A DNA stretch of 64,000 nucleotides from Leptospiraceae bacterium (GTDB taxonomy: Bacteria > Spirochaetota > Leptospiria > Leptospirales > Leptonemataceae). Below the pieces are notes generated by a model that made no database searches, was not told the origin of the DNA, and saw only the letters and a program-made list of their open reading frames with translations. The position numbers were made by a program, and so were the translations under genes. Location: contig JAVJNR010000003.1 of assembly GCA_040217195.1 (NCBI GenBank), positions 608,001 through 672,000 of the forward strand, read 5' to 3'. Below are positions 1 through 64,000 of the stretch, in pieces. Within the stretch, counting starts at the first letter, position 1; each line of letters begins with the position of its first letter.

Positions 1-850
1 GATGGATCCAAAATACAGTTTCCAGAGTTTCCACCGTTTTTCGCAGCTGATCCGGTGATGCGACGCTCTGACCAGAATAACCCAGACCCAGATAAACGAT
101 CAAGCTCAGTAGTAGAGCAGGAGCCGTAGTATACACCATGTTTCGAATATGGGCGAATAGATCCACTCCTGCCATGGAAGCCGCAAGGTTTGTGGTCTCA
201 GAAAAAGGAGACATCTTATCGCCAAAATAGGCACCGGAGACCACTGCACCGGCTGTCATGGCAGGATCCATGCCCAGGGCCTGGCCTACACCCACCAGGG
301 CCACTCCTACAGTGCCTGCTGTTGACCAGGAACTTCCAGTAACAAGAGACACTAAAGCAGCCAGAATACAGGCAGAGAAAAAAAAGATAGATGGATTCAA
401 TAAAGCGATGCCCCAGACGATAAGGGCCGGAACAACTCCTGAAAGGATCCAGACTCCAATCAGAGCACCTATTAGTAAAAGAATTAGTATGGCTGGAAGC
501 ACCTCTGTAATGGTATTCAGTATACTGTTTTCTAATTTCTTCCATCCACCGGCCAGAGTGAACGGATGCAAAGCACTTGAATCCGGATAGTCTCGATCAG
601 CAGGAACCTTCGCATTAACGCCCCCAGAGACAGCCTCATTCATACCATGGGAATCTACCGCATCCTTACCGTCTTCTCGCGCACGATAAAGACCATGAGC
701 CAGAGACAGTAGTCCGGCGAAGAAACCTGCCAGTATGAGTACTACCTGGGACGGTCCCGAGGTTGCATCTTCGCCGGAAATCCATACTACAGAAAGCAAA
801 CCGGCAATGAGGAAAAGTACCGGAATTAAGGAAAGCCACAATGAAGGCAT
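1..850 (-). CDS. nhaC: Na+/H+ antiporter, NhaC family (partial, runs off the window's left edge)
   Basis: Not in the ORF track. Manual translation from the ATG at 850 gives MPSLWLSLIPVLFLIAG... and the NhaC motifs GSSWSTAGTVGVA and SGAYFGDKMSPFSETTNLA. Confidence 0.88.
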   Translation of the reverse strand, partial: MPSLWLSLIPVLFLIAGLLSVVWISGEDATSGPSQVVLILAGFFAGLLSLAHGLYRAREDGKDAVDSHGMNEAVSGGVNAKVPADRDYPDSSALHPFTLAGGWKKLENSILNTITEVLPAILILLLIGALIGVWILSGVVPALIVWGIALLNPSIFFFSACILAALVSLVTGSSWSTAGTVGVALVGVGQALGMDPAMTAGAVVSGAYFGDKMSPFSETTNLAASMAGVDLFAHIRNMVYTTAPALLLSLIVYLGLGYSGQSVASPDQLRKTVETLETVFWIH

Positions 851-859
851 TCTAAACCC

Positions 860-2242
860 TTAAAGTCGATTTAGTCCATTTAGCGCGGCCACACGATAAG
901 CTTCTGCCATCGTCGGATAGTTGAATGTTGTATGAACGAAATATTCCACGTCATTGCCGTTTCCTGGTTGCTCCATGATGGCCTGGCCAATGTGCAAAAT
1001 CTCTGCTGCCTGATACCCGAAGCAGTGTATGCCCAGAATTTCTCTGGTTTCTCTATGGAACAAGAGCTTTAGCATCCCAACTTCGTAGCCCGTTATCTGT
1101 GCACGAGCCAGGCTTTTAAAAAATGCATGGCCTACTTCGTAAGGAACCTTTTCTTCGGTGAGCTCTCGCTCTGTTTTACCCAGGGAACTGATTTCAGGAC
1201 TGGTGTAGATGCCGGTTGGAATCTTCTCTGGTAGCAAAGGCGGTAGATCCTCTCCAACAAGATGGGACACCGCGGCCCTTCCCTGATCGTAGGAGGCGCT
1301 GGCAAGACTGGGATAGCCCACGACATCGCCCACTGCATAGATATTGGACTTTGTAGTGAGGTAGTAATCGTCTGTTTTAATGTAGCCCCGATGATCAATC
1401 TCAAGGCCCAGACTCTCCAGACCCATATCGCCGGAATTACCGCTACGCCCATTGGCCCAGAAAAGCACATCGGATCGAATTTCTTTGCCGGACTTCAGCT
1501 GTAAAACCACGGAATCGGGCTCCGCGACCAGGTCTTCGAATTCCTCGTTGTGTCGTATTAGAACCCCTTGCTGACGCAAATGATAGCTCAATGCATCGAT
1601 TATCTCATCGTCCAGAAAGGATAGTAATTTATCCCTGGTATTGATGAGGTTCACTTTCATTCCCATGTTACGGAAGATTGAGGCGTACTCGCAGCCAATG
1701 ACTCCAGCACCGTAGATGGTGATGGTGCGTGGCGTTCGTTCCATTTCCAGTATTGTATCGCTATCTCGAATCAGTGCATGACTGAAATCAAGATTGTCCG
1801 GCCGGTACGGACGAGAGCCGGTGGCGATCACAAATGATTTTCCTTTTAGTTCTCTGGGAGCCCGATCTTCCGAATGCACTTCTATAGTATTGGAATCCAG
1901 GAATCTAGCCCTGCCCGTAAATCGATCCACATTGTTTCGATCATAGAAATCCTTTCGCATTTCAGATTGAGAACGAATAACTCCACGGGCGCTGCTTAGT
2001 AGTTCCGGCAACTCAAGCGTAAACTGATCCAGATGATTTCGAAAGAGTGGATTTCGACGAAATTCCACATAGTTGTGCATATACTGGCGCAGGGCCTTGC
2101 TGGGAATGGTGCCTTGATGGGTACAGCTTCCGCCTGGATCCTTTCTAGAATCTACAAGGGCGACCCTGAGGCCGCTCTTGGTACCTTTCATGGCGGCCCC
2201 TTCGCCTCCTGGGCCGCTTCCGACGACGATAAGATCGTACAT
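860..2242 (-). CDS. sthA: Soluble pyridine nucleotide transhydrogenase
   Basis: FAD motif [22 protein letters not shown] is the SthA-type CxxxxT motif with no redox disulfide. C-terminus [21 protein letters not shown]. Confidence 0.93.
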
Positions 2243-2247
2243 CGAAT

Positions 2248-3360
2248 TTAGAATTCTATACCAGATACCTGACTTTCTGGATAAGCTACCTGTCCATTGA
2301 GAGTATAAACGTAATAGGTTCCACCTACCTGAATGACAACTCCAGAAACACGAGCTCCATTGTTCAGGACCAGGGTCTCGGAAGGCTTATTGAATACCTT
2401 TTCAATTCGCTTCATCAGCTTTCCCTGGTTCTGGTTATTCCTTTCGGTTACAACCTGGGAAACATCATCGCCTTTTAGCTTTTCCTTTTCGATGCGAATC
2501 AGCTCATTGTATTCTTCCAGTTTTTCCTTTTTCAAAGGCTCAGGAATATCCTCCGGCACTACAGGAGTGGTTTGTTCAACCGCTTTCCTGATCGATTCCT
2601 CTTTTGGAGCTACAGACTCATCCAGAGTTCTGGCCACTTCCTGGGCCTTTTTGGGATCTCCGCTGGATTGAGCTTCCATGGCCTTTCTGGCAGCTTCCTC
2701 TACTTCCGGGGAAACCTTCACTGCTTGAATCTCAATCTTTTTGCCTGGTTCAAGTACTACTTCTTTTTGCTTCAATCCTTCTACAGAGTCGTGAACTATG
2801 CGAGATCGCTCTCTTACATCTGGAGGTAAGTTCTCCAGAGCAGGAATCCTGGGCCGACTGGATACTTTTCCTTCCAGAACTTCGATAGAGGTGGAATCCG
2901 CATTTACAGAAACTTCAAATTTGGTTCCTCGAACCGAAGCGACCGCAGTAGGACTGGTGGTGCGAAAATCCTCACCTTGAGTGATCTTATCCAGATCAAA
3001 CATTCCATTTCCCTTCTTAAGTTCGGCCAGAATTTCTTTCTTCTCACCGAACTGTCGGCCAGAAAGTGTAAGCTCGGAATTCGATTTGAGGCGAATCATG
3101 GCAGATGTTTCGCTACCCCTTACCTGTAGATCGCAAAAACTGTTGGGACCTGTTTTCAATAGTTGGCCGGACTTTATTATGGATCCTGATCGAATCGCCT
3201 GGCCATCGGCACTGACCTGACCGGTAGCCAGCAATACCACAGCGGTAACATCCATTTCCTGGCCCGGTTCTGGTAAATCGCTACCGGACTCAAATAGCCC
3301 ACATCCTAAAGAAACGGTAAAAGCAAATAATGACGAAATGGCCATCAAACGAGAAAGCAT
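2248..3360 (-). CDS. FecR-domain lipoprotein (LipL45-like)
   Basis: Lipobox SLGC; FecR motif [17 protein letters not shown]...VLEGKV; RBS AGGAG upstream. Confidence 0.75.
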
Positions 3361-3538
3361 AGATTACTCCTGGCAGGCATAGGTTCCCTGCTCAACCACG
3401 AGTAAGGCCAATCCCCTAAAGGAATCAAGAAGAAAAATACTTGTTTACGAAAGGCCTCACGGGCTAAGCAGTCACGATCGCTCAAGCACAATGGGCAGCC
3501 TTGTTGTCCAAGTCAAGGTGGTTGAGAGGAGGAAACAG

Positions 3539-3844
3539 TTGAAAAAATCGATCCTATTTATTGTAGCGTCGCTATTTTTGCTTGGTAGCTGCGCAAGTGG
3601 TGGCATTGGACCTCAGGGAGGCATCTTTACCAGTACAACGATTGGAATCTATGGCACATCTCCTAACGGAACTCAAAGAGGGGAAGCCTGTGCTCAGAGC
3701 TATTTTGGTCTGGTAGCACTTGGTGATGCATCCGTTGGTGCTGCAGCCAATGCAGGGGGCATCAGCTCTGTTCAATCCATTGACATCGAAGTATTTAGCC
3801 TGCTGGTATACGCTCAGGCCTGCACCGTAGTCAGGGGGAACTAA
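3539..3844 (+). CDS. TRL-like family lipoprotein
   Basis: TTG start after GAGGAGG; lipobox LGSC; GEACxxSYFGLVALGDASVxAA...CTVVRG signature. Confidence 0.8.
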   Translation: MKKSILFIVASLFLLGSCASGGIGPQGGIFTSTTIGIYGTSPNGTQRGEACAQSYFGLVALGDASVGAAANAGGISSVQSIDIEVFSLLVYAQACTVVRGN

Positions 3845-4167
3845 TGCGAATCCAGACACTGATTTTGACGGGAGCCCTGGTTCTGATGATGCCAGCATGT
3901 TTTGCAACTCAGTTCGGGATTCCCTCATTTGTGAATATAATCAATAATGGAGGGGTAGGACGCTCGGGTAATGCAGAGTCGCCTGACATGGTCACCGGTA
4001 AAGCCTGCGCCACCAGTTATCTTGGTTATTTTGCCATTGGCGACGCTTCGGTTCGGGCCGCTGCTCGTGAAGAAGGAATCAATGAAATCGCCAGCGTAAG
4101 CCACACTACAGAAGGTGCTCTTGGTATTATGGCCGAGTATTGCACCATCGTAAGGGGGTGGAAATGA
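3844..4167 (+). CDS. TRL-like family lipoprotein
   Basis: GKACATSYLGYFAIGDASVRAAA...CTIVRG; start overlaps the previous stop (TAATG). Confidence 0.8.
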   Translation: MRIQTLILTGALVLMMPACFATQFGIPSFVNIINNGGVGRSGNAESPDMVTGKACATSYLGYFAIGDASVRAAAREEGINEIASVSHTTEGALGIMAEYCTIVRGWK

Positions 4168-4706
4168 AATTAGCAAAAAACCTGGTACGCATATCCATGC
4201 TGGCTATTGCCTCTAGCCTCTTTGCCCAGTGTATGTTCATTGGACATCCAGCAGGCCAGGGGCCTATGGGTGGGTTGTTTCAGCAAACAACTATCGCGGG
4301 AAGTGGCAACGACTTGACCATCCCACAGACCCATGTCGGTGAAGCCTGCACGAAGAGAATCTTTCTGTATTTCATTGGCTGGACCTGGGATGAAGCAACC
4401 GTAGCGGCTGCCGCTGAAAATGGCGGAGTAACTAGAATCAGCACTGTGGATACAACTCAGCTAAATGTTCTGACGATCTACTCGCAGCAATGTACAATTG
4501 TGAAAGGCGATAACAAGAATGTTAGCCGCGGAAATACAAACAGACCTGGTCCTGGTTTCAGCGATACTGTGATCATGCGAGATGGCACGGTACACCGAAA
4601 CGTAAAGACTATTATTCAGGGCAACCTAATAAACATAATCAAACCTGATGGAACAAGTCTTACTGTTCCTAAAACTCAGGTTCGAACGGTCCGAAAAGGA
4701 CGATAA
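4164..4706 (+). CDS. TRL-like family lipoprotein with extra C-terminal beta domain
   Basis: ATGA overlap with the previous gene; GEACTK...ATVAAAAENGG...CTIVKG core plus about 60 extra residues. Confidence 0.75.
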   Translation: MKLAKNLVRISMLAIASSLFAQCMFIGHPAGQGPMGGLFQQTTIAGSGNDLTIPQTHVGEACTKRIFLYFIGWTWDEATVAAAAENGGVTRISTVDTTQLNVLTIYSQQCTIVKGDNKNVSRGNTNRPGPGFSDTVIMRDGTVHRNVKTIIQGNLINIIKPDGTSLTVPKTQVRTVRKGR

Positions 4707-4716
4707 CCTCAATCAG

Positions 4717-4743
4717 ACAGGGCCTCTGGGCCCTGTTCCTTTC
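4717..4743 (+). terminator. Probable intrinsic terminator after the TRL operon
   Basis: ACAGGGCC-TCTG-GGCCCTGT 8-bp stem followed by a pyrimidine-rich tail, between convergent genes. Confidence 0.65.
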
Positions 4744-4790
4744 TGCCATTCAATCTGTATCATTACACCCCTGGATAGTTTAACCTGGCA

Positions 4791-5732
4791 TTAGCCGGAT
4801 ACCCAGCCCTCAAATACGATATTGGCCGGACCCTTCATCTGAATTCGACCTTTTTGTAGCGAAAGCTCCAGCTGACCTCCGCGGAGCTCTACAGTGAGTT
4901 CGTCTATTTCATTACCCTCCAAAAGCGCTTTCGCACGGGCCGCTATGAAAGCTGCACAGGCACCGCTTCCACAACTCAGGGTTTCTCCTGAGCCGCGTTC
5001 AAAGGTTCGCTGCCGTATGGTAGTCTGGTCCTTCCATTCAATGAACTCTACATTGACTCTTTCTGGAAAAGCCGGATGATGCTCCAGCCCCGGGCCCAGC
5101 GCTCGTAAATCCAGACCGTCCAGGCCACCGAGTTCATGCTCTTCTAGATCAATGACGAAATGCGGATTTCCCATAGATAGGGTATAACCCTGCCAGCTAT
5201 TGTTTTCCGATTCAATTTGTATCCTGGCAGGAATGATCCTTCCTTTCTCAGACTCTCTTAGCAGGGACGCCTGGACCTGGGCAAATGGAATCAGATCTGT
5301 ATTCAGGAGAGGAGGCCCCATATCCACTGATATCAGAAACTCTTCTGCGGACTCTTCAAGATTACATTCGTAGGTATGATCCCCCGTTTCCAGAAAAAAG
5401 TGGAAGCGTCTGGATTCCCGGTGCATCAATAGAGCCACACTTCGAAGCGCATTTCCACACATATGCGAAGGGCTTCCATCGCCGTTCCACATGTACATCC
5501 TGGCAGCCGAATCTCCCGTGGGAGGAGCGACCAGCACCACACCATCGCCACCAATTCCAAAGTGTCGGTCACTGATCCGTCGGATATTGGACTCTGTTAG
5601 CCAGTGAAGAATCTCATCGGTTCTTTTTCGGTCAAAGTCTCCCGTAGAACTTAAATAGGGGCCGAAATAGACATAGTCATTTCCGGTTGCTTCCATTTTG
5701 CGAAAGTGGATTGGCTCATGGGCATTTCGCAT
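4791..5732 (-). CDS. dapF: Diaminopimelate epimerase
   Basis: FRKMEATGNDY, DRHFGIGGDG, MCGNALR, SMGNPH, ERGSGETLSCGSG; both catalytic Cys present. Start trimmed to the ATG at 5732. Confidence 0.93.
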   Translation of the reverse strand: MRNAHEPIHFRKMEATGNDYVYFGPYLSSTGDFDRKRTDEILHWLTESNIRRISDRHFGIGGDGVVLVAPPTGDSAARMYMWNGDGSPSHMCGNALRSVALLMHRESRRFHFFLETGDHTYECNLEESAEEFLISVDMGPPLLNTDLIPFAQVQASLLRESEKGRIIPARIQIESENNSWQGYTLSMGNPHFVIDLEEHELGGLDGLDLRALGPGLEHHPAFPERVNVEFIEWKDQTTIRQRTFERGSGETLSCGSGACAAFIAARAKALLEGNEIDELTVELRGGQLELSLQKGRIQMKGPANIVFEGWVSG

Positions 5733-5843
5733 GCTGTCAATTGAATAGCAAAATCCGAAAAAGAAAGACATTTTTGGCCCGGGTAAGGCTGCTTCCTGTA
5801 CTAATTTGTAGAACGCCTATTTGGATTCAAACAGTAAAGGGTT

Positions 5844-6905
5844 ATGAAGCCTGCCGAAGTCAATACCGCCAAGCCAGACCTGGAAGATGCCTATCAAAGA
5901 TACCAGACTCACCGATGCACAGATAGCTTCGTTTCCGAATCCTTCTTATGGATGATGAGCTACTCTCGCCGGTTAAATGCAGATCCGGATCTTTGCCAGG
6001 ATTTTCTGCTGCAATTTGTGGAAAAGCTACCCCGCTTTCTTGACTCCTTTTCCAGACGCCCACGTTCAAGATTCACCGGATATCTGGCCCGATGTATGCG
6101 CTTTGACTTCATGAATTTTATCCGAAAAGTGAAGAAATATGAGCCTGCTCAGTGTGATCTGCCGGTGGAGAATTTCAGATATGTACAGGACCAAACCACC
6201 AGTTGGAACTCCTCTTTGAGTTTTGCCTTGCAACAGGTGCGGCCCTCACACAGAATCCCGGTGAAGATACAGTGCGGATGGCCATTGAACCTGGCAGAGC
6301 TAAGACATTTAACTCTCCGCCATGGTGTTCAGAATGCTTCTGAGCTTCTTCGCGTATTTCAGCTCAGACTGCGCCATCAGGAGGAATGGAAGCGAAGGCA
6401 TAAACATAAGATGAGCCTTTATTTTGACAGATTGCATCGGGGGCACAGAGGCAGAGATTACCGGGGCATCCGTCGTAGGCTGGAACATGAGCGCCAAAGG
6501 GGGTCTTCCACTGTCATGAGTCTCCGAGAGATCTCAAGCTATTTGAATGTGAGCAAGGCAGCCCTTCATCGGCGGGTGGCCATGGGACGGCGGGCTCTCA
6601 GAGCCCTTCTTCAGCAATTGCCCGAAAGCGCTCCATCCGTTCCAGGCTCTCTGGATGCTGGCTTTCTGGGAAACCCCTATCCCAGGGTCCTGTATCAATT
6701 CACGGCGGTGCAAGATCGATATTTCCTGGTGGTGGAGCCTGTAAAAAATCTTGAACCTGTGGGGATTTCGCTTTACAGTCAAAATAGACTATGCTATAAC
6801 CTTGGTCTTTCAGGTGCACTTGCATTCCCGTTGCACCTTTTTGTACCCGGGAAATATTTGCTAGAGACAGCCGGGGAAATGCTAAGGTTCAAATTATCCG
6901 TATGA
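5844..6905 (+). CDS. Atypical sigma-70-like factor with region-4 insertion and C-terminal extension
   Basis: Region-2-like DLCQDFLLQF...FTGYLARCMRFDFMNFIRK and HTH-like MSLREISSYLNVSKAALHRRV. Confidence 0.6.
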   Translation: MKPAEVNTAKPDLEDAYQRYQTHRCTDSFVSESFLWMMSYSRRLNADPDLCQDFLLQFVEKLPRFLDSFSRRPRSRFTGYLARCMRFDFMNFIRKVKKYEPAQCDLPVENFRYVQDQTTSWNSSLSFALQQVRPSHRIPVKIQCGWPLNLAELRHLTLRHGVQNASELLRVFQLRLRHQEEWKRRHKHKMSLYFDRLHRGHRGRDYRGIRRRLEHERQRGSSTVMSLREISSYLNVSKAALHRRVAMGRRALRALLQQLPESAPSVPGSLDAGFLGNPYPRVLYQFTAVQDRYFLVVEPVKNLEPVGISLYSQNRLCYNLGLSGALAFPLHLFVPGKYLLETAGEMLRFKLSV

Positions 6906-7243
6906 AAGTAAAGGTTACCACCAGGGGCGAAGTGAACATCGTTAAGATCGAAGGAGCCATCAAGTCAGGGGACGAGTATAACCTGGCCGAAAAGATGGAG
7001 AAGTACATCAAGCCCAACGCAGCACCCAAATTCATTATCGATATGAAGAAAGTGCCCTTCATCAACTCAGCAGCCCTGGGTTTGTTTCTTAACATTTTTA
7101 AGCATGTGGACTACCTTAAAGGCCGCATGGTATTCGCCGGGCTCAATTCTGACGTAGAAAATCTAATGGAAATAACCAAGCTTACTTCCGTTTTTGAGAT
7201 CTTCAAATCCGTAGAAGAGGCCCTGGAAAGTTACGATTTCTAA
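6902..7243 (+). CDS. STAS-domain anti-sigma factor antagonist
   Basis: IIDMKKVPFINSAALG (phospho-Ser motif) and ITKLTSVFEIFKSVEEAL. Confidence 0.9.
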   Translation: MKVKVTTRGEVNIVKIEGAIKSGDEYNLAEKMEKYIKPNAAPKFIIDMKKVPFINSAALGLFLNIFKHVDYLKGRMVFAGLNSDVENLMEITKLTSVFEIFKSVEEALESYDF

Positions 7244-7336
7244 TTGGTGCCGGCGCAGGCTACTTCGGTGGCGCTACTATGGGCCCTGGCCTGGCAGATG
7301 CTCCTTTCAGGATTTTGCACCCGCTAGACTACCCTT

Positions 7337-8272
7337 CTATTTGAAGAAAAACCGACCGCTTGCTGGATCGTAATAAAGCCTACCACTGCCCGGTGAATTG
7401 TCATTTCCTGGAGGCCCGTCCTCTGGAGGTTTTCGATTGGGCTCCTCGAATCGATCTGTCTCTCCCATGGGATTGATTTCTTTAACTCTCCTGCCTTCTG
7501 GCGGGGCTCCAGGGCCAGCGGCCCCGGATTGACGCTGTCGCATTAACTCCTGCATCATTCTAAGAACCTGTTCTTCAGGCCCGGTGGTATGGGATGGTCC
7601 CGTCCTTCGGGAACCGCCCATGCGAAACCCGCCACCCACATCTGGTCCAGGGTCCATCCGCTCCTCTTTGGAGGGAGCCAGAGCAAGCCAGGTAAAAAGC
7701 ACTCCACCAATGAGCCCACCAAGATGTCCAAGGTGTGAAAGCCCTTGGGCCTGGCTCGTCAGGGCCAGCAAAAGGGATCCGACCCCAAAAATAATGGCTG
7801 CAGTGCGGGCTTTCACCGGAAAAAAGAAAAGTAATAGCTTGGCTCTCGGAAAGAACACAGCCAGGGCTCCCAGCAGACCCACGACCGCCCCGGATGCACC
7901 AATGGTTGGATTCCCAAGGTCACTTTGAAAGGCCACTACGAATAAGGCCCCCATGAGGCCAGATACAAAATACAGCACAAAGAATTTCGCGGATCCAACC
8001 TTGTGTTCGATGGGAGAGCCCAGAGACCACAGCGCGATCATATTAAAGGCGATATGAATAATGTTCCCATGAAGGAACATACTGCTAACAGGCTGCCATA
8101 CGGAACCGGTCCAGAAATCCACAGGCACCAGCCCAAAAACCTGAAATACCTGGTGACCAACGCTACCCGGACTAAATGCTATAAATTCGCCGGATAAGAG
8201 ACAGAGCGCAAGGTGAATCGCCACATTGATTCCAACCAGGGTCCGGGTCACAGGTGCTCGAAAAACACTCAT
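7337..8272 (-). CDS. Rhomboid intramembrane serine protease with long C-terminal tail
   Basis: FLHGNIIHIAFNM, catalytic GASG, and HLGHLGG. Confidence 0.9.
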   Translation of the reverse strand: MSVFRAPVTRTLVGINVAIHLALCLLSGEFIAFSPGSVGHQVFQVFGLVPVDFWTGSVWQPVSSMFLHGNIIHIAFNMIALWSLGSPIEHKVGSAKFFVLYFVSGLMGALFVVAFQSDLGNPTIGASGAVVGLLGALAVFFPRAKLLLFFFPVKARTAAIIFGVGSLLLALTSQAQGLSHLGHLGGLIGGVLFTWLALAPSKEERMDPGPDVGGGFRMGGSRRTGPSHTTGPEEQVLRMMQELMRQRQSGAAGPGAPPEGRRVKEINPMGETDRFEEPNRKPPEDGPPGNDNSPGSGRLYYDPASGRFFFK

Positions 8273-8379
8273 TGCTTCCAGAAAAGTCAGGATATCGCCA
8301 ATCACAAATAAAAATTACGAAAATTTCACTCTTCCGTTTGCATTTGACACCTGCCCGGCGCGATAACACAGAGAAAACC

Positions 8380-10656
8380 ATGGCACTACCGGCAAAATCC
8401 CGATGGATTCGTATACCTTCCCTGATCTTTATATGGCTGGGAGCCCTGGTCTTTATTGGCTTAATTGTAAGAACCCATCGAATTAGATATATTCCGGACC
8501 CGGCAGCTGTAACAGAGCTGGAGCGGCAGGCCAAACGGGTCACTATTCGTCGAGACGATTTTGGAGTACCGCATATCCATGGAAAAACCGAACGGGATGT
8601 AGCTTTTGGACTGGCCTACGCTCATGCAGAGGACGATTTTTCAACCATCCAGGCAGTGGTAGCAGCCTCCAGGGGAGAATTATCCAGATTACTACTTTCT
8701 AAAACATCGCTTCAGAATGATTTTTATGCCGGGATGTTTCGCATCAATGAGCGAACTGAAGAAACCTACGAAGCTCAAATTTCGCCAGAATTAAAAAGTG
8801 TTTTTCAGGGCTACGCCGATGGACTGAATTATTATGCCGCTCGCCATCCAGAGAAGGTGGATGCAAGATTCTTTCCGGTACATGCCATAGATCTGGCACG
8901 GGGATTTGTTCATAAAATCCCACTGTTCGTAGGAACCGGTCAGGAACTGGGAAAAGCCCTGGCGGCCGAACCCAGGCAGGATGTTTCGGATAACGAGCAG
9001 TCCGGTCAGAAAAATGAGACTGGCTTACGGCAACCGCTGAAAGCAAAACAAGTCATAGAGAAACACAAGACGAAAGATGATTCCGTCCAGGATTGGTACG
9101 AAGCCTATGCTATGGTGGCCAGCAATGCCCATGCGGTGTCCAGAAATCGCTCAGCGGATGGAATCCACAGATTAAATGTTAACTCCCATCAACCCTGGGA
9201 TGGACCGGTTGCCTGGTATGAGGCGCATCTGCGAAGCGAAGACGGATTTGAGATGTATGGTGCTACATTTCCAGGTAGCCCATTGATTTTCGTTGGCCAC
9301 AATACAACCCTGGGATGGACCCATACAGTCAATACTCCGGACCTGGTGGATCTGTTTAGACTGGAAACCAATTCCGAGAATAGTAAATACACATTGGATG
9401 GGAAGCAACTAGAACTGAAGAAAAGAAATATAGATCTTACCCTGGATCTATTCTTCTTCGAAATCTCAGTAAGCCGCACAGTATTCGATACAGTATTCGG
9501 TCCGGCCCTGGAAACAGACACTGGAATTGTTGCGGTAAGAGTGGCCGGTCTGGAAAAACATGCAGCTTCTGCAGAACAATGGTATCGCATGGCAAAAGCC
9601 AGCAGCTTCGCAGAATGGACATCTGCCATGGAAATGCAGTCCATGCCCATGTTTCATACTGTGTATGCTGATGCCCGAAACATCGCCTACGTTTACAATG
9701 CAAAACTGCCCGTGCGAAAGCCAGGTCCGGACTATTCAGGCATTGTTCCTGGAAATAGCAGGGAACTTCTCTGGACAAACTATCTAGATTACGATGATCT
9801 TCCAGCAGTCATCAATCCTCCATCTGGCTTTGTTCAGAACTGCAATTCCACTCCATTTTATACCACCAGCACTCCGTATAATCCATCTGTTCAGGACAAT
9901 TCGCAATACAGCTACATAGAAAGCCGACTGACCAATCGGGCCCTGCGCTCCCTGGAGCTATTTGGCTCCGATTCATCCATATCCAGAGAGGAGTTCCTTC
10001 GGTATAAATTTGATCGGGTTTACCATCCTTCAGCTCCTATCTACCAGGAGGCGGTCTATCCGGTTCTGGAACGGTTTAAACCTGAAAATGCGCTGGAAAA
10101 GCAGGCTCTTGAAGTGCTCCGAAACTGGGATGGCACCGCCCATCCAGAAAGCGAAGGAGCGATGCTGGCCCTTCTCACCTGGAGACCTATCTGGAAAGCA
10201 CTGGTGATTGAGCGGAAATCACCGGACCAGACACCAGATCCGGTGGATACCTTTCGTCAGGCTCTGGATTATTTGCTGGATACAGGTACATTAACAGATC
10301 CATTGCATAGTCGCCAGAAGTTAATCCGAGGCGATACGGTGCTGGGCATGGGTGGAGGACCCGATGTATTAAACGCTATGCATATGAAGGATCTGGAAGG
10401 CTGGCAAAGCTGGACTCATCCGGAATGGCAAAAAATCTATGCCGGGGACTCCTTCATCCTGCTCGTGGAGTTTACCCCGGATGGGATACAATCTTTCGCC
10501 GCCCAGCCTTACGGAAGTAGCATGAATCCTGAGTCTTCCCATTACGATGACCAGGCTCCTATGTTTCAGAAACGGATTCTGCGAAGAACATACCTCTCGG
10601 AAGAAGAAATTAAGTTTCGTACCCGGAAGAGTTATCATCCAGGACAGGAGAATTGA
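8380..10656 (+). CDS. Penicillin/AHL acylase family Ntn-hydrolase
   Basis: VTIRRDDFGVPHI, FGLAYAHAED, nucleophile ASNAHAV, NSHQPW, GWTHTVN; N-terminal TM anchor. Confidence 0.88.
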   Translation: MALPAKSRWIRIPSLIFIWLGALVFIGLIVRTHRIRYIPDPAAVTELERQAKRVTIRRDDFGVPHIHGKTERDVAFGLAYAHAEDDFSTIQAVVAASRGELSRLLLSKTSLQNDFYAGMFRINERTEETYEAQISPELKSVFQGYADGLNYYAARHPEKVDARFFPVHAIDLARGFVHKIPLFVGTGQELGKALAAEPRQDVSDNEQSGQKNETGLRQPLKAKQVIEKHKTKDDSVQDWYEAYAMVASNAHAVSRNRSADGIHRLNVNSHQPWDGPVAWYEAHLRSEDGFEMYGATFPGSPLIFVGHNTTLGWTHTVNTPDLVDLFRLETNSENSKYTLDGKQLELKKRNIDLTLDLFFFEISVSRTVFDTVFGPALETDTGIVAVRVAGLEKHAASAEQWYRMAKASSFAEWTSAMEMQSMPMFHTVYADARNIAYVYNAKLPVRKPGPDYSGIVPGNSRELLWTNYLDYDDLPAVINPPSGFVQNCNSTPFYTTSTPYNPSVQDNSQYSYIESRLTNRALRSLELFGSDSSISREEFLRYKFDRVYHPSAPIYQEAVYPVLERFKPENALEKQALEVLRNWDGTAHPESEGAMLALLTWRPIWKALVIERKSPDQTPDPVDTFRQALDYLLDTGTLTDPLHSRQKLIRGDTVLGMGGGPDVLNAMHMKDLEGWQSWTHPEWQKIYAGDSFILLVEFTPDGIQSFAAQPYGSSMNPESSHYDDQAPMFQKRILRRTYLSEEEIKFRTRKSYHPGQEN

Positions 10657-11669
10657 TGGATCTGGTTTTTGCCGGGCTGGGTCTGAAGGAATATCAGATA
10701 CATCTGGTGGATGCTTATCTGGAAGCTCACCGAGCAGCCGGCTTCTACTATCAGAAAGTAGATTCATTTGAACCAGCCCATGCAGCCTCAGGCTCCATCT
10801 GGATACCGGATCTTGGGAGACAAAGATTGGAAGAGCTACTGGACTGGGGGCTTCCAGTGCTCCTGTGCGCTGGAAGCAAATATCAGAGCCCGGAAATGTT
10901 GCAGGACCTCTATTCATCGGGCGCCGGTGCACTATTCTTTCCTGGTTGGGAAAGTTCTTTTTTATTCCCTGAACTTCCAGAAGCGGGCAAAGGATCGGCA
11001 ATGCTAATTATGGACGATCCTTTTCGCAGGTTATACCGTCAGACATTTCTTTTTTCAGGTTATACTCCTCGAACAGATCTAAACAGTGCCTCGGACATTT
11101 CATTGCTTCTGGATGGCATGCGAGAGGAATCCAGCATTATCGTAGTAGCAGACCTGGACTGCAAGAGAGTGGATACTCTTCTTCTGTGCCATGAACTGGA
11201 CACTTACTTGAAACGAAACCCATCCATGGCCTCCCGGCTGAGAATCCTGCTGCTTAAAGATTTCCATCGTCCGGGTCTTGATCCTTCATCCATGCGAACC
11301 TCGGTGCAGAGAATTGCACGAAGAATCTTTCATCCCATAGAGGGAGCTCTGGTTCTGGTGGAATCTCTGCTTCTTTATGGAATGCCGGATGATATCGCAT
11401 CGGCTCGGTTTAGAAACCTGGACACTTTCCTGTATGCAAACCGTATTCAATCCCTGCGTTCGGATCCGGACCGAATATTCAGAAATGCATCGGCAAGATT
11501 GAAATCATTCTCCCGGGCTTTGCCTTTCTTGTGGCTCTACGATCTATTCAGAAATCTTGCATCAACCGGGGCCATTACGCTTCAACCAGACGTTAATTCG
11601 GGCAATCTGCTCTATGGCATCCGGAGTCCAGGTTCCTCCGGGGAATCGTTCCAGAACCTGAACAAATAG
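10656..11669 (+). CDS. Hypothetical protein with a possible degenerate receiver (REC) domain
   Basis: Long ORF coupled to the acylase stop (TGATG); AMLIMDD...GY...IIVVADLD...DTLLLCHEL pattern. Confidence 0.5.
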   Translation: MDLVFAGLGLKEYQIHLVDAYLEAHRAAGFYYQKVDSFEPAHAASGSIWIPDLGRQRLEELLDWGLPVLLCAGSKYQSPEMLQDLYSSGAGALFFPGWESSFLFPELPEAGKGSAMLIMDDPFRRLYRQTFLFSGYTPRTDLNSASDISLLLDGMREESSIIVVADLDCKRVDTLLLCHELDTYLKRNPSMASRLRILLLKDFHRPGLDPSSMRTSVQRIARRIFHPIEGALVLVESLLLYGMPDDIASARFRNLDTFLYANRIQSLRSDPDRIFRNASARLKSFSRALPFLWLYDLFRNLASTGAITLQPDVNSGNLLYGIRSPGSSGESFQNLNK

Positions 11670-12239
11670 TCCTCGGGCTTCCTCCAGCCTCTGTCGGAAA
11701 CCCTCCGGTTCAGCCCCGGGCTCACTCACTGTCTGTCCCTGCAGGTTCTTTCTTTTCTCGAAATACTCCAGGACAGCTTCAGAATATAAAAACAGGGCCT
11801 TTCGGTACAGGCTGTATCCATCCTGGCCCACGGCAGCGGATTTTCCATTCTCGGGTTCGGATGAATTGTTTCCGCTGTAGTTCTTTACATCGGAAGCGTA
11901 ATCATTATAAACACCTTTCGAGACGCTGCCCCGCTCCAGCCGAATCAACAGTGTCTTTCGCGCTTCAATTAGAGCATCTACAGATAATTGGTGGGCCGGG
12001 GTCAGTTTGGAACTCAGTTTTCCCGGGTTTTCGGCTGGTCGGGCTGACTGGCCGAACTGAGTCGAACTGCTCGCATCGGACTGAGTTGCAATGGGTTGGT
12101 CAGAAGACTCCTTCCCGGCCCGGGTATCTGGATGGATTTCAAATAGCCTTCTATGAAATGCTCGCTGTAGCCTCTGTCGGTCCAGGGCTCCATCCATGGA
12201 CTCCAGGCCCAGAATTCTGCGTGCCTCTGCCGGTTCCAC
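11562..12239 (-). CDS. J-domain (DnaJ-like) protein with C-terminal helical/TPR-like segment
   Basis: EARRILGL...LQRAFHRRLFEIHPD (HPD motif); C-terminal FVQVLERFPGGTWTPDA. Confidence 0.7.
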   Translation of the reverse strand: MEPAEARRILGLESMDGALDRQRLQRAFHRRLFEIHPDTRAGKESSDQPIATQSDASSSTQFGQSARPAENPGKLSSKLTPAHQLSVDALIEARKTLLIRLERGSVSKGVYNDYASDVKNYSGNNSSEPENGKSAAVGQDGYSLYRKALFLYSEAVLEYFEKRKNLQGQTVSEPGAEPEGFRQRLEEARGLFVQVLERFPGGTWTPDAIEQIARINVWLKRNGPG

Positions 12240-12292
12240 CGCCCCATAGAAATACCTGACGGAAAAGCAGTACAGCCTTTTTCTGGCAGTGT

Positions 12293-13360
12293 ATGGCCAA
12301 CCTGGAAAGCAGAATCATCCGCAGTCTGAATCCGGATTCCAGCGCCAATGATTGCGCATTGATAGAACATGGAGGCCAGGCCTACCTGTATACAACCGAC
12401 AGCCTGGCCGAAGGAACCCACTTTCGTCTGGACTGGTCCCATCCCGAAGACATAGCTTTTAAACTTCTACATGTTAACCTTTCTGACCTTCTGGCTGCAG
12501 GAGGAGAACCAGAATTCTGTTTGCTAAACCTGGGATTACCTGAATATACGGATGAGAGCTTCATTCAGAGATTCGCATCCTACTTTCGTGGACTGCTTCA
12601 GGAATATGGATGTTCTCTGGTAGGTGGTGATACCTTTCGCAGCAACGGATACCTTTTTTCCCTGACCCTCAGCGGTCCGGCTCTTTATCCCAGATTCAGA
12701 ACTGCATCCACAAACGATGGACTGTACCTCTCCGGAACTGTAGGCCTCAGTCGATGGGGCTATGAAATCTTGCAGGATGAAGGAAGAAGCGAAAGCCTAT
12801 CCGATTTTATTGTTAGCCGGCATTCCGTTGAAAGCGGTAACGAAACCTTATCTGATTTCGCAGTTTCCAGACCATCCCCTGGGCGGGGTAACGAAAACGA
12901 TGATAGAGCCCATGGCAGCGCAAATCTAGACGAAACTGGATTATCCAACCTGGTTCGTGAAAACGCTATATGGAAGCATCTGCGTCCTATGGCCAACATA
13001 GAAGCAGCCAGGCAGTTGAATGCAATGCAGAGTCAGTCATTTCCCGTTAGCGGTAGTATGGATTTAAGCGATGGCCTGTTTGCCGATTGTCAAAGATTTG
13101 CGGAAAGCTCCGGCCTGAACCTGGAAATAGATTTGAACCAGGTACCCCTGCCGAGCTCCATTCAGTCCAGGGGGCCACAGTACGCAGCCTCCTCAGGAGA
13201 AGAGCTAGAATTACTTGTGGCCAGCTCGGCCGAGCTACCAGCCGGATTCGCACGAATCGGTACTTTCGGAACCGAATCAAAAAGTCCCAGAGCTGTTTTC
13301 AAATTGGATGGAAAGGTAGTAGGATCAGAGCCCGGATTCGAGCATTTCAAGGAAATCTGA
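12293..13360 (+). CDS. thiL: Thiamine-monophosphate kinase
   Basis: DCA, TTDSLAEGTHF, VNLSDLLAAGGEP, LVGGDT, MDLSDGL, SGEELEL. Confidence 0.9.
   Translation: MANLESRIIRSLNPDSSANDCALIEHGGQAYLYTTDSLAEGTHFRLDWSHPEDIAFKLLHVNLSDLLAAGGEPEFCLLNLGLPEYTDESFIQRFASYFRGLLQEYGCSLVGGDTFRSNGYLFSLTLSGPALYPRFRTASTNDGLYLSGTVGLSRWGYEILQDEGRSESLSDFIVSRHSVESGNETLSDFAVSRPSPGRGNENDDRAHGSANLDETGLSNLVRENAIWKHLRPMANIEAARQLNAMQSQSFPVSGSMDLSDGLFADCQRFAESSGLNLEIDLNQVPLPSSIQSRGPQYAASSGEELELLVASSAELPAGFARIGTFGTESKSPRAVFKLDGKVVGSEPGFEHFKEI
12791..12897 (+). repeat. Imperfect 51-bp in-frame tandem duplication inside thiL
   Basis: Encodes ESLSDFIVSRHSVESGN / ETLSDFAVSRPSPGRGN / EN. Confidence 0.65.
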
Positions 13361-13449
13361 GTCCAGGATTTGCCACTTCTGAAGCCTGAATCATCTGATT
13401 TGTTCGGGGTAGGGTATTCGGCCTGGATTTACCGAAAAGGTAAGGCAGA

Positions 13450-13779
13450 TTATTGATCGTAGAATTGCTCCAGATGGGATTGTAATATGGCCAGGTCATC
13501 CTGATGGACGGCGGTAAACTTTAGCGCTGCAAATATCTTGCCATCCTCTTCCCAGGACCGCACTACCCGGCCCGTTGCATGAATGGTCCCTTCCAGTTCT
13601 GGGAAAGAAAAAGTTAGCGAAAGAGGCGTGCCCTTCTCCATGGCCGCCTCAGTTTCCAGGCTCACTCCCCCCAGACCAATATCCCGGGTCATGCCTGTAT
13701 GAGGCTGTTCCTCTTTCAAAGTTCGGTATTCAATACGGAAGACCAGATCCGCCCTGGGAAACTTGCGCTTTTCTTCCAT
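13450..13779 (-). CDS. Stand-alone PilZ-domain protein
   Basis: MEEKRKFPR (RxxxR) and DIGLGG (D/NxSxxG-like). Start taken as the ATG at 13779, not the track's 14262. Confidence 0.85.
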   Translation of the reverse strand: MEEKRKFPRADLVFRIEYRTLKEEQPHTGMTRDIGLGGVSLETEAAMEKGTPLSLTFSFPELEGTIHATGRVVRSWEEDGKIFAALKFTAVHQDDLAILQSHLEQFYDQ

Positions 13780-13857
13780 GATCCATTTAGTGTCGCAGCC
13801 CCGGATTCGGCAAGAGTTTTGATTGCAACCACAGGTATGAATGATTAATTTCTCCCC

Positions 13858-14352
13858 GTGGCGGCAACTGCAGATATTCACCGTGAACTTACCAATTTTT
13901 CGAACTTCCTGAAGAAGCGAAATCTGAAGATTACCAATCAGCGACTTCTTGTGGCAGAAAAGGTTTTTGAACTGGGCACTCACTTCACCGTGGATTCCCT
14001 GGCGGATGCCCTGAAGGACCGGAAAGGGGAGATTTCTCGCGCCACTATCTATCGAATTGTTTCTTTGATGGTGGAATCCGGTCAGCTCACAGAGCATAAC
14101 TTTGGGCAATCCGTAAAGTACTACGAGTATATCCCCGCCCGGGAACACCATGACCACCTGGTTTGTGTGGATTGCGGGCGCATTGAAGAATTTGTTGTGC
14201 CAGAAATCGAAAAGATTCAGCTGGAAATAGCAAACAAGAATCACTTCGACCTGGAAGACCACTCTCTGAATCTATATGGCAAATGTAAATTCCTCAAAGA
14301 AGAAGGGCAATGCGAAAGGCGCAAAGAAGAAGCAGCAGACACCCTCAAATAG
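13858..14352 (+). CDS. fur: Fur family transcriptional regulator
   Basis: LKITNQR, ISRATIYR, HHDHLVCVDCG, LYGKC. Confidence 0.9.
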   Translation: MAATADIHRELTNFSNFLKKRNLKITNQRLLVAEKVFELGTHFTVDSLADALKDRKGEISRATIYRIVSLMVESGQLTEHNFGQSVKYYEYIPAREHHDHLVCVDCGRIEEFVVPEIEKIQLEIANKNHFDLEDHSLNLYGKCKFLKEEGQCERRKEEAADTLK

Positions 14353-16510
14353 ACCGGTAAACCCTCCTGCTGAAAGCAAGAAATCGGCAGGCAAAAAGAA
14401 GTCAGCCGGTAGCCCTGCGAAAGCTACAAAGCCGGGAAACCAGTTTAAAAAAAAATCCGTCAGTAAGAAGTCCAGAGGATCTACGGCGGCCACAAAATCA
14501 AAGTCCAGGCTGGCCGGACCCACCGAAGATATTCGTCAAAGAATGTCCGAGCTTGCATCTAAATTACGATATCATCAGCACAAGTATTACGTCGAAAACA
14601 GGCCTGAAATAAGCGATAAGAAGTTCGATGAGATGCTCAGAGAACTTCAGAGCCTGGAGTTCGAATATCCTCTTTTTAAAGAGCCTGATTCGCCCACAGA
14701 TCTAATCGGTTCCGACCTGGAAGCAGGATTTGAAAAGTTTGAGCATACGGTACCAATCCTCTCGCTTTCGAATACCTATTCCACCGAGGAAGCATTGACC
14801 TGGGCATCCAGAACCATAAAATCCGAAGAAAAAATCAATCTACAATGGAAGGTAGATGGTGCCACTCTGGTGCTCTATTACCAAAAAGGTAAGCTTATAA
14901 GGGCCGTTACTCGAGGAACCGGACAACTGGGCGACGTAGTGACAGCCAATGCAAGGACCATCCGCAGCATTCCCGGCTCTTTAAAAGAACCTGTAGATCT
15001 GGTGGCCCGGGGTGAAGTCTATATGACTTTCGCCGAATTTGAAAAGTTTAATGAAGAAGCAGAAGGTATCTATGCCAATCCTCGTAATCTGGCTGCCGGA
15101 TCTCTAAAGCATAAAAAGTCCCGGGAAACGGCGCGAAGGCCTCTGCGATGGGTGGCATTCGATCTTCATCTTCAATCCAATCCGGAGAAATTCCAGTCCG
15201 ACTCCGAGCTGCTGGCGTATGCCAGCTCCCTGGGATTGCCTGTATTTAAAGACAATCAGCTGGTCACTTTCAAAAACGCAGAGGCGCTAGAGACAGCCAT
15301 TGAAGGATTCGAAAGAAAACGCGAACAAGTTCCCTTTCCTGTGGATGGTCTGGTACTCAAACTGGATGACCGATTTCGCAGATTGGATCTGGGATTTACG
15401 GCAGCAGTACCTCGTTGGGCCACCTCCCTCAAGTTTGAACCAGATCTTGCCCAGACTGAAGTGGAAGAAATCGAAGTGTTTGTGGGCCGCACAGGCAGAA
15501 TTACTCCCAGGGCCAGACTGAAACCAGTGAAGCTTGCCGGTACAACGGTTACCTATGCCACCCTGCACAATGCAGACTTCATTGAGAGGCTTGGAGTTCG
15601 AGTAGGATCCACTGTAAAAGTCAGTAAGAGAGGCGAAATCATTCCTGCTGTGGAAGAGGTGGTGGATCCAGGTCCCGGAAAACCTTTCGTATTTCCATCC
15701 AGCTGTCCATCCTGCGACTCGAAGCTGGAACGACCTGATGATATGGTCGACTGGCTTTGTCTCAACCCATCCTGCCCGGAAAAAGAGATCAACTCCTTAA
15801 TCTTTTTCTGCCAGAGAAAGCAAATGGATATTGCAGGTCTGGGAGAGAAGACCATCAGGCTTCTCTACGAAAAGGGTTTCTTGCGAAAGATTGAAGATAT
15901 TTACCATCTCCAGGAAAAGAGCGACCAATTGGGTGAGCTAGAAGGCCTGGGTAAGAAGAGTGTTCAGATCATTCTGGATGGTATAGAGAATTCGCGAAAG
16001 AAGCCATTTCGCACAGTGATGGCTTCCCTCGGGATGAAGGAAATCGGCCCCTTTATTACTGATGTTCTGATCCAGAACGGTTTCTCTTCTCTGGACAGCT
16101 GGCTCAAGCTGGTCGATGGGAAGAAGGCCCATGAAACTCTGGATGATATGGATGGCATCGGACCGGATACGGCCACAGTCATTATTGAGCAATTAACGAA
16201 AGATGAAAATCGAAGGCGACTGAAGGAATTATCCGCGGCCAGCCTTCAAATGCAAGAGGAACAAAAACAGTCCAATCTGGAGCAGACTATGGAAGGCCAG
16301 ATCTGGTGCGTAACCGGCAGTTTCGCTAACTTTCGTCCCAGGGACCTGGCCATGGATGAGATACGCAACAGAGGTGGACGAATTACTGGCTCGGTGAGCA
16401 ATAAGACTACTCATTTACTGGCCGGAGCCGAAGCAGGCTCCAAACTGGAAAAAGCTCAGAAACTGGGCGTTGAAGTAATCAACGAAGAACAGTTCATGCA
16501 GATGCTTTGA
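14276..16510 (+). CDS. ligA: NAD-dependent DNA ligase (start uncertain; Lys-rich N-terminal extension)
   Basis: Adenylation site KVDG, TRG, ANPRNLAAGSL, VGRTG, zinc finger CPSC...CLNPSC, and BRCT with GSKLEKA. Confidence 0.95.
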   Translation: MANVNSSKKKGNAKGAKKKQQTPSNRPVNPPAESKKSAGKKKSAGSPAKATKPGNQFKKKSVSKKSRGSTAATKSKSRLAGPTEDIRQRMSELASKLRYHQHKYYVENRPEISDKKFDEMLRELQSLEFEYPLFKEPDSPTDLIGSDLEAGFEKFEHTVPILSLSNTYSTEEALTWASRTIKSEEKINLQWKVDGATLVLYYQKGKLIRAVTRGTGQLGDVVTANARTIRSIPGSLKEPVDLVARGEVYMTFAEFEKFNEEAEGIYANPRNLAAGSLKHKKSRETARRPLRWVAFDLHLQSNPEKFQSDSELLAYASSLGLPVFKDNQLVTFKNAEALETAIEGFERKREQVPFPVDGLVLKLDDRFRRLDLGFTAAVPRWATSLKFEPDLAQTEVEEIEVFVGRTGRITPRARLKPVKLAGTTVTYATLHNADFIERLGVRVGSTVKVSKRGEIIPAVEEVVDPGPGKPFVFPSSCPSCDSKLERPDDMVDWLCLNPSCPEKEINSLIFFCQRKQMDIAGLGEKTIRLLYEKGFLRKIEDIYHLQEKSDQLGELEGLGKKSVQIILDGIENSRKKPFRTVMASLGMKEIGPFITDVLIQNGFSSLDSWLKLVDGKKAHETLDDMDGIGPDTATVIIEQLTKDENRRRLKELSAASLQMQEEQKQSNLEQTMEGQIWCVTGSFANFRPRDLAMDEIRNRGGRITGSVSNKTTHLLAGAEAGSKLEKAQKLGVEVINEEQFMQML

Positions 16511-16665
16511 GCTTCCTCGATTCTTCTTGATATCGCGATGTGAAATCCGATTTAAGATCCGATTTTTGAAATCTGAAATTGGCTCTCCCTATGTCTAAAT
16601 TGGAAAATGATGCCGCTCCTTCCCGGATAAACAATTCCATTGTTGAGATCCTTTCGGGAACAAAT

Positions 16666-18036
16666 CTACTTCGCTGGCTGGATCCTATCCTTATCATGAA
16701 AAAGTCGCTGTCCCACCAGGGTAGCCAGCAATGCGGCAACGCTAGAAGCAAGAGCGATATAAGTCCAGTGTATACCCAGAAGATTCAGTGCAAGGGTGGT
16801 AAGAAATCCGGCCGGAATGGCCATAATCATGCTACCGAGTGATAACGGCCGCTTCCAGAACACAAAATAAGTAAAGATACCGATCAGTCCTCCATTGACG
16901 TAATTCATGGAACCGAGGGCCAGGGCCAGTAAATTGTCCGCCTTCTTTTCGAAGTAAATAAAGGAAAGTGCTGCCCCGGTTAGAAGCACAAGCGAAAGAA
17001 GAGAAAACCATCGTCCAGATCGACTGGACATGAGCATGGATTTCCATACAGCTCCTGTAGAGTGAATTGCACTATCCAGAGTGGACATGGAAGCGGCGGC
17101 CACGAGCACTGCAAACATTCCAGACAAAATGGGATTTGCAGATTGTTTCACAAATGCCACCAGTTGCCCTTTGTCTCCCAATCCGGGATCATGAGCCCAG
17201 AGAAATGAACCCACAGCCACGAAAGTCATTATTACAACTGTAGCCCCTGCACCGCTCCAGGCCAGAGATCGCCTGGCCAGAGTTAAGTTTTTTACTGCTA
17301 GAATACGCTGAAGTAAATCTTGATCCGCTCCATGGCTGCCAATCGATACAACAGCCCCGCCAACAAAAAGTGGGATTGTGTGCGCCCCATCTTTCCAGTC
17401 CAACTTAAAGGAAAACAAAGAAGATGCAACCGTGTCCGAGAAAAATTCCGGGGATGGCCAGAGTAGACCCATCAGTACAAGTCCGGTAAAGAAAAGAATT
17501 AAACCCTGCAACTGATCGGTAACTACAACAGCCCGAAGACCTCCTGTGAGACTGTATACACCAGCTACAAGCGCTGTTAGAACAATCCAGAATGCCACAG
17601 CTCCGCCGAACAATTCAGCCAGGGCCAGGCCTCCCATAAAGAACCTCACCCCGCTGGAAATATACTTCGCGGCCAGATAGGAAATCTCCAAAAATACCCT
17701 GGAACCTGTATCCGATCCCACAGCCCTGTAGATCGAGGAGTCTGTCATTTCGTAAATGGACTTTAGATAATAGCGAGCAACAAAAAGCCGACCGGCAATG
17801 TATCCAAGGCACAATGCAAGTAGGTTCCATCGACCGGCATATCCAGCGGCCGGAAAGATCAGCACCGTTGCAACGGAGGTTTCCGTGGCCACTACGGAAA
17901 GAAAGGATGCACGAAAGCCCAGGCTTCGGCCTGCCAGAAAATAGGATTCATCGGATCCGCTTTCCTTTTTCAATAGGAACGGTACCAGAAATACAATTAT
18001 TAGATAAAGGATTAGTGGGAGGTAGACTGGGTCCAT
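16666..18036 (-). CDS. Sodium:solute symporter family protein
   Basis: YFLAGRSL, SVVATETS, GGLRAVVVTDQLQ, DQDLLQR, AASMSTLDS; many TM helices. Confidence 0.9.
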   Translation of the reverse strand: MDPVYLPLILYLIIVFLVPFLLKKESGSDESYFLAGRSLGFRASFLSVVATETSVATVLIFPAAGYAGRWNLLALCLGYIAGRLFVARYYLKSIYEMTDSSIYRAVGSDTGSRVFLEISYLAAKYISSGVRFFMGGLALAELFGGAVAFWIVLTALVAGVYSLTGGLRAVVVTDQLQGLILFFTGLVLMGLLWPSPEFFSDTVASSLFSFKLDWKDGAHTIPLFVGGAVVSIGSHGADQDLLQRILAVKNLTLARRSLAWSGAGATVVIMTFVAVGSFLWAHDPGLGDKGQLVAFVKQSANPILSGMFAVLVAAASMSTLDSAIHSTGAVWKSMLMSSRSGRWFSLLSLVLLTGAALSFIYFEKKADNLLALALGSMNYVNGGLIGIFTYFVFWKRPLSLGSMIMAIPAGFLTTLALNLLGIHWTYIALASSVAALLATLVGQRLFHDKDRIQPAK

Positions 18037-18090
18037 AAAAACCGGATTGATTGTAGATCGGACCTCAGCAGTGTTGCACTGAGCCCCGGA

Positions 18091-19470
18091 ATGAGTTCAA
18101 GAAACCTCCAATTACCGCCCAGGTTTAAAAAAAGCAGCCTCTTTTTTAAGATTCTTTCTATAATCATACTGATTCTGGGCATGGGGTATTTCTATGATTT
18201 CCAGAAAGGTCATCGCCGGTATGCTCAAAATTCAGAGCAGCTCGATTTTCCTGCCTATTACCTGGCCCATAAGATGACCCTGGACCGCCAGAATGTTTAT
18301 TCATTGCCTGAAATCCGAAAAGCTGCAGCCAATCATGGAATTGAATTCAAGATATTCCGCGCAAATCTGTACAGCCCACCGTTTTATCTGTTCATGATTC
18401 CTCTGCCGGAAGTGAGTATGCAGCGGGCACAGAGTGTCTTTGTTTCCATTAAAGCATTCTTAATGACAGCAATAGTCGTATCGATGGCTCTGTACCTGCT
18501 GGGAATGGACCGGTATCGCAAGTTGCCGAACCGGAAGTACTGGGTTTTTCTTTTGACTGGAGTTGGCCTGGCTATACTGCCCACATTGAATCCTCTGGAA
18601 TCTGACTTCAAGGATGGACAGATAAACGTTCTGACATTGGCCACCCTGGTGGTAGCACTTTATACAGAGCGAAAGTATCCGATTGCTTCGGGCCTGGCTT
18701 TGACCATGGGGGCCGTGATCAAGTTATCGCCTCTGTATCTGGGTCTAAAATTAATTCTGGAAAAACGATGGAAGCTTATCGCATCTCTAATTGGCTCCCT
18801 ACTGATTCTTGGTCTGGCCAGTATTGCATATTTTTCCTGGGAGCCGATTCGGTATTACATCCAGGAAGTCCTATTTGGCTTTCTACTTACGGATAAGATT
18901 CCCATGCTGGACTGGCCAGTAAGTCATCCACTGAATCAATCATTCAAGAGTCTATACTCCAGACTTTTTATCTCCAATTTCGCTGTGGAGCCGGCGGGCA
19001 CAGAAGTGCTTTATTACAGCCCACTGCTTGGAAAGGCCCTAACATTCCTTACCAATGCTGGCTGGATTGCATCCTGTATCATGCTCACCCGGTACGTTCG
19101 AAGTATGGTGGAAGATAGATGGAAAAGCAGCCTCCACTTTTCCTACTACGTGGCTGTGATGACCATGGTTTCGCCGCTTACCTGGTATCACCATCAGGTA
19201 GTGCTGATTCTGCCTTTGCTTGTTCTGTTATTTTATGGAATTCTGCATATCCGGGATTCTTATCTTGTGCTGGGCGGTGTGTTAATTGCAGCCTGGTTGT
19301 TCTACTTTCCGCCATTTTATATCTATACGGATTTCCTGGAGAAATGGAATACCATACTCTATAGAGGCTTCTCCGCATTCTATTACATCAAATTGCTGGC
19401 CAATATCATTCTGGCCTTGCTTATTTTTATTGTAATAAAGAAGGAGAAAAATCGCCCCATTGAAGTTTAA
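18091..19470 (+). CDS. GT87/DUF2029-like GT-C membrane glycosyltransferase
   Basis: DFPAYY, YSPPF, GQIN, IKLSP, NQS and SPLTWYHH motifs; multi-TM. Confidence 0.8.
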   Translation: MSSRNLQLPPRFKKSSLFFKILSIIILILGMGYFYDFQKGHRRYAQNSEQLDFPAYYLAHKMTLDRQNVYSLPEIRKAAANHGIEFKIFRANLYSPPFYLFMIPLPEVSMQRAQSVFVSIKAFLMTAIVVSMALYLLGMDRYRKLPNRKYWVFLLTGVGLAILPTLNPLESDFKDGQINVLTLATLVVALYTERKYPIASGLALTMGAVIKLSPLYLGLKLILEKRWKLIASLIGSLLILGLASIAYFSWEPIRYYIQEVLFGFLLTDKIPMLDWPVSHPLNQSFKSLYSRLFISNFAVEPAGTEVLYYSPLLGKALTFLTNAGWIASCIMLTRYVRSMVEDRWKSSLHFSYYVAVMTMVSPLTWYHHQVVLILPLLVLLFYGILHIRDSYLVLGGVLIAAWLFYFPPFYIYTDFLEKWNTILYRGFSAFYYIKLLANIILALLIFIVIKKEKNRPIEV

Positions 19471-21097
19471 GCGATGGATAGCCCTGTATGTGGTTGAGAT
19501 TGCCTGGCTGTTCTATATGGCTGGCTTGCTTCTGGCCCTGCTACCCTATATTCAGCAACCATTCGAAGAAATGGGCGACATCGCATTGATATCGCGTCAG
19601 GTCCATCTGGCATCTGAATGGGATGTGCTCCGCGGCGCCTATTCTCGCCTTGGTTTTTTTCATATTGGACCCATTTCATTTTACTGGATGGCTCTAATTG
19701 ATTTCATTCTTCCATCCAGTCTTTTCGCGGAGAATTCCCACTATTATCAGTATGCAATTTCAATCTGGTTGGCCAATACATTCATTGGCCTGATTTCTCT
19801 GCGTTCAGCAAGAAGACTTGGACTTTCTATTGGTTCGCGTCTCATGCTCCTGGTTTTTACTATAGTATTCCTATGGCATCTGGGCGGTCATGTATTGTTC
19901 AGTCCCTGGGGGCCCCACCTAACTATACTCCCCATTCTCTGGCTTTGTCTGAATCTGATTCGCGCCGGACAGGCAGACTTTACAGCATTGCCAGGACTGG
20001 CATTATCGTCGATCTGGATTTTACATAGTCATGCCGGCAGTCTTACCTTTCTGGGCCCTTCGCTGGTTTTCCTGTTCTATCTTTGGTACAGACTCTACCG
20101 AAATGGGGAATTGATTATTAGTCGATTGACCTGGCCTTTTACGCTTGGTCTTCTCATAGTGTTTACAGGGATTTCAATTCCAGTCTATGAAGCTTTCATA
20201 AATGATGGAGGCAACCTGAAAGCCATTTTCGAATACCTGGATAAAAACTCCACCTGGCGCAAACCAGGCAAAGCCCTGGTTTTCATGCTTTCTGCCATGG
20301 ATGGTCCCTTTCGCAATGGAATTCCCATCATCGCTCCAGTGGCTGCACTTCTGTATGCAATCTGGGGTCGAAAGAAACTGGAAGTGACCGAGAAGCGAAT
20401 ACTTGCTCTTTGCCTGATTCTTACATTCGGAAGTTTTTATGGAGCCCTGCGAACCCCGGGAGTGCTTGTTCCACATCTGTTTGATCATTTGCTTCCCGTA
20501 AATGCACTCTTATTAGCCATCAATCTTCGACCGTTATTCATGGCCCTGTCCAGGTATCCACTGAAGAACTGGTTCGCCAATAGCAATTCTAAGTTTCAAT
20601 CCAGGGGATTGCTACAGTCCGGGCAGCCCCGGGAAGATTCGAGTCCGCCTGAACAAATACACCCGGGCCGATTTGGTTATTTGATACTTGTATTTCCCTT
20701 TGCTTTGTTGCTTCTTGGGATATCCAGGGATAGTCATCCCCCCGAAAGTAGGTTTCAGCCTGCGGCTATTCTAAATTCCCTGCTCCATCGAGTTGACCTT
20801 AAAGATGCATCCCGGGCCATTTATAGAATTGGCCTAAGTCAGGAAAACCTTGTCCATTGGCCCGGTGCCGCTGGATTGATATTACAGATGGAACGACGGG
20901 GGTACCGGGCCTGCATTGATCCTCCATTTGACATACTCTTTGGTCCGGAAACTCTTTGCCCTGCCAGAGTCAATGGTACGATTCTGATTGAGCCCGCGCC
21001 AGAAAATCCGAAGATGAAACATGGCAATGCATTCATCTACCATAACATCCAGGTCGAATTCAGACCTGAAAATCGGGAAAATGCAGAGATCGAATAA
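19460..21097 (+). CDS. Polytopic membrane protein, probable GT-C fold
   Basis: GDIALI...GAYSRLGFFHIGPISFY first-loop motif, WGPH, many TM segments; start overlaps the upstream gene. Confidence 0.55.
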   Translation: MKFKRWIALYVVEIAWLFYMAGLLLALLPYIQQPFEEMGDIALISRQVHLASEWDVLRGAYSRLGFFHIGPISFYWMALIDFILPSSLFAENSHYYQYAISIWLANTFIGLISLRSARRLGLSIGSRLMLLVFTIVFLWHLGGHVLFSPWGPHLTILPILWLCLNLIRAGQADFTALPGLALSSIWILHSHAGSLTFLGPSLVFLFYLWYRLYRNGELIISRLTWPFTLGLLIVFTGISIPVYEAFINDGGNLKAIFEYLDKNSTWRKPGKALVFMLSAMDGPFRNGIPIIAPVAALLYAIWGRKKLEVTEKRILALCLILTFGSFYGALRTPGVLVPHLFDHLLPVNALLLAINLRPLFMALSRYPLKNWFANSNSKFQSRGLLQSGQPREDSSPPEQIHPGRFGYLILVFPFALLLLGISRDSHPPESRFQPAAILNSLLHRVDLKDASRAIYRIGLSQENLVHWPGAAGLILQMERRGYRACIDPPFDILFGPETLCPARVNGTILIEPAPENPKMKHGNAFIYHNIQVEFRPENRENAEIE

Positions 21098-22256
21098 ACT
21101 TCCTTTTGCCCGCCCTGATCTGACAGACCTGGAATTTGAAGCAGTGAAACGGGTGATGGAATCTGGCTGGATTACATCGGGACCGGAAACCGATGCCTTT
21201 GAAACGGAATTTGCAGAATTCATTGGAGCCCCGGCTGCGGCAGCCCTGAACTCCGCAACCGCAGCCCTTCATCTGGGACTTGTGGCCCTGGGTATTGGAC
21301 CGGGCGATGTTGTTCTTGTACCCGCATTGACATTTACAGCCACCGCCGAAGTGGTGAGTCGAACAGGGGCCCGACCGGTGCTTCTGGATGTAGATCGTGA
21401 AGATTACTTACTCAGCCCCGCCATTGTGCAGAAATTTCTCGATAGCTGTAAATTAACTACGGAAGGCCCTGTATGCGATGAGGGACGAATAAGAGCCATT
21501 ATTTGCGTACACTATGGCGGTAGAGTCTGCGATCTGGATGGTCTTTTTGAAATCTGCGAAAAAATGGGCCTGGAGCTCCTTCAGGATGCTGCCCACAGCT
21601 TTCCTTCCCGGGATGGCTCCGGTTTTGTGGGTAGAAGAGGTCCGGTCACTGCCTTTAGTTTTTATGCAACCAAGAATATGACCACTGGCGAAGGCGGAAT
21701 GTTAACCGGTGATCGTCCAGAAATCATAGAGCGTGTGCAACAGATGAGATTACATGGTATCGCTACGCCGGCCCATCGGAGGGCTGGCTGGCATTATGAC
21801 GTTGTGGAACAGGGCTATAAATATAACCTTTCGGACATCGCCTCTGCCATCGGCAGAGTGCAAATCAAAAGATCCATGCAAATGTGGGAAAGACGAAAAG
21901 CCATCCATGAGCGATACCAGGCGGCCTTCGCAGAAATTCCAGATATCCGAGTCTGTCCTGAACAGGTGGGCTCCGCTTTTCATCTATACACTCTGGAAAT
22001 CGAGCCAGAAGCAGCCATGGATCGGGATAGGTTCATTTCCGCCCTGGATGAAAAAAAAATTGGTACCGGGCTTCACTTCATCCCTCTCTATCGAATGACT
22101 TATTACAAGGAGCGATATAACCTGAAGGAAGAGACTTTCCCGTCTTGCGAAGAGATATTTGCCAGAATCGTCTCTCTGCCTATCTATAGTGCCATGAGCG
22201 ACCAGGATTGTGAAGATGTAATCCAGGCCGTTCGATCCAGTCTGGGCAGAAGCTAA
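21081..22256 (+). CDS. DegT/DnrJ/EryC1/StrS family sugar aminotransferase
   Basis: SGWITSGP, NSATAALHL, DAAHS, FSFYATKNMTTGEGG (PLP Lys), GYKYNLSD. Confidence 0.93.
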   Translation: MQRSNKLPFARPDLTDLEFEAVKRVMESGWITSGPETDAFETEFAEFIGAPAAAALNSATAALHLGLVALGIGPGDVVLVPALTFTATAEVVSRTGARPVLLDVDREDYLLSPAIVQKFLDSCKLTTEGPVCDEGRIRAIICVHYGGRVCDLDGLFEICEKMGLELLQDAAHSFPSRDGSGFVGRRGPVTAFSFYATKNMTTGEGGMLTGDRPEIIERVQQMRLHGIATPAHRRAGWHYDVVEQGYKYNLSDIASAIGRVQIKRSMQMWERRKAIHERYQAAFAEIPDIRVCPEQVGSAFHLYTLEIEPEAAMDRDRFISALDEKKIGTGLHFIPLYRMTYYKERYNLKEETFPSCEEIFARIVSLPIYSAMSDQDCEDVIQAVRSSLGRS

Positions 22257-22275
22257 ACTTCTCGGTCCTGAGATC

Positions 22276-22309
22276 AGCTTCATAGCTTCATAGCTTCATA
22301 GCTTCATAG
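22276..22309. repeat. Short tandem repeat (AGCTTCAT)x4
   Basis: Four perfect 8-bp copies starting 20 nt after the aminotransferase stop. Confidence 0.9.
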
Positions 22310-22386
22310 GAAACGCCCTCCGGCCGCTTGAAAATCGGACGTCTACTTATCTGACTTTTTCTTGCGCTCGATTAGCAGAAAGTTTG

Positions 22387-25300
22387 CTACTGATGCGGTT
22401 GCGAATATGGCCGGGCGGATTCCAGCCTGGATTGCTTTTGCAGCGATCGAGCGAATGGATCTGTCTTCGCACCCGGAAGCATTGCGTCTGCACCCACAAG
22501 AATTCCAAAGCCGTAGCTCGTTTCCCCGGACGGTCCTTCTCCCCTTGCATAGGTTAATCGAATGGCAACGGGCAGATAAAAGATGTTTAGCCCAATGTCT
22601 GTATACAATCCGTAGGAGCGCATCCAGGTATCTTTAAAGACCTGCCTTTCGAATGACTGTCCGTAGTCGTAGAATGGCGCCAGAGAGATGTACCGCAGGC
22701 CCAGGGAAGGCCACCATTTTAGGATACGTCTGGAAAGCCAGAAGAGCGGAAAACGATATTCTGCCGTCAGAACCAGGGCACCTCTTCCATAAGGCGAAAG
22801 CTCCGGCACCAACCCTCGCATATAGGAACTCAATCGCACTCGATATACCTCCGGATCCTTTCCGCTGGTCCAGCGCCCGTTGGCAGATAGGTACGGCACA
22901 TGGTGATCAAAGATGAAAGGCAGAAAGAATTCAAACTGTGCCTCTACACTATAAAATTCGGCGGATTCCTTTCGCTTGCTGTAATCGTCATAGATTACGA
23001 CCCAGGAGTCCGGATAGAAGGCTGCCTCGCCGTACACAGAGAACCCTTTTTCCAGACTTATGGATCGACTATAGGCTACAGCATTACTAATACCATAGCC
23101 AAAAAACACTGAGCTCAGGTTGATGTCCTTCTCCTGAAAGACAAGTGATGCCAGACTATTGGCATTTCGATGCTTCTCATGGTTCACACCGAATGTGTAC
23201 TGCTGATCCACTTCCCGGCCAGGATTCTCACGATCTACGGAGGCACGAACGTATTCAAAATGATAGGTATCATCCAGACAGAGAAAGATAATAGCGCCCC
23301 TGGGTGCATCACAATAGAATTTTCGTTTCTCCATGGTGCTGCGTGCATAGCTCAGATTCAATGAATGCGAAAATCGATTATAACTGTAAGATGCTAAAAA
23401 GTAAGGCGTTTCATCCAGTACTCCCACGCCCAGTCCTATCTGGTGCCTCTGTAAGGGATCAAAGGCCAGGATTCCACTTTCTGCTGCAGAAATGCCAAAT
23501 AGAAGGCCTGCGAAATACGGTCGTACCTCATAAGGACCATTGTAGTTTTCTGTGCTATTCTGGCGAGCCGGCAGAGCGAAATCGGTAAGAGGAGAGCTTT
23601 CTTCCAATCGTTGGAACCCGGAACTTACGTCTCGGTGAAGCAGGTCCCGCTCATTGATCGATATCAAGTCGTATCCATCTGCGAAATAGCGAAATGCATA
23701 GAGGTGATTTCCGTCAGTAACTGGATAGAAAAGGCCCGTAGAGGATTGACTGAGCTGCTCCACGTCTGGCTCCTTCTGCTCCAGAACGGACAGCCATGGT
23801 TTGTTCGATTCTCGATTCAGTCTATAGATTTCGTATACGCCAGTTCTGTCTGAAGTGAAAAGTATTCCACGGTCAGAAAATGAAGGCTGTGCAATCAATC
23901 CCGGGGTAGATGCAAGCACTTCGCAAGAGTTACTCAAAGACGATAGGGAAGACTGATCATTAGAAGCCTTTTCCCTGGTCTGGTTCTGAAATGTTCCACC
24001 CTCGGTCCTGGAGTATAATTTCCAGGGAGTGGGACATCCGATCAGTACCGGATTTCCAGTGCCTTCTTTTCTGTATAGTCCAATGACCAGCGTTCCATCC
24101 GGAGAAAGAACGCTATTGGTTAAGATGCCATGCAGATCAGCCGTTAGAAGGATATGCTCATCGTACAGCCTGCCGGTGGAATCAACTTTGCCAACCATTA
24201 GATGCCTGTACGGGTCTTCGCGTTTGATATAAGCCAGACGATTACCGCTGGCGCTGGGAAATAGAATTCTACTTCCAGGGGCCACTTCCTGAAGAGAAAA
24301 TCCATCTTCTCGATACAACTGATATCTGAGACCTGAAAAATCTGGAAAGCTCTCCTGGGAGGCCAGCAGATACGAATTGGCGGTCCTTCCATTTGCATCA
24401 TTCGCCAATCCATTGTCGCCTAATTCAGGGTTAAGAAAGGTAAATCCACCGGAAGCTCGACTGCGACGAAAATAGGAAAGACTGTGTGACTCCACCGAAG
24501 GCATCTCATTTTCCTCAGGTATTTCCTGAGAAACGCTGAAGATTCCAGAACTGGCAGGCAGAGATCCAAAGAAATAGAGTCTGCCATGGCGGATCTGCAA
24601 GTATTTCTTGCTGAAACCTGTATCTGTTAATCGTCTGTAGGGCGTTTCTAAAGCTGCCTGATTTTGAACTCTAAGCGTTTCCCATTCCTTGTAGAGACCA
24701 TACAATTCCTCCAGATCCGGAAATCCCAGACGGGATAATCTGTAAGAAGAGAGTAGTGGAGCTTCTTCCGATAAATAGAATTCATCCAGTCTATCGCTGG
24801 CGCCGCTTTGCTGAAATGCAGGATATTCCCTCAAGAATTGAACAAATCGCCCGCCGAATAAATAGGGAGTGCTACCAAGAGGCCAACGATGGGTACCAGC
24901 CAGTATCTCCTCCAGTTCAGGAAAGCGGTTTTCCAGTATCGCAGCACGAATAATCATATTCGTGAGAGGATCTTCCAGCCTACCTTTGCCTCTCTGGCTT
25001 TCTTCATATACTGCAAAACCTTCAATCAATCCGGTTGGAGTTAGTGCATTGGGAGGCAATCCAGCAAGAATACGGATTAGCGTATTGGGTAATCCTTCGT
25101 AAGGGTACAGATTTACAATATGAGTGTATTCATGCGTAAAAAGATGATCCTGCCAGAGATTGAATCTGGAGAATTCGCCCGGGGTGGGTGATTGAACATA
25201 GATAGCAACCCTGTTTACCACATAAGTAGATGCAAAAGCATTTACAGTATCTGTTTCTGGAATTAGAATTATATTGGTAACGTCAACGCCAGAGCGAAAC

Positions 25301-25533
25301 CTGCTTTCCAGGGAGATGTGCCGCTCCTGGGCAAGCTCTCCCAGGCGAATAGCATTGTCTAAATAACCCTGAGGATAATGGATGGCAAAATTGGCAGTGC
25401 GATAGGTTCGATAGTCCAGCCCTGGATCCACTAGCGGTTGGGCACTGGAACCACCAGGAAGTCCAGCCAGAACAGTAATCAGAAGACAGGCTCTTAACCA
25501 GCCAGCTCCAGCGAGCAGCCGTAGCCCTCCCAT
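22387..25533 (-). CDS. Large outer-membrane protein: gluzincin-like peptidase + TolB/WD40-like propeller + Omp85-like beta-barrel
   Basis: Signal peptide; HEYTH plus IEGFAVYEE; propeller-like segments LSPDG and FTSDRTGVYEIY; C-terminal amphipathic strands with MRG, AEYRFPL, FYDYG. Confidence 0.65.
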   Translation of the reverse strand: MGGLRLLAGAGWLRACLLITVLAGLPGGSSAQPLVDPGLDYRTYRTANFAIHYPQGYLDNAIRLGELAQERHISLESRFRSGVDVTNIILIPETDTVNAFASTYVVNRVAIYVQSPTPGEFSRFNLWQDHLFTHEYTHIVNLYPYEGLPNTLIRILAGLPPNALTPTGLIEGFAVYEESQRGKGRLEDPLTNMIIRAAILENRFPELEEILAGTHRWPLGSTPYLFGGRFVQFLREYPAFQQSGASDRLDEFYLSEEAPLLSSYRLSRLGFPDLEELYGLYKEWETLRVQNQAALETPYRRLTDTGFSKKYLQIRHGRLYFFGSLPASSGIFSVSQEIPEENEMPSVESHSLSYFRRSRASGGFTFLNPELGDNGLANDANGRTANSYLLASQESFPDFSGLRYQLYREDGFSLQEVAPGSRILFPSASGNRLAYIKREDPYRHLMVGKVDSTGRLYDEHILLTADLHGILTNSVLSPDGTLVIGLYRKEGTGNPVLIGCPTPWKLYSRTEGGTFQNQTREKASNDQSSLSSLSNSCEVLASTPGLIAQPSFSDRGILFTSDRTGVYEIYRLNRESNKPWLSVLEQKEPDVEQLSQSSTGLFYPVTDGNHLYAFRYFADGYDLISINERDLLHRDVSSGFQRLEESSPLTDFALPARQNSTENYNGPYEVRPYFAGLLFGISAAESGILAFDPLQRHQIGLGVGVLDETPYFLASYSYNRFSHSLNLSYARSTMEKRKFYCDAPRGAIIFLCLDDTYHFEYVRASVDRENPGREVDQQYTFGVNHEKHRNANSLASLVFQEKDINLSSVFFGYGISNAVAYSRSISLEKGFSVYGEAAFYPDSWVVIYDDYSKRKESAEFYSVEAQFEFFLPFIFDHHVPYLSANGRWTSGKDPEVYRVRLSSYMRGLVPELSPYGRGALVLTAEYRFPLFWLSRRILKWWPSLGLRYISLAPFYDYGQSFERQVFKDTWMRSYGLYTDIGLNIFYLPVAIRLTYARGEGPSGETSYGFGILVGADAMLPGAKTDPFARSLQKQSRLESARPYSQPHQ

Positions 25534-25537
25534 ATGG

Positions 25538-27657
<2,120 letters not shown>

Positions 27658-27658
<1 letters not shown>

Positions 27659-28452
27659 CAAGGCTTCCAGATCTTATAGTTTTGCTTGGGCAGGGAAGAC
27701 TTTCTCCATTCCATCCAGGAGCCCAGATAGACGCTTACATGCTTGTAGCCACAGCGAGTCAGTACCAGAGCCATAGTGCTGGAACGAGCTCCGTTAAAAT
27801 CATAGAGTATCGTGGGCCTTTCAGGAATGAGCCCCATGGATCGTATAGCAGTCAGGACATCGGGTCTGGGTCTCAGGTTACCCTTCTTGTCGTACAACCT
27901 TCGCCAGTCGAAATTCATAGAGCCCGGGATTTTGCCGCAGATGGAACCTGGCTCCGGTGATAGCATCCTGGGAACCTTACCTTCATGCTCTTCAGGCGTG
28001 CGAACATCCACCAGCTGAACTTTGGTGAGATTTATCTGAACGTGACTGATGGAGCAGATGCCCTGAAATGTGGTGGGCTTTTCTGCCGGCGGGCTTTCCA
28101 GTAGATCCTGCCCGGGCCCGAGCATGGATGGATCCAGGTCATCAAATTTGCGCGAGAGAATCATGAAATCCTTTATCCCGGCACTATGTAGTAGCCAGCC
28201 CAGTCGAGAGGCATACATGCCCTGCCCTTCGTCGAAGATAAGTATGCCCCGATGCTTCTGCATCCGGTTACGAACATCCTCCACAAATCCAGACAGCTTG
28301 GCCATGGATTGGGGGCCGGAGCCAAAAGGCTTCTTCGCAAAAGATGCTCCTACCGCTCCCTTGATGGTAGACTCCCGGTATTGATTCTCTGACCGGCAAT
28401 CCAGCATTAAAGAATCTTCCGGTATTTCAGGTGTTAGAAAGTTCCAGCTCAA
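27658..28452 (-). CDS. Tandem-domain rhodanese-like protein (catalytic Cys absent)
   Basis: LDCR, LVDVRTPEE, GKIPGS, VYLGSWMEW; the active-site loop reads LYDFNGARS. Confidence 0.8.
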
Positions 28453-28545
28453 CTCAAGTCTCCCATATCAGGCGAAGTACCTGCCCAATGCATGGCTTTT
28501 CGCGATGCGTAAAGCCACGAAATGCAGCGAGGAATCTAAAAACAG

Positions 28546-29631
28546 TCATTTTTTTTGATCCTGCATCTGTTCCAACAAAAACAAAGTGTACTTCCTGGCT
28601 CCACAGTAATCCAAATGATTCCAATCATAAAATTCACTATTGGGAAAATCCTTACCCTCGGACAGATAGACGACCTTTTCGGGATAATCCAGGTTTCCCA
28701 GTATAGACTGGATATCAGAAGATACCTTTGCCGATGGCAATATCTTGTCAACGGTGTCATGCCAGGATTTAGAAAATGGAATCCGGATAAGAACAATTCG
28801 CCCTACATGAGGAGAAGCCAGGTTCAGAAAGTCCTGCCAGGCCTGGACAGCCTCGGGTCGCTCCTTGAATCGGAGGGTAGCAGGCAATGGTTTTAGCTCC
28901 TCGGTGTCGCATCGACTACGGGATGGCTCCTTAAAGTCTCTCCAGGTCCAGAATCCATTGGTACTTCTCAGGATTTCTTCTATGGATTGATTCATTCTTC
29001 GGATGTTTCGCATCTTTTCCAGGAGGGATGGCTCTTTTAGTAATGCCTCTCCTTCTGGAATGCCGTATCCAATACCTGGAAAAGGCCCTGGCTGCACAAT
29101 GAATGAGTTATTGGTGTCCGTGGCAAGGTTTCGAATGGCAGAGTTAAGCCGATAGAGACCAACGCCGGAGAAGACGGTGCCCAGAGCCTCTCCGGCGCTG
29201 CTACCATACAAGTACATTCGATTCGCAGAAGGCCAGCGTACCGAAATAAACTCATGACGATAGTAATTCAAGAATGCATCAAAGACTTCAGTGTGATAGA
29301 GTGAATAAGGACTGATGTTCACAATCAGTGTATCCACCGAATGCTCTTCTAAATATGGAATAAAGGAAATCAATGCCTCGGGTTGAGCACTGGGCAGTCC
29401 CATGTTTATGACCCGACCAGAGTCAGCATTGAATAGATCAGGCCTAATACCACTCATAGCCTGACTATCTCCCAGAATCATTGTTTGGATGGGCTCCCCG
29501 TTCAGTTCCTGAGCACGAAGCATCCATACTGTACGATCCGGATGCTGATAATGCTTCAATTGCTGGCCAGCATAACCTATAATCATTGCGCCTAAAATGC
29601 ATAGGAAAGCCAGACTGAGAAAGCGACGCAT
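28546..29631 (-). CDS. SGNH-like (DUF1574-type) exported protein
   Basis: N-terminal TM, ILGDSQ (GDS), NMGLPSAQP, C-terminal FYDWNHL (DxxH). Confidence 0.6.
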   Translation of the reverse strand: MRRFLSLAFLCILGAMIIGYAGQQLKHYQHPDRTVWMLRAQELNGEPIQTMILGDSQAMSGIRPDLFNADSGRVINMGLPSAQPEALISFIPYLEEHSVDTLIVNISPYSLYHTEVFDAFLNYYRHEFISVRWPSANRMYLYGSSAGEALGTVFSGVGLYRLNSAIRNLATDTNNSFIVQPGPFPGIGYGIPEGEALLKEPSLLEKMRNIRRMNQSIEEILRSTNGFWTWRDFKEPSRSRCDTEELKPLPATLRFKERPEAVQAWQDFLNLASPHVGRIVLIRIPFSKSWHDTVDKILPSAKVSSDIQSILGNLDYPEKVVYLSEGKDFPNSEFYDWNHLDYCGARKYTLFLLEQMQDQKK

Positions 29632-29710
29632 TCGTCCATTTTGCCTGAAGGGTCAGTGTTCTGCACGAAAAAAAAGTCGACCCTCTGAATAAGATTCCAT
29701 CCTATCGGAT

Positions 29711-30706
29711 ATGCGCCTGGTCTCCCTTCTTCTTGTTCTATTTCTTGCGGGCTGCCAGCTACCGTTCTACAGCCCTCAAAAGAGCAACGTTCACCTGGTA
29801 ATCGATGCCGGATCTTCCGGTACCCGATTTTGCCCCTATCGCATAAGTGAACAATGCATACATCTGGACCTTTCGCAGAATTGCTTTTCCATCCAGGCCT
29901 CCGGGGGGCTGGCGGACCTGAATCCATCAGAAATTCGTCAGGTTATGCAAAGTGGCTTTACGCAGCTACAGGGTATGGACATCGAAAAGACTGTGGTTCT
30001 GGGAACCGGTGGATTTCGCAGGTTACCCTCCCATCTTCAGGCTCAGAAATTGAATTTGGTGGCATCAACGACCAGGGAGTTTTTTGAGCCTTCGGAGGCC
30101 CGAATCCTTACCGGCGAGCAGGAAGCTCAGCTGGCCTATTTGGCCATGGTCGCCTTCCGGGACGGAAAACGGGACCATGTTATTCTAGAAACCGGAGGAG
30201 CTACAGTCCAGCTGGCCGGCCAGGGGTTGAAACCTCGCAGTGTACCCGCCGGACTGAATGCAATTCGAGAACTGAGCGGGCCGCCCCATGCCTGTAAGGA
30301 GAATACGGCCCCTTCCGCAGATCGATTCCTTGAGTGCACCCAGGCTTTAAAGAGGATTCTAAAGAGCAGACCCTGGTATTCCAGTTTCTTTGCCGGCCAG
30401 AAGCCAGAATCCGTGTATACTCTTGGATCCTCCTGGAAATCCATCTATGCTCTGGCCGGAGATTCAGAGTTAACCCTGGAAGAACTCAAAAAACAGGGAA
30501 TTCGAATCTGCAATTCAAGCATTTCGGAGATTGTGGATGCAGGTGTGCCAGAACAGTTTGCACCGGCCAGTTGTTACCTGCACTCCTATCAGTATGCTCT
30601 GACCAGCGAGTTACAGATTGGCAGTTTAAAGGCCGGCGAAGGAAGCTGGCCCCCGGGGGCTGCCATATCTGAATTCTTTTCCGGCTGCAACTCTGCCATA
30701 CAGTAA
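29711..30706 (+). CDS. GDA1/CD39-family NTPDase (apyrase) lipoprotein
   Basis: Lipobox LAGC; ACR-like motifs IDAGSSGTR, GTGGFRRL, ILTGEQEA, ETGGATVQ, SWPPGA. Confidence 0.72.
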   Translation: MRLVSLLLVLFLAGCQLPFYSPQKSNVHLVIDAGSSGTRFCPYRISEQCIHLDLSQNCFSIQASGGLADLNPSEIRQVMQSGFTQLQGMDIEKTVVLGTGGFRRLPSHLQAQKLNLVASTTREFFEPSEARILTGEQEAQLAYLAMVAFRDGKRDHVILETGGATVQLAGQGLKPRSVPAGLNAIRELSGPPHACKENTAPSADRFLECTQALKRILKSRPWYSSFFAGQKPESVYTLGSSWKSIYALAGDSELTLEELKKQGIRICNSSISEIVDAGVPEQFAPASCYLHSYQYALTSELQIGSLKAGEGSWPPGAAISEFFSGCNSAIQ

Positions 30707-30847
30707 TTGCTTCCCCCCAATCCGAACCAGGCGGCTGCTCCAGGATTGCTATCCTTGCATGCGAAGAGGTACGGACATTTATTGAATGGTTATCTGATTT
30801 TCCGTTGTTAGGCCATAGAGCAAATCATGCAAATCATGCGAAAACCA

Positions 30848-32110
30848 TCAAGAATGACCTGGCTTGCCCAGCATTTTGAACATAGAATTTTTGTAGGCTT
30901 CAACGCCAGGCTGATCGAAGGGATTCACTCCCAGCGTATATGCAGAGACGCCACAAGCATATTCAAAGAAGTAGAACAGTCTTCCCAGGTGGAACTCATC
31001 GATAGCAGGAAGAAGGATTCGCAGTGAAGGCACTCCTCCCTCTCCATGAGCCTGCCTGGTGGCCTGCAGGGCCACACGGTTCACCTCATGAACGGTCTTG
31101 CCGGCCAAATAGTTCAATCCATCGCCATCGTTTTCCTGCTTCTGCAATGCAGGTGATGTGGAATGCTCTACATCCAGAATCGTTTGAAAAATACTTCTTT
31201 CGGATTCCTGTATCCATTGTCCCAGGGAATGTAGATCGGTGGTAAATCCGGCTGATGCTGGAAAGATACCTTTTCCTTCTTTGCCTTCCGATTCGCCGAA
31301 CAGCTGCTTCCACCATTCAGCCATGTACTGCAAAGCCTGTTGATAAAAGACCAGGATTTCAATTCTTTTACCCTCTTCGTAAAGAGCATTTCTGTAGGCC
31401 GAGTACTGTACCGCTGGATTTTCATCACTGCGATCATTTCTCAGACGATCGCACATCTCCATGGCCCCCTGCAGCAATGAATAGATATCCACTCCTGCCA
31501 CGGCGGCCGGTATCAATCCCACCGGACTCAGTACACTAAATCGACCACCTACATCGTCTGCGATTACCGCTGAATGAAAACCCAGATTGTCTGCAGATTG
31601 GCGAAGAGTTCCTTTTTTACCATCTGTGATTGCGCAGACTCGACTGGAAGCCTCGGAAGTGCCATGTTTTTGTTCCAACAAGGACCAGAGCAGTCGAAAG
31701 GCAATGGCAGGCTCTGTAGTTGTTCCACTCTTGGAGATTACCACAACTCCAAAGTCTCGCTCCTTTAAATATTCCAGTAGTTGCTGATGATAATGACCGT
31801 CCAGACTGTGCCCGGCAAACAATATCTCCGGCCCATGAACAGGCCCCACGACTGGCTTCAGCGCCTCATACAAACATTTGAAGCCCAGGTAGGAACCACC
31901 GATACCGACCATAACCATCGCATCCAGCTTCTGAAAATCCGCGGCAATTTTTAGATATTCCTGTACCTTGATGGACTGTTCTTCCGGCAATTGGAGCCAG
32001 CCCAGAAAATCATTGCCCGAGCCTGAACGACTTTCCAGAACTTTGCGTGCCTCCTGGCTTTTTTGAACTGAGGCGCTGGAAAGTGTGCTGAATTGCAGAT
32101 CGATTTGCAT
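30848..32110 (-). CDS. pgi: Glucose-6-phosphate isomerase
   Basis: GIGGSYLG, SKSGTTTE, DDVGGRFSVL, WWKQLFGESEGK, DLHSLGQ, NPFDQPGVEAYK. Confidence 0.96.
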   Translation of the reverse strand: MQIDLQFSTLSSASVQKSQEARKVLESRSGSGNDFLGWLQLPEEQSIKVQEYLKIAADFQKLDAMVMVGIGGSYLGFKCLYEALKPVVGPVHGPEILFAGHSLDGHYHQQLLEYLKERDFGVVVISKSGTTTEPAIAFRLLWSLLEQKHGTSEASSRVCAITDGKKGTLRQSADNLGFHSAVIADDVGGRFSVLSPVGLIPAAVAGVDIYSLLQGAMEMCDRLRNDRSDENPAVQYSAYRNALYEEGKRIEILVFYQQALQYMAEWWKQLFGESEGKEGKGIFPASAGFTTDLHSLGQWIQESERSIFQTILDVEHSTSPALQKQENDGDGLNYLAGKTVHEVNRVALQATRQAHGEGGVPSLRILLPAIDEFHLGRLFYFFEYACGVSAYTLGVNPFDQPGVEAYKNSMFKMLGKPGHS

Positions 32111-32195
32111 GGGGAACTCCGGATATAGGTTGATGTTTTACGTATTCTGTTCGAAAATAGTGAGGAGGCGTCAATCGTTCCTCAGAGGTGACTTC

Positions 32196-32915
32196 ATGAA
32201 ATCAAAAATTACATCGTACCTGGCCATTTTAATTATCCTTTTGACCTCCGGTCCCGCATTTGCTCTGGGCACCTATGCCGAGGGTCGAGCGATTGTAAAA
32301 GTAACTAAAATGGAAAGCCAGGGAATCTTCTTTAACTCCTTTGAAGGTGAGTTTGAAATTGCCACTTTCGACAAGACCGAGAAATGCGATATAGAAGATG
32401 GCACCTGCTATACTCCAGGCAAGAAGGTAGTCAAATTCAGCATCGATAGCGATAATAAAGCGGTTTATCAGTTCATGATCGAAAATATGAATCGAGTGAT
32501 GATCATCGATTATAAGATTCACAGGATTGAGCCCGTAGCACTCAAGACCTCCCTTGAGGTTCTGGGCGCGAAGGCACTATTACCAAAGCAACCGGAAAAC
32601 TTTGTTCGCAGAAAGCGAGTAAGCCAATCGGGCACCCAGGGAAATAAATCGATCTACGGTAAGTTTCTAAAGCTGGAATATCGGGGCACAATGGTAGGAA
32701 CCTACGAAGCTCTGGTGTACAACCGACAGACAGATAAGATTCTACCGGTGTCAATCTCCAATGAAACAATGGCTGCATATGTGAAAGAAGCCATGGGCTC
32801 CAGTCAGGAGTATTATATAGGACTTTCCACCCAGCTTGTAGAAATGGTCTCAGATTCAAATATAGATGTCTTTGAAATCAACTACGATAAACCGGCGGAC
32901 CTTGCCGGGGATTAA
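32196..32915 (+). CDS. Secreted protein resembling leptospiral adhesin Lsa26
   Basis: Signal peptide ending AFA; GTYAEG...ESQGIFFNSFEG...CDIEDGTCYTP recalled as Lsa26-like (from memory, unverified); RBS GAGG upstream. Confidence 0.55.
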   Translation: MKSKITSYLAILIILLTSGPAFALGTYAEGRAIVKVTKMESQGIFFNSFEGEFEIATFDKTEKCDIEDGTCYTPGKKVVKFSIDSDNKAVYQFMIENMNRVMIIDYKIHRIEPVALKTSLEVLGAKALLPKQPENFVRRKRVSQSGTQGNKSIYGKFLKLEYRGTMVGTYEALVYNRQTDKILPVSISNETMAAYVKEAMGSSQEYYIGLSTQLVEMVSDSNIDVFEINYDKPADLAGD

Positions 32916-32943
32916 TTTAGATTCCATCGAGAGTACCGAATAT

Positions 32944-32975
32944 AGAGGGCTCGCACTAAAATGCGGGCCCTTTCT
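32944..32975. terminator. Probable intrinsic terminator between convergent genes
   Basis: AGAGGGCTCGCA-CTAAAA-TGCGGGCCCTTT stem. Confidence 0.7.
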
Positions 32976-32979
32976 GAAC

Positions 32980-33837
32980 TCAATCCATCATCCAGACTAT
33001 ATCGGTCATTTCCGTTGTCACACCTAGCTGACGAAGTATGATACTCAATTGTCCTCGATGAAATGTTTGATGGTTGAAGAAATGAAAAAATGCGATTCGA
33101 ACATCCAGGTTTCTTTCGAGTCCATCTTCGTTACTCACATAGTTTAAAGTACTCTGCACCCTGGAAGGCTGAGAACCTGAAAAAAACTCAATGATATCCT
33201 GATCCATCCGACTGCGCTGAAGTTCAATCTCTGCGAAGCTCTGTAGATTATTGCCTTTGATTTCGGCCAGCTCCAGGATAGATTCCCCGGACAATCCAAA
33301 TCTATGAAGCCAGGTGGCATCGGTTTGAATCATATGATTCCAGAGTCCTCGAACGGTTTTGCGTCCTATCTCTACATCGTAATGGTTTTCATGCAGTTCT
33401 TTCGTAGCTTTTAGCATTCGATGATTGGCCCAGGCGTTGTAACGAGCCCATAATGCAGGACCTATAGTATCCATGGATTGGATTCGACTGCTTCCCAGGA
33501 TTCCATATTCTTCGTCTATCCGGGCCGCACGAACCATATACGAGCTGTACCAGGTTTCCTGGCCATTTTTCTGTGCCACCGTATGCTCGTTCACTGATTT
33601 CCAGGCGATAGCCGAGGCCCGATCCTTCCAGTAGGAAATCGTAATTCCCCTGCCGGAGTCATCCCGAACACTTTCAATGCCCAGATAGCCCGGTTGCAGT
33701 CTGGCCTGCTGCTCCATTCGATTGGCCATGGAGCCATATCCTTCCGGATCCGCAGAACTGCGCTGGTTGGAGAATATTATAGCGATGGCACCATTATTGG
33801 AGAGAATCGATGGAACGGGAAATTCCTGGGAGTCCAT
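32980..33837 (-). CDS. Fusion of antibiotic-biosynthesis-monooxygenase (ABM) domain and DinB domain
   Basis: N-terminal half QPGYLGIESVRD..GITISYW...W...EH..AQ; C-terminal half ARYNAWAN, NHM..D..W, HFFNHQTFHRGQ. Confidence 0.8.
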   Translation of the reverse strand: MDSQEFPVPSILSNNGAIAIIFSNQRSSADPEGYGSMANRMEQQARLQPGYLGIESVRDDSGRGITISYWKDRASAIAWKSVNEHTVAQKNGQETWYSSYMVRAARIDEEYGILGSSRIQSMDTIGPALWARYNAWANHRMLKATKELHENHYDVEIGRKTVRGLWNHMIQTDATWLHRFGLSGESILELAEIKGNNLQSFAEIELQRSRMDQDIIEFFSGSQPSRVQSTLNYVSNEDGLERNLDVRIAFFHFFNHQTFHRGQLSIILRQLGVTTEMTDIVWMMD

Positions 33838-34063
33838 TCTCCAAAACCTCTGGGCCCGATGCACAGAAAATCCATTTTTGAGACCGGACAACTACTTTCT
33901 CGAATCGCTGCCCTTCGCGGATTACTGCGGCAAATTCAGCGAGTACTGGATCGGAGAGCAGAAATCAAAGGGCAATTGCCGCCCCGAAGAAAGAGGAAGC
34001 CAGACTGACCGATGAGGAAAGCTCTTGACGGCCCGTCCCCGGAGCAGGCATTGGATATTCAGC

Positions 34064-34137
34064 GCGGGTGTGGTGTAACGGTAGCACAATAGCCTTCCAA
34101 GCTCTTAGAGGGGGTTCGAGTCCCCTCACCCGCTCCA
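34064..34137 (+). tRNA. tRNA-Gly (anticodon TCC)
   Basis: Acceptor stem GCGGGTG/CACCCGC, anticodon loop CT-TCC-AA, T loop GGTTCGAGTCC, encoded CCA. Confidence 0.96.
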
Positions 34138-34159
34138 AGCCTTCCTTTTCTGGTTTCAT

Positions 34160-34199
34160 ATTTCACAGGCTCGTCTCACAATTGTAACAATTCCGGTAT
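34160..34199 (+). promoter_or_regulatory. Putative PHO box upstream of phoB
   Basis: Heptamers at 11-bp spacing (ATTTCAC, TCGTCTC, TTGTAAC, CCGGTAT); shares the exact 11-mer CAATTGTAACA with the pstS upstream region. Confidence 0.55.
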
Positions 34200-34262
34200 T
34201 TCTTTCTTATTATGGAGCAAGCACCGGCTCGACAGCCCGGATCCGCAAACCGGACACCTGCA

Positions 34263-34964
34263 ATGAAAGACAATGATGTAAGAGGCCTGAGAATTCTGGT
34301 CGTTGATGATGAAGAGGATATTTGTGATCTAATCCGATTCAATCTAGAAGAAGAAGGATACGTAGTGTCCGTTTCCAACAATGGAATGGATGCTCTAAAC
34401 AAAGTAGATAGAAACCTGCCCGATGCTATCATTCTGGATCTGATGATTCCAGGAATTAGCGGAATGGAGCTCTGCAAGAAAATCAAAAGCAAATATGATG
34501 TGCCAATCCTGATGGTCACAGCCAGAGCTGGAGAGACAGATGCAGTTCTGGGCCTGGAAATGGGTGCAGATGACTATATCCGCAAACCCTTCAGCCCCAG
34601 AGAGCTCATGGCCCGACTAAAAGCGGTTCTAAGACGGCTGGGTGCTGTTGTAGAGGATGCCCAGAGCGGCAATATGATCATCGGGCAGATCCAGATGAAT
34701 ACTGCAGCCCATCGAGTGGTCATTGGCGATAAACCAGTGGATCTCACATTGATTGAATACAAGCTACTCAAGCTCTTCATGGAGAATCCTGATATAGCAT
34801 TTTCCAGAGATCGGCTGCTGGACAGAGTCTGGGGACGAGATGTGTACGTCTCAGACCGTGCAGTAGATGTGAATATAAAACGATTGCGAGAAAAGCTTCT
34901 GGATGAGAAACAACGGCTGGAAACAGTCCGTGGTGTGGGGTATCGCTTCCGCGGTGAATCCTGA
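34263..34964 (+). CDS. phoB: OmpR/PhoB-family response regulator
   Basis: ILVVDDE, ILDLMIP, GADDYIRKPFSPREL, winged helix ETVRGVGYRF; adjacent to a PhoR-like kinase and pst genes. Confidence 0.85.
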   Translation: MKDNDVRGLRILVVDDEEDICDLIRFNLEEEGYVVSVSNNGMDALNKVDRNLPDAIILDLMIPGISGMELCKKIKSKYDVPILMVTARAGETDAVLGLEMGADDYIRKPFSPRELMARLKAVLRRLGAVVEDAQSGNMIIGQIQMNTAAHRVVIGDKPVDLTLIEYKLLKLFMENPDIAFSRDRLLDRVWGRDVYVSDRAVDVNIKRLREKLLDEKQRLETVRGVGYRFRGES

Positions 34965-34988
34965 GCTACAGGGCTACCGCTCCGTTGA

Positions 34989-36383
34989 ATGAAAAGCATC
35001 TATGTTCGAATCTTACTGCTACCTGTATTTGTATATCTGGTAGTTGGAGCTGTTTTCTATTTCTCCATGGTAAAGCCAGGTCACTGGCAGGCCATGGAGT
35101 TTCTGGAAATATTTGCCATAACCGGCCTGGCTGTGATCACCGTCAGCGCTTACGTGGCCTATCAAATCACAAAACAGATCATCGATCCATTGCGATTTCT
35201 GCTCGAGAAGCTACAAAGATTTCCTCAAAACGGCCTGGGGCCGTATGTCAGATCCCGTATCCCCGAGATCGAAGGGATTCGCCAGAAATCCGAAGATCAT
35301 CTTAAGAGATTAAAATCCTATATTGGCGATCTCAGCCTGGAAAAGGAATTACTTCAGACTTTGCTGAATGGATTACAAGAAGGAGTCATCTGTATCAACC
35401 GAAAAGGGATCGTTGTATTTCAGAATCATAATCTTTCCGAGCATTTGATGGAAAGTGATTCCACCGGAAAGCCCTACTTCAAGGTAGTTAAAAACCATTA
35501 TCTCCTGGAGCAAATCCATGCAATAATCACTGGCAATAAGCCCATTCCGGACCCTTCGGATTTTCAGGCCAATCGAAAGCACTATCGCCTGGCATTCCAG
35601 CCTGTGGAGATGGAAAATGAGCCGGTCATGTATCTGGTTCTGGTAGTTGATATCACAAATGAAACCAATACCATGCGCCTCAGAGAAGACTTTCTTCAAA
35701 ACGCTTCCCATGAACTAAAAACTCCTATTACCAGCATTCGAGGATACGCAGAAACTCTAAGCCACAGGGCCACCGAAGATCATGAAATTAGATTTCTCCA
35801 GGCGATACTGCGAAACACCGAACGAATGGAACGAATCATTGAGGATATGGTTATCATCTCATCCATTGAGAGTCGGGCCTTTCCGTTTCAGCCAGTGACT
35901 ATGAAGCTGTCCAATTACCTGGAACAATTGCGTCCTCTGGTTCTTGGAAATCTGGAACGAAAGTCCCAGACTCTGGAAATTCAAATTTCCATGGAAGACT
36001 GCACCGTACATGCAGATCCACTTCTGCTGGAGCATCTGTTCGTAAACCTGATTGCAAATGCCAGCCGACATAGCCCGGAAGGTAGCACCATTGAGGTATG
36101 GGCCGAATCAGAAAGCGATACACATGTACTGATTACCGTGGCCGACCGTGGCCCGGGCATCCCTCCGGATCTGGTGGAGAAAATCTTCGAACGTTTTTTC
36201 CGGGCGGATAGAAACCGAGCCCGAACGGAAGGTGGTACCGGGCTGGGGCTGTCCATAGTAAGACAGATTACCAGGATCCATGGCGGTAAGACCTGGGCTG
36301 AAAACCGACCTGCAGGCGGAGCAGCCTTCAAGATCCGATTGCCAATCCGGGTGCCGGCCCTGTCTACTTCTACCACCGATTAG
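34989..36383 (+). CDS. phoR: PhoR-like sensor histidine kinase
   Basis: Two TMs, PAS-like region, H-box ASHELKTPITSIRGYAETL, IFERFFR, GGTGLGLSIV. Confidence 0.85.
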   Translation: MKSIYVRILLLPVFVYLVVGAVFYFSMVKPGHWQAMEFLEIFAITGLAVITVSAYVAYQITKQIIDPLRFLLEKLQRFPQNGLGPYVRSRIPEIEGIRQKSEDHLKRLKSYIGDLSLEKELLQTLLNGLQEGVICINRKGIVVFQNHNLSEHLMESDSTGKPYFKVVKNHYLLEQIHAIITGNKPIPDPSDFQANRKHYRLAFQPVEMENEPVMYLVLVVDITNETNTMRLREDFLQNASHELKTPITSIRGYAETLSHRATEDHEIRFLQAILRNTERMERIIEDMVIISSIESRAFPFQPVTMKLSNYLEQLRPLVLGNLERKSQTLEIQISMEDCTVHADPLLLEHLFVNLIANASRHSPEGSTIEVWAESESDTHVLITVADRGPGIPPDLVEKIFERFFRADRNRARTEGGTGLGLSIVRQITRIHGGKTWAENRPAGGAAFKIRLPIRVPALSTSTTD

Positions 36384-36454
36384 AAACTACCGGAAGGAAT
36401 CACCTGGAGCTGTATTTCCATAGCCAGAATTGGCCGGGCCCACAACCCTGGACC

Positions 36455-37066
36455 ATGTATTGTAGCCAGTTTAAGAAGCCTGCTCCATCGGCACTTTTTT
36501 TTGCGCGACGACTCTTTCTGATTTCGGCCCTGGCCTGGGCATTTCTTTTCCAGGCTGGCTGCGAAGTAGAACCGGCTAACGATGGTTTTTGTGGAATCAT
36601 ACCTAAAAAATTGGAGGCTGCGCTTAGCTACGGAACATCACTATATCTGGGTCTCATGCCCAATGAGGCCTTTTTACAAGAGGAACAAGATCGGGATGTG
36701 CGAAGGATCCCGCCTGTAGAAGTTCGAGAGGATGTACAGGCCATCGATGCAGTTGTGGACGGACGATGTGCTTTTTCAATATTCGAAGAAAGCTCTGTGG
36801 CAGACCGAGCGGAGCTAAAGGACCTAAAATCCGCCCAGCTTTTGTATGGAAATCCGGAATCTGCAGTCTTTAGAGTGTATTTTAATCCATTTGCTCTTCG
36901 CAGCGAAGAGTCCAGGACAATGACCCTTGAGTATCTCAGCACTCTCTGGAGCGATGAATTTCAAGATAAACTTGAGTTCTATGGCTTGAAGCCTGTGCCC
37001 GAAGAACTAAGAGAGCAGGTGCGCCAGGAGCTTCCGGTTTACCTGAAAGCGCCTGAGCCCCGGTAA
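36455..37066 (+). CDS. Lipoprotein with periplasmic-binding-protein-like features
   Basis: Lipobox QAGC; AIDAVVDGRCAFSI and YLSTLWSDEFQDKLEFYGLKP resemble ModA/PBP2-type segments. Confidence 0.45.
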   Translation: MYCSQFKKPAPSALFFARRLFLISALAWAFLFQAGCEVEPANDGFCGIIPKKLEAALSYGTSLYLGLMPNEAFLQEEQDRDVRRIPPVEVREDVQAIDAVVDGRCAFSIFEESSVADRAELKDLKSAQLLYGNPESAVFRVYFNPFALRSEESRTMTLEYLSTLWSDEFQDKLEFYGLKPVPEELREQVRQELPVYLKAPEPR

Positions 37067-37268
37067 GAATCGGTGTATCGCAGAGCCAGTTGCCTCATAC
37101 TCACATCTGAACCCACCTGGTTAGTCCAAAGAGCCCATGGCGATTAGTCCGCCGCACCAGGATCCTTTTTGACGTGCCGATCAGGAGAAATGCGATTGCA
37201 GCACGGATCTCCAGACAAGAGGCCCCCGGCAGGGCTCATACTGTCTGGTCTGATTTCTTAGAGTGAAA

Positions 37269-38078
37269 TTAACCAAATCGTCCGGTGATGTAGTCCTCGG
37301 TGAGTTTCTCAGCCGGATTCGTGAATATCTTGAAAGTAGAATCGTATTCGATCAATTTTCCTTGATAGAATAATGCAGTAAAGTCTCCGATTCGCGCCGC
37401 CTGTTGCATATTATGCGTTACGATAATGATTGTGTAGTTTTTCTTAAGCTCCAGAATGAGCTCTTCGATCTTGTTGGTGGAAATTGGGTCCAGGGATGCT
37501 GTGGGCTCATCCATGAGAAGCACTTCCGGCTGCATAGCAATCGCTCGAGCGATGCAGAGTCTCTGTTGCTGGCCGCCAGAAAGACTGTAGGCAGACTCCT
37601 GAAGCTTGTCCTTTACTTCATCCCAGAGATAGGATTTCTTGAGAGCTTCTTCTACCAGCTCTTCCAGGTTGCCGGTATATCCGTTGATTCGCGGACCCAG
37701 GGCAATGTTTTCATGTATGGTCTTGGGAAATGGATTGGGACTTTGAAAGACCATACCAACCCGAAGTCGAATCTCCACAGGATCCACATCATGAGCAAAG
37801 ATATTGAGCCCATCCAAAAGCACCTTACCTTCTGCGCGAGCCCCTTCTACGAAGTCGTTCATTCGATTCAGTGTGCGAAGAAATGTGGATTTTCCACAAC
37901 CTGACGGTCCGATCAATGCCGTAACACGCTGCTTGTAGATTTCCAGGTCCAGTTCAGTAATTGCCTGAAAGGTATCGTAGAAGATATTCAGCTTATCAGT
38001 CTTAAAAATGATCTCGCGAGGACCTTCCTCTTCGGAATTGTTCGCACTCACCTGGAAATTAATATCGTTTTCTGCCAT
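37269..38078 (-). CDS. pstB: Phosphate ABC transporter ATPase
   Basis: [23 protein letters not shown]-terminal [10 protein letters not shown]. Confidence 0.97.
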
Positions 38079-38091
38079 GTTCTTTGCCGAT

Positions 38092-38973
38092 TCAGGAATG
38101 TAGATAACTCAGTTTCTTTCTAAAATACAGTCTGAGATAGATGGCCGCAGCGTTCATCATTAGAAGCGCAACCAGCAGCACTATAATAGCCGACCCTGCA
38201 ATTGCATGAAACTCTTCCTGAGGTCGGGAAGTCCAGTTATAGATTTGAATAGGAAGTACAGTATATCCGTCCATTGGACTGATGGGCAGATAGGCGATAA
38301 AGCCCGCAGCCCCCACCAGAAGGAGCGGAGCCGATTCCCCGATAGCTCTGGAAAGAGCCAGAATAATGCCAGTGAAGATTCCTGGAGAGGCAACCGGCAG
38401 AACCTGGTATCTTACAACCTGCCAGCGAGTCATACCAATACCGTAACCGGCCAGGCGAAAGGAATCAGGAACGGCCCGAAGAGCCTCCTGGGCTGCGATG
38501 GTGATTACTGGCAGCACCAACAATGCCATGGTAAGGGAGCCTGCAAGCAGGCTCTGACCCAGGTTCAGGGCATTCACAAAAAGAGTAACTCCCAGAATAC
38601 CATAGATAATGGAAGGCACGCCTGCCAGGTTCTGGATGTTGAGTTTGATAAATCTGACGAAGCGAGTGTTACGAGCGTATTCTTCCAGATAAATGGCCGC
38701 TCCCAGTCCCATAGGGATGGCAAACAGTGCAGTAAGAAACATCAGCCATAGAGTTCCCACAATCGCAGAGCTTATGCCTGCCTTTTCTGGTCGCGGGTTG
38801 GCCGGGGAGCTAAGAAAATCCAGGCTGATGCCAGCAGCCCCGGATATAATCAGATCCAGCAGAAGGTAGCCTAAAAAGAACAGAGCTATGGTATTCGCCA
38901 CAAAGCAGGTGAACTGAAAAATCAGTCCGTAAATCTGGTATCTGCGGGAGCGAGCAGGATCGAAGGATTTCAC
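38092..38973 (-). CDS. pstA: Phosphate ABC transporter permease
   Basis: [29 protein letters not shown]. Confidence 0.95.
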
Positions 38974-39938
38974 TGATAAACCTCCCGGAACCTGCGGACA
39001 ATTCGTGTGGCCATAAAATTAAAGCCAAAGGTTAAAACAAACAAAGTCAGACCTATGGCGTAACGAGTGAAGTATTCAATGCTTCCAGCGGAGGCATCGC
39101 CCAGAGATATCTGAACAATAAATGCAGTCATGGTTTGAATACCCTGGAGGTAGTCCCATGTAGTCGTGGGAGTGGCACCGGCGGCCAGGGTTACAGCCAT
39201 GGTCTCTCCAACGGCCCGGGCGAATGCCAGAATAAACGATGCAACTATGCCACTAACGGCAGCAGGGATAATAATCTTGGTAACAACGTGGAATCGGCTC
39301 ATGCCCAGGGCATAGCCTGCATTCTTGATGGTAACCGGAACAACTCGCAGAGAATCAGAAGACATAGAAGATACCATCGGTAGAATGCTAATACCAACTA
39401 CGATGGAAGCAGACATGGCATTAAAAACCTGAACGGTGTCTTCGCCAAAAAGAGTCTTAAGAATCGGAGTAACTGTTACCAGAGCAAAGTAACCATAAAC
39501 TACGGTAGGGATTCCGCCCAGAATTTCCACCACCGGTGTGGCAATCTCTCTAAACCAGGAAGGAGAGTATTGGGTAAGATAGATAGCAGTACCCAATCCG
39601 AAGGGAATGGCCACTGCACTGGCACCGAAGGCAATCATTAGCGTGCCACTTAGAAGCGGCAAGACGCCAAACTTCTTATCATGTCCAAAGGGCTCCCACT
39701 GGGTGCCCGTTATGAAGTCAATGAAGCTAACTTCCTGGAAAAAGCCATACGCATCTGATACAAGTATATAGATGATCAGTCCGGTAATCGCCACCGTAGT
39801 TCCACCCAGGATCCTAAGGATCCAGCGGATAGTTCTCTCTCCCAGGGCCTTGGAGGGCTTTTGCCCATAGCGCGCAAAAACCCTCTTTCGGTCTCCCTGG
39901 ACTGCCTCTACCAGGATTTCCAGGTTGTTATCGTTCAT
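38970..39938 (-). CDS. pstC: Phosphate ABC transporter permease
   Basis: GIPTVVYG, RAVGETMAV. Confidence 0.95.
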   Translation of the reverse strand: MNDNNLEILVEAVQGDRKRVFARYGQKPSKALGERTIRWILRILGGTTVAITGLIIYILVSDAYGFFQEVSFIDFITGTQWEPFGHDKKFGVLPLLSGTLMIAFGASAVAIPFGLGTAIYLTQYSPSWFREIATPVVEILGGIPTVVYGYFALVTVTPILKTLFGEDTVQVFNAMSASIVVGISILPMVSSMSSDSLRVVPVTIKNAGYALGMSRFHVVTKIIIPAAVSGIVASFILAFARAVGETMAVTLAAGATPTTTWDYLQGIQTMTAFIVQISLGDASAGSIEYFTRYAIGLTLFVLTFGFNFMATRIVRRFREVYQ

Positions 39939-39951
39939 CTAGAGTCAGCCG

Positions 39952-40938
39952 TCAGTCAGCGTAGAGGCTCTCCACAGGTTTGCCCATCAGATCCACATCT
40001 TTCAGAACGCTACCGGTTTCCATATTCTTGAAGTGACTCTGGATATTTGCATAGGCTTCTGCGGACAGTGGAATATAGCCTACCTGCTTGGACAGCTCGG
40101 CAACATTGGCCAGGTAGAAATCTACGAAAGTTTTAACATGTTCCTTTTTCGCTGAAGCTTCGGATACATAGATCAGAAGTGGCCTGGACAGAGGAGAATA
40201 GGTTCCTCTTTTCACAGTCTCCAGGCTGGGCTGTACCGCTTCGCCGCTGCGAGGATTAACGATAGGTACCAGTTTCAAAGAGTCTTTGTTTTCTTCGTAA
40301 TAAGCAAAGCCAAAGAAACCAACACCGTTCTTGTCACCGGAAATTCCGCGAACCAGAGTGTTGTCATCTTCACTGAACAGTGCATCAGATCTTACCTGGC
40401 CGCCTTTTCCAATGATTGCTTCAATAAAATAATCGAAAGTTCCGGAGTCTTTTCCTGGAGAATAGGCTTTGATTTCCTCTTCTGGCCAGCCCTCACGAAC
40501 TTCATTCCAGGTCTTGGCTGGATTCTCGGACTGAAAGATCTTCTTCAGTTCATCTACGGTAAGCTTATCTACAAAATCGTTGTCTGGATTTACCAGCACA
40601 GCCAGGCCATCATAGGCTACTGGAATTTCGATAAATTTGATGCCCGCTGCATCACATTTTTCCATTTCATCGGATTTGATGACTCGGGAAGCGTCGGAGA
40701 TGTCGGTTTTACCTGAGCAGAATTTCTTGAATCCGCCGCCGGTGCCACTTACTCCCACAGTTACATGGATATCTCCGGATTGTTCCTGAAATGCAGAGGC
40801 CACGGCTTCTGTAATTGGATACACGGTGCTGGATCCATCGATCTCCACCATGATTCTCTCCTTGCAGGATGCAAAGGAGAAGGTTGATATCAGAGCCAGT
40901 CCCAGCCCTGCCTTTAAAAAAGTTCGATTCATTTGCAT
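39952..40938 (-). CDS. pstS: Phosphate-binding lipoprotein
   Basis: Lipobox FASC; IDGSSTVYP, SGTGGGFKKFC, DSGTFDYF, SEDDN, YSPLSRPL. Confidence 0.95.
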   Translation of the reverse strand: MQMNRTFLKAGLGLALISTFSFASCKERIMVEIDGSSTVYPITEAVASAFQEQSGDIHVTVGVSGTGGGFKKFCSGKTDISDASRVIKSDEMEKCDAAGIKFIEIPVAYDGLAVLVNPDNDFVDKLTVDELKKIFQSENPAKTWNEVREGWPEEEIKAYSPGKDSGTFDYFIEAIIGKGGQVRSDALFSEDDNTLVRGISGDKNGVGFFGFAYYEENKDSLKLVPIVNPRSGEAVQPSLETVKRGTYSPLSRPLLIYVSEASAKKEHVKTFVDFYLANVAELSKQVGYIPLSAEAYANIQSHFKNMETGSVLKDVDLMGKPVESLYAD

Positions 40939-40965
40939 AGTAACTCCTGAGAATGCAGCAATTGT

Positions 40966-40994
40966 ATTACGGATATGTTACAATTGCATTGCGA
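40966..40994 (-). promoter_or_regulatory. Putative PHO box upstream of pstS
   Basis: Minus strand reads TCGCAAT-gcaa-TTGTAAC-atat-CCGTAAT: three heptamers at 11-bp period resembling CTGT(C/A)A(C/T). Confidence 0.65.
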
Positions 40995-41100
40995 CCGTCA
41001 CAATCCTGCCCGGACAGGCTCTTCTTTCCGCCCTAATTGGCCCAGACAATTCTCGCTTGACCTACTGGATTTTTCTTACCTCGATGTCCAGTAGAAAGCC

Positions 41101-41700
41101 ATGATCCAAAAGCAATTAGAAGAACTGAAAGAGCACGTTAGCCTGATGGCCCGCCGGGCGGAGGCCATTCTGGACATGGCTCTGGAAACCCTGGAGAAGC
41201 GGGAAGAAACCCTTTTTCAGAAGACTGTATCTATGGACAGAGAGCTTAATGCCATGGAAATCCAGATGGATGAAAAATGTATGCGTCTTCTGGCGCTTCA
41301 GGAGCCGTTTGCCCTGGATTTTCGTTATATCTTCAGTGCAATCAAAACCACCAGGGATCTGGAACGAATCGGAGATGAATCCAAGACTATTGCTCGATGG
41401 AGTCTCCGTCTTCCCGGTGGCCAGGTGAGCGAGGATCTTCATACTCTGGCCTCCAAGGCCAGAGAAGCGCTGAAGGAAGCGGCCCAGGCTCTGGTAAATT
41501 CAGATCTGGACTCCGCCAATCGAGTCCTTCAGCTGGAACTGGAAGTAGATGCAATTGAAGAAAAGATTCTGGAGGTCTCCACAGATATCTCCCAGGCGCT
41601 CATCGTTCGGGCCATGGAAAGAATCGGTGATCTCTCTACCAACATTGCAGAAAACGTAATTTTCTCAGTCAAAGCGCAAGATATTCGCCACTCCACCTGA
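41101..41700 (+). CDS. phoU: Phosphate signalling protein PhoU
   Basis: LLALQEP, DLERIGD, ERIGDLSTNIAE; divergent from pstS. Confidence 0.93.
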   Translation: MIQKQLEELKEHVSLMARRAEAILDMALETLEKREETLFQKTVSMDRELNAMEIQMDEKCMRLLALQEPFALDFRYIFSAIKTTRDLERIGDESKTIARWSLRLPGGQVSEDLHTLASKAREALKEAAQALVNSDLDSANRVLQLELEVDAIEEKILEVSTDISQALIVRAMERIGDLSTNIAENVIFSVKAQDIRHST

Positions 41701-41723
41701 TCGTAGCAGGCTCCGGCCTATTC

Positions 41724-43067
41724 ATGGGAATTCTTCTATATAATCTGAGCCTCATGGCCCTGTACCCACTGTACAGATTTCTGGCCCTATTTCATCCGGG
41801 ACTAAAAGACTTTCGTAGAAGCCGCAAAGAAGGATGGCGTGCCTTTCGCCGATTCGCAAGCACAGAAAAAAAGATGCGCAAGCTCCCCGGGCATAATGCC
41901 CCCATTGTCTGGCTACATGCAGCCAGTGCCGGAGAACTGGATCAGTCTATGGCTCTGGCCCGGGAGATTCGCGATCGTAAGCCAGCCACAATCATACTTT
42001 CGGTCTTTTCCAGAAGTGTGAAAAAGCTGCCTTCAGATACCGTAGACTTTGCCTTCTATCTGCCTCTTGATCTTCCATTTGTATGGTCCAGGCTCCTGGG
42101 CCGGCTTCCAATTCATACATTCATTACCAGCACCTGGGATGTTTTTCCCAACCTGCTTCGATACCTTGCCCGAAACGGAACCAGAACCTATCTGGCATCC
42201 GGTGCATTGCCGGCGAACTCTCCAAGGTTGAAGTGGCAATGGTTCTTTGCTCCTCATTATAAACATCTTACTGGCATAGGTGCAGTGGATGAAGCCAACC
42301 AGAGCCGGTTCCAAAAGCTTTATTCAGGTCCGATTTTTGTTACCGGCGATACGCGCTTCGATACAATATTTTTTAAGCTTGAGCAGGCCAGGCTTCCTGA
42401 AGAACATAAGAAACGATTTCAGGCACTATTAAGACCACCAGCAAAGACCAAATCCGGGAAGAAGAGAAAGAAAGAGCAGATTCTCATACTTGCTTCCACT
42501 TACAAAGCTTGCGATGAAAAGCTATTTCCGATCCTTTCTGAATGGCTGGACCGGTTTCATGGATGGAAGGTCTGGATTTTTCCCCATCATATTGATTCCA
42601 ATCGGGTTAAGGAATTATCTGCAAATCTGGAAAAGGAAGAGCTAAGTGCAGATGTATTCCGGGAAGACTCGGGCAATCCGAATCTGGCAGCTCATATACC
42701 TGGCAAGAGCGAAAATAGAATTATCATAATGAATTGCCTGGGATTATTGGCACATGCCTATGCCCTGGCTCAATTCTGTTATATTGGTGGTGCTTACCAC
42801 CATCGAGTGCACAACACGGCCGAGGCAGCCGCTCTGGGAATTCCCATCATTACCGGTCCTCGAATTGAAGCCAGTCCAATCGCTGTAGATCTTCGTCAGG
42901 AAGGGGCACTTTTTACCGCACCCAGTGAGAAGTTGCTTAAGGAACTGATGTTTCGACTGGCAGAGGATTCACTGTTTCGCAAGCGTCAGGGAAAGATTGG
43001 AAAGAAACTACTGAGCAGTGGAAAAGGAGCCTCCGCCCTATTCTGCGATCAATTTTCAATCGCTTAG
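41724..43067 (+). CDS. waaA: 3-deoxy-D-manno-octulosonic acid (Kdo) transferase
   Basis: VWLHAASAGE, YLPLD, VTGDTRFD, IGG...HNTAEAAALGIPIITGP. Confidence 0.85.
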   Translation: MGILLYNLSLMALYPLYRFLALFHPGLKDFRRSRKEGWRAFRRFASTEKKMRKLPGHNAPIVWLHAASAGELDQSMALAREIRDRKPATIILSVFSRSVKKLPSDTVDFAFYLPLDLPFVWSRLLGRLPIHTFITSTWDVFPNLLRYLARNGTRTYLASGALPANSPRLKWQWFFAPHYKHLTGIGAVDEANQSRFQKLYSGPIFVTGDTRFDTIFFKLEQARLPEEHKKRFQALLRPPAKTKSGKKRKKEQILILASTYKACDEKLFPILSEWLDRFHGWKVWIFPHHIDSNRVKELSANLEKEELSADVFREDSGNPNLAAHIPGKSENRIIIMNCLGLLAHAYALAQFCYIGGAYHHRVHNTAEAAALGIPIITGPRIEASPIAVDLRQEGALFTAPSEKLLKELMFRLAEDSLFRKRQGKIGKKLLSSGKGASALFCDQFSIA

Positions 43068-43116
43068 GTCTCCCCTGGACTTCCTTTAGAAGGCTTCCGA
43101 AAAATGGAATTTAAGA

Positions 43117-43149
43117 TTTCTGGCATCGCAGCAGCGGCGATGCCAGGAA
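43117..43149. terminator. Strong hairpin between convergent waaA and fliL
   Basis: CTGGCATCGC-N7-GCGATGCCAG perfect 10-bp stem; no clear U-tract on either strand. Confidence 0.55.
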
Positions 43150-43176
43150 ACATAGATTCGAATCGTCGCAGCTAAA

Positions 43177-43710
43177 TTAGTTAACAATGAATTCCGTGAA
43201 ATAGACTTCTTTCACTTTGCCTTCCGAAAGCAAGTGATTGATGGATGCTTTCAACTCTTCCCGAAGTTCTACCTTATCTCTCTGAGAGGCCAGATCTGCC
43301 TTGGTCTTACCAGATAGAATCAGGATTATGGTGTCCCGAAGCTGCGGCGTACGCTGAGCCAGTTCTGCAGACAGGGCTTTGTTTCCCTGTTCGAAGCCTA
43401 GACTCATTTTCATCTTGATAAAGTGTGCTTCGCCCTGGTCCGCCGTATTCACTCGGAACTCTTCTGTGAAATTAAATGATTCCAGAGGAGGAGGAGGCTT
43501 TACCACGGCAATGGACGATACTTCTTTGAATTGCTCTGAAGCTGCTTCCTTTCCCACAAAATAAGCGATAAAGGCCATCAGAAGCATCCCTGCTACTGCA
43601 ATTGCAACATAAATCAGTATCTTAACAATTCTATTTAGACCAGAGGCTGCCTGCGGTTGATACTCACCACCTTCGTCTTCGCCTTCTTCTAACAGCTCAT
43701 CATCTGCCAT
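43177..43710 (-). CDS. fliL: Flagellar basal body-associated protein FliL
   Basis: Single TM, FRVNTAD, PQLRD.I, VKEVYFTEFIVN; downstream of motB. Confidence 0.92.
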   Translation of the reverse strand: MADDELLEEGEDEGGEYQPQAASGLNRIVKILIYVAIAVAGMLLMAFIAYFVGKEAASEQFKEVSSIAVVKPPPPLESFNFTEEFRVNTADQGEAHFIKMKMSLGFEQGNKALSAELAQRTPQLRDTIILILSGKTKADLASQRDKVELREELKASINHLLSEGKVKEVYFTEFIVN

Positions 43711-43904
43711 GAAAAACTCCTACTATTAGATGAGATCGGAACATTTATCAGAATTATTGCCCATTTTTTTATGTCCCGATTGGCATATGTGCATTTTGAA
43801 GATAGGTCCAGCCGTGACCAAAACCGGAGATAGTATATCCTGAACCATTGCGGCCAAGCACTTAAAAAGCCAGCAATTCTACGGCCCGGGATCAGAGTGG
43901 GCAT

Positions 43905-44106
43905 TGACGACTGATCCGGTCCTGTGGCGACTGATCCGGTCCTGTGGCGACTGATCCGGTCCTGTGGCGACTGATCCGGTCCTGTGGCGACTGATCCGGT
44001 CCTGTGGCGACTGATCCGGTCCTGTGACGACTGATCCGGTCCTGTGACGACTGATCCGGTCCTGTGACGACTGATCCGGCCCTGGGACTACTGCTCCGGT
44101 CCCGTG
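43905..44106. repeat. 20-bp tandem repeat (VNTR), about 10 units
   Basis: Unit CTGATCCGGTCCTGTG(G/A)CGA: five G-type, three A-type and two degenerate copies, the last inside the final motB codons. Confidence 0.97.
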
Positions 44107-44924
44107 TATTCCTCATCGGGTAATCGGGTTTCTGGCATTCTATAATTGGATTCCCCTGACTCCCGATTGGCGCTTTCATAGGGCAGAATTACAATGTCGA
44201 TTCGGCGATTATGGGCGGCTGCTTCTGGAGTGCCCTGGTCTCCCTCCAGAGCCAGAGGACGATAGGAGCCGTAACTTATGACCTGCATCAAAGCAGGCGG
44301 CACTCCCTGACCCTGCAGAAAAGTAGCGGAGTTTATGGAACGGGCCCCGGCTAGATCCCAGGCATTTGCATAAGTCCTTTCTCTACGGGGACTATCCTCA
44401 TCCGGACTTAATCGGGCTTCCTCGCCGGCCGCTGCATGGCCTTCGATCCGTGCGAATCGATCCACATTTTTTAGCAATGCTGCTGCTTTGATGAGAGCCT
44501 TTTCCAGTTCCGGGGTACGTTGAGCACTACCTTCCTCAAAATAGTCCGCGCCCAGAAGTGAAATGACCAGGCCTCGTTCATCCTCTGTAATCCGAACCTT
44601 CTTGGCCTGGATTTCTGGTTTAAAAATAGTCTGTGCCTGAGTTCTGCTGCGAGCCAGGGACTTTCCTTTTGTCTGAGAGGGAAGGCTTTCCAGATTCATT
44701 CCCATCTCTTCCAGGCGGCCCTTGGAAAGAGTCTGACCACCTTCGAAAAAACCCATGCTATTAGAAAAAGCCGATAGTATTAACTGAATTTCCTGGGGAG
44801 TTGCCTTACCTGTGGCAAAAAGCATTACAAAGAAACATAGCAGAAGGGTTACCATGTCCCCGTAGGTGGTCATCCAGGCCGGGGAGCCTTCTTCGCAAGG
44901 AGGACAGTTTGCTTTTTTAGCCAT
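44088..44924 (-). CDS. motB: Flagellar stator protein MotB
   Basis: WMTTYGDMVTLLLCFF TM with the conserved Asp; OmpA-like domain ending NRRIDI. Confidence 0.95.
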   Translation of the reverse strand: MAKKANCPPCEEGSPAWMTTYGDMVTLLLCFFVMLFATGKATPQEIQLILSAFSNSMGFFEGGQTLSKGRLEEMGMNLESLPSQTKGKSLARSRTQAQTIFKPEIQAKKVRITEDERGLVISLLGADYFEEGSAQRTPELEKALIKAAALLKNVDRFARIEGHAAAGEEARLSPDEDSPRRERTYANAWDLAGARSINSATFLQGQGVPPALMQVISYGSYRPLALEGDQGTPEAAAHNRRIDIVILPYESANRESGESNYRMPETRLPDEEYTGPEQ

Positions 44925-45033
44925 AGTTTACTCTCTGCTGACTCAGCTACTGGCAGGAATTTGCCAGGGCTCTGCTGCAAATTGTGCCAGGGCGAGCCAT
45001 TCGCGGAAATCAGTTCGTATTGCTGGCACCGGA

Positions 45034-45822
45034 TCAGGCGCCAGCAGTGCTTTCATCCAGGGCCGCTCTTTCTGCAGGTGGCAGGAAGGAGCTGAGCTTA
45101 TCTTTTACAATTCGAGGGTTATCGCCGGATTGAATACTCAGGATCCCCTCAATCATAATGGCTTTAATCATCATTTCATCTGCATCCCGCAAAGCCAGTT
45201 TTCGGCTCATGGGAATGGCCACCAGGTTGGCAGCCAGGGAACCATACAGAGTGGTAATCAATGCAGCCGCCATACCAGCACCAATAGCAGATGGATCCCC
45301 TGCTCCCAGGTTCTTGAGCATCTGTACCAGACCAATCAGGGTTCCAATCATACCAAAGGCCGGCCAGAAAAACCCCATATCCGTCCAGAGTTTGATCCCT
45401 TCCTGGTGACGGTTATGAATGTTTTGCATATCCGTATCAAGAATGTTCCGCACCAGTTCCGGATCCGTTCCATCCACCACTAGCTGAATTCCTTTGCGCA
45501 GAAAGGGCTCTTCCAGGCTGACCAGATCATCTTCAAGAGAAAGCAGACCTTCGCGGCGGGCCCTCTCAGAAAAGCTCACCAGGGTAAGTATAAGCTGACC
45601 CACATCCGTCTGACGGGGAAATAATGCAAATCGAGTAAACTTGGTAAAATTCAACAGTCGTGACAACGGACTGGCCACAACGGATGCGGACAAACCACCC
45701 CCGATCGTAATAAATACGGAGGGGATATCAAAAATATCCAGAGGAGAGAGACCGGCCCAGATGGTTCCGAATAGAACCAGGCCAAAACCGATTACAATGC
45801 CGCCTAAAGTCGCTAAATCCAT
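45034..45822 (-). CDS. motA: Flagellar stator protein MotA (PomA-like signature)
   Basis: ARREGLLSLE, VVDG, PAFGMIGTLIGL, ALITTLYG, QSGDNPR. Confidence 0.95.
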   Translation of the reverse strand: MDLATLGGIVIGFGLVLFGTIWAGLSPLDIFDIPSVFITIGGGLSASVVASPLSRLLNFTKFTRFALFPRQTDVGQLILTLVSFSERARREGLLSLEDDLVSLEEPFLRKGIQLVVDGTDPELVRNILDTDMQNIHNRHQEGIKLWTDMGFFWPAFGMIGTLIGLVQMLKNLGAGDPSAIGAGMAAALITTLYGSLAANLVAIPMSRKLALRDADEMMIKAIMIEGILSIQSGDNPRIVKDKLSSFLPPAERAALDESTAGA

Positions 45823-45834
45823 CTACTAACCTGC

Positions 45835-46050
45835 TTATGATCCTTTATCGGCCCTACCGTACAGCGCTTTTTCAAAAATTTTTCTCTCAAACTCCGCAAT
45901 TTTGTCCGCAATCTCTTCGGGACTCTCGCGTACAATGAATTTTCGTTCAGTGGAAAGGGTTACCACGGTATCTGGATGCTGTTCCACCGTTTCGATCAGG
46001 CGATGATTGATGTATAGTTCGGTCTTGTTCAACCGATGCAGGCAAATCAT
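45835..46050 (-). CDS. flbD: Flagellar FlbD/SwrD family protein
   Basis: MICLHRLN..ELYINHRLIETVEQHPDTVVTL...KFIVRES; start trimmed to the ATG at 46050. Confidence 0.88.
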   Translation of the reverse strand: MICLHRLNKTELYINHRLIETVEQHPDTVVTLSTERKFIVRESPEEIADKIAEFERKIFEKALYGRADKGS

Positions 46051-46172
46051 AGTTACAACCAGAGAAGCCCCGGCCCGCCGACAGAAGCAACTTCCTTTTA
46101 AGGAACATCCATACTTTCCCGGAGCCCGGGAAACACTCGACAACGGAAAGGCAAACCGGATCTCTGATGTAG

Positions 46173-47312
46173 ATGGAGTCCTCAGCATTTAAGCGCTATG
46201 GCCAGCCGGTGCTCATTATTACTCTATTTCTCGTTGTAATGGTCCTTACCGGCTTTGTAACAGGAGTCCTGAACTCCATCTGGGAATTGATAATCTCTTT
46301 GCCACTTCTTGAAGGCCTGGAAATTCCCCCTGGATCAGCTTTCAAGTTGCTGCTTTCCATCCCTTTCATGGCGGGCACCCTGGCTGTCTATATCTACCCG
46401 GGCCGGAAAGTGAGTGGCCTTTCCTGGAAGACATCTGTATCTGATACTCCTGCCTCTGGCGATGCTCGGATCTTACTGCTGGTATCTGTATTCTTTCTTA
46501 TTCCTGTGGGGGCCCAGGGAGCGGCTGCAATACTGGAAACACTTTCCTTTCGAGCGTATCCTAACTATGAGCTCTACGAAACGCTGCTGGGAATGTTCCG
46601 GCCAACCGGTCACTGGCTGGATGTGGCCGGAGCACTAATCACGGTTGGACTAATCGGTCCATTCTGCGAAGAGATGGTCTTTCGCGGCTTCATGCTCCGC
46701 GGACTTCTAAAATCAGGTACAAATTTGCACCTGGCTGTGATTTATCAGGGTTTTCTTTTCGGTCTGGTGCATGGCAATCCCTATCAGTTCAGCTACGCCT
46801 GGCCTCTGGGAATTCTTCTGGGATACATGGCCGTTTACTCTCGTTTCGGATGGGCTACAATCTGGGTGCATTGCGTAACCAATCTATTTGCAATGTTTGC
46901 CATGTACGGATTCCTTCCTTTCCTGCCGGCGGAAGCTGAACCAGGTCAGTTTCTGCCCTTCTGGTTCATGGCAGGTGGATGCCTGATGATGGCCGCCGGA
47001 GTATATCTTTACTTTGCTAACGTCGATTCAGTGGGACCAACAACTGCCATCCGATCTGTTCTGGAATCCAGTCGCTCAACAGGGGCAGTAGATGCTTCTG
47101 AGTCTTCGCATACCCGGCAACCTCCTCTGGCTGACCTGAAGACCATGTCTCAGGACTTGCTACCTTCGAAGACGGTTCATACAGAGCCGAAGAATTTTCC
47201 AGAGACAGGAACGGCACATAAGGAGAATCATTCCGATCCAGGAAGGTTTCCAGAAACTGGAACCGCACAAAAGGAGACCAACCCGGAATCTTTCCCGGAG
47301 GATAGCCGTTGA
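46173..47312 (+). CDS. CPBP (CAAX/Abi) family intramembrane metalloprotease
   Basis: PFCEEMVFRG, FGLVH, HCVTN motifs; disordered C-terminal tail. Confidence 0.88.
   Translation: MESSAFKRYGQPVLIITLFLVVMVLTGFVTGVLNSIWELIISLPLLEGLEIPPGSAFKLLLSIPFMAGTLAVYIYPGRKVSGLSWKTSVSDTPASGDARILLLVSVFFLIPVGAQGAAAILETLSFRAYPNYELYETLLGMFRPTGHWLDVAGALITVGLIGPFCEEMVFRGFMLRGLLKSGTNLHLAVIYQGFLFGLVHGNPYQFSYAWPLGILLGYMAVYSRFGWATIWVHCVTNLFAMFAMYGFLPFLPAEAEPGQFLPFWFMAGGCLMMAAGVYLYFANVDSVGPTTAIRSVLESSRSTGAVDASESSHTRQPPLADLKTMSQDLLPSKTVHTEPKNFPETGTAHKENHSDPGRFPETGTAQKETNPESFPEDSR
47196..47300 (+). repeat. In-frame imperfect repeat FPETGTA(H/Q)KE in the protease tail
   Basis: Two copies 51 bp apart plus a partial third (FPE). 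Confidence 0.7.
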
Positions 47313-48835
47313 TTTTCTCCAGCGGAATCTTTGTTTTTTTCTTTGCCCTGGTATTTTTTATTCAGTGGTATATCATCGCTCGTATTCCAGGGGAAGCAAG
47401 ACGACGAACCGTTCTATTCGTTTTCTTACTGGTTGCATCCTATCTGTTCTACATGTCCTGGGACTGGCGATTTGGGCTGCTGATTCTTTTTTCCACCTTC
47501 GTTGACTACTGGGCCGGCATCTACATAGACAGGCAGCATCGAATTGCAGAGACTATGAACGAAGAGGATGCACTGGCTCCTGTTCGCCGGGCAAAATTGG
47601 CCCTTACTGTGAGCTTGCTGGTAAACCTGGGCTCCCTGGCTACTTTCAAGTACTTTCATTTCTTTGTTGATTCATTCCATGCATTGATGTCAGCAGTGGA
47701 CCCGAATTTCGGACCGCCAGAACAGCATCAGCTATTGTTTCGCATCATTTTACCGGTGGGAATTAGCTTTTTCACCTTTCAGTCCATGAGTTATACCATC
47801 GATGTATTTCGAAAGGTGATCCCCTACGAGTCCTCCTTTCTGCGATTCGCATTGTTCGTTTCCTTCTTTCCTCAGCTGGTGGCTGGCCCTATCGTAACAG
47901 CCCGGGAATTTCTTCCTCAGCTTTCTGCATTTCCACGGATCAACAGCGATGATCTCCGCGAAGGATGTCGAATATTCCTATTAGGCTTTATCAAGAAAAG
48001 CGTTCTTGCCGATAGCGTGGCTCCCTATGCGGATATGATCCATTCAGATCCACTTTCCTATGGTTTTTTTCCACACTGGCTGGGAGCCATAGCGTTTACC
48101 ATGCAGCTGTATCTGGATTTTTCCGGTTATTCCGACATGGCCATCGGTTCTGCAAGACTGCTGGGTTTTAAACTTCCTGAAAATTTCAGACTGCCTTACC
48201 TTACAGGATCCATTTCGGAGCACTGGCAAAGATGGCATATTTCACTTTCCCGCTGGTTTAGAGACTATCTGTACATTCCTCTGGGCGGTAATCGAGTGGG
48301 TCCGGCCCGTCATAAGGTGAATCTTTTCGCAGTAATGGCCACTTCGGGACTCTGGCATGGCGCTGCATGGACCTATGTATTGTGGGGTATGACCCATGGC
48401 TTTGCCATGGTTGCAGAAGCGATTCTAAAACCCTGGACCGGCTCCCTGGCCGAAAGGTTTCATCGCCTGGGTACTGCAGGGGAACGTGCCTGGAGATTCA
48501 TGGGCTGGGTATATCAGATTCTATTTATTACAATATTCAACACGGTGCTATTTCGCGTGGAAGACATAGGAAATGCCTGGCCAATATTCAAACGATTGAT
48601 TGCCGTGGAAGGCAGCCTGGCCATGGATATTCGCCCCACCCATTATCGCACTGTATTTCTAGTTCTTATTGCGATGATTGTGGGTCACTGGCTTGGCAAG
48701 AAGTACTTCTCAGACAGTCATCTCAGAAGTCCACTGCCTCGCTGGGCCGAAAACCTGGCATTGCCTTTCGTACTGGTGACGCTCACTCAGCTGGCTGTGC
48801 TGGATCAAACTACTTTTATCTACTTTGCATTCTAG
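47309..48835 (+). CDS. MBOAT family O-acyltransferase (AlgI/DltB-like)
   Basis: LPVGISFFTFQ, FFPQLVAGPI, DFSGYSDMA, WQRWHISLSRWFRDYLYIPLGG, SGLWHGA. Confidence 0.93.
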   Translation: MIFSSGIFVFFFALVFFIQWYIIARIPGEARRRTVLFVFLLVASYLFYMSWDWRFGLLILFSTFVDYWAGIYIDRQHRIAETMNEEDALAPVRRAKLALTVSLLVNLGSLATFKYFHFFVDSFHALMSAVDPNFGPPEQHQLLFRIILPVGISFFTFQSMSYTIDVFRKVIPYESSFLRFALFVSFFPQLVAGPIVTAREFLPQLSAFPRINSDDLREGCRIFLLGFIKKSVLADSVAPYADMIHSDPLSYGFFPHWLGAIAFTMQLYLDFSGYSDMAIGSARLLGFKLPENFRLPYLTGSISEHWQRWHISLSRWFRDYLYIPLGGNRVGPARHKVNLFAVMATSGLWHGAAWTYVLWGMTHGFAMVAEAILKPWTGSLAERFHRLGTAGERAWRFMGWVYQILFITIFNTVLFRVEDIGNAWPIFKRLIAVEGSLAMDIRPTHYRTVFLVLIAMIVGHWLGKKYFSDSHLRSPLPRWAENLALPFVLVTLTQLAVLDQTTFIYFAF

Positions 48836-48855
48836 GGAACCGTCTGGTTCTCCCT

Positions 48856-48893
48856 GACATCCACTTTCGACATCCACTTTCGACATCCACTTC
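48856..48893. repeat. Short tandem repeat (GACATCCACTTTC), about 3 copies
   Basis: Two perfect 13-bp copies and one near-perfect copy, starting 21 nt after the MBOAT stop. Confidence 0.85.
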
Positions 48894-49118
48894 TCGGAGA
48901 ACAATACATTCATTTCGCATGTCTTCCCGGAACCTCATCGCCCCGGGCACAGGTATCCCGACCCATTTAATCGGAGTGAAACAGAAAAGCACAAAGGATG
49001 CAAGAGCAGGACAAAACTGAGTCCGAATCTTTTGTCCTGGGACGAAACCTTCTTCGATCAAAGAAGCAATATTCATAATTTTGATTGGCGATTTGTAGCC
49101 TTCGCCTCTGCTTGGGCT

Positions 49119-49295
49119 ATGCACCGAGGGCCCATCCTTTCTCCATGCAAATATCAATGCGAACTGTCGGGGGACCGCAGTCATTGCATAGCCTGCCTTC
49201 GCAGCATTGAAGAAATCGTAGGCTGGAGTGCCCTCTCTGATGAGGAAAGAAAGCGCTTTATGGCCGATCTGCCGCAAAGGCAGTGGCCAGAATGA
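49119..49295 (+). CDS. DUF1289-type small Cys-rich protein
   Basis: SPCxxxC...CxxCxRSIEEIxxW...EER pattern. Confidence 0.8.
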   Translation: MHRGPILSPCKYQCELSGDRSHCIACLRSIEEIVGWSALSDEERKRFMADLPQRQWPE

Positions 49296-49707
49296 GGGAC
49301 GGTGAGCCACTTTAGTAGGCTGGCCGATCTAATCGTAAAAACTGAATGTCCCCTATCAATATCCTGACAATCGGTTGTTACTGCCTTCCGAGATGGGAAT
49401 GATCTGAACCCGAAAAGCCTTTGCCCTATGGGATGCATGGATTCTGCGGCATTCTAAACCTACAGAACCGAAGCCTGATTTTAGGTCTTGCACCTGTTTA
49501 GACCAAAATGGCGAGGAACCCATTCAATCGGCTCTGCCCCTGGAATGTTTTTTCCGTCGCCCAATGAAGCGTTACAGTCATGAGGCCCATCAAAAGCACT
49601 GGAAGCAAACATATAAACTAACGAAGACTTAAATCATCACAACAAATCCTCATAGACGATACCCTGGCCCTCCGTAATTTGGGCGGCATCAAACTGGAAA
49701 GCCGACT

Positions 49708-52700
49708 ATGAGAAGTAAATTTGCCCGCATCCTATTATTCACAGGCCTGTTCGCCTGTCTCTCCTGGAGTTGCATTGCCGTCCTAACATCGGAGAACTCG
49801 AAATCAGAAGAGGATCGAAAGTGGGCCTTGCTTGGTCTCGTCAGCTCGCCAGAACAGAACGCATTGATTTCCACTCCACCCACCGTTGCAATGGAAGGCT
49901 ATGACCCGGCGCTGTTTCAGGTAGAACAAAGATCTGAGCCAGAGGAAATCGCTGTACCAATTTATGGAGAGCACTATGTTTCCATCGGGCATATCTTTGA
50001 CATCGATATAGATACAAGCCAGATGCCCGGGGCCCCGGAGGAGTATGAAACCGTAGTGCTTCCCCCAGGACAGATGGCTGAACTGACCTATGAATACGAT
50101 GAGGCGATGCTGGAAGAGAAAGGCCTCATTGAAGAATTCCAGGTATTCTCCTACGATGCAGCTTCCGGCCAATGGATTCCCGCAATGGAGCTGGAAGTAG
50201 ATAGAGAAAACAATCGGGTTATCGCACGCACAAACCACTTCACTCCTTTTGTTATTACCGCCCTTCCTCAGCCTGCCGATGGCGGAGTGTATGAACCACC
50301 TCAGTGCATCGTGGACGCTTTGCAGGACCCGGCCGGGGGTTTGACGGGACCAAAGTGGAGCCGCCTGGATGTGGGTTTTAAGTATTATATCGATCGCGGA
50401 TACACCATCCGTCACAACGATGAATTCTATGACCTGAAACTGAATGAATCACTGGGCATTTCTACCTGCAACGGAGGCACTCATGCCTCCTCCAGTAGCT
50501 ACTGCGGTACCGAGGCGCAACATAAGCATTCCGCGGCTATAGATTACCTGGATTTTTCCATTCCCTTTGATGCGAAGGTCTATGTAATGTATGACTCCCG
50601 CGGAACAGAGCGAGCGGGCTGGCTCGATGATCTGGGTTTCACTATTATTGAAGACACTTACGTAGAAACTACAGACGATGTTCGCTATTACGAAGTCTAC
50701 GAGAAGGATTACAGCGCGGGTTCGCAGGTTACTCTTCCGGGAAACCATTACGATCTGGGAAGTCCCAATCAAATCAATACAAACTACTTCGTGGCCGTGC
50801 TACCGCAAGGGGACTGGGCCACCCAGGCCGGTATCGACTGCTCGGGTCAACCCTTGCGTCCGGCCAAACCAGAAGGCATTTCGCTGATTCCCGGGTCGGA
50901 CCGCATTTCCATTGTACTGGACCAGCAGATAGAACGTGAAGTCACGGGCTTGATCGTTCGCCGGCGACTGCAAGAACCAGCTATGTCACCAGAACGCGGA
51001 GAAGCCTTGGGACTCGATATTCAGGACCCAGGGTACATGATAGATACCGGGCTCACCGAAGGAATGGTCTACTATTACAGCTTCTTTGCGGTTACAGATG
51101 ACGGGCTGTATTCTGCTCCGCTCATTCTGTCTGCTCAAACCGGACCCGATGATGATGGGGATGGCCTTGCGAACTACTATGAAAACAATCCATCCATCGT
51201 CTACTACGGCGGAAACGGCACGGAACCATCCCAGGATGATACAGATTCTGACGGCATTGATGATCTGACCGAGGTCTTAGAAGGAACAGATCCAACCCAT
51301 AGCGATCATACTGCGCCGGTCATCATAGGCTTTAACGACAACAGAACCATCAATACTATACCGATGGCTCGTTTTCACATCGAAGTGGAAGATGAATCGG
51401 AAATCACCGGCTACTATATATCGGAAGGCACGACCCCTCTGCCCAACAACTCCAACGAATGGATCACGGAAAAACCAAACACATGGCCCATCGAAAGCCT
51501 GGGAGAAGTGACTCTCAATCTCTGGGTACGCGATGAAGCTGGCAACGTGAGCGAAATGGCCAGTCTGGAACTGGAGTTTCCGTATTTTAGCTATACGGAG
51601 AAGCTCATAATTTTCAGCGCAGAATATCCAGCGGCCTCCCTAATCCCGCTGGACTGGGCGAACTTCAATACCCGCATTCCCTCCGGCATCGGACCTTCGC
51701 CGGATTATACAGAATACGCCTTTGGCCAGGGAGGACTTCTTGCGATAAATGGCACTTCCATCCGTTTCCTTAGCGAAGATGGACAAAATGAAATATTCAC
51801 TGCTAACTCGCCGCTTCCAGACAATGCTGTCGTTGACTCTCTAGATTACGATGCAGACGACGATTTCTGGATTTTGTCGTATCATCTGGAATCAGAGCCA
51901 ACCAGTGTGGATTGTGACACGATATGGAATTCCCAATGCTTTGTTTCGTTGAGAATCAACCCTTCAGAAGGCTCTTACCAGGTCGTAGATACCATAATTG
52001 CAGGTGCTCCTGCTAGCCCATCCTCCTTTCGCAGGGAAGGCCAAGAATCGAACTATGACTCAAACCAAAACCGGTTGAGTATCCAGATAACCAGAGTCTC
52101 CTATTACAATGGTGGTTTCGTATCTGTCCCGTTACTTATCATGGTAGATTTTAGCAACGATCAATTTAACTTGCAGCATCTGGTCCTGGACCAACGATTC
52201 TTCTGGCCCCACCCTTTGCCAACCGATCCGGCATTTGTACCAAACTTCGCATTCGCACCCGATGATCCCCTTGTTGTCATGACGGGAACTCCCGCTACGA
52301 GAGGCGAAAATGGTTTGCACGTTATGCGAAGAAATACCGGCACCTTTGACTACTTTGAAAGCCAGATAGGTAATGTCTGGCAGCCGCTAGGCACCTACCT
52401 GCCTGAGTACACCTATGAAAGTGTTGGCTTCCTATCCGAGGATCGGCTCCTTGCTGTCCGGGTGGGGGCAGTGGATCTCCTGGCATTCGACACCACCACG
52501 GGCGCGATATCATTTATCAAGCAAATGGATGCAGATGCCAGCATCACCGAAGGCAGCACTTTAGAAATTAGCGAATCCGGGGATGTCGCCATAATTCTAA
52601 CTGCTGAGCATTCCCGATTACTAATGATCAATAAAGAAAGGGAAGAAATATGGCGCAGGAAGCTGATCGGGCACAATCCGGCCGCTGGGACCAGAGGCAT

Positions 52701-53754
52701 CGCTTTTCTTGATCGTAAGCGTGGGAATCAACCGCCATCCATGAGCTTTGGCCTGGCAAGAAGTCATCCGGTAGTAACTCCGGCAGGTCTCATATTTCCT
52801 TTTACTGGCATGGTGGATCCTGGCCAGGAGTGCTATCATTATGGGACCTTCTGGGGCGGCTATGATCAAAACCCGACTCATAAATGGCAGTTGGCTGAGG
52901 TGAAATACAGGGACCCGGACCACCAGTCCTGCGGTGTAGGGCAGCAACCTGCATCTATCTCCATAGTGAACTCCTCAACACCCACACCTTCTTCTCTAGA
53001 AATTCCTTTTAATCTGCACACTGGTTTAAATTTCTCAGAACTGAATGCTGCGCAGCAGCTGACGTTGATGGAAACACTGGTAGGCGATCAGAAGACAAAG
53101 GTATGTCCCGGAGTATTGGAGCAAGCTGACAACTCCGGAATCGGCATTCCCATTACCGCGAAAGATGTCGGAGATTACTCGATTACAGTTCAAGCGACTG
53201 ACTCCCGTGGCTCTTGCGAGGGCTCGGATCAAACGGCGCGAGCCACCCTGACCCTGAAAGCCCGAGAGCGCATTGCGAATACAGAGAGCTTCCATATTCG
53301 CAGCAATGAATATCCTGAACCACGCTCTGACATGGAGCATTTTTCTCTGGAATACAATCCACGGACCCGACGAGCACAGGATTACACCCATTTTCAATGC
53401 CGGGTGCACTCGGTGGCCTGCATTCGCATCGGACATCTATTTCTGTGCGGAGACAATACGCATTTGAGTGCCCCACATGTAGCCAAGAGCTCAGAGGCAA
53501 AATGCGGTCCTCCACTTTTCTTTCTGAAGCGCTGGACCTCAAGAACGGGCGTGTCCGCTCCTTTACAGCAATACAAACCGCTCTACAAGTATCACGATAA
53601 GGCAAATCATTACTGGAATGAATCATGGGACACTCCGGCTTTCGATCCATTTCCTACTGAGGATAAGCGAGGGTTTCTGTTTATTCAGACGGAGCAATTC
53701 GTTCTGCTGGAGCGTCTCTACTATGGTAAATGGATGGGCTTTCAGGAACCTTGA
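49708..53754 (+). CDS. Large multidomain surface lipoprotein (1348 aa)
   Basis: Signal peptide ending SWSC; NHFTPF motif; FN3-like DTGL...YYYSFFA; Ca-binding DxDGDG repeats; Ig-like LWVRDEAGNVS; propeller-like region; Cys-rich C-terminus. Confidence 0.7.
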   Translation: MRSKFARILLFTGLFACLSWSCIAVLTSENSKSEEDRKWALLGLVSSPEQNALISTPPTVAMEGYDPALFQVEQRSEPEEIAVPIYGEHYVSIGHIFDIDIDTSQMPGAPEEYETVVLPPGQMAELTYEYDEAMLEEKGLIEEFQVFSYDAASGQWIPAMELEVDRENNRVIARTNHFTPFVITALPQPADGGVYEPPQCIVDALQDPAGGLTGPKWSRLDVGFKYYIDRGYTIRHNDEFYDLKLNESLGISTCNGGTHASSSSYCGTEAQHKHSAAIDYLDFSIPFDAKVYVMYDSRGTERAGWLDDLGFTIIEDTYVETTDDVRYYEVYEKDYSAGSQVTLPGNHYDLGSPNQINTNYFVAVLPQGDWATQAGIDCSGQPLRPAKPEGISLIPGSDRISIVLDQQIEREVTGLIVRRRLQEPAMSPERGEALGLDIQDPGYMIDTGLTEGMVYYYSFFAVTDDGLYSAPLILSAQTGPDDDGDGLANYYENNPSIVYYGGNGTEPSQDDTDSDGIDDLTEVLEGTDPTHSDHTAPVIIGFNDNRTINTIPMARFHIEVEDESEITGYYISEGTTPLPNNSNEWITEKPNTWPIESLGEVTLNLWVRDEAGNVSEMASLELEFPYFSYTEKLIIFSAEYPAASLIPLDWANFNTRIPSGIGPSPDYTEYAFGQGGLLAINGTSIRFLSEDGQNEIFTANSPLPDNAVVDSLDYDADDDFWILSYHLESEPTSVDCDTIWNSQCFVSLRINPSEGSYQVVDTIIAGAPASPSSFRREGQESNYDSNQNRLSIQITRVSYYNGGFVSVPLLIMVDFSNDQFNLQHLVLDQRFFWPHPLPTDPAFVPNFAFAPDDPLVVMTGTPATRGENGLHVMRRNTGTFDYFESQIGNVWQPLGTYLPEYTYESVGFLSEDRLLAVRVGAVDLLAFDTTTGAISFIKQMDADASITEGSTLEISESGDVAIILTAEHSRLLMINKEREEIWRRKLIGHNPAAGTRGIAFLDRKRGNQPPSMSFGLARSHPVVTPAGLIFPFTGMVDPGQECYHYGTFWGGYDQNPTHKWQLAEVKYRDPDHQSCGVGQQPASISIVNSSTPTPSSLEIPFNLHTGLNFSELNAAQQLTLMETLVGDQKTKVCPGVLEQADNSGIGIPITAKDVGDYSITVQATDSRGSCEGSDQTARATLTLKARERIANTESFHIRSNEYPEPRSDMEHFSLEYNPRTRRAQDYTHFQCRVHSVACIRIGHLFLCGDNTHLSAPHVAKSSEAKCGPPLFFLKRWTSRTGVSAPLQQYKPLYKYHDKANHYWNESWDTPAFDPFPTEDKRGFLFIQTEQFVLLERLYYGKWMGFQEP

Positions 53755-53777
53755 TGCCTGGAGAAGCCAAAGGCAGC

Positions 53778-53807
53778 CACTGCGAAGCGATACGGAGCTT
53801 CGCAGTG
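53778..53807. other. Perfect 11-bp stem-loop after the large surface-protein gene
   Basis: CACTGCGAAGC-N8-GCTTCGCAGTG with no U-tract. Confidence 0.6.
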
Positions 53808-53845
53808 CAGAACCCTGGACAGGTCAATTCAATAAATTAGAAGCC

Positions 53846-53873
53846 TTGACAATTTCGCTCTCTAAAAAACACT
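53846..53873 (+). promoter_or_regulatory. Putative sigma-70 promoter of the corrinoid operon
   Basis: Perfect TTGACA, 16-nt spacer, weak -10 AACACT, just upstream of the riboswitch. Confidence 0.45.
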
Positions 53874-53887
53874 GACATTGTCTTTCT

Positions 53888-54029
53888 TCTGGGAGGAAAG
53901 GGGTGCAAATCCCCTGCTGACGCGCAACTGTGATGGTCCAACGTATACCGGACCTTAGCCAGATCTTCCCTGCAGCCAAGCCGGCGCGAAATACGGCTAC
54001 TGCATCTCAAAACGCTATCGCGTCTGAGG
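53888..54029 (+). ncRNA. Cobalamin (B12) riboswitch, compact form
   Basis: GGGAGGAA-AGGGGTGCAAATCCCCT-GCTGACGCGCAACTGT...AGCCAGA core; closing stem GGGAGGA/TCTTCCC; lies upstream of cob genes. Confidence 0.88.
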
Positions 54030-54081
54030 GGCCCCGGAGGAAAGTACCGGGGCATTCACTGATCAGGCGCCGATCCTTGAA

Positions 54082-54108
54082 TCTCCCGGAATAAACTTTT
54101 ACGGGAGA
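54082..54108 (+). promoter_or_regulatory. RBS-sequestering hairpin (probable riboswitch expression platform)
   Basis: TCTCCCG pairs with CGGGAGA, which contains the SD 5 nt before the ATG at 54114. Confidence 0.65.
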
Positions 54109-54113
54109 AAACG

Positions 54114-54683
54114 ATGAAACGTTTTTCAACACCGGTGGCCCTGATATTGGCTGCCTTTTTAACAACAAATTGTGGGGCCCTGGGCCTGGATGAGGATAAT
54201 TCGGCCGCCGAACAGGAGCAACGCATTCTGGGCCTTACAACAGGGCTTGTTTTTTCCGAAGCGCAAGATCTGGCGCTGAACGGATCATGGAATTCATTTT
54301 CCGGCAATGCTACCACATCCGATACCATTACCACGATTATGGGCCGTAAAAACTCTGGACTCTGGTTAGACGACTCTAGCGGTTTTGGTGGTTATACGTC
54401 GCGCTACTTGATAGCCGCGTACGATAATAGTGCAGGCTATGTGATTACCCAGAATCCACCGAACAATGGAGCCTACTCCGGCGACGCAACGAAAGGAAAG
54501 TATTTCAAAATTGTTTTTTTTGCCGAAGGCAGTATCTACTGGCATTGCACTCTGAATGGGAGCGATGCCAAAGATACTCTTGCCGAGGCCCAGGCCATTT
54601 CCGATACCGCCGACCGATCGGACCCTGCTTCGAGCGGCTGTGGTGGATTCTCCTGGTCACGATTGGAACGTGTAGATAGCTGA
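54114..54683 (+). CDS. Exported lipoprotein, first gene under the B12 riboswitch
   Basis: Signal peptide with TTNC; YWHC...GCGGFSWSRL probable disulfide; resembles the leptospiral LIC13354-type family (from memory). Confidence 0.6.
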   Translation: MKRFSTPVALILAAFLTTNCGALGLDEDNSAAEQEQRILGLTTGLVFSEAQDLALNGSWNSFSGNATTSDTITTIMGRKNSGLWLDDSSGFGGYTSRYLIAAYDNSAGYVITQNPPNNGAYSGDATKGKYFKIVFFAEGSIYWHCTLNGSDAKDTLAEAQAISDTADRSDPASSGCGGFSWSRLERVDS

Positions 54684-54696
54684 GCAAAAGTTCACC

Positions 54697-55590
54697 ATGG
54701 GACCCCTTACGGAAAAAATAATTCCAGGCAAGCTACACCTTGCGCTACTGACCCTCCTGGCTTGCTCGGCCTGCTCACCGTCAACCGGCGGGGATGAATC
54801 CCTGCTTCTGGCCGCTGCCCTGCCCTCAGGCGGGTCCGGCGACCAGGCCTGCCTGGAGCAGTGGCCATTTTCTGTCGGCGCGTATCTTGCGGATGCATCG
54901 GTGAACGCCGCGGTGGGACCAGAGACGTTCGATGATCCTACACGAGCTACTAACAAGATATGCGGCGGTGGCTGGACCGCCGGCTCCACAGATGTGTATT
55001 CCACCGGTACTTCCAGTGAATGCGAATCCGGCGAAAAATGCATTGTTCTGGAATGGACAGACAAGAAAGTATTAAATGCAACCGGCATAGACTTTGTAGT
55101 GTACGAAAATCCATTTCTACACGGAACGAATCCCAACAGTCGATTCCTGGAACCAGTCATTGTTGAGGTTTCCATAGACGGCAGCAACTGGTGCGGATGG
55201 AATCCTAACTATAGCGGAAGCAGTGGCGCTACAGACTTGCGTAACCCAGGGAACTATTCAGACCTGGCCGCCATTACTCCGGTTACTTTCAAGCAAAGTG
55301 ATTCCAATACTCTAACTGCAGATGATCTGTTCACAGAGACCACCGATAGCTATGGAACCCATCTAAAGGGGGGCGGCGATGGATTTGACCTGGATGCCTC
55401 CAGCTTCGGAAACACAGGCAGTGGCTGCAATTCCACGATCAGGGATAATATCCGAAGTTCAGGATTTGTCTATTTGAGACTAACTACGGCCTATACACGG
55501 GATAGCAGCTCATTTCCTCTGGCTAATGACTCCTTCGATCAAGAGGCTGACATAGATGGGGCGGTTGCACGGAGCGTAGCGGATCGATAG
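54697..55590 (+). CDS. Surface lipoprotein with a BtuH-like domain (LIC13355-type)
   Basis: Lipobox LACSAC; DFVVYENPF, EPVIVEVSIDG..W, GGDGFDL, DIDG motifs. Confidence 0.6.
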   Translation: MGPLTEKIIPGKLHLALLTLLACSACSPSTGGDESLLLAAALPSGGSGDQACLEQWPFSVGAYLADASVNAAVGPETFDDPTRATNKICGGGWTAGSTDVYSTGTSSECESGEKCIVLEWTDKKVLNATGIDFVVYENPFLHGTNPNSRFLEPVIVEVSIDGSNWCGWNPNYSGSSGATDLRNPGNYSDLAAITPVTFKQSDSNTLTADDLFTETTDSYGTHLKGGGDGFDLDASSFGNTGSGCNSTIRDNIRSSGFVYLRLTTAYTRDSSSFPLANDSFDQEADIDGAVARSVADR

Positions 55591-55661
55591 GCCCGGCTAT
55601 AGATGATAAGGAATCGGTTGAAAGTAAAATGCTAAAAGAAACCATGGAACCCAGAGTGATT

Positions 55662-56120
55662 ATGATGAAACAATTTGCGCTAATTACAATTCTAACGGTT
55701 GCCAGCATGGTGGCCTGTTCTGACAAACCGGCCCAGCCCGAGGCGGGTGCCGGCTCAGAAGTTCAACTTAGAGTGGAACTTCCGGCAGCAGAGGCTGCAC
55801 CCATCGATGCAAAATTAGAATTCCAGGGCACCGTCCTGGACCTGATGCAAAAAGCCAGCGATGATAAAGTGCTAACCTTTAAAAAAGAAGGAGAAGGTGA
55901 GCAGGCTCTGATCACTACGATTCAGGGAATAGGCCCGTCCGGCGAAGGTGATGACTCAAAGTACTGGATTTATGCAGTAAATGGAAAGATGGCCAACGTT
56001 GGAGTTGGAACGATGAAAGTAAGTGGCGGAGATGAAGTGCGCTGGTGTTATCTTACATACGAGAATCGAAAGAGCTGCGCTGATAATGCAGCAACTGAGG
56101 AAACGGGCGCCCCTGAATAA
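55662..56120 (+). CDS. DUF4430 / transcobalamin beta-domain-like lipoprotein
   Basis: Lipobox VACS; TVLDLM...ITTIQGI...YWIYAVNGKMANVGVGTMKVSGGDEVRW. Confidence 0.8.
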   Translation: MMKQFALITILTVASMVACSDKPAQPEAGAGSEVQLRVELPAAEAAPIDAKLEFQGTVLDLMQKASDDKVLTFKKEGEGEQALITTIQGIGPSGEGDDSKYWIYAVNGKMANVGVGTMKVSGGDEVRWCYLTYENRKSCADNAATEETGAPE

Positions 56121-56189
56121 GGACGGGCCGTTTCAAAAATGTCCCAGAGGACGCGGGCTTAAAGCCCAGAAATAATTGAGGAGAAAAAC

Positions 56190-56747
56190 ATGAAATCTAC
56201 AAACAAAAAAGAAATCGTATTAAATGCGCTGCTCATCGCAGGCATGATCGGATTTGCAGTTGCGGCAAGAGTTGCCCCTCATCCTGCAAACTTCGCTCCC
56301 ATCGCCGCACTTGGTATGATGGGTGGTTACATTTTCGCAAACAGAAAATGGGGCCTTTCTATTGTCATGGTAGCCATGCTTCTGAGTGATCTGGTCATCG
56401 GGATTGAAAGCATGGAACTTAGACTGGCCGTATACGGCGGACTTATGATATCTGTATTCGCAGGTGGACTGCTACGAAATAAAGATAACAAGAAATTCTT
56501 CGCCGGTCTCCCGGTAGCCAGCCTAGGATCGTCCATTGCATTCTTTGTGATTTCAAACCTTGCTGTATTCGCATTCAGCGGAATGTATACTCACAGCTTT
56601 TCCGGTCTGGCTCTTTGCTACATTAATGCCATTCCATTCTTCTGGAATACCCTTGCAGGTGACCTGATCTATTCCGGCCTGCTTCTAGGACTGGTTCGCA
56701 TGGTTCAGATCTATGCGGACAAAGAATCTATGATTCCTCAGGCATAA
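56190..56747 (+). CDS. DUF6580-type membrane protein, ECF S-component-like transporter
   Basis: 185 aa with about 6 hydrophobic segments; PHPANFAPIAA, LSDL.IG, FFVISN..V, CYINAIPFF.NT..GDL; strong RBS GAGGAG. Confidence 0.72.
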   Translation: MKSTNKKEIVLNALLIAGMIGFAVAARVAPHPANFAPIAALGMMGGYIFANRKWGLSIVMVAMLLSDLVIGIESMELRLAVYGGLMISVFAGGLLRNKDNKKFFAGLPVASLGSSIAFFVISNLAVFAFSGMYTHSFSGLALCYINAIPFFWNTLAGDLIYSGLLLGLVRMVQIYADKESMIPQA

Positions 56748-56848
56748 AACCATCAGAGTTAAGGGTTTAGATAGACGCAGACTCCTCCGGGCAAGGGCCC
56801 GGAGAGCTGCATTCGTCTTTTTGGCCAGCTGTAGAAGCAATACTAAGT

Positions 56849-57928
56849 ATGAGTCCGTCCGGTAATTCCCCTGGTACATTAGATGATCCCGGCATATCGT
56901 CCGGAGAAATCCTTTCGGATGAAGAACTGTGTTCTAATATCCAGAAAAAGATAGACGCAAAAACCAAACCACCAGGATCCCTGGGAAAGTTAGAAAGCCT
57001 TGCCCTTCGTATAGCTCTTAGACAGAAAACCGCAGAACCTACCTTCAAGCGACCTACGATTCTGGTTTTCGCCGCGGATCACGGTGCTACAGCCCATGGA
57101 ATCAGTGCCTTTCCCCAGGAAGTAACCAGACAGATGGTTCTCAACTTCTTACGTGGTGGAGCCGCTATCAACGTCTTCGCACGTCAGAGCGGAATGGAGC
57201 TTCGAATTATTGACTCCGGTATTGCAGGTCCACCTATTGAGCACAACGGCCTAATTAGACTGCCCGCCGGCGAAGGAACCGCCGATTATGTGATTCAGGA
57301 TGCAATAACCTCAGAACAGCTGGAATTCTGCAAAAACAGTGCTGCAACTGTCATAGAGGGGCTGGAACGTTCCGGATGCAACCTGGTAGGCTTTGGAGAG
57401 ATGGGCATCGGAAATACTTCCAGCGCCAGCCTCATCCTGCATTTTCTGGGAAACGTTAGTCTGGAAGAATGTGTAGGTGCAGGCACTGGTCTCGACCTGA
57501 ACGAACAGAATCATAAGCTAAACGTTCTACAAAAAGCCAGAGACAGAAAGCCATCAATTACTGAACCCGAAGAAGTTCTTCGTTCCTTCGGTGGTTTTGA
57601 AATAGCGCAAATGTATGCAGCGATGAAGATCGGCCATGAAAAAGGAATGTTACTTCTGATTGATGGATTTATTTCCAGTGCTGCATTCCTGGTTGCTTAC
57701 TGCGAAAATCCGGAAGTTTTATCGTCTGCAGTCTTTTGTCATCGATCGAAGGAAAAAGGACATCAAAAGCTTCTAGAAATATTCCAGGCAGAACCTGTGC
57801 TGGACCTGGAAATGCGACTGGGCGAAGGTACCGGATGCGCCCTGGCATTCCCGATTCTACGCAGTTCCATTGCATTTCTTAATGAAATGGCAAGCTTTGA
57901 AAGTGCCGGAGTAACGGGCTCCGGCTAA
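56849..57928 (+). CDS. cobT: Nicotinate-nucleotide--dimethylbenzimidazole phosphoribosyltransferase
   Basis: KTKPPGSLGKLE, FAADHG, GGAAIN, GEMGIGNT, GGFEI, MRLGEGTG. Confidence 0.96.
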   Translation: MSPSGNSPGTLDDPGISSGEILSDEELCSNIQKKIDAKTKPPGSLGKLESLALRIALRQKTAEPTFKRPTILVFAADHGATAHGISAFPQEVTRQMVLNFLRGGAAINVFARQSGMELRIIDSGIAGPPIEHNGLIRLPAGEGTADYVIQDAITSEQLEFCKNSAATVIEGLERSGCNLVGFGEMGIGNTSSASLILHFLGNVSLEECVGAGTGLDLNEQNHKLNVLQKARDRKPSITEPEEVLRSFGGFEIAQMYAAMKIGHEKGMLLLIDGFISSAAFLVAYCENPEVLSSAVFCHRSKEKGHQKLLEIFQAEPVLDLEMRLGEGTGCALAFPILRSSIAFLNEMASFESAGVTGSG

Positions 57929-58030
57929 ATCCTGGGCTTTCGCAGAATCGCCATACCCGCCAGGCGAATTGAGACAGCTCCTTCCTCGGTGTTGCCTGAA
58001 CTCCTGGGATCTATTCACACCGAACGAACG

Positions 58031-58810
58031 ATGCAAACTCTTCAGAAACACTGGAACCTATTCTGGATGGCCTGGATCTTTTATACGAGAATCCCGGTTC
58101 CATTTACTATAGCCCACAGTGACCAATCTCTGCAGCACTCCAGATGCTACTTCCCCCTGGTTGGACTTCTAATAGGTTTAGTTTCTGCCGGCTCCTTCTT
58201 ACTGGCAGCATTTGTATGGAACACGATGATCGCCATTCTGATCTCTATGTTTCTCTCCATCTGGATCACGGGAGCATTTCATGAAGATGGTCTTGCAGAC
58301 TCCATGGATGCACTGGGAGGTGGATGGACGAAAGATCGTATTCTAGAAATAATGAAAGATAGCCGCATTGGGACTTTCGGCACGGTGGCTTTGATTCTAA
58401 TACTTTCCTTCAAGTTTGCAGCCAGCTGGACTATTGCCCAAAAAAGTGCTCATAGCTTTGCAATCACCCTCATATTTGCACATACTGCCAGTCGATACCT
58501 GACCTCTTCGCTTGTGGATTTTATGCAATACTCAGGTGCAGGCCCTGGCAGCAAATCCAAACCCATGGCCAGCACGCCCCTGCCCGCTCTCTATCGCCTG
58601 CCTGGCTTACTGGCACTCATAATATCCACAATACCGTTTTATGATACTCCTCTCCTTCTGCTGGGCTTCTTTCCCGCTTTATTTGTCTGTATTTACTGGT
58701 CCAGCTTCATAAAAAAATGGATTGAAGGGTACACCGGAGATACCCTGGGCGCTCTGCAGCAACTAACTGAAGTCATCATCTATCTCACAGCTGCCATGTC
58801 CTGGATCTAA
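58031..58810 (+). CDS. cobS: Adenosylcobinamide-GDP ribazoletransferase (cobalamin synthase)
   Basis: FYTRIP, TGAFHEDGLADSMD, IMKDSRIGTFG, GYTGDTLGA. Confidence 0.96.
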   Translation: MQTLQKHWNLFWMAWIFYTRIPVPFTIAHSDQSLQHSRCYFPLVGLLIGLVSAGSFLLAAFVWNTMIAILISMFLSIWITGAFHEDGLADSMDALGGGWTKDRILEIMKDSRIGTFGTVALILILSFKFAASWTIAQKSAHSFAITLIFAHTASRYLTSSLVDFMQYSGAGPGSKSKPMASTPLPALYRLPGLLALIISTIPFYDTPLLLLGFFPALFVCIYWSSFIKKWIEGYTGDTLGALQQLTEVIIYLTAAMSWI

Positions 58811-58863
58811 ACCTGCTATATTTCACTCCTGCATGCTCAAGCTACCTACAGGATTCGTAGACT

Positions 58864-59547
58864 ATGGAACTTCATATTATTCGACATACACAAACATCGG
58901 CGTCACCGGGAACCTGTTATGGTCATACGGACCCGGAACTTCCAGAAAATCATCTTCAGGATTTTTACAGAGTCTTTGCAGAGCTAAATGTCCGATGCCC
59001 GGATCCTGGAAGTATCTATTCCAGTCCTTCCATTCGCTGCCAGTCGCTGGCCCAGTTTTTGCTCGATGAATATCAAAAATCTAGAGCAGCCATTGTAACT
59101 GAAGCATCTACTGGAAACAATGAATCAGACATATATGGAATTACCGGTTCGGACCATTCCATCCGGGCACTGCATTCCCCTGCAAAGTTAGAGCTAAGGT
59201 CCAGCTTGATGGAGTTGAATTTTGGAGAATGGGAAGGACAGAACTATAATAAAATTCCGCAGCAAGAATTGAAGGCCTGGATGGATGATTTCGTGCATCG
59301 GGCACCGCCCGGTGGCGAGAGCTATTTCCAGCTGCATGAACGAACCAGAACTTTTTTTGAGCAATTCAAGCAAGAAACCCTGGAAAGAAGCAAAGTAGAT
59401 CAAAAGCCTTCCATCATTGTTACACATGGAGGCGTTATTCGATGCTTTTTAGAGATACTGCTGGAGACTTCTCTAGAAAAGGCCTTCTATTTGCAAGTGC
59501 CCTATGGCTCTATATTCTCCTTTCGCCTTCCGGACCGGGAGCAATAG
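58864..59547 (+). CDS. cobC: Alpha-ribazole phosphatase (histidine phosphatase family)
   Basis: IRHT, CYGHTD, SSPSIRC, ELNFGEWEG, PGGES, VTHGGVIR; follows cobS. Confidence 0.85.
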   Translation: MELHIIRHTQTSASPGTCYGHTDPELPENHLQDFYRVFAELNVRCPDPGSIYSSPSIRCQSLAQFLLDEYQKSRAAIVTEASTGNNESDIYGITGSDHSIRALHSPAKLELRSSLMELNFGEWEGQNYNKIPQQELKAWMDDFVHRAPPGGESYFQLHERTRTFFEQFKQETLERSKVDQKPSIIVTHGGVIRCFLEILLETSLEKAFYLQVPYGSIFSFRLPDREQ

Positions 59548-59637
59548 ACCGCTATTGTATTTTCCCTGGCGACCTGGAAAACACTTTCCTGTATGATCCT
59601 GGTATGGAAAATGTTTTCATAAAATAGACCCAGTGTT

Positions 59638-60240
59638 ATGACCTCCAGAGTGTATCAGAGAACCAGAGGGTTCAATCCATCGCCTCCAGCCCTACCGCCG
59701 AGAAAACGACGGCCCTACTTGAAATATATTCTCTTAGCTGCCGCATTGTTTCTGCTCTATTTGCTGGGCGACTATATGTGGAGAGAAATGCGCTGGAGAT
59801 TTATAGTTGTCCATCATACAGCCGGTGACTCCGGAAATATGGAATACTATCGCGCTCTTCATAAAAAGAAGCATGGATGGCCAGACATTGCTTACCATTT
59901 CTTGATCAATAATGGCAGTATGAACACTTCCATTGGCCAGATAGAAGTTAGTGGCCTCTGGGAAAAACGAACTCTAAATTACAGCACTCGTATCTCATAT
60001 GTGAATTATCTGGGCATTGCTGTGGCCCTGGTAGGAAATTTCGAAAACCACGATGTGCATCCTCTGCAATATGAAGCATTGATTCAACTACTCACCAATC
60101 TATCCATGCGATACAGCATACCTCCGGAACGAATCATTGGACACGGCGAACTGCAGAACACTCAATGTCCCGGGAAGCATCTGGATATGTCGAAAGTGCG
60201 CAAAGATGTGGCCGAAGCTATCAGACGAAATCAGCAATAG
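59638..60240 (+). CDS. N-acetylmuramoyl-L-alanine amidase (Amidase_2/PGRP-like), membrane anchored
   Basis: IVVHHTA, GWPDIAYHFLI, IIGH, TQCPG zinc-ligand pattern. Confidence 0.88.
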   Translation: MTSRVYQRTRGFNPSPPALPPRKRRPYLKYILLAAALFLLYLLGDYMWREMRWRFIVVHHTAGDSGNMEYYRALHKKKHGWPDIAYHFLINNGSMNTSIGQIEVSGLWEKRTLNYSTRISYVNYLGIAVALVGNFENHDVHPLQYEALIQLLTNLSMRYSIPPERIIGHGELQNTQCPGKHLDMSKVRKDVAEAIRRNQQ

Positions 60241-60289
60241 TAGAGACCCAGACCTTTTACTTTAGCGCAAGTTTCCGCGCAGATTCATT

Positions 60290-61177
60290 TCATTTACAGG
60301 CTGCGCCGATGGTATTCACATATTCCGGCGCCAGATGAAACGCCGAATCGGACCCGGCAAAGCTGGTGCGAATCTTTTTCGCCTCATAGAGCTCATTCCA
60401 ATCTCGCAGCATGGAACTGGAGAGCGGACGAAAGGACCAGTGCCATGGCTCCCATTGATATCCGCCATCTCGATCTTCCGTGTAAACAAGACAGAAGCCA
60501 AAATCTGGTGCATTGGCCAGCATCCAATCATAGATCACTTTTCCTGTTCCATTTCTGTAATAGGCCGGATTCAAACTATTTATATCAAAGTCTGTGCCCC
60601 AGTGATGCCTTGAAGTTCCGGGCATACTTGAGTATTCCAGGATCATTCTTGCCCGCTCCAGAGGATTCTTGATACTGCGCAGGTCCTTGCCGTTAACCTT
60701 ACGTTGTCCGTTCCATTTCGCCTCCCAGATTCCTTTCTGAGAATAAAACGGACGGGTGGCACTCTGTACCCAGAACTTAATATTTGGATTGTCTTTCCGG
60801 AATCTAAAGAGCATTTTCTTGAGAGCTTCTGCTGTTTCTCTGCGTAGCACCATACCTTTTCTGGACGCTGGCAATCCAGCCTTCTCCAATGAAATAAAAT
60901 CTGGATGCGTGTATGGATCAAACTGCCCGGAAAGATACAGATGCGGCTCAGTATTTCCATAAAGTTGTCTGTTAGACAGATTCCCGGCGGGATCCGAATC
61001 TGCTGGGCCACATGCAAGTGTAATGGAGACCAGAAATATTGTTGTCAAAGTGACTTCAGAAAGAGTACGGCTTCCGATTTTTCTTCTCTCTAATAGAGAT
61101 ACTCTCATATTTCCTGTCTTCGTCTGATTCATTTCCATTTCCATAGCTAGATTCCGTCCTGTGTGCACCGCACCCAT
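60290..61177 (-). CDS. M15 family D-Ala-D-Ala carboxypeptidase (VanY-like); start uncertain
   Basis: SATR...Q, SSMPGTSRHHWGTDFD, EPWHW. Confidence 0.88.
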   Translation of the reverse strand: MGAVHTGRNLAMEMEMNQTKTGNMRVSLLERRKIGSRTLSEVTLTTIFLVSITLACGPADSDPAGNLSNRQLYGNTEPHLYLSGQFDPYTHPDFISLEKAGLPASRKGMVLRRETAEALKKMLFRFRKDNPNIKFWVQSATRPFYSQKGIWEAKWNGQRKVNGKDLRSIKNPLERARMILEYSSMPGTSRHHWGTDFDINSLNPAYYRNGTGKVIYDWMLANAPDFGFCLVYTEDRDGGYQWEPWHWSFRPLSSSMLRDWNELYEAKKIRTSFAGSDSAFHLAPEYVNTIGAACK

Positions 61178-61253
61178 GCCTCTTCAATTCCAGGGTCCGG
61201 CATTTATGTAAAGACAAACATGCTCAGACTTTCTAGATTCATTAAAAATCCGC

Positions 61254-62306
61254 TTGCCCAGGGCACCCAGTACTGTTCTACTCAGAACCGTGAAAGAACG
61301 TAGCCATTCCATTCCTTTACCGGAAGAGATTCCTATCAAGAAAGTAGAAGGCAATGATCGAGACCTGCTGCTAAAAATGTACGGTGAGATGCTTATGATT
61401 CGCCGGTTCGAAGAGACCGCCGCGAAAGCATATGCTCAGGGGAAGTTCGGTGGATTCTGTCACCTTTACATAGGCCAGGAGGCGGTGGGAGTAGGTGCTC
61501 TAAATGCTCTTCGCCAGGATGATTATGTAGTGAGTACATATCGCGATCACGGTCATGCATTGCAACGAGGATTGGATCCTTCAGCATTAATGGCCGAGCT
61601 ACTGGGGAAGAAAACTGGTATCGTACATGGAAAGGGCGGCTCGATGCACTTCTTCAGTAAAGATAAGAATTTCATGGGCGGTCATGGCATCGTTGGTGGT
61701 CACGTAGCGCTGGCATCCGGCATCGGTTGGTCCATTCGATACAGGAAAAAGGACAATGTATGTATCTGTTTTTTTGGAGAGGGAGCCGCCAACATAGGTG
61801 CCTTCCATGAGGGACTGAACCTGGCCAGCCTCTGGAATTTACCGGTGATCTTTATTTGTGAAAACAATCATTATAGCATGGGAACGCCTGAATATCGTTC
61901 CCTGTCCGTAGCAGACGTAAGCATCCGTGCCGTTGCCTACGATATGCCCAGAGACCATTTTAGCGGAGGAGATGTCCTGGATGTTGAACAAAAAGTTAAG
62001 AAATATGTAGATGCTGCTCGAGCCGGAGAAGGTCCGGCCTTGCTGGAAATCAGTACCTATCGCTTTCGCGGACATAGTATGTCTGACCCGGCCAAGTATC
62101 GCACCAAAGATGAGGTGGAAACCTATAAGAAGATGGATCCGCTACGCCGAGCCTACGATACTTTAATGGAGAGTGGAGTGCCCGAAAAGGACCTGGCCCG
62201 CATCGAATCAGATGTGAGCCATACACTGGAACAGGCCCTGGATTTCGCAGAAAAATCTGAAGCGCCTCCTCCCACGGACCTGTACACCGATGTGTATGCT
62301 CCATAG
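61254..62306 (+). CDS. pdhA: Pyruvate dehydrogenase E1 alpha (true start may be the GTG at 61290)
   Basis: GFCHLYIGQEA, YRDHGH, GKGGSMH, GEGAAN...ENN TPP motif, YRFRGHSMSDP. Confidence 0.96.
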   Translation: MPRAPSTVLLRTVKERSHSIPLPEEIPIKKVEGNDRDLLLKMYGEMLMIRRFEETAAKAYAQGKFGGFCHLYIGQEAVGVGALNALRQDDYVVSTYRDHGHALQRGLDPSALMAELLGKKTGIVHGKGGSMHFFSKDKNFMGGHGIVGGHVALASGIGWSIRYRKKDNVCICFFGEGAANIGAFHEGLNLASLWNLPVIFICENNHYSMGTPEYRSLSVADVSIRAVAYDMPRDHFSGGDVLDVEQKVKKYVDAARAGEGPALLEISTYRFRGHSMSDPAKYRTKDEVETYKKMDPLRRAYDTLMESGVPEKDLARIESDVSHTLEQALDFAEKSEAPPPTDLYTDVYAP

Positions 62307-62449
62307 TCCCAGAAACTTCAAGAATTCATGGAAAGAAATCAGCGAGAAGATTTAACAGAGCAAATCGTTGACCTGGCCAATTTACGGCACAAGAAATTGG
62401 CCGCAGAATAGCTAACGATGAAAAACAGAAGATCATAGAAAGGCATAAA

Positions 62450-63430
62450 ATGGGAAAGATCAAAATCAGCTACAGAGAAGCCATTCGCAGAGCATTGTTC
62501 GAGGAGATGCAGCGAGACAAAGATGTATTTCTGATGGGCGAAGAAGTGGGATACTATGAAGGGGCCTATAAGGCCACTCAAGGATTACTGAAAGAATTTG
62601 GGGAAGAACGAGTGGTGGACACTCCAATCTCCGAACAGGGATTCGCAGGGGTAGGTATTGGGGCAGCCATGTGCGGTCTGCGACCAATCATTGAATTCAT
62701 GACCTGGAACTTCTCCCTTGTGGCCTTTGATCAAATCTATAACAACGCCGCGAAAATGTATTACATGAGCGGTGGTCAGTTTTCGGTACCCGTGACTTTT
62801 CGCGGTCCGGGAGGGGCCGGTGGCATGCTGGCAGCTCAACATTCCCAGGCCCTGGAGGCATTGTATCTTCACTGTCCTGGATTGAAGGTGGTTGCTCCGT
62901 CCACTCCGTACGATGCTCTTGGTCTGCTGAAGACATCCATTCGAGACAACAATCCTGTAATCTACATGGAAGGAGAAGTTCTCTACAACGTCACCGGCGA
63001 AGTTCCAGAAGAAGAATTCTTGATACCTCTGGGACAGGCAGATCTCAAGAAGGAAGGCAAAGATTTTACCATTATTTGCTGGTCCAGAGGATACCACTTT
63101 GCCCTGGAGGCAATGGATGACATTCAGAAAGCAGGATACGATCCGGAAATACTGGATTTGCGAAGCCTGCGCCCCATGGATGAAAGTGCAATCTACGACG
63201 CGGTACGTAGAACTGGTAGAGTATTGCTAATTGAGGAGGGCTGGCCCCGAGCCTCCGTAGGGTCACATGTGGCGGATATAATCCAGAGAAATTGCTTCTA
63301 TGATCTACATGCACCGGTACTTCGCGTAACTCAGGAAGACGTTCCTATGCCTTATGCGAAGAACCTGGAATCCGCCAGCTTACCCAACCCGGCCAGAATC
63401 ATGGCGGCGGTTGAGGAGCTAATGAATTGA
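62450..63430 (+). CDS. pdhB: Pyruvate dehydrogenase E1 beta
   Basis: MGEEVG, DTPISE, RPIIEFMTWNF, AAQHSQ, DVPMPYA. Confidence 0.96.
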   Translation: MGKIKISYREAIRRALFEEMQRDKDVFLMGEEVGYYEGAYKATQGLLKEFGEERVVDTPISEQGFAGVGIGAAMCGLRPIIEFMTWNFSLVAFDQIYNNAAKMYYMSGGQFSVPVTFRGPGGAGGMLAAQHSQALEALYLHCPGLKVVAPSTPYDALGLLKTSIRDNNPVIYMEGEVLYNVTGEVPEEEFLIPLGQADLKKEGKDFTIICWSRGYHFALEAMDDIQKAGYDPEILDLRSLRPMDESAIYDAVRRTGRVLLIEEGWPRASVGSHVADIIQRNCFYDLHAPVLRVTQEDVPMPYAKNLESASLPNPARIMAAVEELMN

Positions 63431-63515
63431 ATAGTTATCGCGTAAACGTAGGTGGCAGCATCGGTGGTCCGATTCGACCAGTAGTAGATAGATAGCTTTC
63501 GGACAGGAATTGAAT

Positions 63516-64000
63516 ATGGCAAAGTTAATAGAACTCACTCAGCTAAGCCCCACAATGAGCGAAGGTAATTTCGTACGGTGGACTATCAACAAAGGAGATT
63601 CCGTGGATCCAGGGGATGTAATCGCTGAAGTCGAAACAGACAAGGCGGTTATGGAAATGGAAGCCCTGGATTCAGGTATTCTACTGGCAACCCTGACCGA
63701 AGAAGGGGATCGGTTACCGGTAGGAGCGCCTATGGGCATACTGGGCGAAATGGGCGAAGAAATTTCCGATTTGCTGGATGAGGCAAAGAAGAAGCTCCAG
63801 AAAGCCAAAGAAGCTGCTGATGGCGGCGAAGACTCCCAGGCCCCGGACGATGGTGATGCAAAACAAGACTCAGACCAGAAAAGCCAGGAACCTAAACCCG
63901 ACCCGGCTTCAAGCGCCTCTTCAGGCAAAGCAGATCAAGAGAGTTCAGAATCCACCATTCCATTCTCCGGTCGAACTTCAAGCAAACCTTCGGCAAATGT
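63516..64000 (+). CDS. pdhC: Pyruvate dehydrogenase E2 dihydrolipoamide acetyltransferase (partial, runs off the right edge)
   Basis: Manual translation gives MAKLIELTQLSPTMSEG...AEVETDKAVME (lipoyl domain) followed by a low-complexity linker. Confidence 0.92.
   Translation, partial: MAKLIELTQLSPTMSEGNFVRWTINKGDSVDPGDVIAEVETDKAVMEMEALDSGILLATLTEEGDRLPVGAPMGILGEMGEEISDLLDEAKKKLQKAKEAADGGEDSQAPDDGDAKQDSDQKSQEPKPDPASSASSGKADQESSESTIPFSGRTSSKPSAN

Follow-up and report, generated by a model that had tools for sequence, protein, structure and literature searches.

Seven ORFs, all on the + strand, follow a putative cobalamin riboswitch in the 64,000-nt window (the whole stretch of DNA that was analysed), with intergenic gaps of 13-101 nt that contain no terminator-like sites. 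The first two genes encode LP1 (ORF1; 54114..54683, 189 aa), a LIC13354-like lipoprotein, and LP2 (ORF2; 54697..55590, 297 aa), a lipoprotein of the LIC_13355 family and a candidate corrinoid-binding protein. They are followed by the gene for a DUF4430 lipoprotein (55629..56120; PF14478, E 1.8e-15), which probably starts a few codons downstream of the called start, and by that for a DUF6580 membrane protein (56190..56747; PF20221, E 6e-41), a solitary S-component. At the N-terminus of LP1, LP2 and the DUF4430 protein a hydrophobic stretch precedes a Cys, and all three are predicted lipoproteins on that account. The last three genes are cobT (56849..57928), for nicotinate-nucleotide-DMB phosphoribosyltransferase (DBI_PRT; TIGR03160, 390 bits, above the NCBIfam cut-off of 319), cobS (57989..58810), for cobamide synthase (PF02654, E 2.8e-53; TIGR00317, 108.4 bits, slightly below the cut-off of 110), which may alternatively start at the ATG at 58031, and a cobC-like histidine phosphatase gene (58864..59547; His_Phos_1; best match TIGR03162, 140.9 bits, below the cut-off of 162.9). 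The ORF coordinates and family matches confirm the seven co-oriented genes behind a cobalamin riboswitch that an earlier note on this DNA had described; its statement that TonB receptor, BtuFCD and ECF genes are absent from the operon is borne out by the ORF list and by family profile searches.

An Rfam search at the gathering score finds no riboswitch at the locus. The AdoCbl model RF01482 matches the compact aptamer (P3-P6; 53891..53970, + strand) at 32.8 bits (E 2.7e-4), under the cut-off of 50, and among six homologue loci scanned with Rfam clan CL00101 one passed RF00174 and the others fell short. The structure itself is conserved: P4 and P6 are paired in 217 of 217 cells of 31 aligned homologues, with 30 cells changed on both sides (at three of the seven P4/P6 pairs), against 19-57% pairing in slid controls, a comparison that favours the structure because it was drawn from the same 31 sequences. 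A near-identical copy also lies upstream of a BtuB-like gene elsewhere in the genome. The covariation in 31 relatives and the homologues speak against reading the Rfam null as "no riboswitch"; judged by sequence, the sub-threshold riboswitch is real and above chance. What stands of the claimed riboswitch is a covarying aptamer with a match below the gathering threshold, and the B12 regulation that the note had proposed for the operon is supported as a prediction.

The aptamer is followed by a P13 hairpin (53971..54004) with a loop able to kiss aptamer loop L5 (CGCG, 53921-53924). For all three main L5 types the best pairing partner is the L13 type found with it, with which the Watson-Crick duplexes are on average the longest (4.2, 4.0 and 3.0 bp), although these duplexes are short and the lineages are not independent. 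Further downstream, the MFE fold places the ribosome-binding site of the first gene (GGGAGA, 54103-54108) in a hairpin (54082..54108) that is also present at two related loci (L054, L055). Forcing this site open in the folding model makes the 5' P3 strand of the aptamer pair with the anti-SD instead, at -77.1 versus -82.7 kcal/mol. On these folding models, B12 binding would keep the aptamer shut, so that the first ribosome-binding site stays hidden; without B12, the aptamer 5' strand could pair with the anti-SD, which would release the site. The ligand-free MFE already prefers the OFF fold by 5.6 kcal/mol, which counts against this switching model. The compact riboswitch was matched in all 103 genomes searched of one Leptospiria family (f2), which makes B12 sensing a probable ancestral trait of the group. 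For L. biflexa, the available part of one early genome paper does not list a cobalamin riboswitch. Compared by eye, the riboswitch at locus L104 is identical over the overlap to rh4854, which a supplement of PMC7567364 gives as a transcribed "putative cobalamin riboswitch".

The two lipoproteins are not as uncharacterised as they had seemed at first reading: LP2 scores 225 bits with NF033170 (the LIC_13355 family; cut-off 120), and LP1 matches NF047669 (the LIC13354 family) weakly, at 24.3 bits (E 3e-5) against a cut-off of 130. LP1 does occupy the LIC13354 position in the cluster, a Cys/Gly pattern is conserved in 25 aligned proteins, and an LP1-type gene lies directly 5' of the LIC13355 gene at 34 of 48 loci. 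Its Atlas clusters are mostly from Spirochaetota and allow no family assignment (lipocalin-like rows are sub-threshold only), and a PDB search gave no match. LP2 keeps company with the riboswitch: in Leptospiria, one lies within 1.5 kb upstream of the LP2-family gene on the same strand at 46 of 48 loci (the riboswitch model was built from 31 sequences, of which 28 come from these 48 loci), and RF00174 matches upstream of Myxococcota LP2 homologues at 15 of the 23 loci scanned. A TonB receptor homologue is near 23 of 80 Myxococcota homologues; at 6 of 40 loci, LP2 is directly followed by TonB receptor and propeller-like genes. The family is present in 131 of the 151 Leptospiria genomes searched.

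LP1 and LP2 might nevertheless be adhesins, or surface proteins of another kind, that share the transcript and nothing more, with DUF6580 carrying an unrelated vitamin. Recombinant LIC_13355 does bind laminin, plasminogen and endothelial cells (PMC11891782), and many DUF6580 paralogues have no B12 context. The riboswitch, however, stays with LP2 where the locus is rearranged (LP1 present or absent, cobTSC or a TonB receptor alongside) and in another phylum as well; LP2 is also found in 103 of 103 f2 genomes, and is therefore not confined to one host-associated genus. This explanation is accordingly very unlikely, and the analysis most likely ties the LP2 family, so far studied as an adhesin, to B12 uptake. 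LP2 would serve as an accessory corrinoid binder at the outer membrane, and LP1 may be a second accessory. LIC13354 and LIC13355 are up ~3.7-fold in host-like chambers (PMC3953431), a rise that B12 starvation acting through the riboswitch would simply explain.

A close precedent for such surface proteins is the BtuB-BtuG-BtuH system of Bacteroides (PMC8941943), in which accessory lipoproteins also accompany a riboswitch-linked TonB receptor. Like BtuH domains, distant homologues of LP2 are found on their own, behind Ig repeats or behind a propeller-like region, and the invariant Asn138 and near-invariant Phe140 of the LP2 family have the spacing of Asn399 and Phe401 of BtuH2. In contrast, no BtuH or BtuG sequence match was detected here, and Bacteroides use BtuCDF at the inner membrane (PMC8941943). 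Searches of the PDB with three LP2 profiles and one single protein found no sequence link to solved B12 binders, BtuH included, and are compatible with a distant relation; Pfam and NCBIfam scans of distant members and a plasmid search gave no BtuH link either.

The DUF4430 protein matches the C-terminal part of haptocorrin 4KKI weakly (E 0.011), so that the transcobalamin-like binder of the earlier note retains a haptocorrin-like signal, with binding itself as a prediction. The co-occurrence with DUF6580, for which the note had proposed a survey, is found in all six relatives with a strong DUF4430 match, the DUF4430 gene lying directly before the DUF6580 gene in each. CbrS of Lactobacillus delbrueckii is presumably a DUF4430 lipoprotein as well; in its cluster, as here, a gene precedes the one for the S-component (nrdJ-cbrS-cbrT-pduO). 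The DUF4430 lipoprotein would be placed as a binder beside DUF6580.

The assignment of DUF6580 as an S-component, likewise proposed before, is upheld by fold and by sequence. The top 15 rows of a structure comparison (VIA-align) with a model of pLDDT 92.7 (a single-sequence fold reached only 53 and was unusable) are all S-components (Z 9.7-15.2), headed by BtuM 8OVV (Z 15.2, rmsd 2.9 over 164 residues, 12% identity). Foldseek returned nothing at E <0.001 for the model, though S-components headed its list. Among PDB entries, the DUF6580 profile matches the sequence of one alone, the B12 S-component CbrT (6FNP, E 8e-4). DUF6580 is also solitary, as had been claimed: EcfT (PF02361) was found neither in this genome nor in any of 130 genomes with DUF6580, and the three of 151 class genomes in which EcfT was matched are all without DUF6580. 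The fold does not fix the substrate, since identity to BtuM is 12% and other S-components reach Z 11-13. Ten of the DUF6580 loci fetched from outside this operon had no riboswitch match, and of these just one has B12-uptake-like neighbours. A literature search largely confined to non-subscription papers found none naming DUF6580 or PF20221.

BtuM of Thiobacillus denitrificans (PMC6072759) resembles DUF6580 in its S-component fold, in a host that has no ECF module and whose genome also encodes BtuB and an adenosyltransferase, and in a conserved His and Asp at like positions (His31 and Asp67 versus His28 and Asp67, an approximate equivalence). It differs in that DUF6580 gives no profile match to it, has three lipoproteins alongside and has no invariant Cys: BtuM requires Cys80, whereas among 84 DUF6580 rows Cys143 is present in 57 and replaced by Ser in 25. 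CbrT alone did not transport B12 and required its ECF module (PMC5997447); here, in contrast, a host with an outer membrane gave no EcfT match. DUF6580 would be an S-component that works without an ECF module and lets cobamide through by facilitated diffusion, the mechanism proposed for BtuM, and PduO, encoded elsewhere, would trap the product of import. The lower-ligand importer CblT is the model for another assignment, by which DUF6580 imports DMB or alpha-ribazole for CobT, not corrinoid. The DUF6580 gene does lie directly before cobT here, at two related loci (L055, L063) and at 5 of the 40 loci L104-L143. Five of six relatives, however, keep riboswitch-LP1-LP2-DUF4430-DUF6580 without adjacent cobTSC, three genomes (G138, G128, G131) are without any CobS match, and the nearest sequence and fold matches of DUF6580 are corrinoid carriers. 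Lower-ligand import is thus improbable.

The absence of a receptor from the operon and the presence of three lipoproteins ahead of the S-component had suggested a self-contained lipoprotein relay running from the surface to the S-component as an alternative to TonB-dependent uptake. No operon product is able to span the outer membrane, however, and a BtuB-like TonB receptor is encoded on contig C1, together with a second lipoprotein, behind the near-identical twin of the riboswitch; at locus L057, the TonB receptor gene follows DUF6580 in the same operon. The best 10 of the 11 PDB matches of the C1 receptor are BtuB-type or Bacteroides TonB receptors, eight of them named vitamin B12 receptor or transporter. 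Because of this receptor under the twin riboswitch, the B12 route is not TonB-free, and the relay, as it was proposed, can be given hardly any credence. The C1 lipoprotein has no Pfam, NCBIfam or PDB match; its sequence and position suggest to us a BtuG-like propeller. It and the receptor would bring cobamide across the outer membrane.

The rest of the genome points to a cell that depends on such uptake: it encodes five B12-binding domains and PduO; MetE was not found in it, and a relative's set of de novo cob genes has no orthologous match there. The host is thus a predicted B12 auxotroph of the Leptospirales. The only strong FecCD-type ABC system, also on C1, adjoins HemS/ChuX and HmuY genes and is for that reason taken to be a haem system; a BtuCD role was judged unlikely for it, with BtuC as the best NCBIfam match of its permease, below the cut-off. 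A second FecCD match (L009) is weak. Together with a lone BtuF-like protein, the haem ABC system could carry some B12.

The cobTSC genes are a detachable add-on to the four-gene core (LP1-LP2-DUF4430-DUF6580), adjacent to it in only one of six relatives. In the established pathway, CobT, CobS and CobC normally act downstream of CobU. CobU, CbiB and CbiZ were not found in this 93.7%-complete genome, and tblastn with the proteins of a relative that we take, from gene position, to be CobU, CbiB and the one in the CbiZ position gave no match. Neither of the two same-genus genomes gave a CobU match, nor did any of 39 genomes from genus g10 (36 with CobS), and 62 of 105 genomes with CobS have no CobU match. 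The set of genes that marks canonical cobinamide salvage (CobU/CobP, or else CbiZ with CbiB, ahead of CobS) had no match in the assembly; of the completion of imported corrinoids claimed earlier, cobTSC is there and the steps before it are not found, which weakens the claim. Remodelling of the lower ligand fits the missing CobU and CbiB better than does the finishing of cobinamide. Since the genome is 93.7% complete and many of the relatives have bases withheld, the absence of cobU is not proven, and uptake as set out above could be combined with a cobTSC that finishes cobinamide in the usual way, with the help of a cobU that the assembly lacks or of an unrecognised stand-in. Besides cobalamin, cobinamide is a substrate of CbrT (PMC5997447). 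Against this stand the negative tblastn searches and the same gap in both same-genus genomes and in g10; finishing is unlikely. On the remodelling view, CobT, CobS and CobC would make alpha-ribazole-phosphate in the cytoplasm and exchange the lower ligand of imported cobamides with no need of CobU, in the manner reported for CobS of Vibrio cholerae (PMC7733943); CobS, given a supply of alpha-ribazole, could do so without CbiZ; the case for remodelling here comes solely from the missing cobU.

The reading that best accommodates these facts, at a probability of roughly two in three, is that the operon forms one of two riboswitch-repressed loci through which a B12 auxotroph of the Leptospirales scavenges whole cobamides. 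Its parts are of known kinds: riboswitch, BtuB, S-component and cobTSC. In gene order the locus looks to be an enlarged form of the Leptospira cob II cluster (LA_4202, LA_4203, cobT, cobS, cobC; Fouts et al. 2016, PMC4758666): two lipoproteins are followed by cobTSC in the same order, with LP2 above the LIC_13355 cut-off, a correspondence that the earlier note had overlooked. It differs in the insertion of DUF4430 and DUF6580 and in a genome without cob I/III. The available part of PMC4758666 says of this pair of cob II lipoproteins that they "may or may not" join B12 synthesis, and assigns them no transport role. A more ambitious joint reading, which is tentative and somewhat doubtful, makes the LIC_13355 family a distant BtuH-like B12-capturing lipoprotein, DUF6580 the ECF-independent cobamide carrier of Leptospirales, and cob II in cobU-less species a CobS-based remodelling module. 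If true, the order would have a full route of B12 scavenging that has not been described before, controlled by a compact riboswitch too weak in score for standard thresholds. Our literature search found no Leptospira-focused paper on BtuM, CbrT or BtuH; the supplements of PMC4758666 and PMC5243855 may already note the riboswitch or the operon. Leptospira papers, in their available parts, name btuB as the B12 receptor and no inner-membrane B12 transporter. The cluster most likely helps to capture B12, to move it through the inner membrane and to replace its lower base, and the locus offers testable candidates for that transporter and for the role of the cob II lipoproteins.

The operon is real; it varies an established type of locus for B12 uptake and salvage in a new way. 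Its seven ORFs occupy the positions given in the earlier note. All are on the + strand, and the 13-101 nt gaps between them contain no terminator-like sites. Pfam matches (DUF4430, DUF6580, DBI_PRT, CobS and His_Phos_1) confirm the gene contents read from the sequence, except that the two lipoproteins are not uncharacterised: ORF2 (LP2) falls in the NCBIfam LIC_13355 lipoprotein family and ORF1 (LP1) weakly matches the LIC13354 family. Two lipoproteins and cobTSC are what Fouts et al. describe as cob II in Leptospira; the operon is this cluster carrying an insertion of DUF4430 and DUF6580. The window also holds a tRNA gene (34064-34134) and a 1348-aa Cys-containing protein (49708-53754), which shows Ig-like and TSP3-like stretches, cannot be placed confidently in any family and is missing from the same position in both same-genus relatives.

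The stable unit is riboswitch-LP1-LP2. Among 48 LIC13355-family loci, hand-picked across genera out of 131 positive genomes, a riboswitch lies on the same strand within 1.5 kb upstream in 46 (28 went into building the riboswitch model, 3 are regex matches not used for it, and the model itself detected 15), and LP1 is immediately 5' in 34. What follows LP2 differs between loci: cobTSC, DUF6580 followed by cobT, or, directly after LP2 in 6/40, a TonB receptor and a propeller-like gene. DUF4430 immediately precedes DUF6580 in all six relatives with a strong DUF4430 match, the pair being followed by cobTSC in one, a TonB receptor in one and neither in four. Nine weak DUF4430 matches in g10, a genus of Leptospiria, are all located elsewhere; the sole one examined (L065) has no B12 context. 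In one relative (G009, L063:8524-10555), cobT is fragmented and cobS is interrupted by stop codons, but the riboswitch and the genes for LP1, LP2 and DUF6580 are undamaged. In g10, LIC13355 paralogues number two or three in many genomes, and up to five riboswitch-model matches occur per genome; both paralogues examined in one such genome (G017, L115 and L116) have their own compact riboswitch.

No Rfam cobalamin model reaches its gathering score at the operon leader. The cobalamin riboswitch that had been proposed there is borne out by a sub-gathering RF01482 match at 53891-53970 (E 2.7e-4) and by covariation: an alignment of homologues from 31 loci shows an invariant core, and P4 and P6 pair in 217/217 cells, with double-sided changes in 30, against 19-57% in slid controls (P3, where the alignment is out of register, was excluded). 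L5 loops fall into three main types, and each finds its best partner in the L13 loop of its own type. The 31-sequence model has matches in 134/150 class genomes. In fold predictions a hairpin at 54082-54108 covers the ribosome-binding site (SD) of ORF1; if this site is constrained to stay unpaired, the anti-SD pairs instead with the aptamer 5' strand, an arrangement that points to an OFF switch acting on translation. The predicted ligand-free fold is already on the OFF side, so that switching itself is putative. A perfect TTGACA hexamer (53846-53851) lies ~40 nt upstream of the aptamer with a weak -10; a promoter scan makes no call at it. The compact element is partly in print already: PMC7567364 gives three putative cobalamin riboswitches, and in its supplement rh4854 matches the copy of one of our loci (L104), while rh1913, between LIMLP_06575 and LIMLP_06585 of L. 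interrogans, is another compact riboswitch of this kind. Two earlier papers had reported a pair of cobalamin riboswitches, one at btuB and the other at cob I.

The LP2 domain reaches far outside the spirochaetes: 252 representatives have E <=0.001, and a distant sub-profile matches 2606 proteins or more. One subfamily, in Myxococcota, is a clear homologue (probability 99.9). RF00174 scores above cut-off upstream of the Myxococcota homologues in 7/11 and 8/12 loci scanned, 23 of 80 having been selected for long flanks, and, of all 80, 23 have a homologue of a TonB receptor close by; thus the B12 link of LP2 crosses phyla. In its domain architectures and in an Asn-x-Phe motif the LP2 family is reminiscent of BtuH; four PDB searches yielded no link between the two, and the resemblance is offered as a possible lead. 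The sole functional paper on LIC_13355 (PMC11891782) reports binding of laminin and plasminogen; the words cobalamin and B12 are absent from its text.

That DUF6580 is an S-component, as the earlier note had surmised, is right. A structure model built from 84 homologues (pLDDT 92.7) retrieves S-components as all of its top 15 structural matches, with BtuM first (Z 15.2), and CbrT (6FNP) is the sole match of a PDB sequence search. A cysteine test rules out membership of the BtuM family. DUF6580 is present in 130/151 class genomes and EcfT in only 3, all outside those 130, which makes DUF6580 solitary. Its nearest named relatives are from 'Leptospiraceae bacterium', and the host therefore probably belongs to the Leptospirales. 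One locus (L070) reads riboswitch-LP1-like gene-DUF6580. Ten DUF6580 loci outside this operon have no riboswitch, and one of these adjoins BtuF-like, propeller-like and TonB receptor genes; the family may therefore have other substrates too.

The relay without a TonB receptor envisaged from the operon finds no support. A twin riboswitch at C1:338057-338218, near-identical to that of the operon, stands before the gene of a TonB receptor with BtuB-type proteins as its best PDB matches, which is followed by a 433-aa probable lipoprotein with no family match (G000:C1:322000-340000; L001:12320-15869, minus strand); the receptor ORF seems to begin close to the riboswitch, 5' of the called start. The genome's sole strong FecCD-type ABC system has haem genes on both sides. 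A haem uptake operon (L229:8176-15130; G000:C1:716-723 kb) includes a 627-aa ABC ATPase ORF fused to ChuX/HutX and HemS domains, and a BtuF-like substrate-binding protein (L011:1411-2325, on C2) stands alone, the 3.7 kb examined containing no gene for a permease. A third cobalamin riboswitch, this one full-length (87.8 bits; G000:C1:176558-176775, L007:2559-2776), has as its only downstream gene a 79-aa Cys_rich_CWC protein (PF14375; L007:2971-3210), tying this small family to B12.

Five B12-binding domains and PduO are present; searches of the genome (93.7% complete) found neither MetE nor CobA/BtuR, and the de novo cob genes of a relative have no orthologous match in it. CobU and CbiB were likewise not found. 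Across 151 class genomes CobS occurs in 105 and CobU in 44; 62 of the 105, including 36 of g10, have no CobU match, a cross-count in which CobU may be hidden by withheld bases in some. Without CobU the standard route gives cobinamide no path to CobS, and the notion that cobTSC finishes cobinamide is unsupported. Lower-ligand exchange based on CobS, as described for V. cholerae (PMC7733943), would be the simplest use of cobTSC without CobU. The value of the locus lies in the link between LIC13355 and B12, in a candidate for the inner-membrane carrier of Leptospirales, and in a cob II cluster without cobU.
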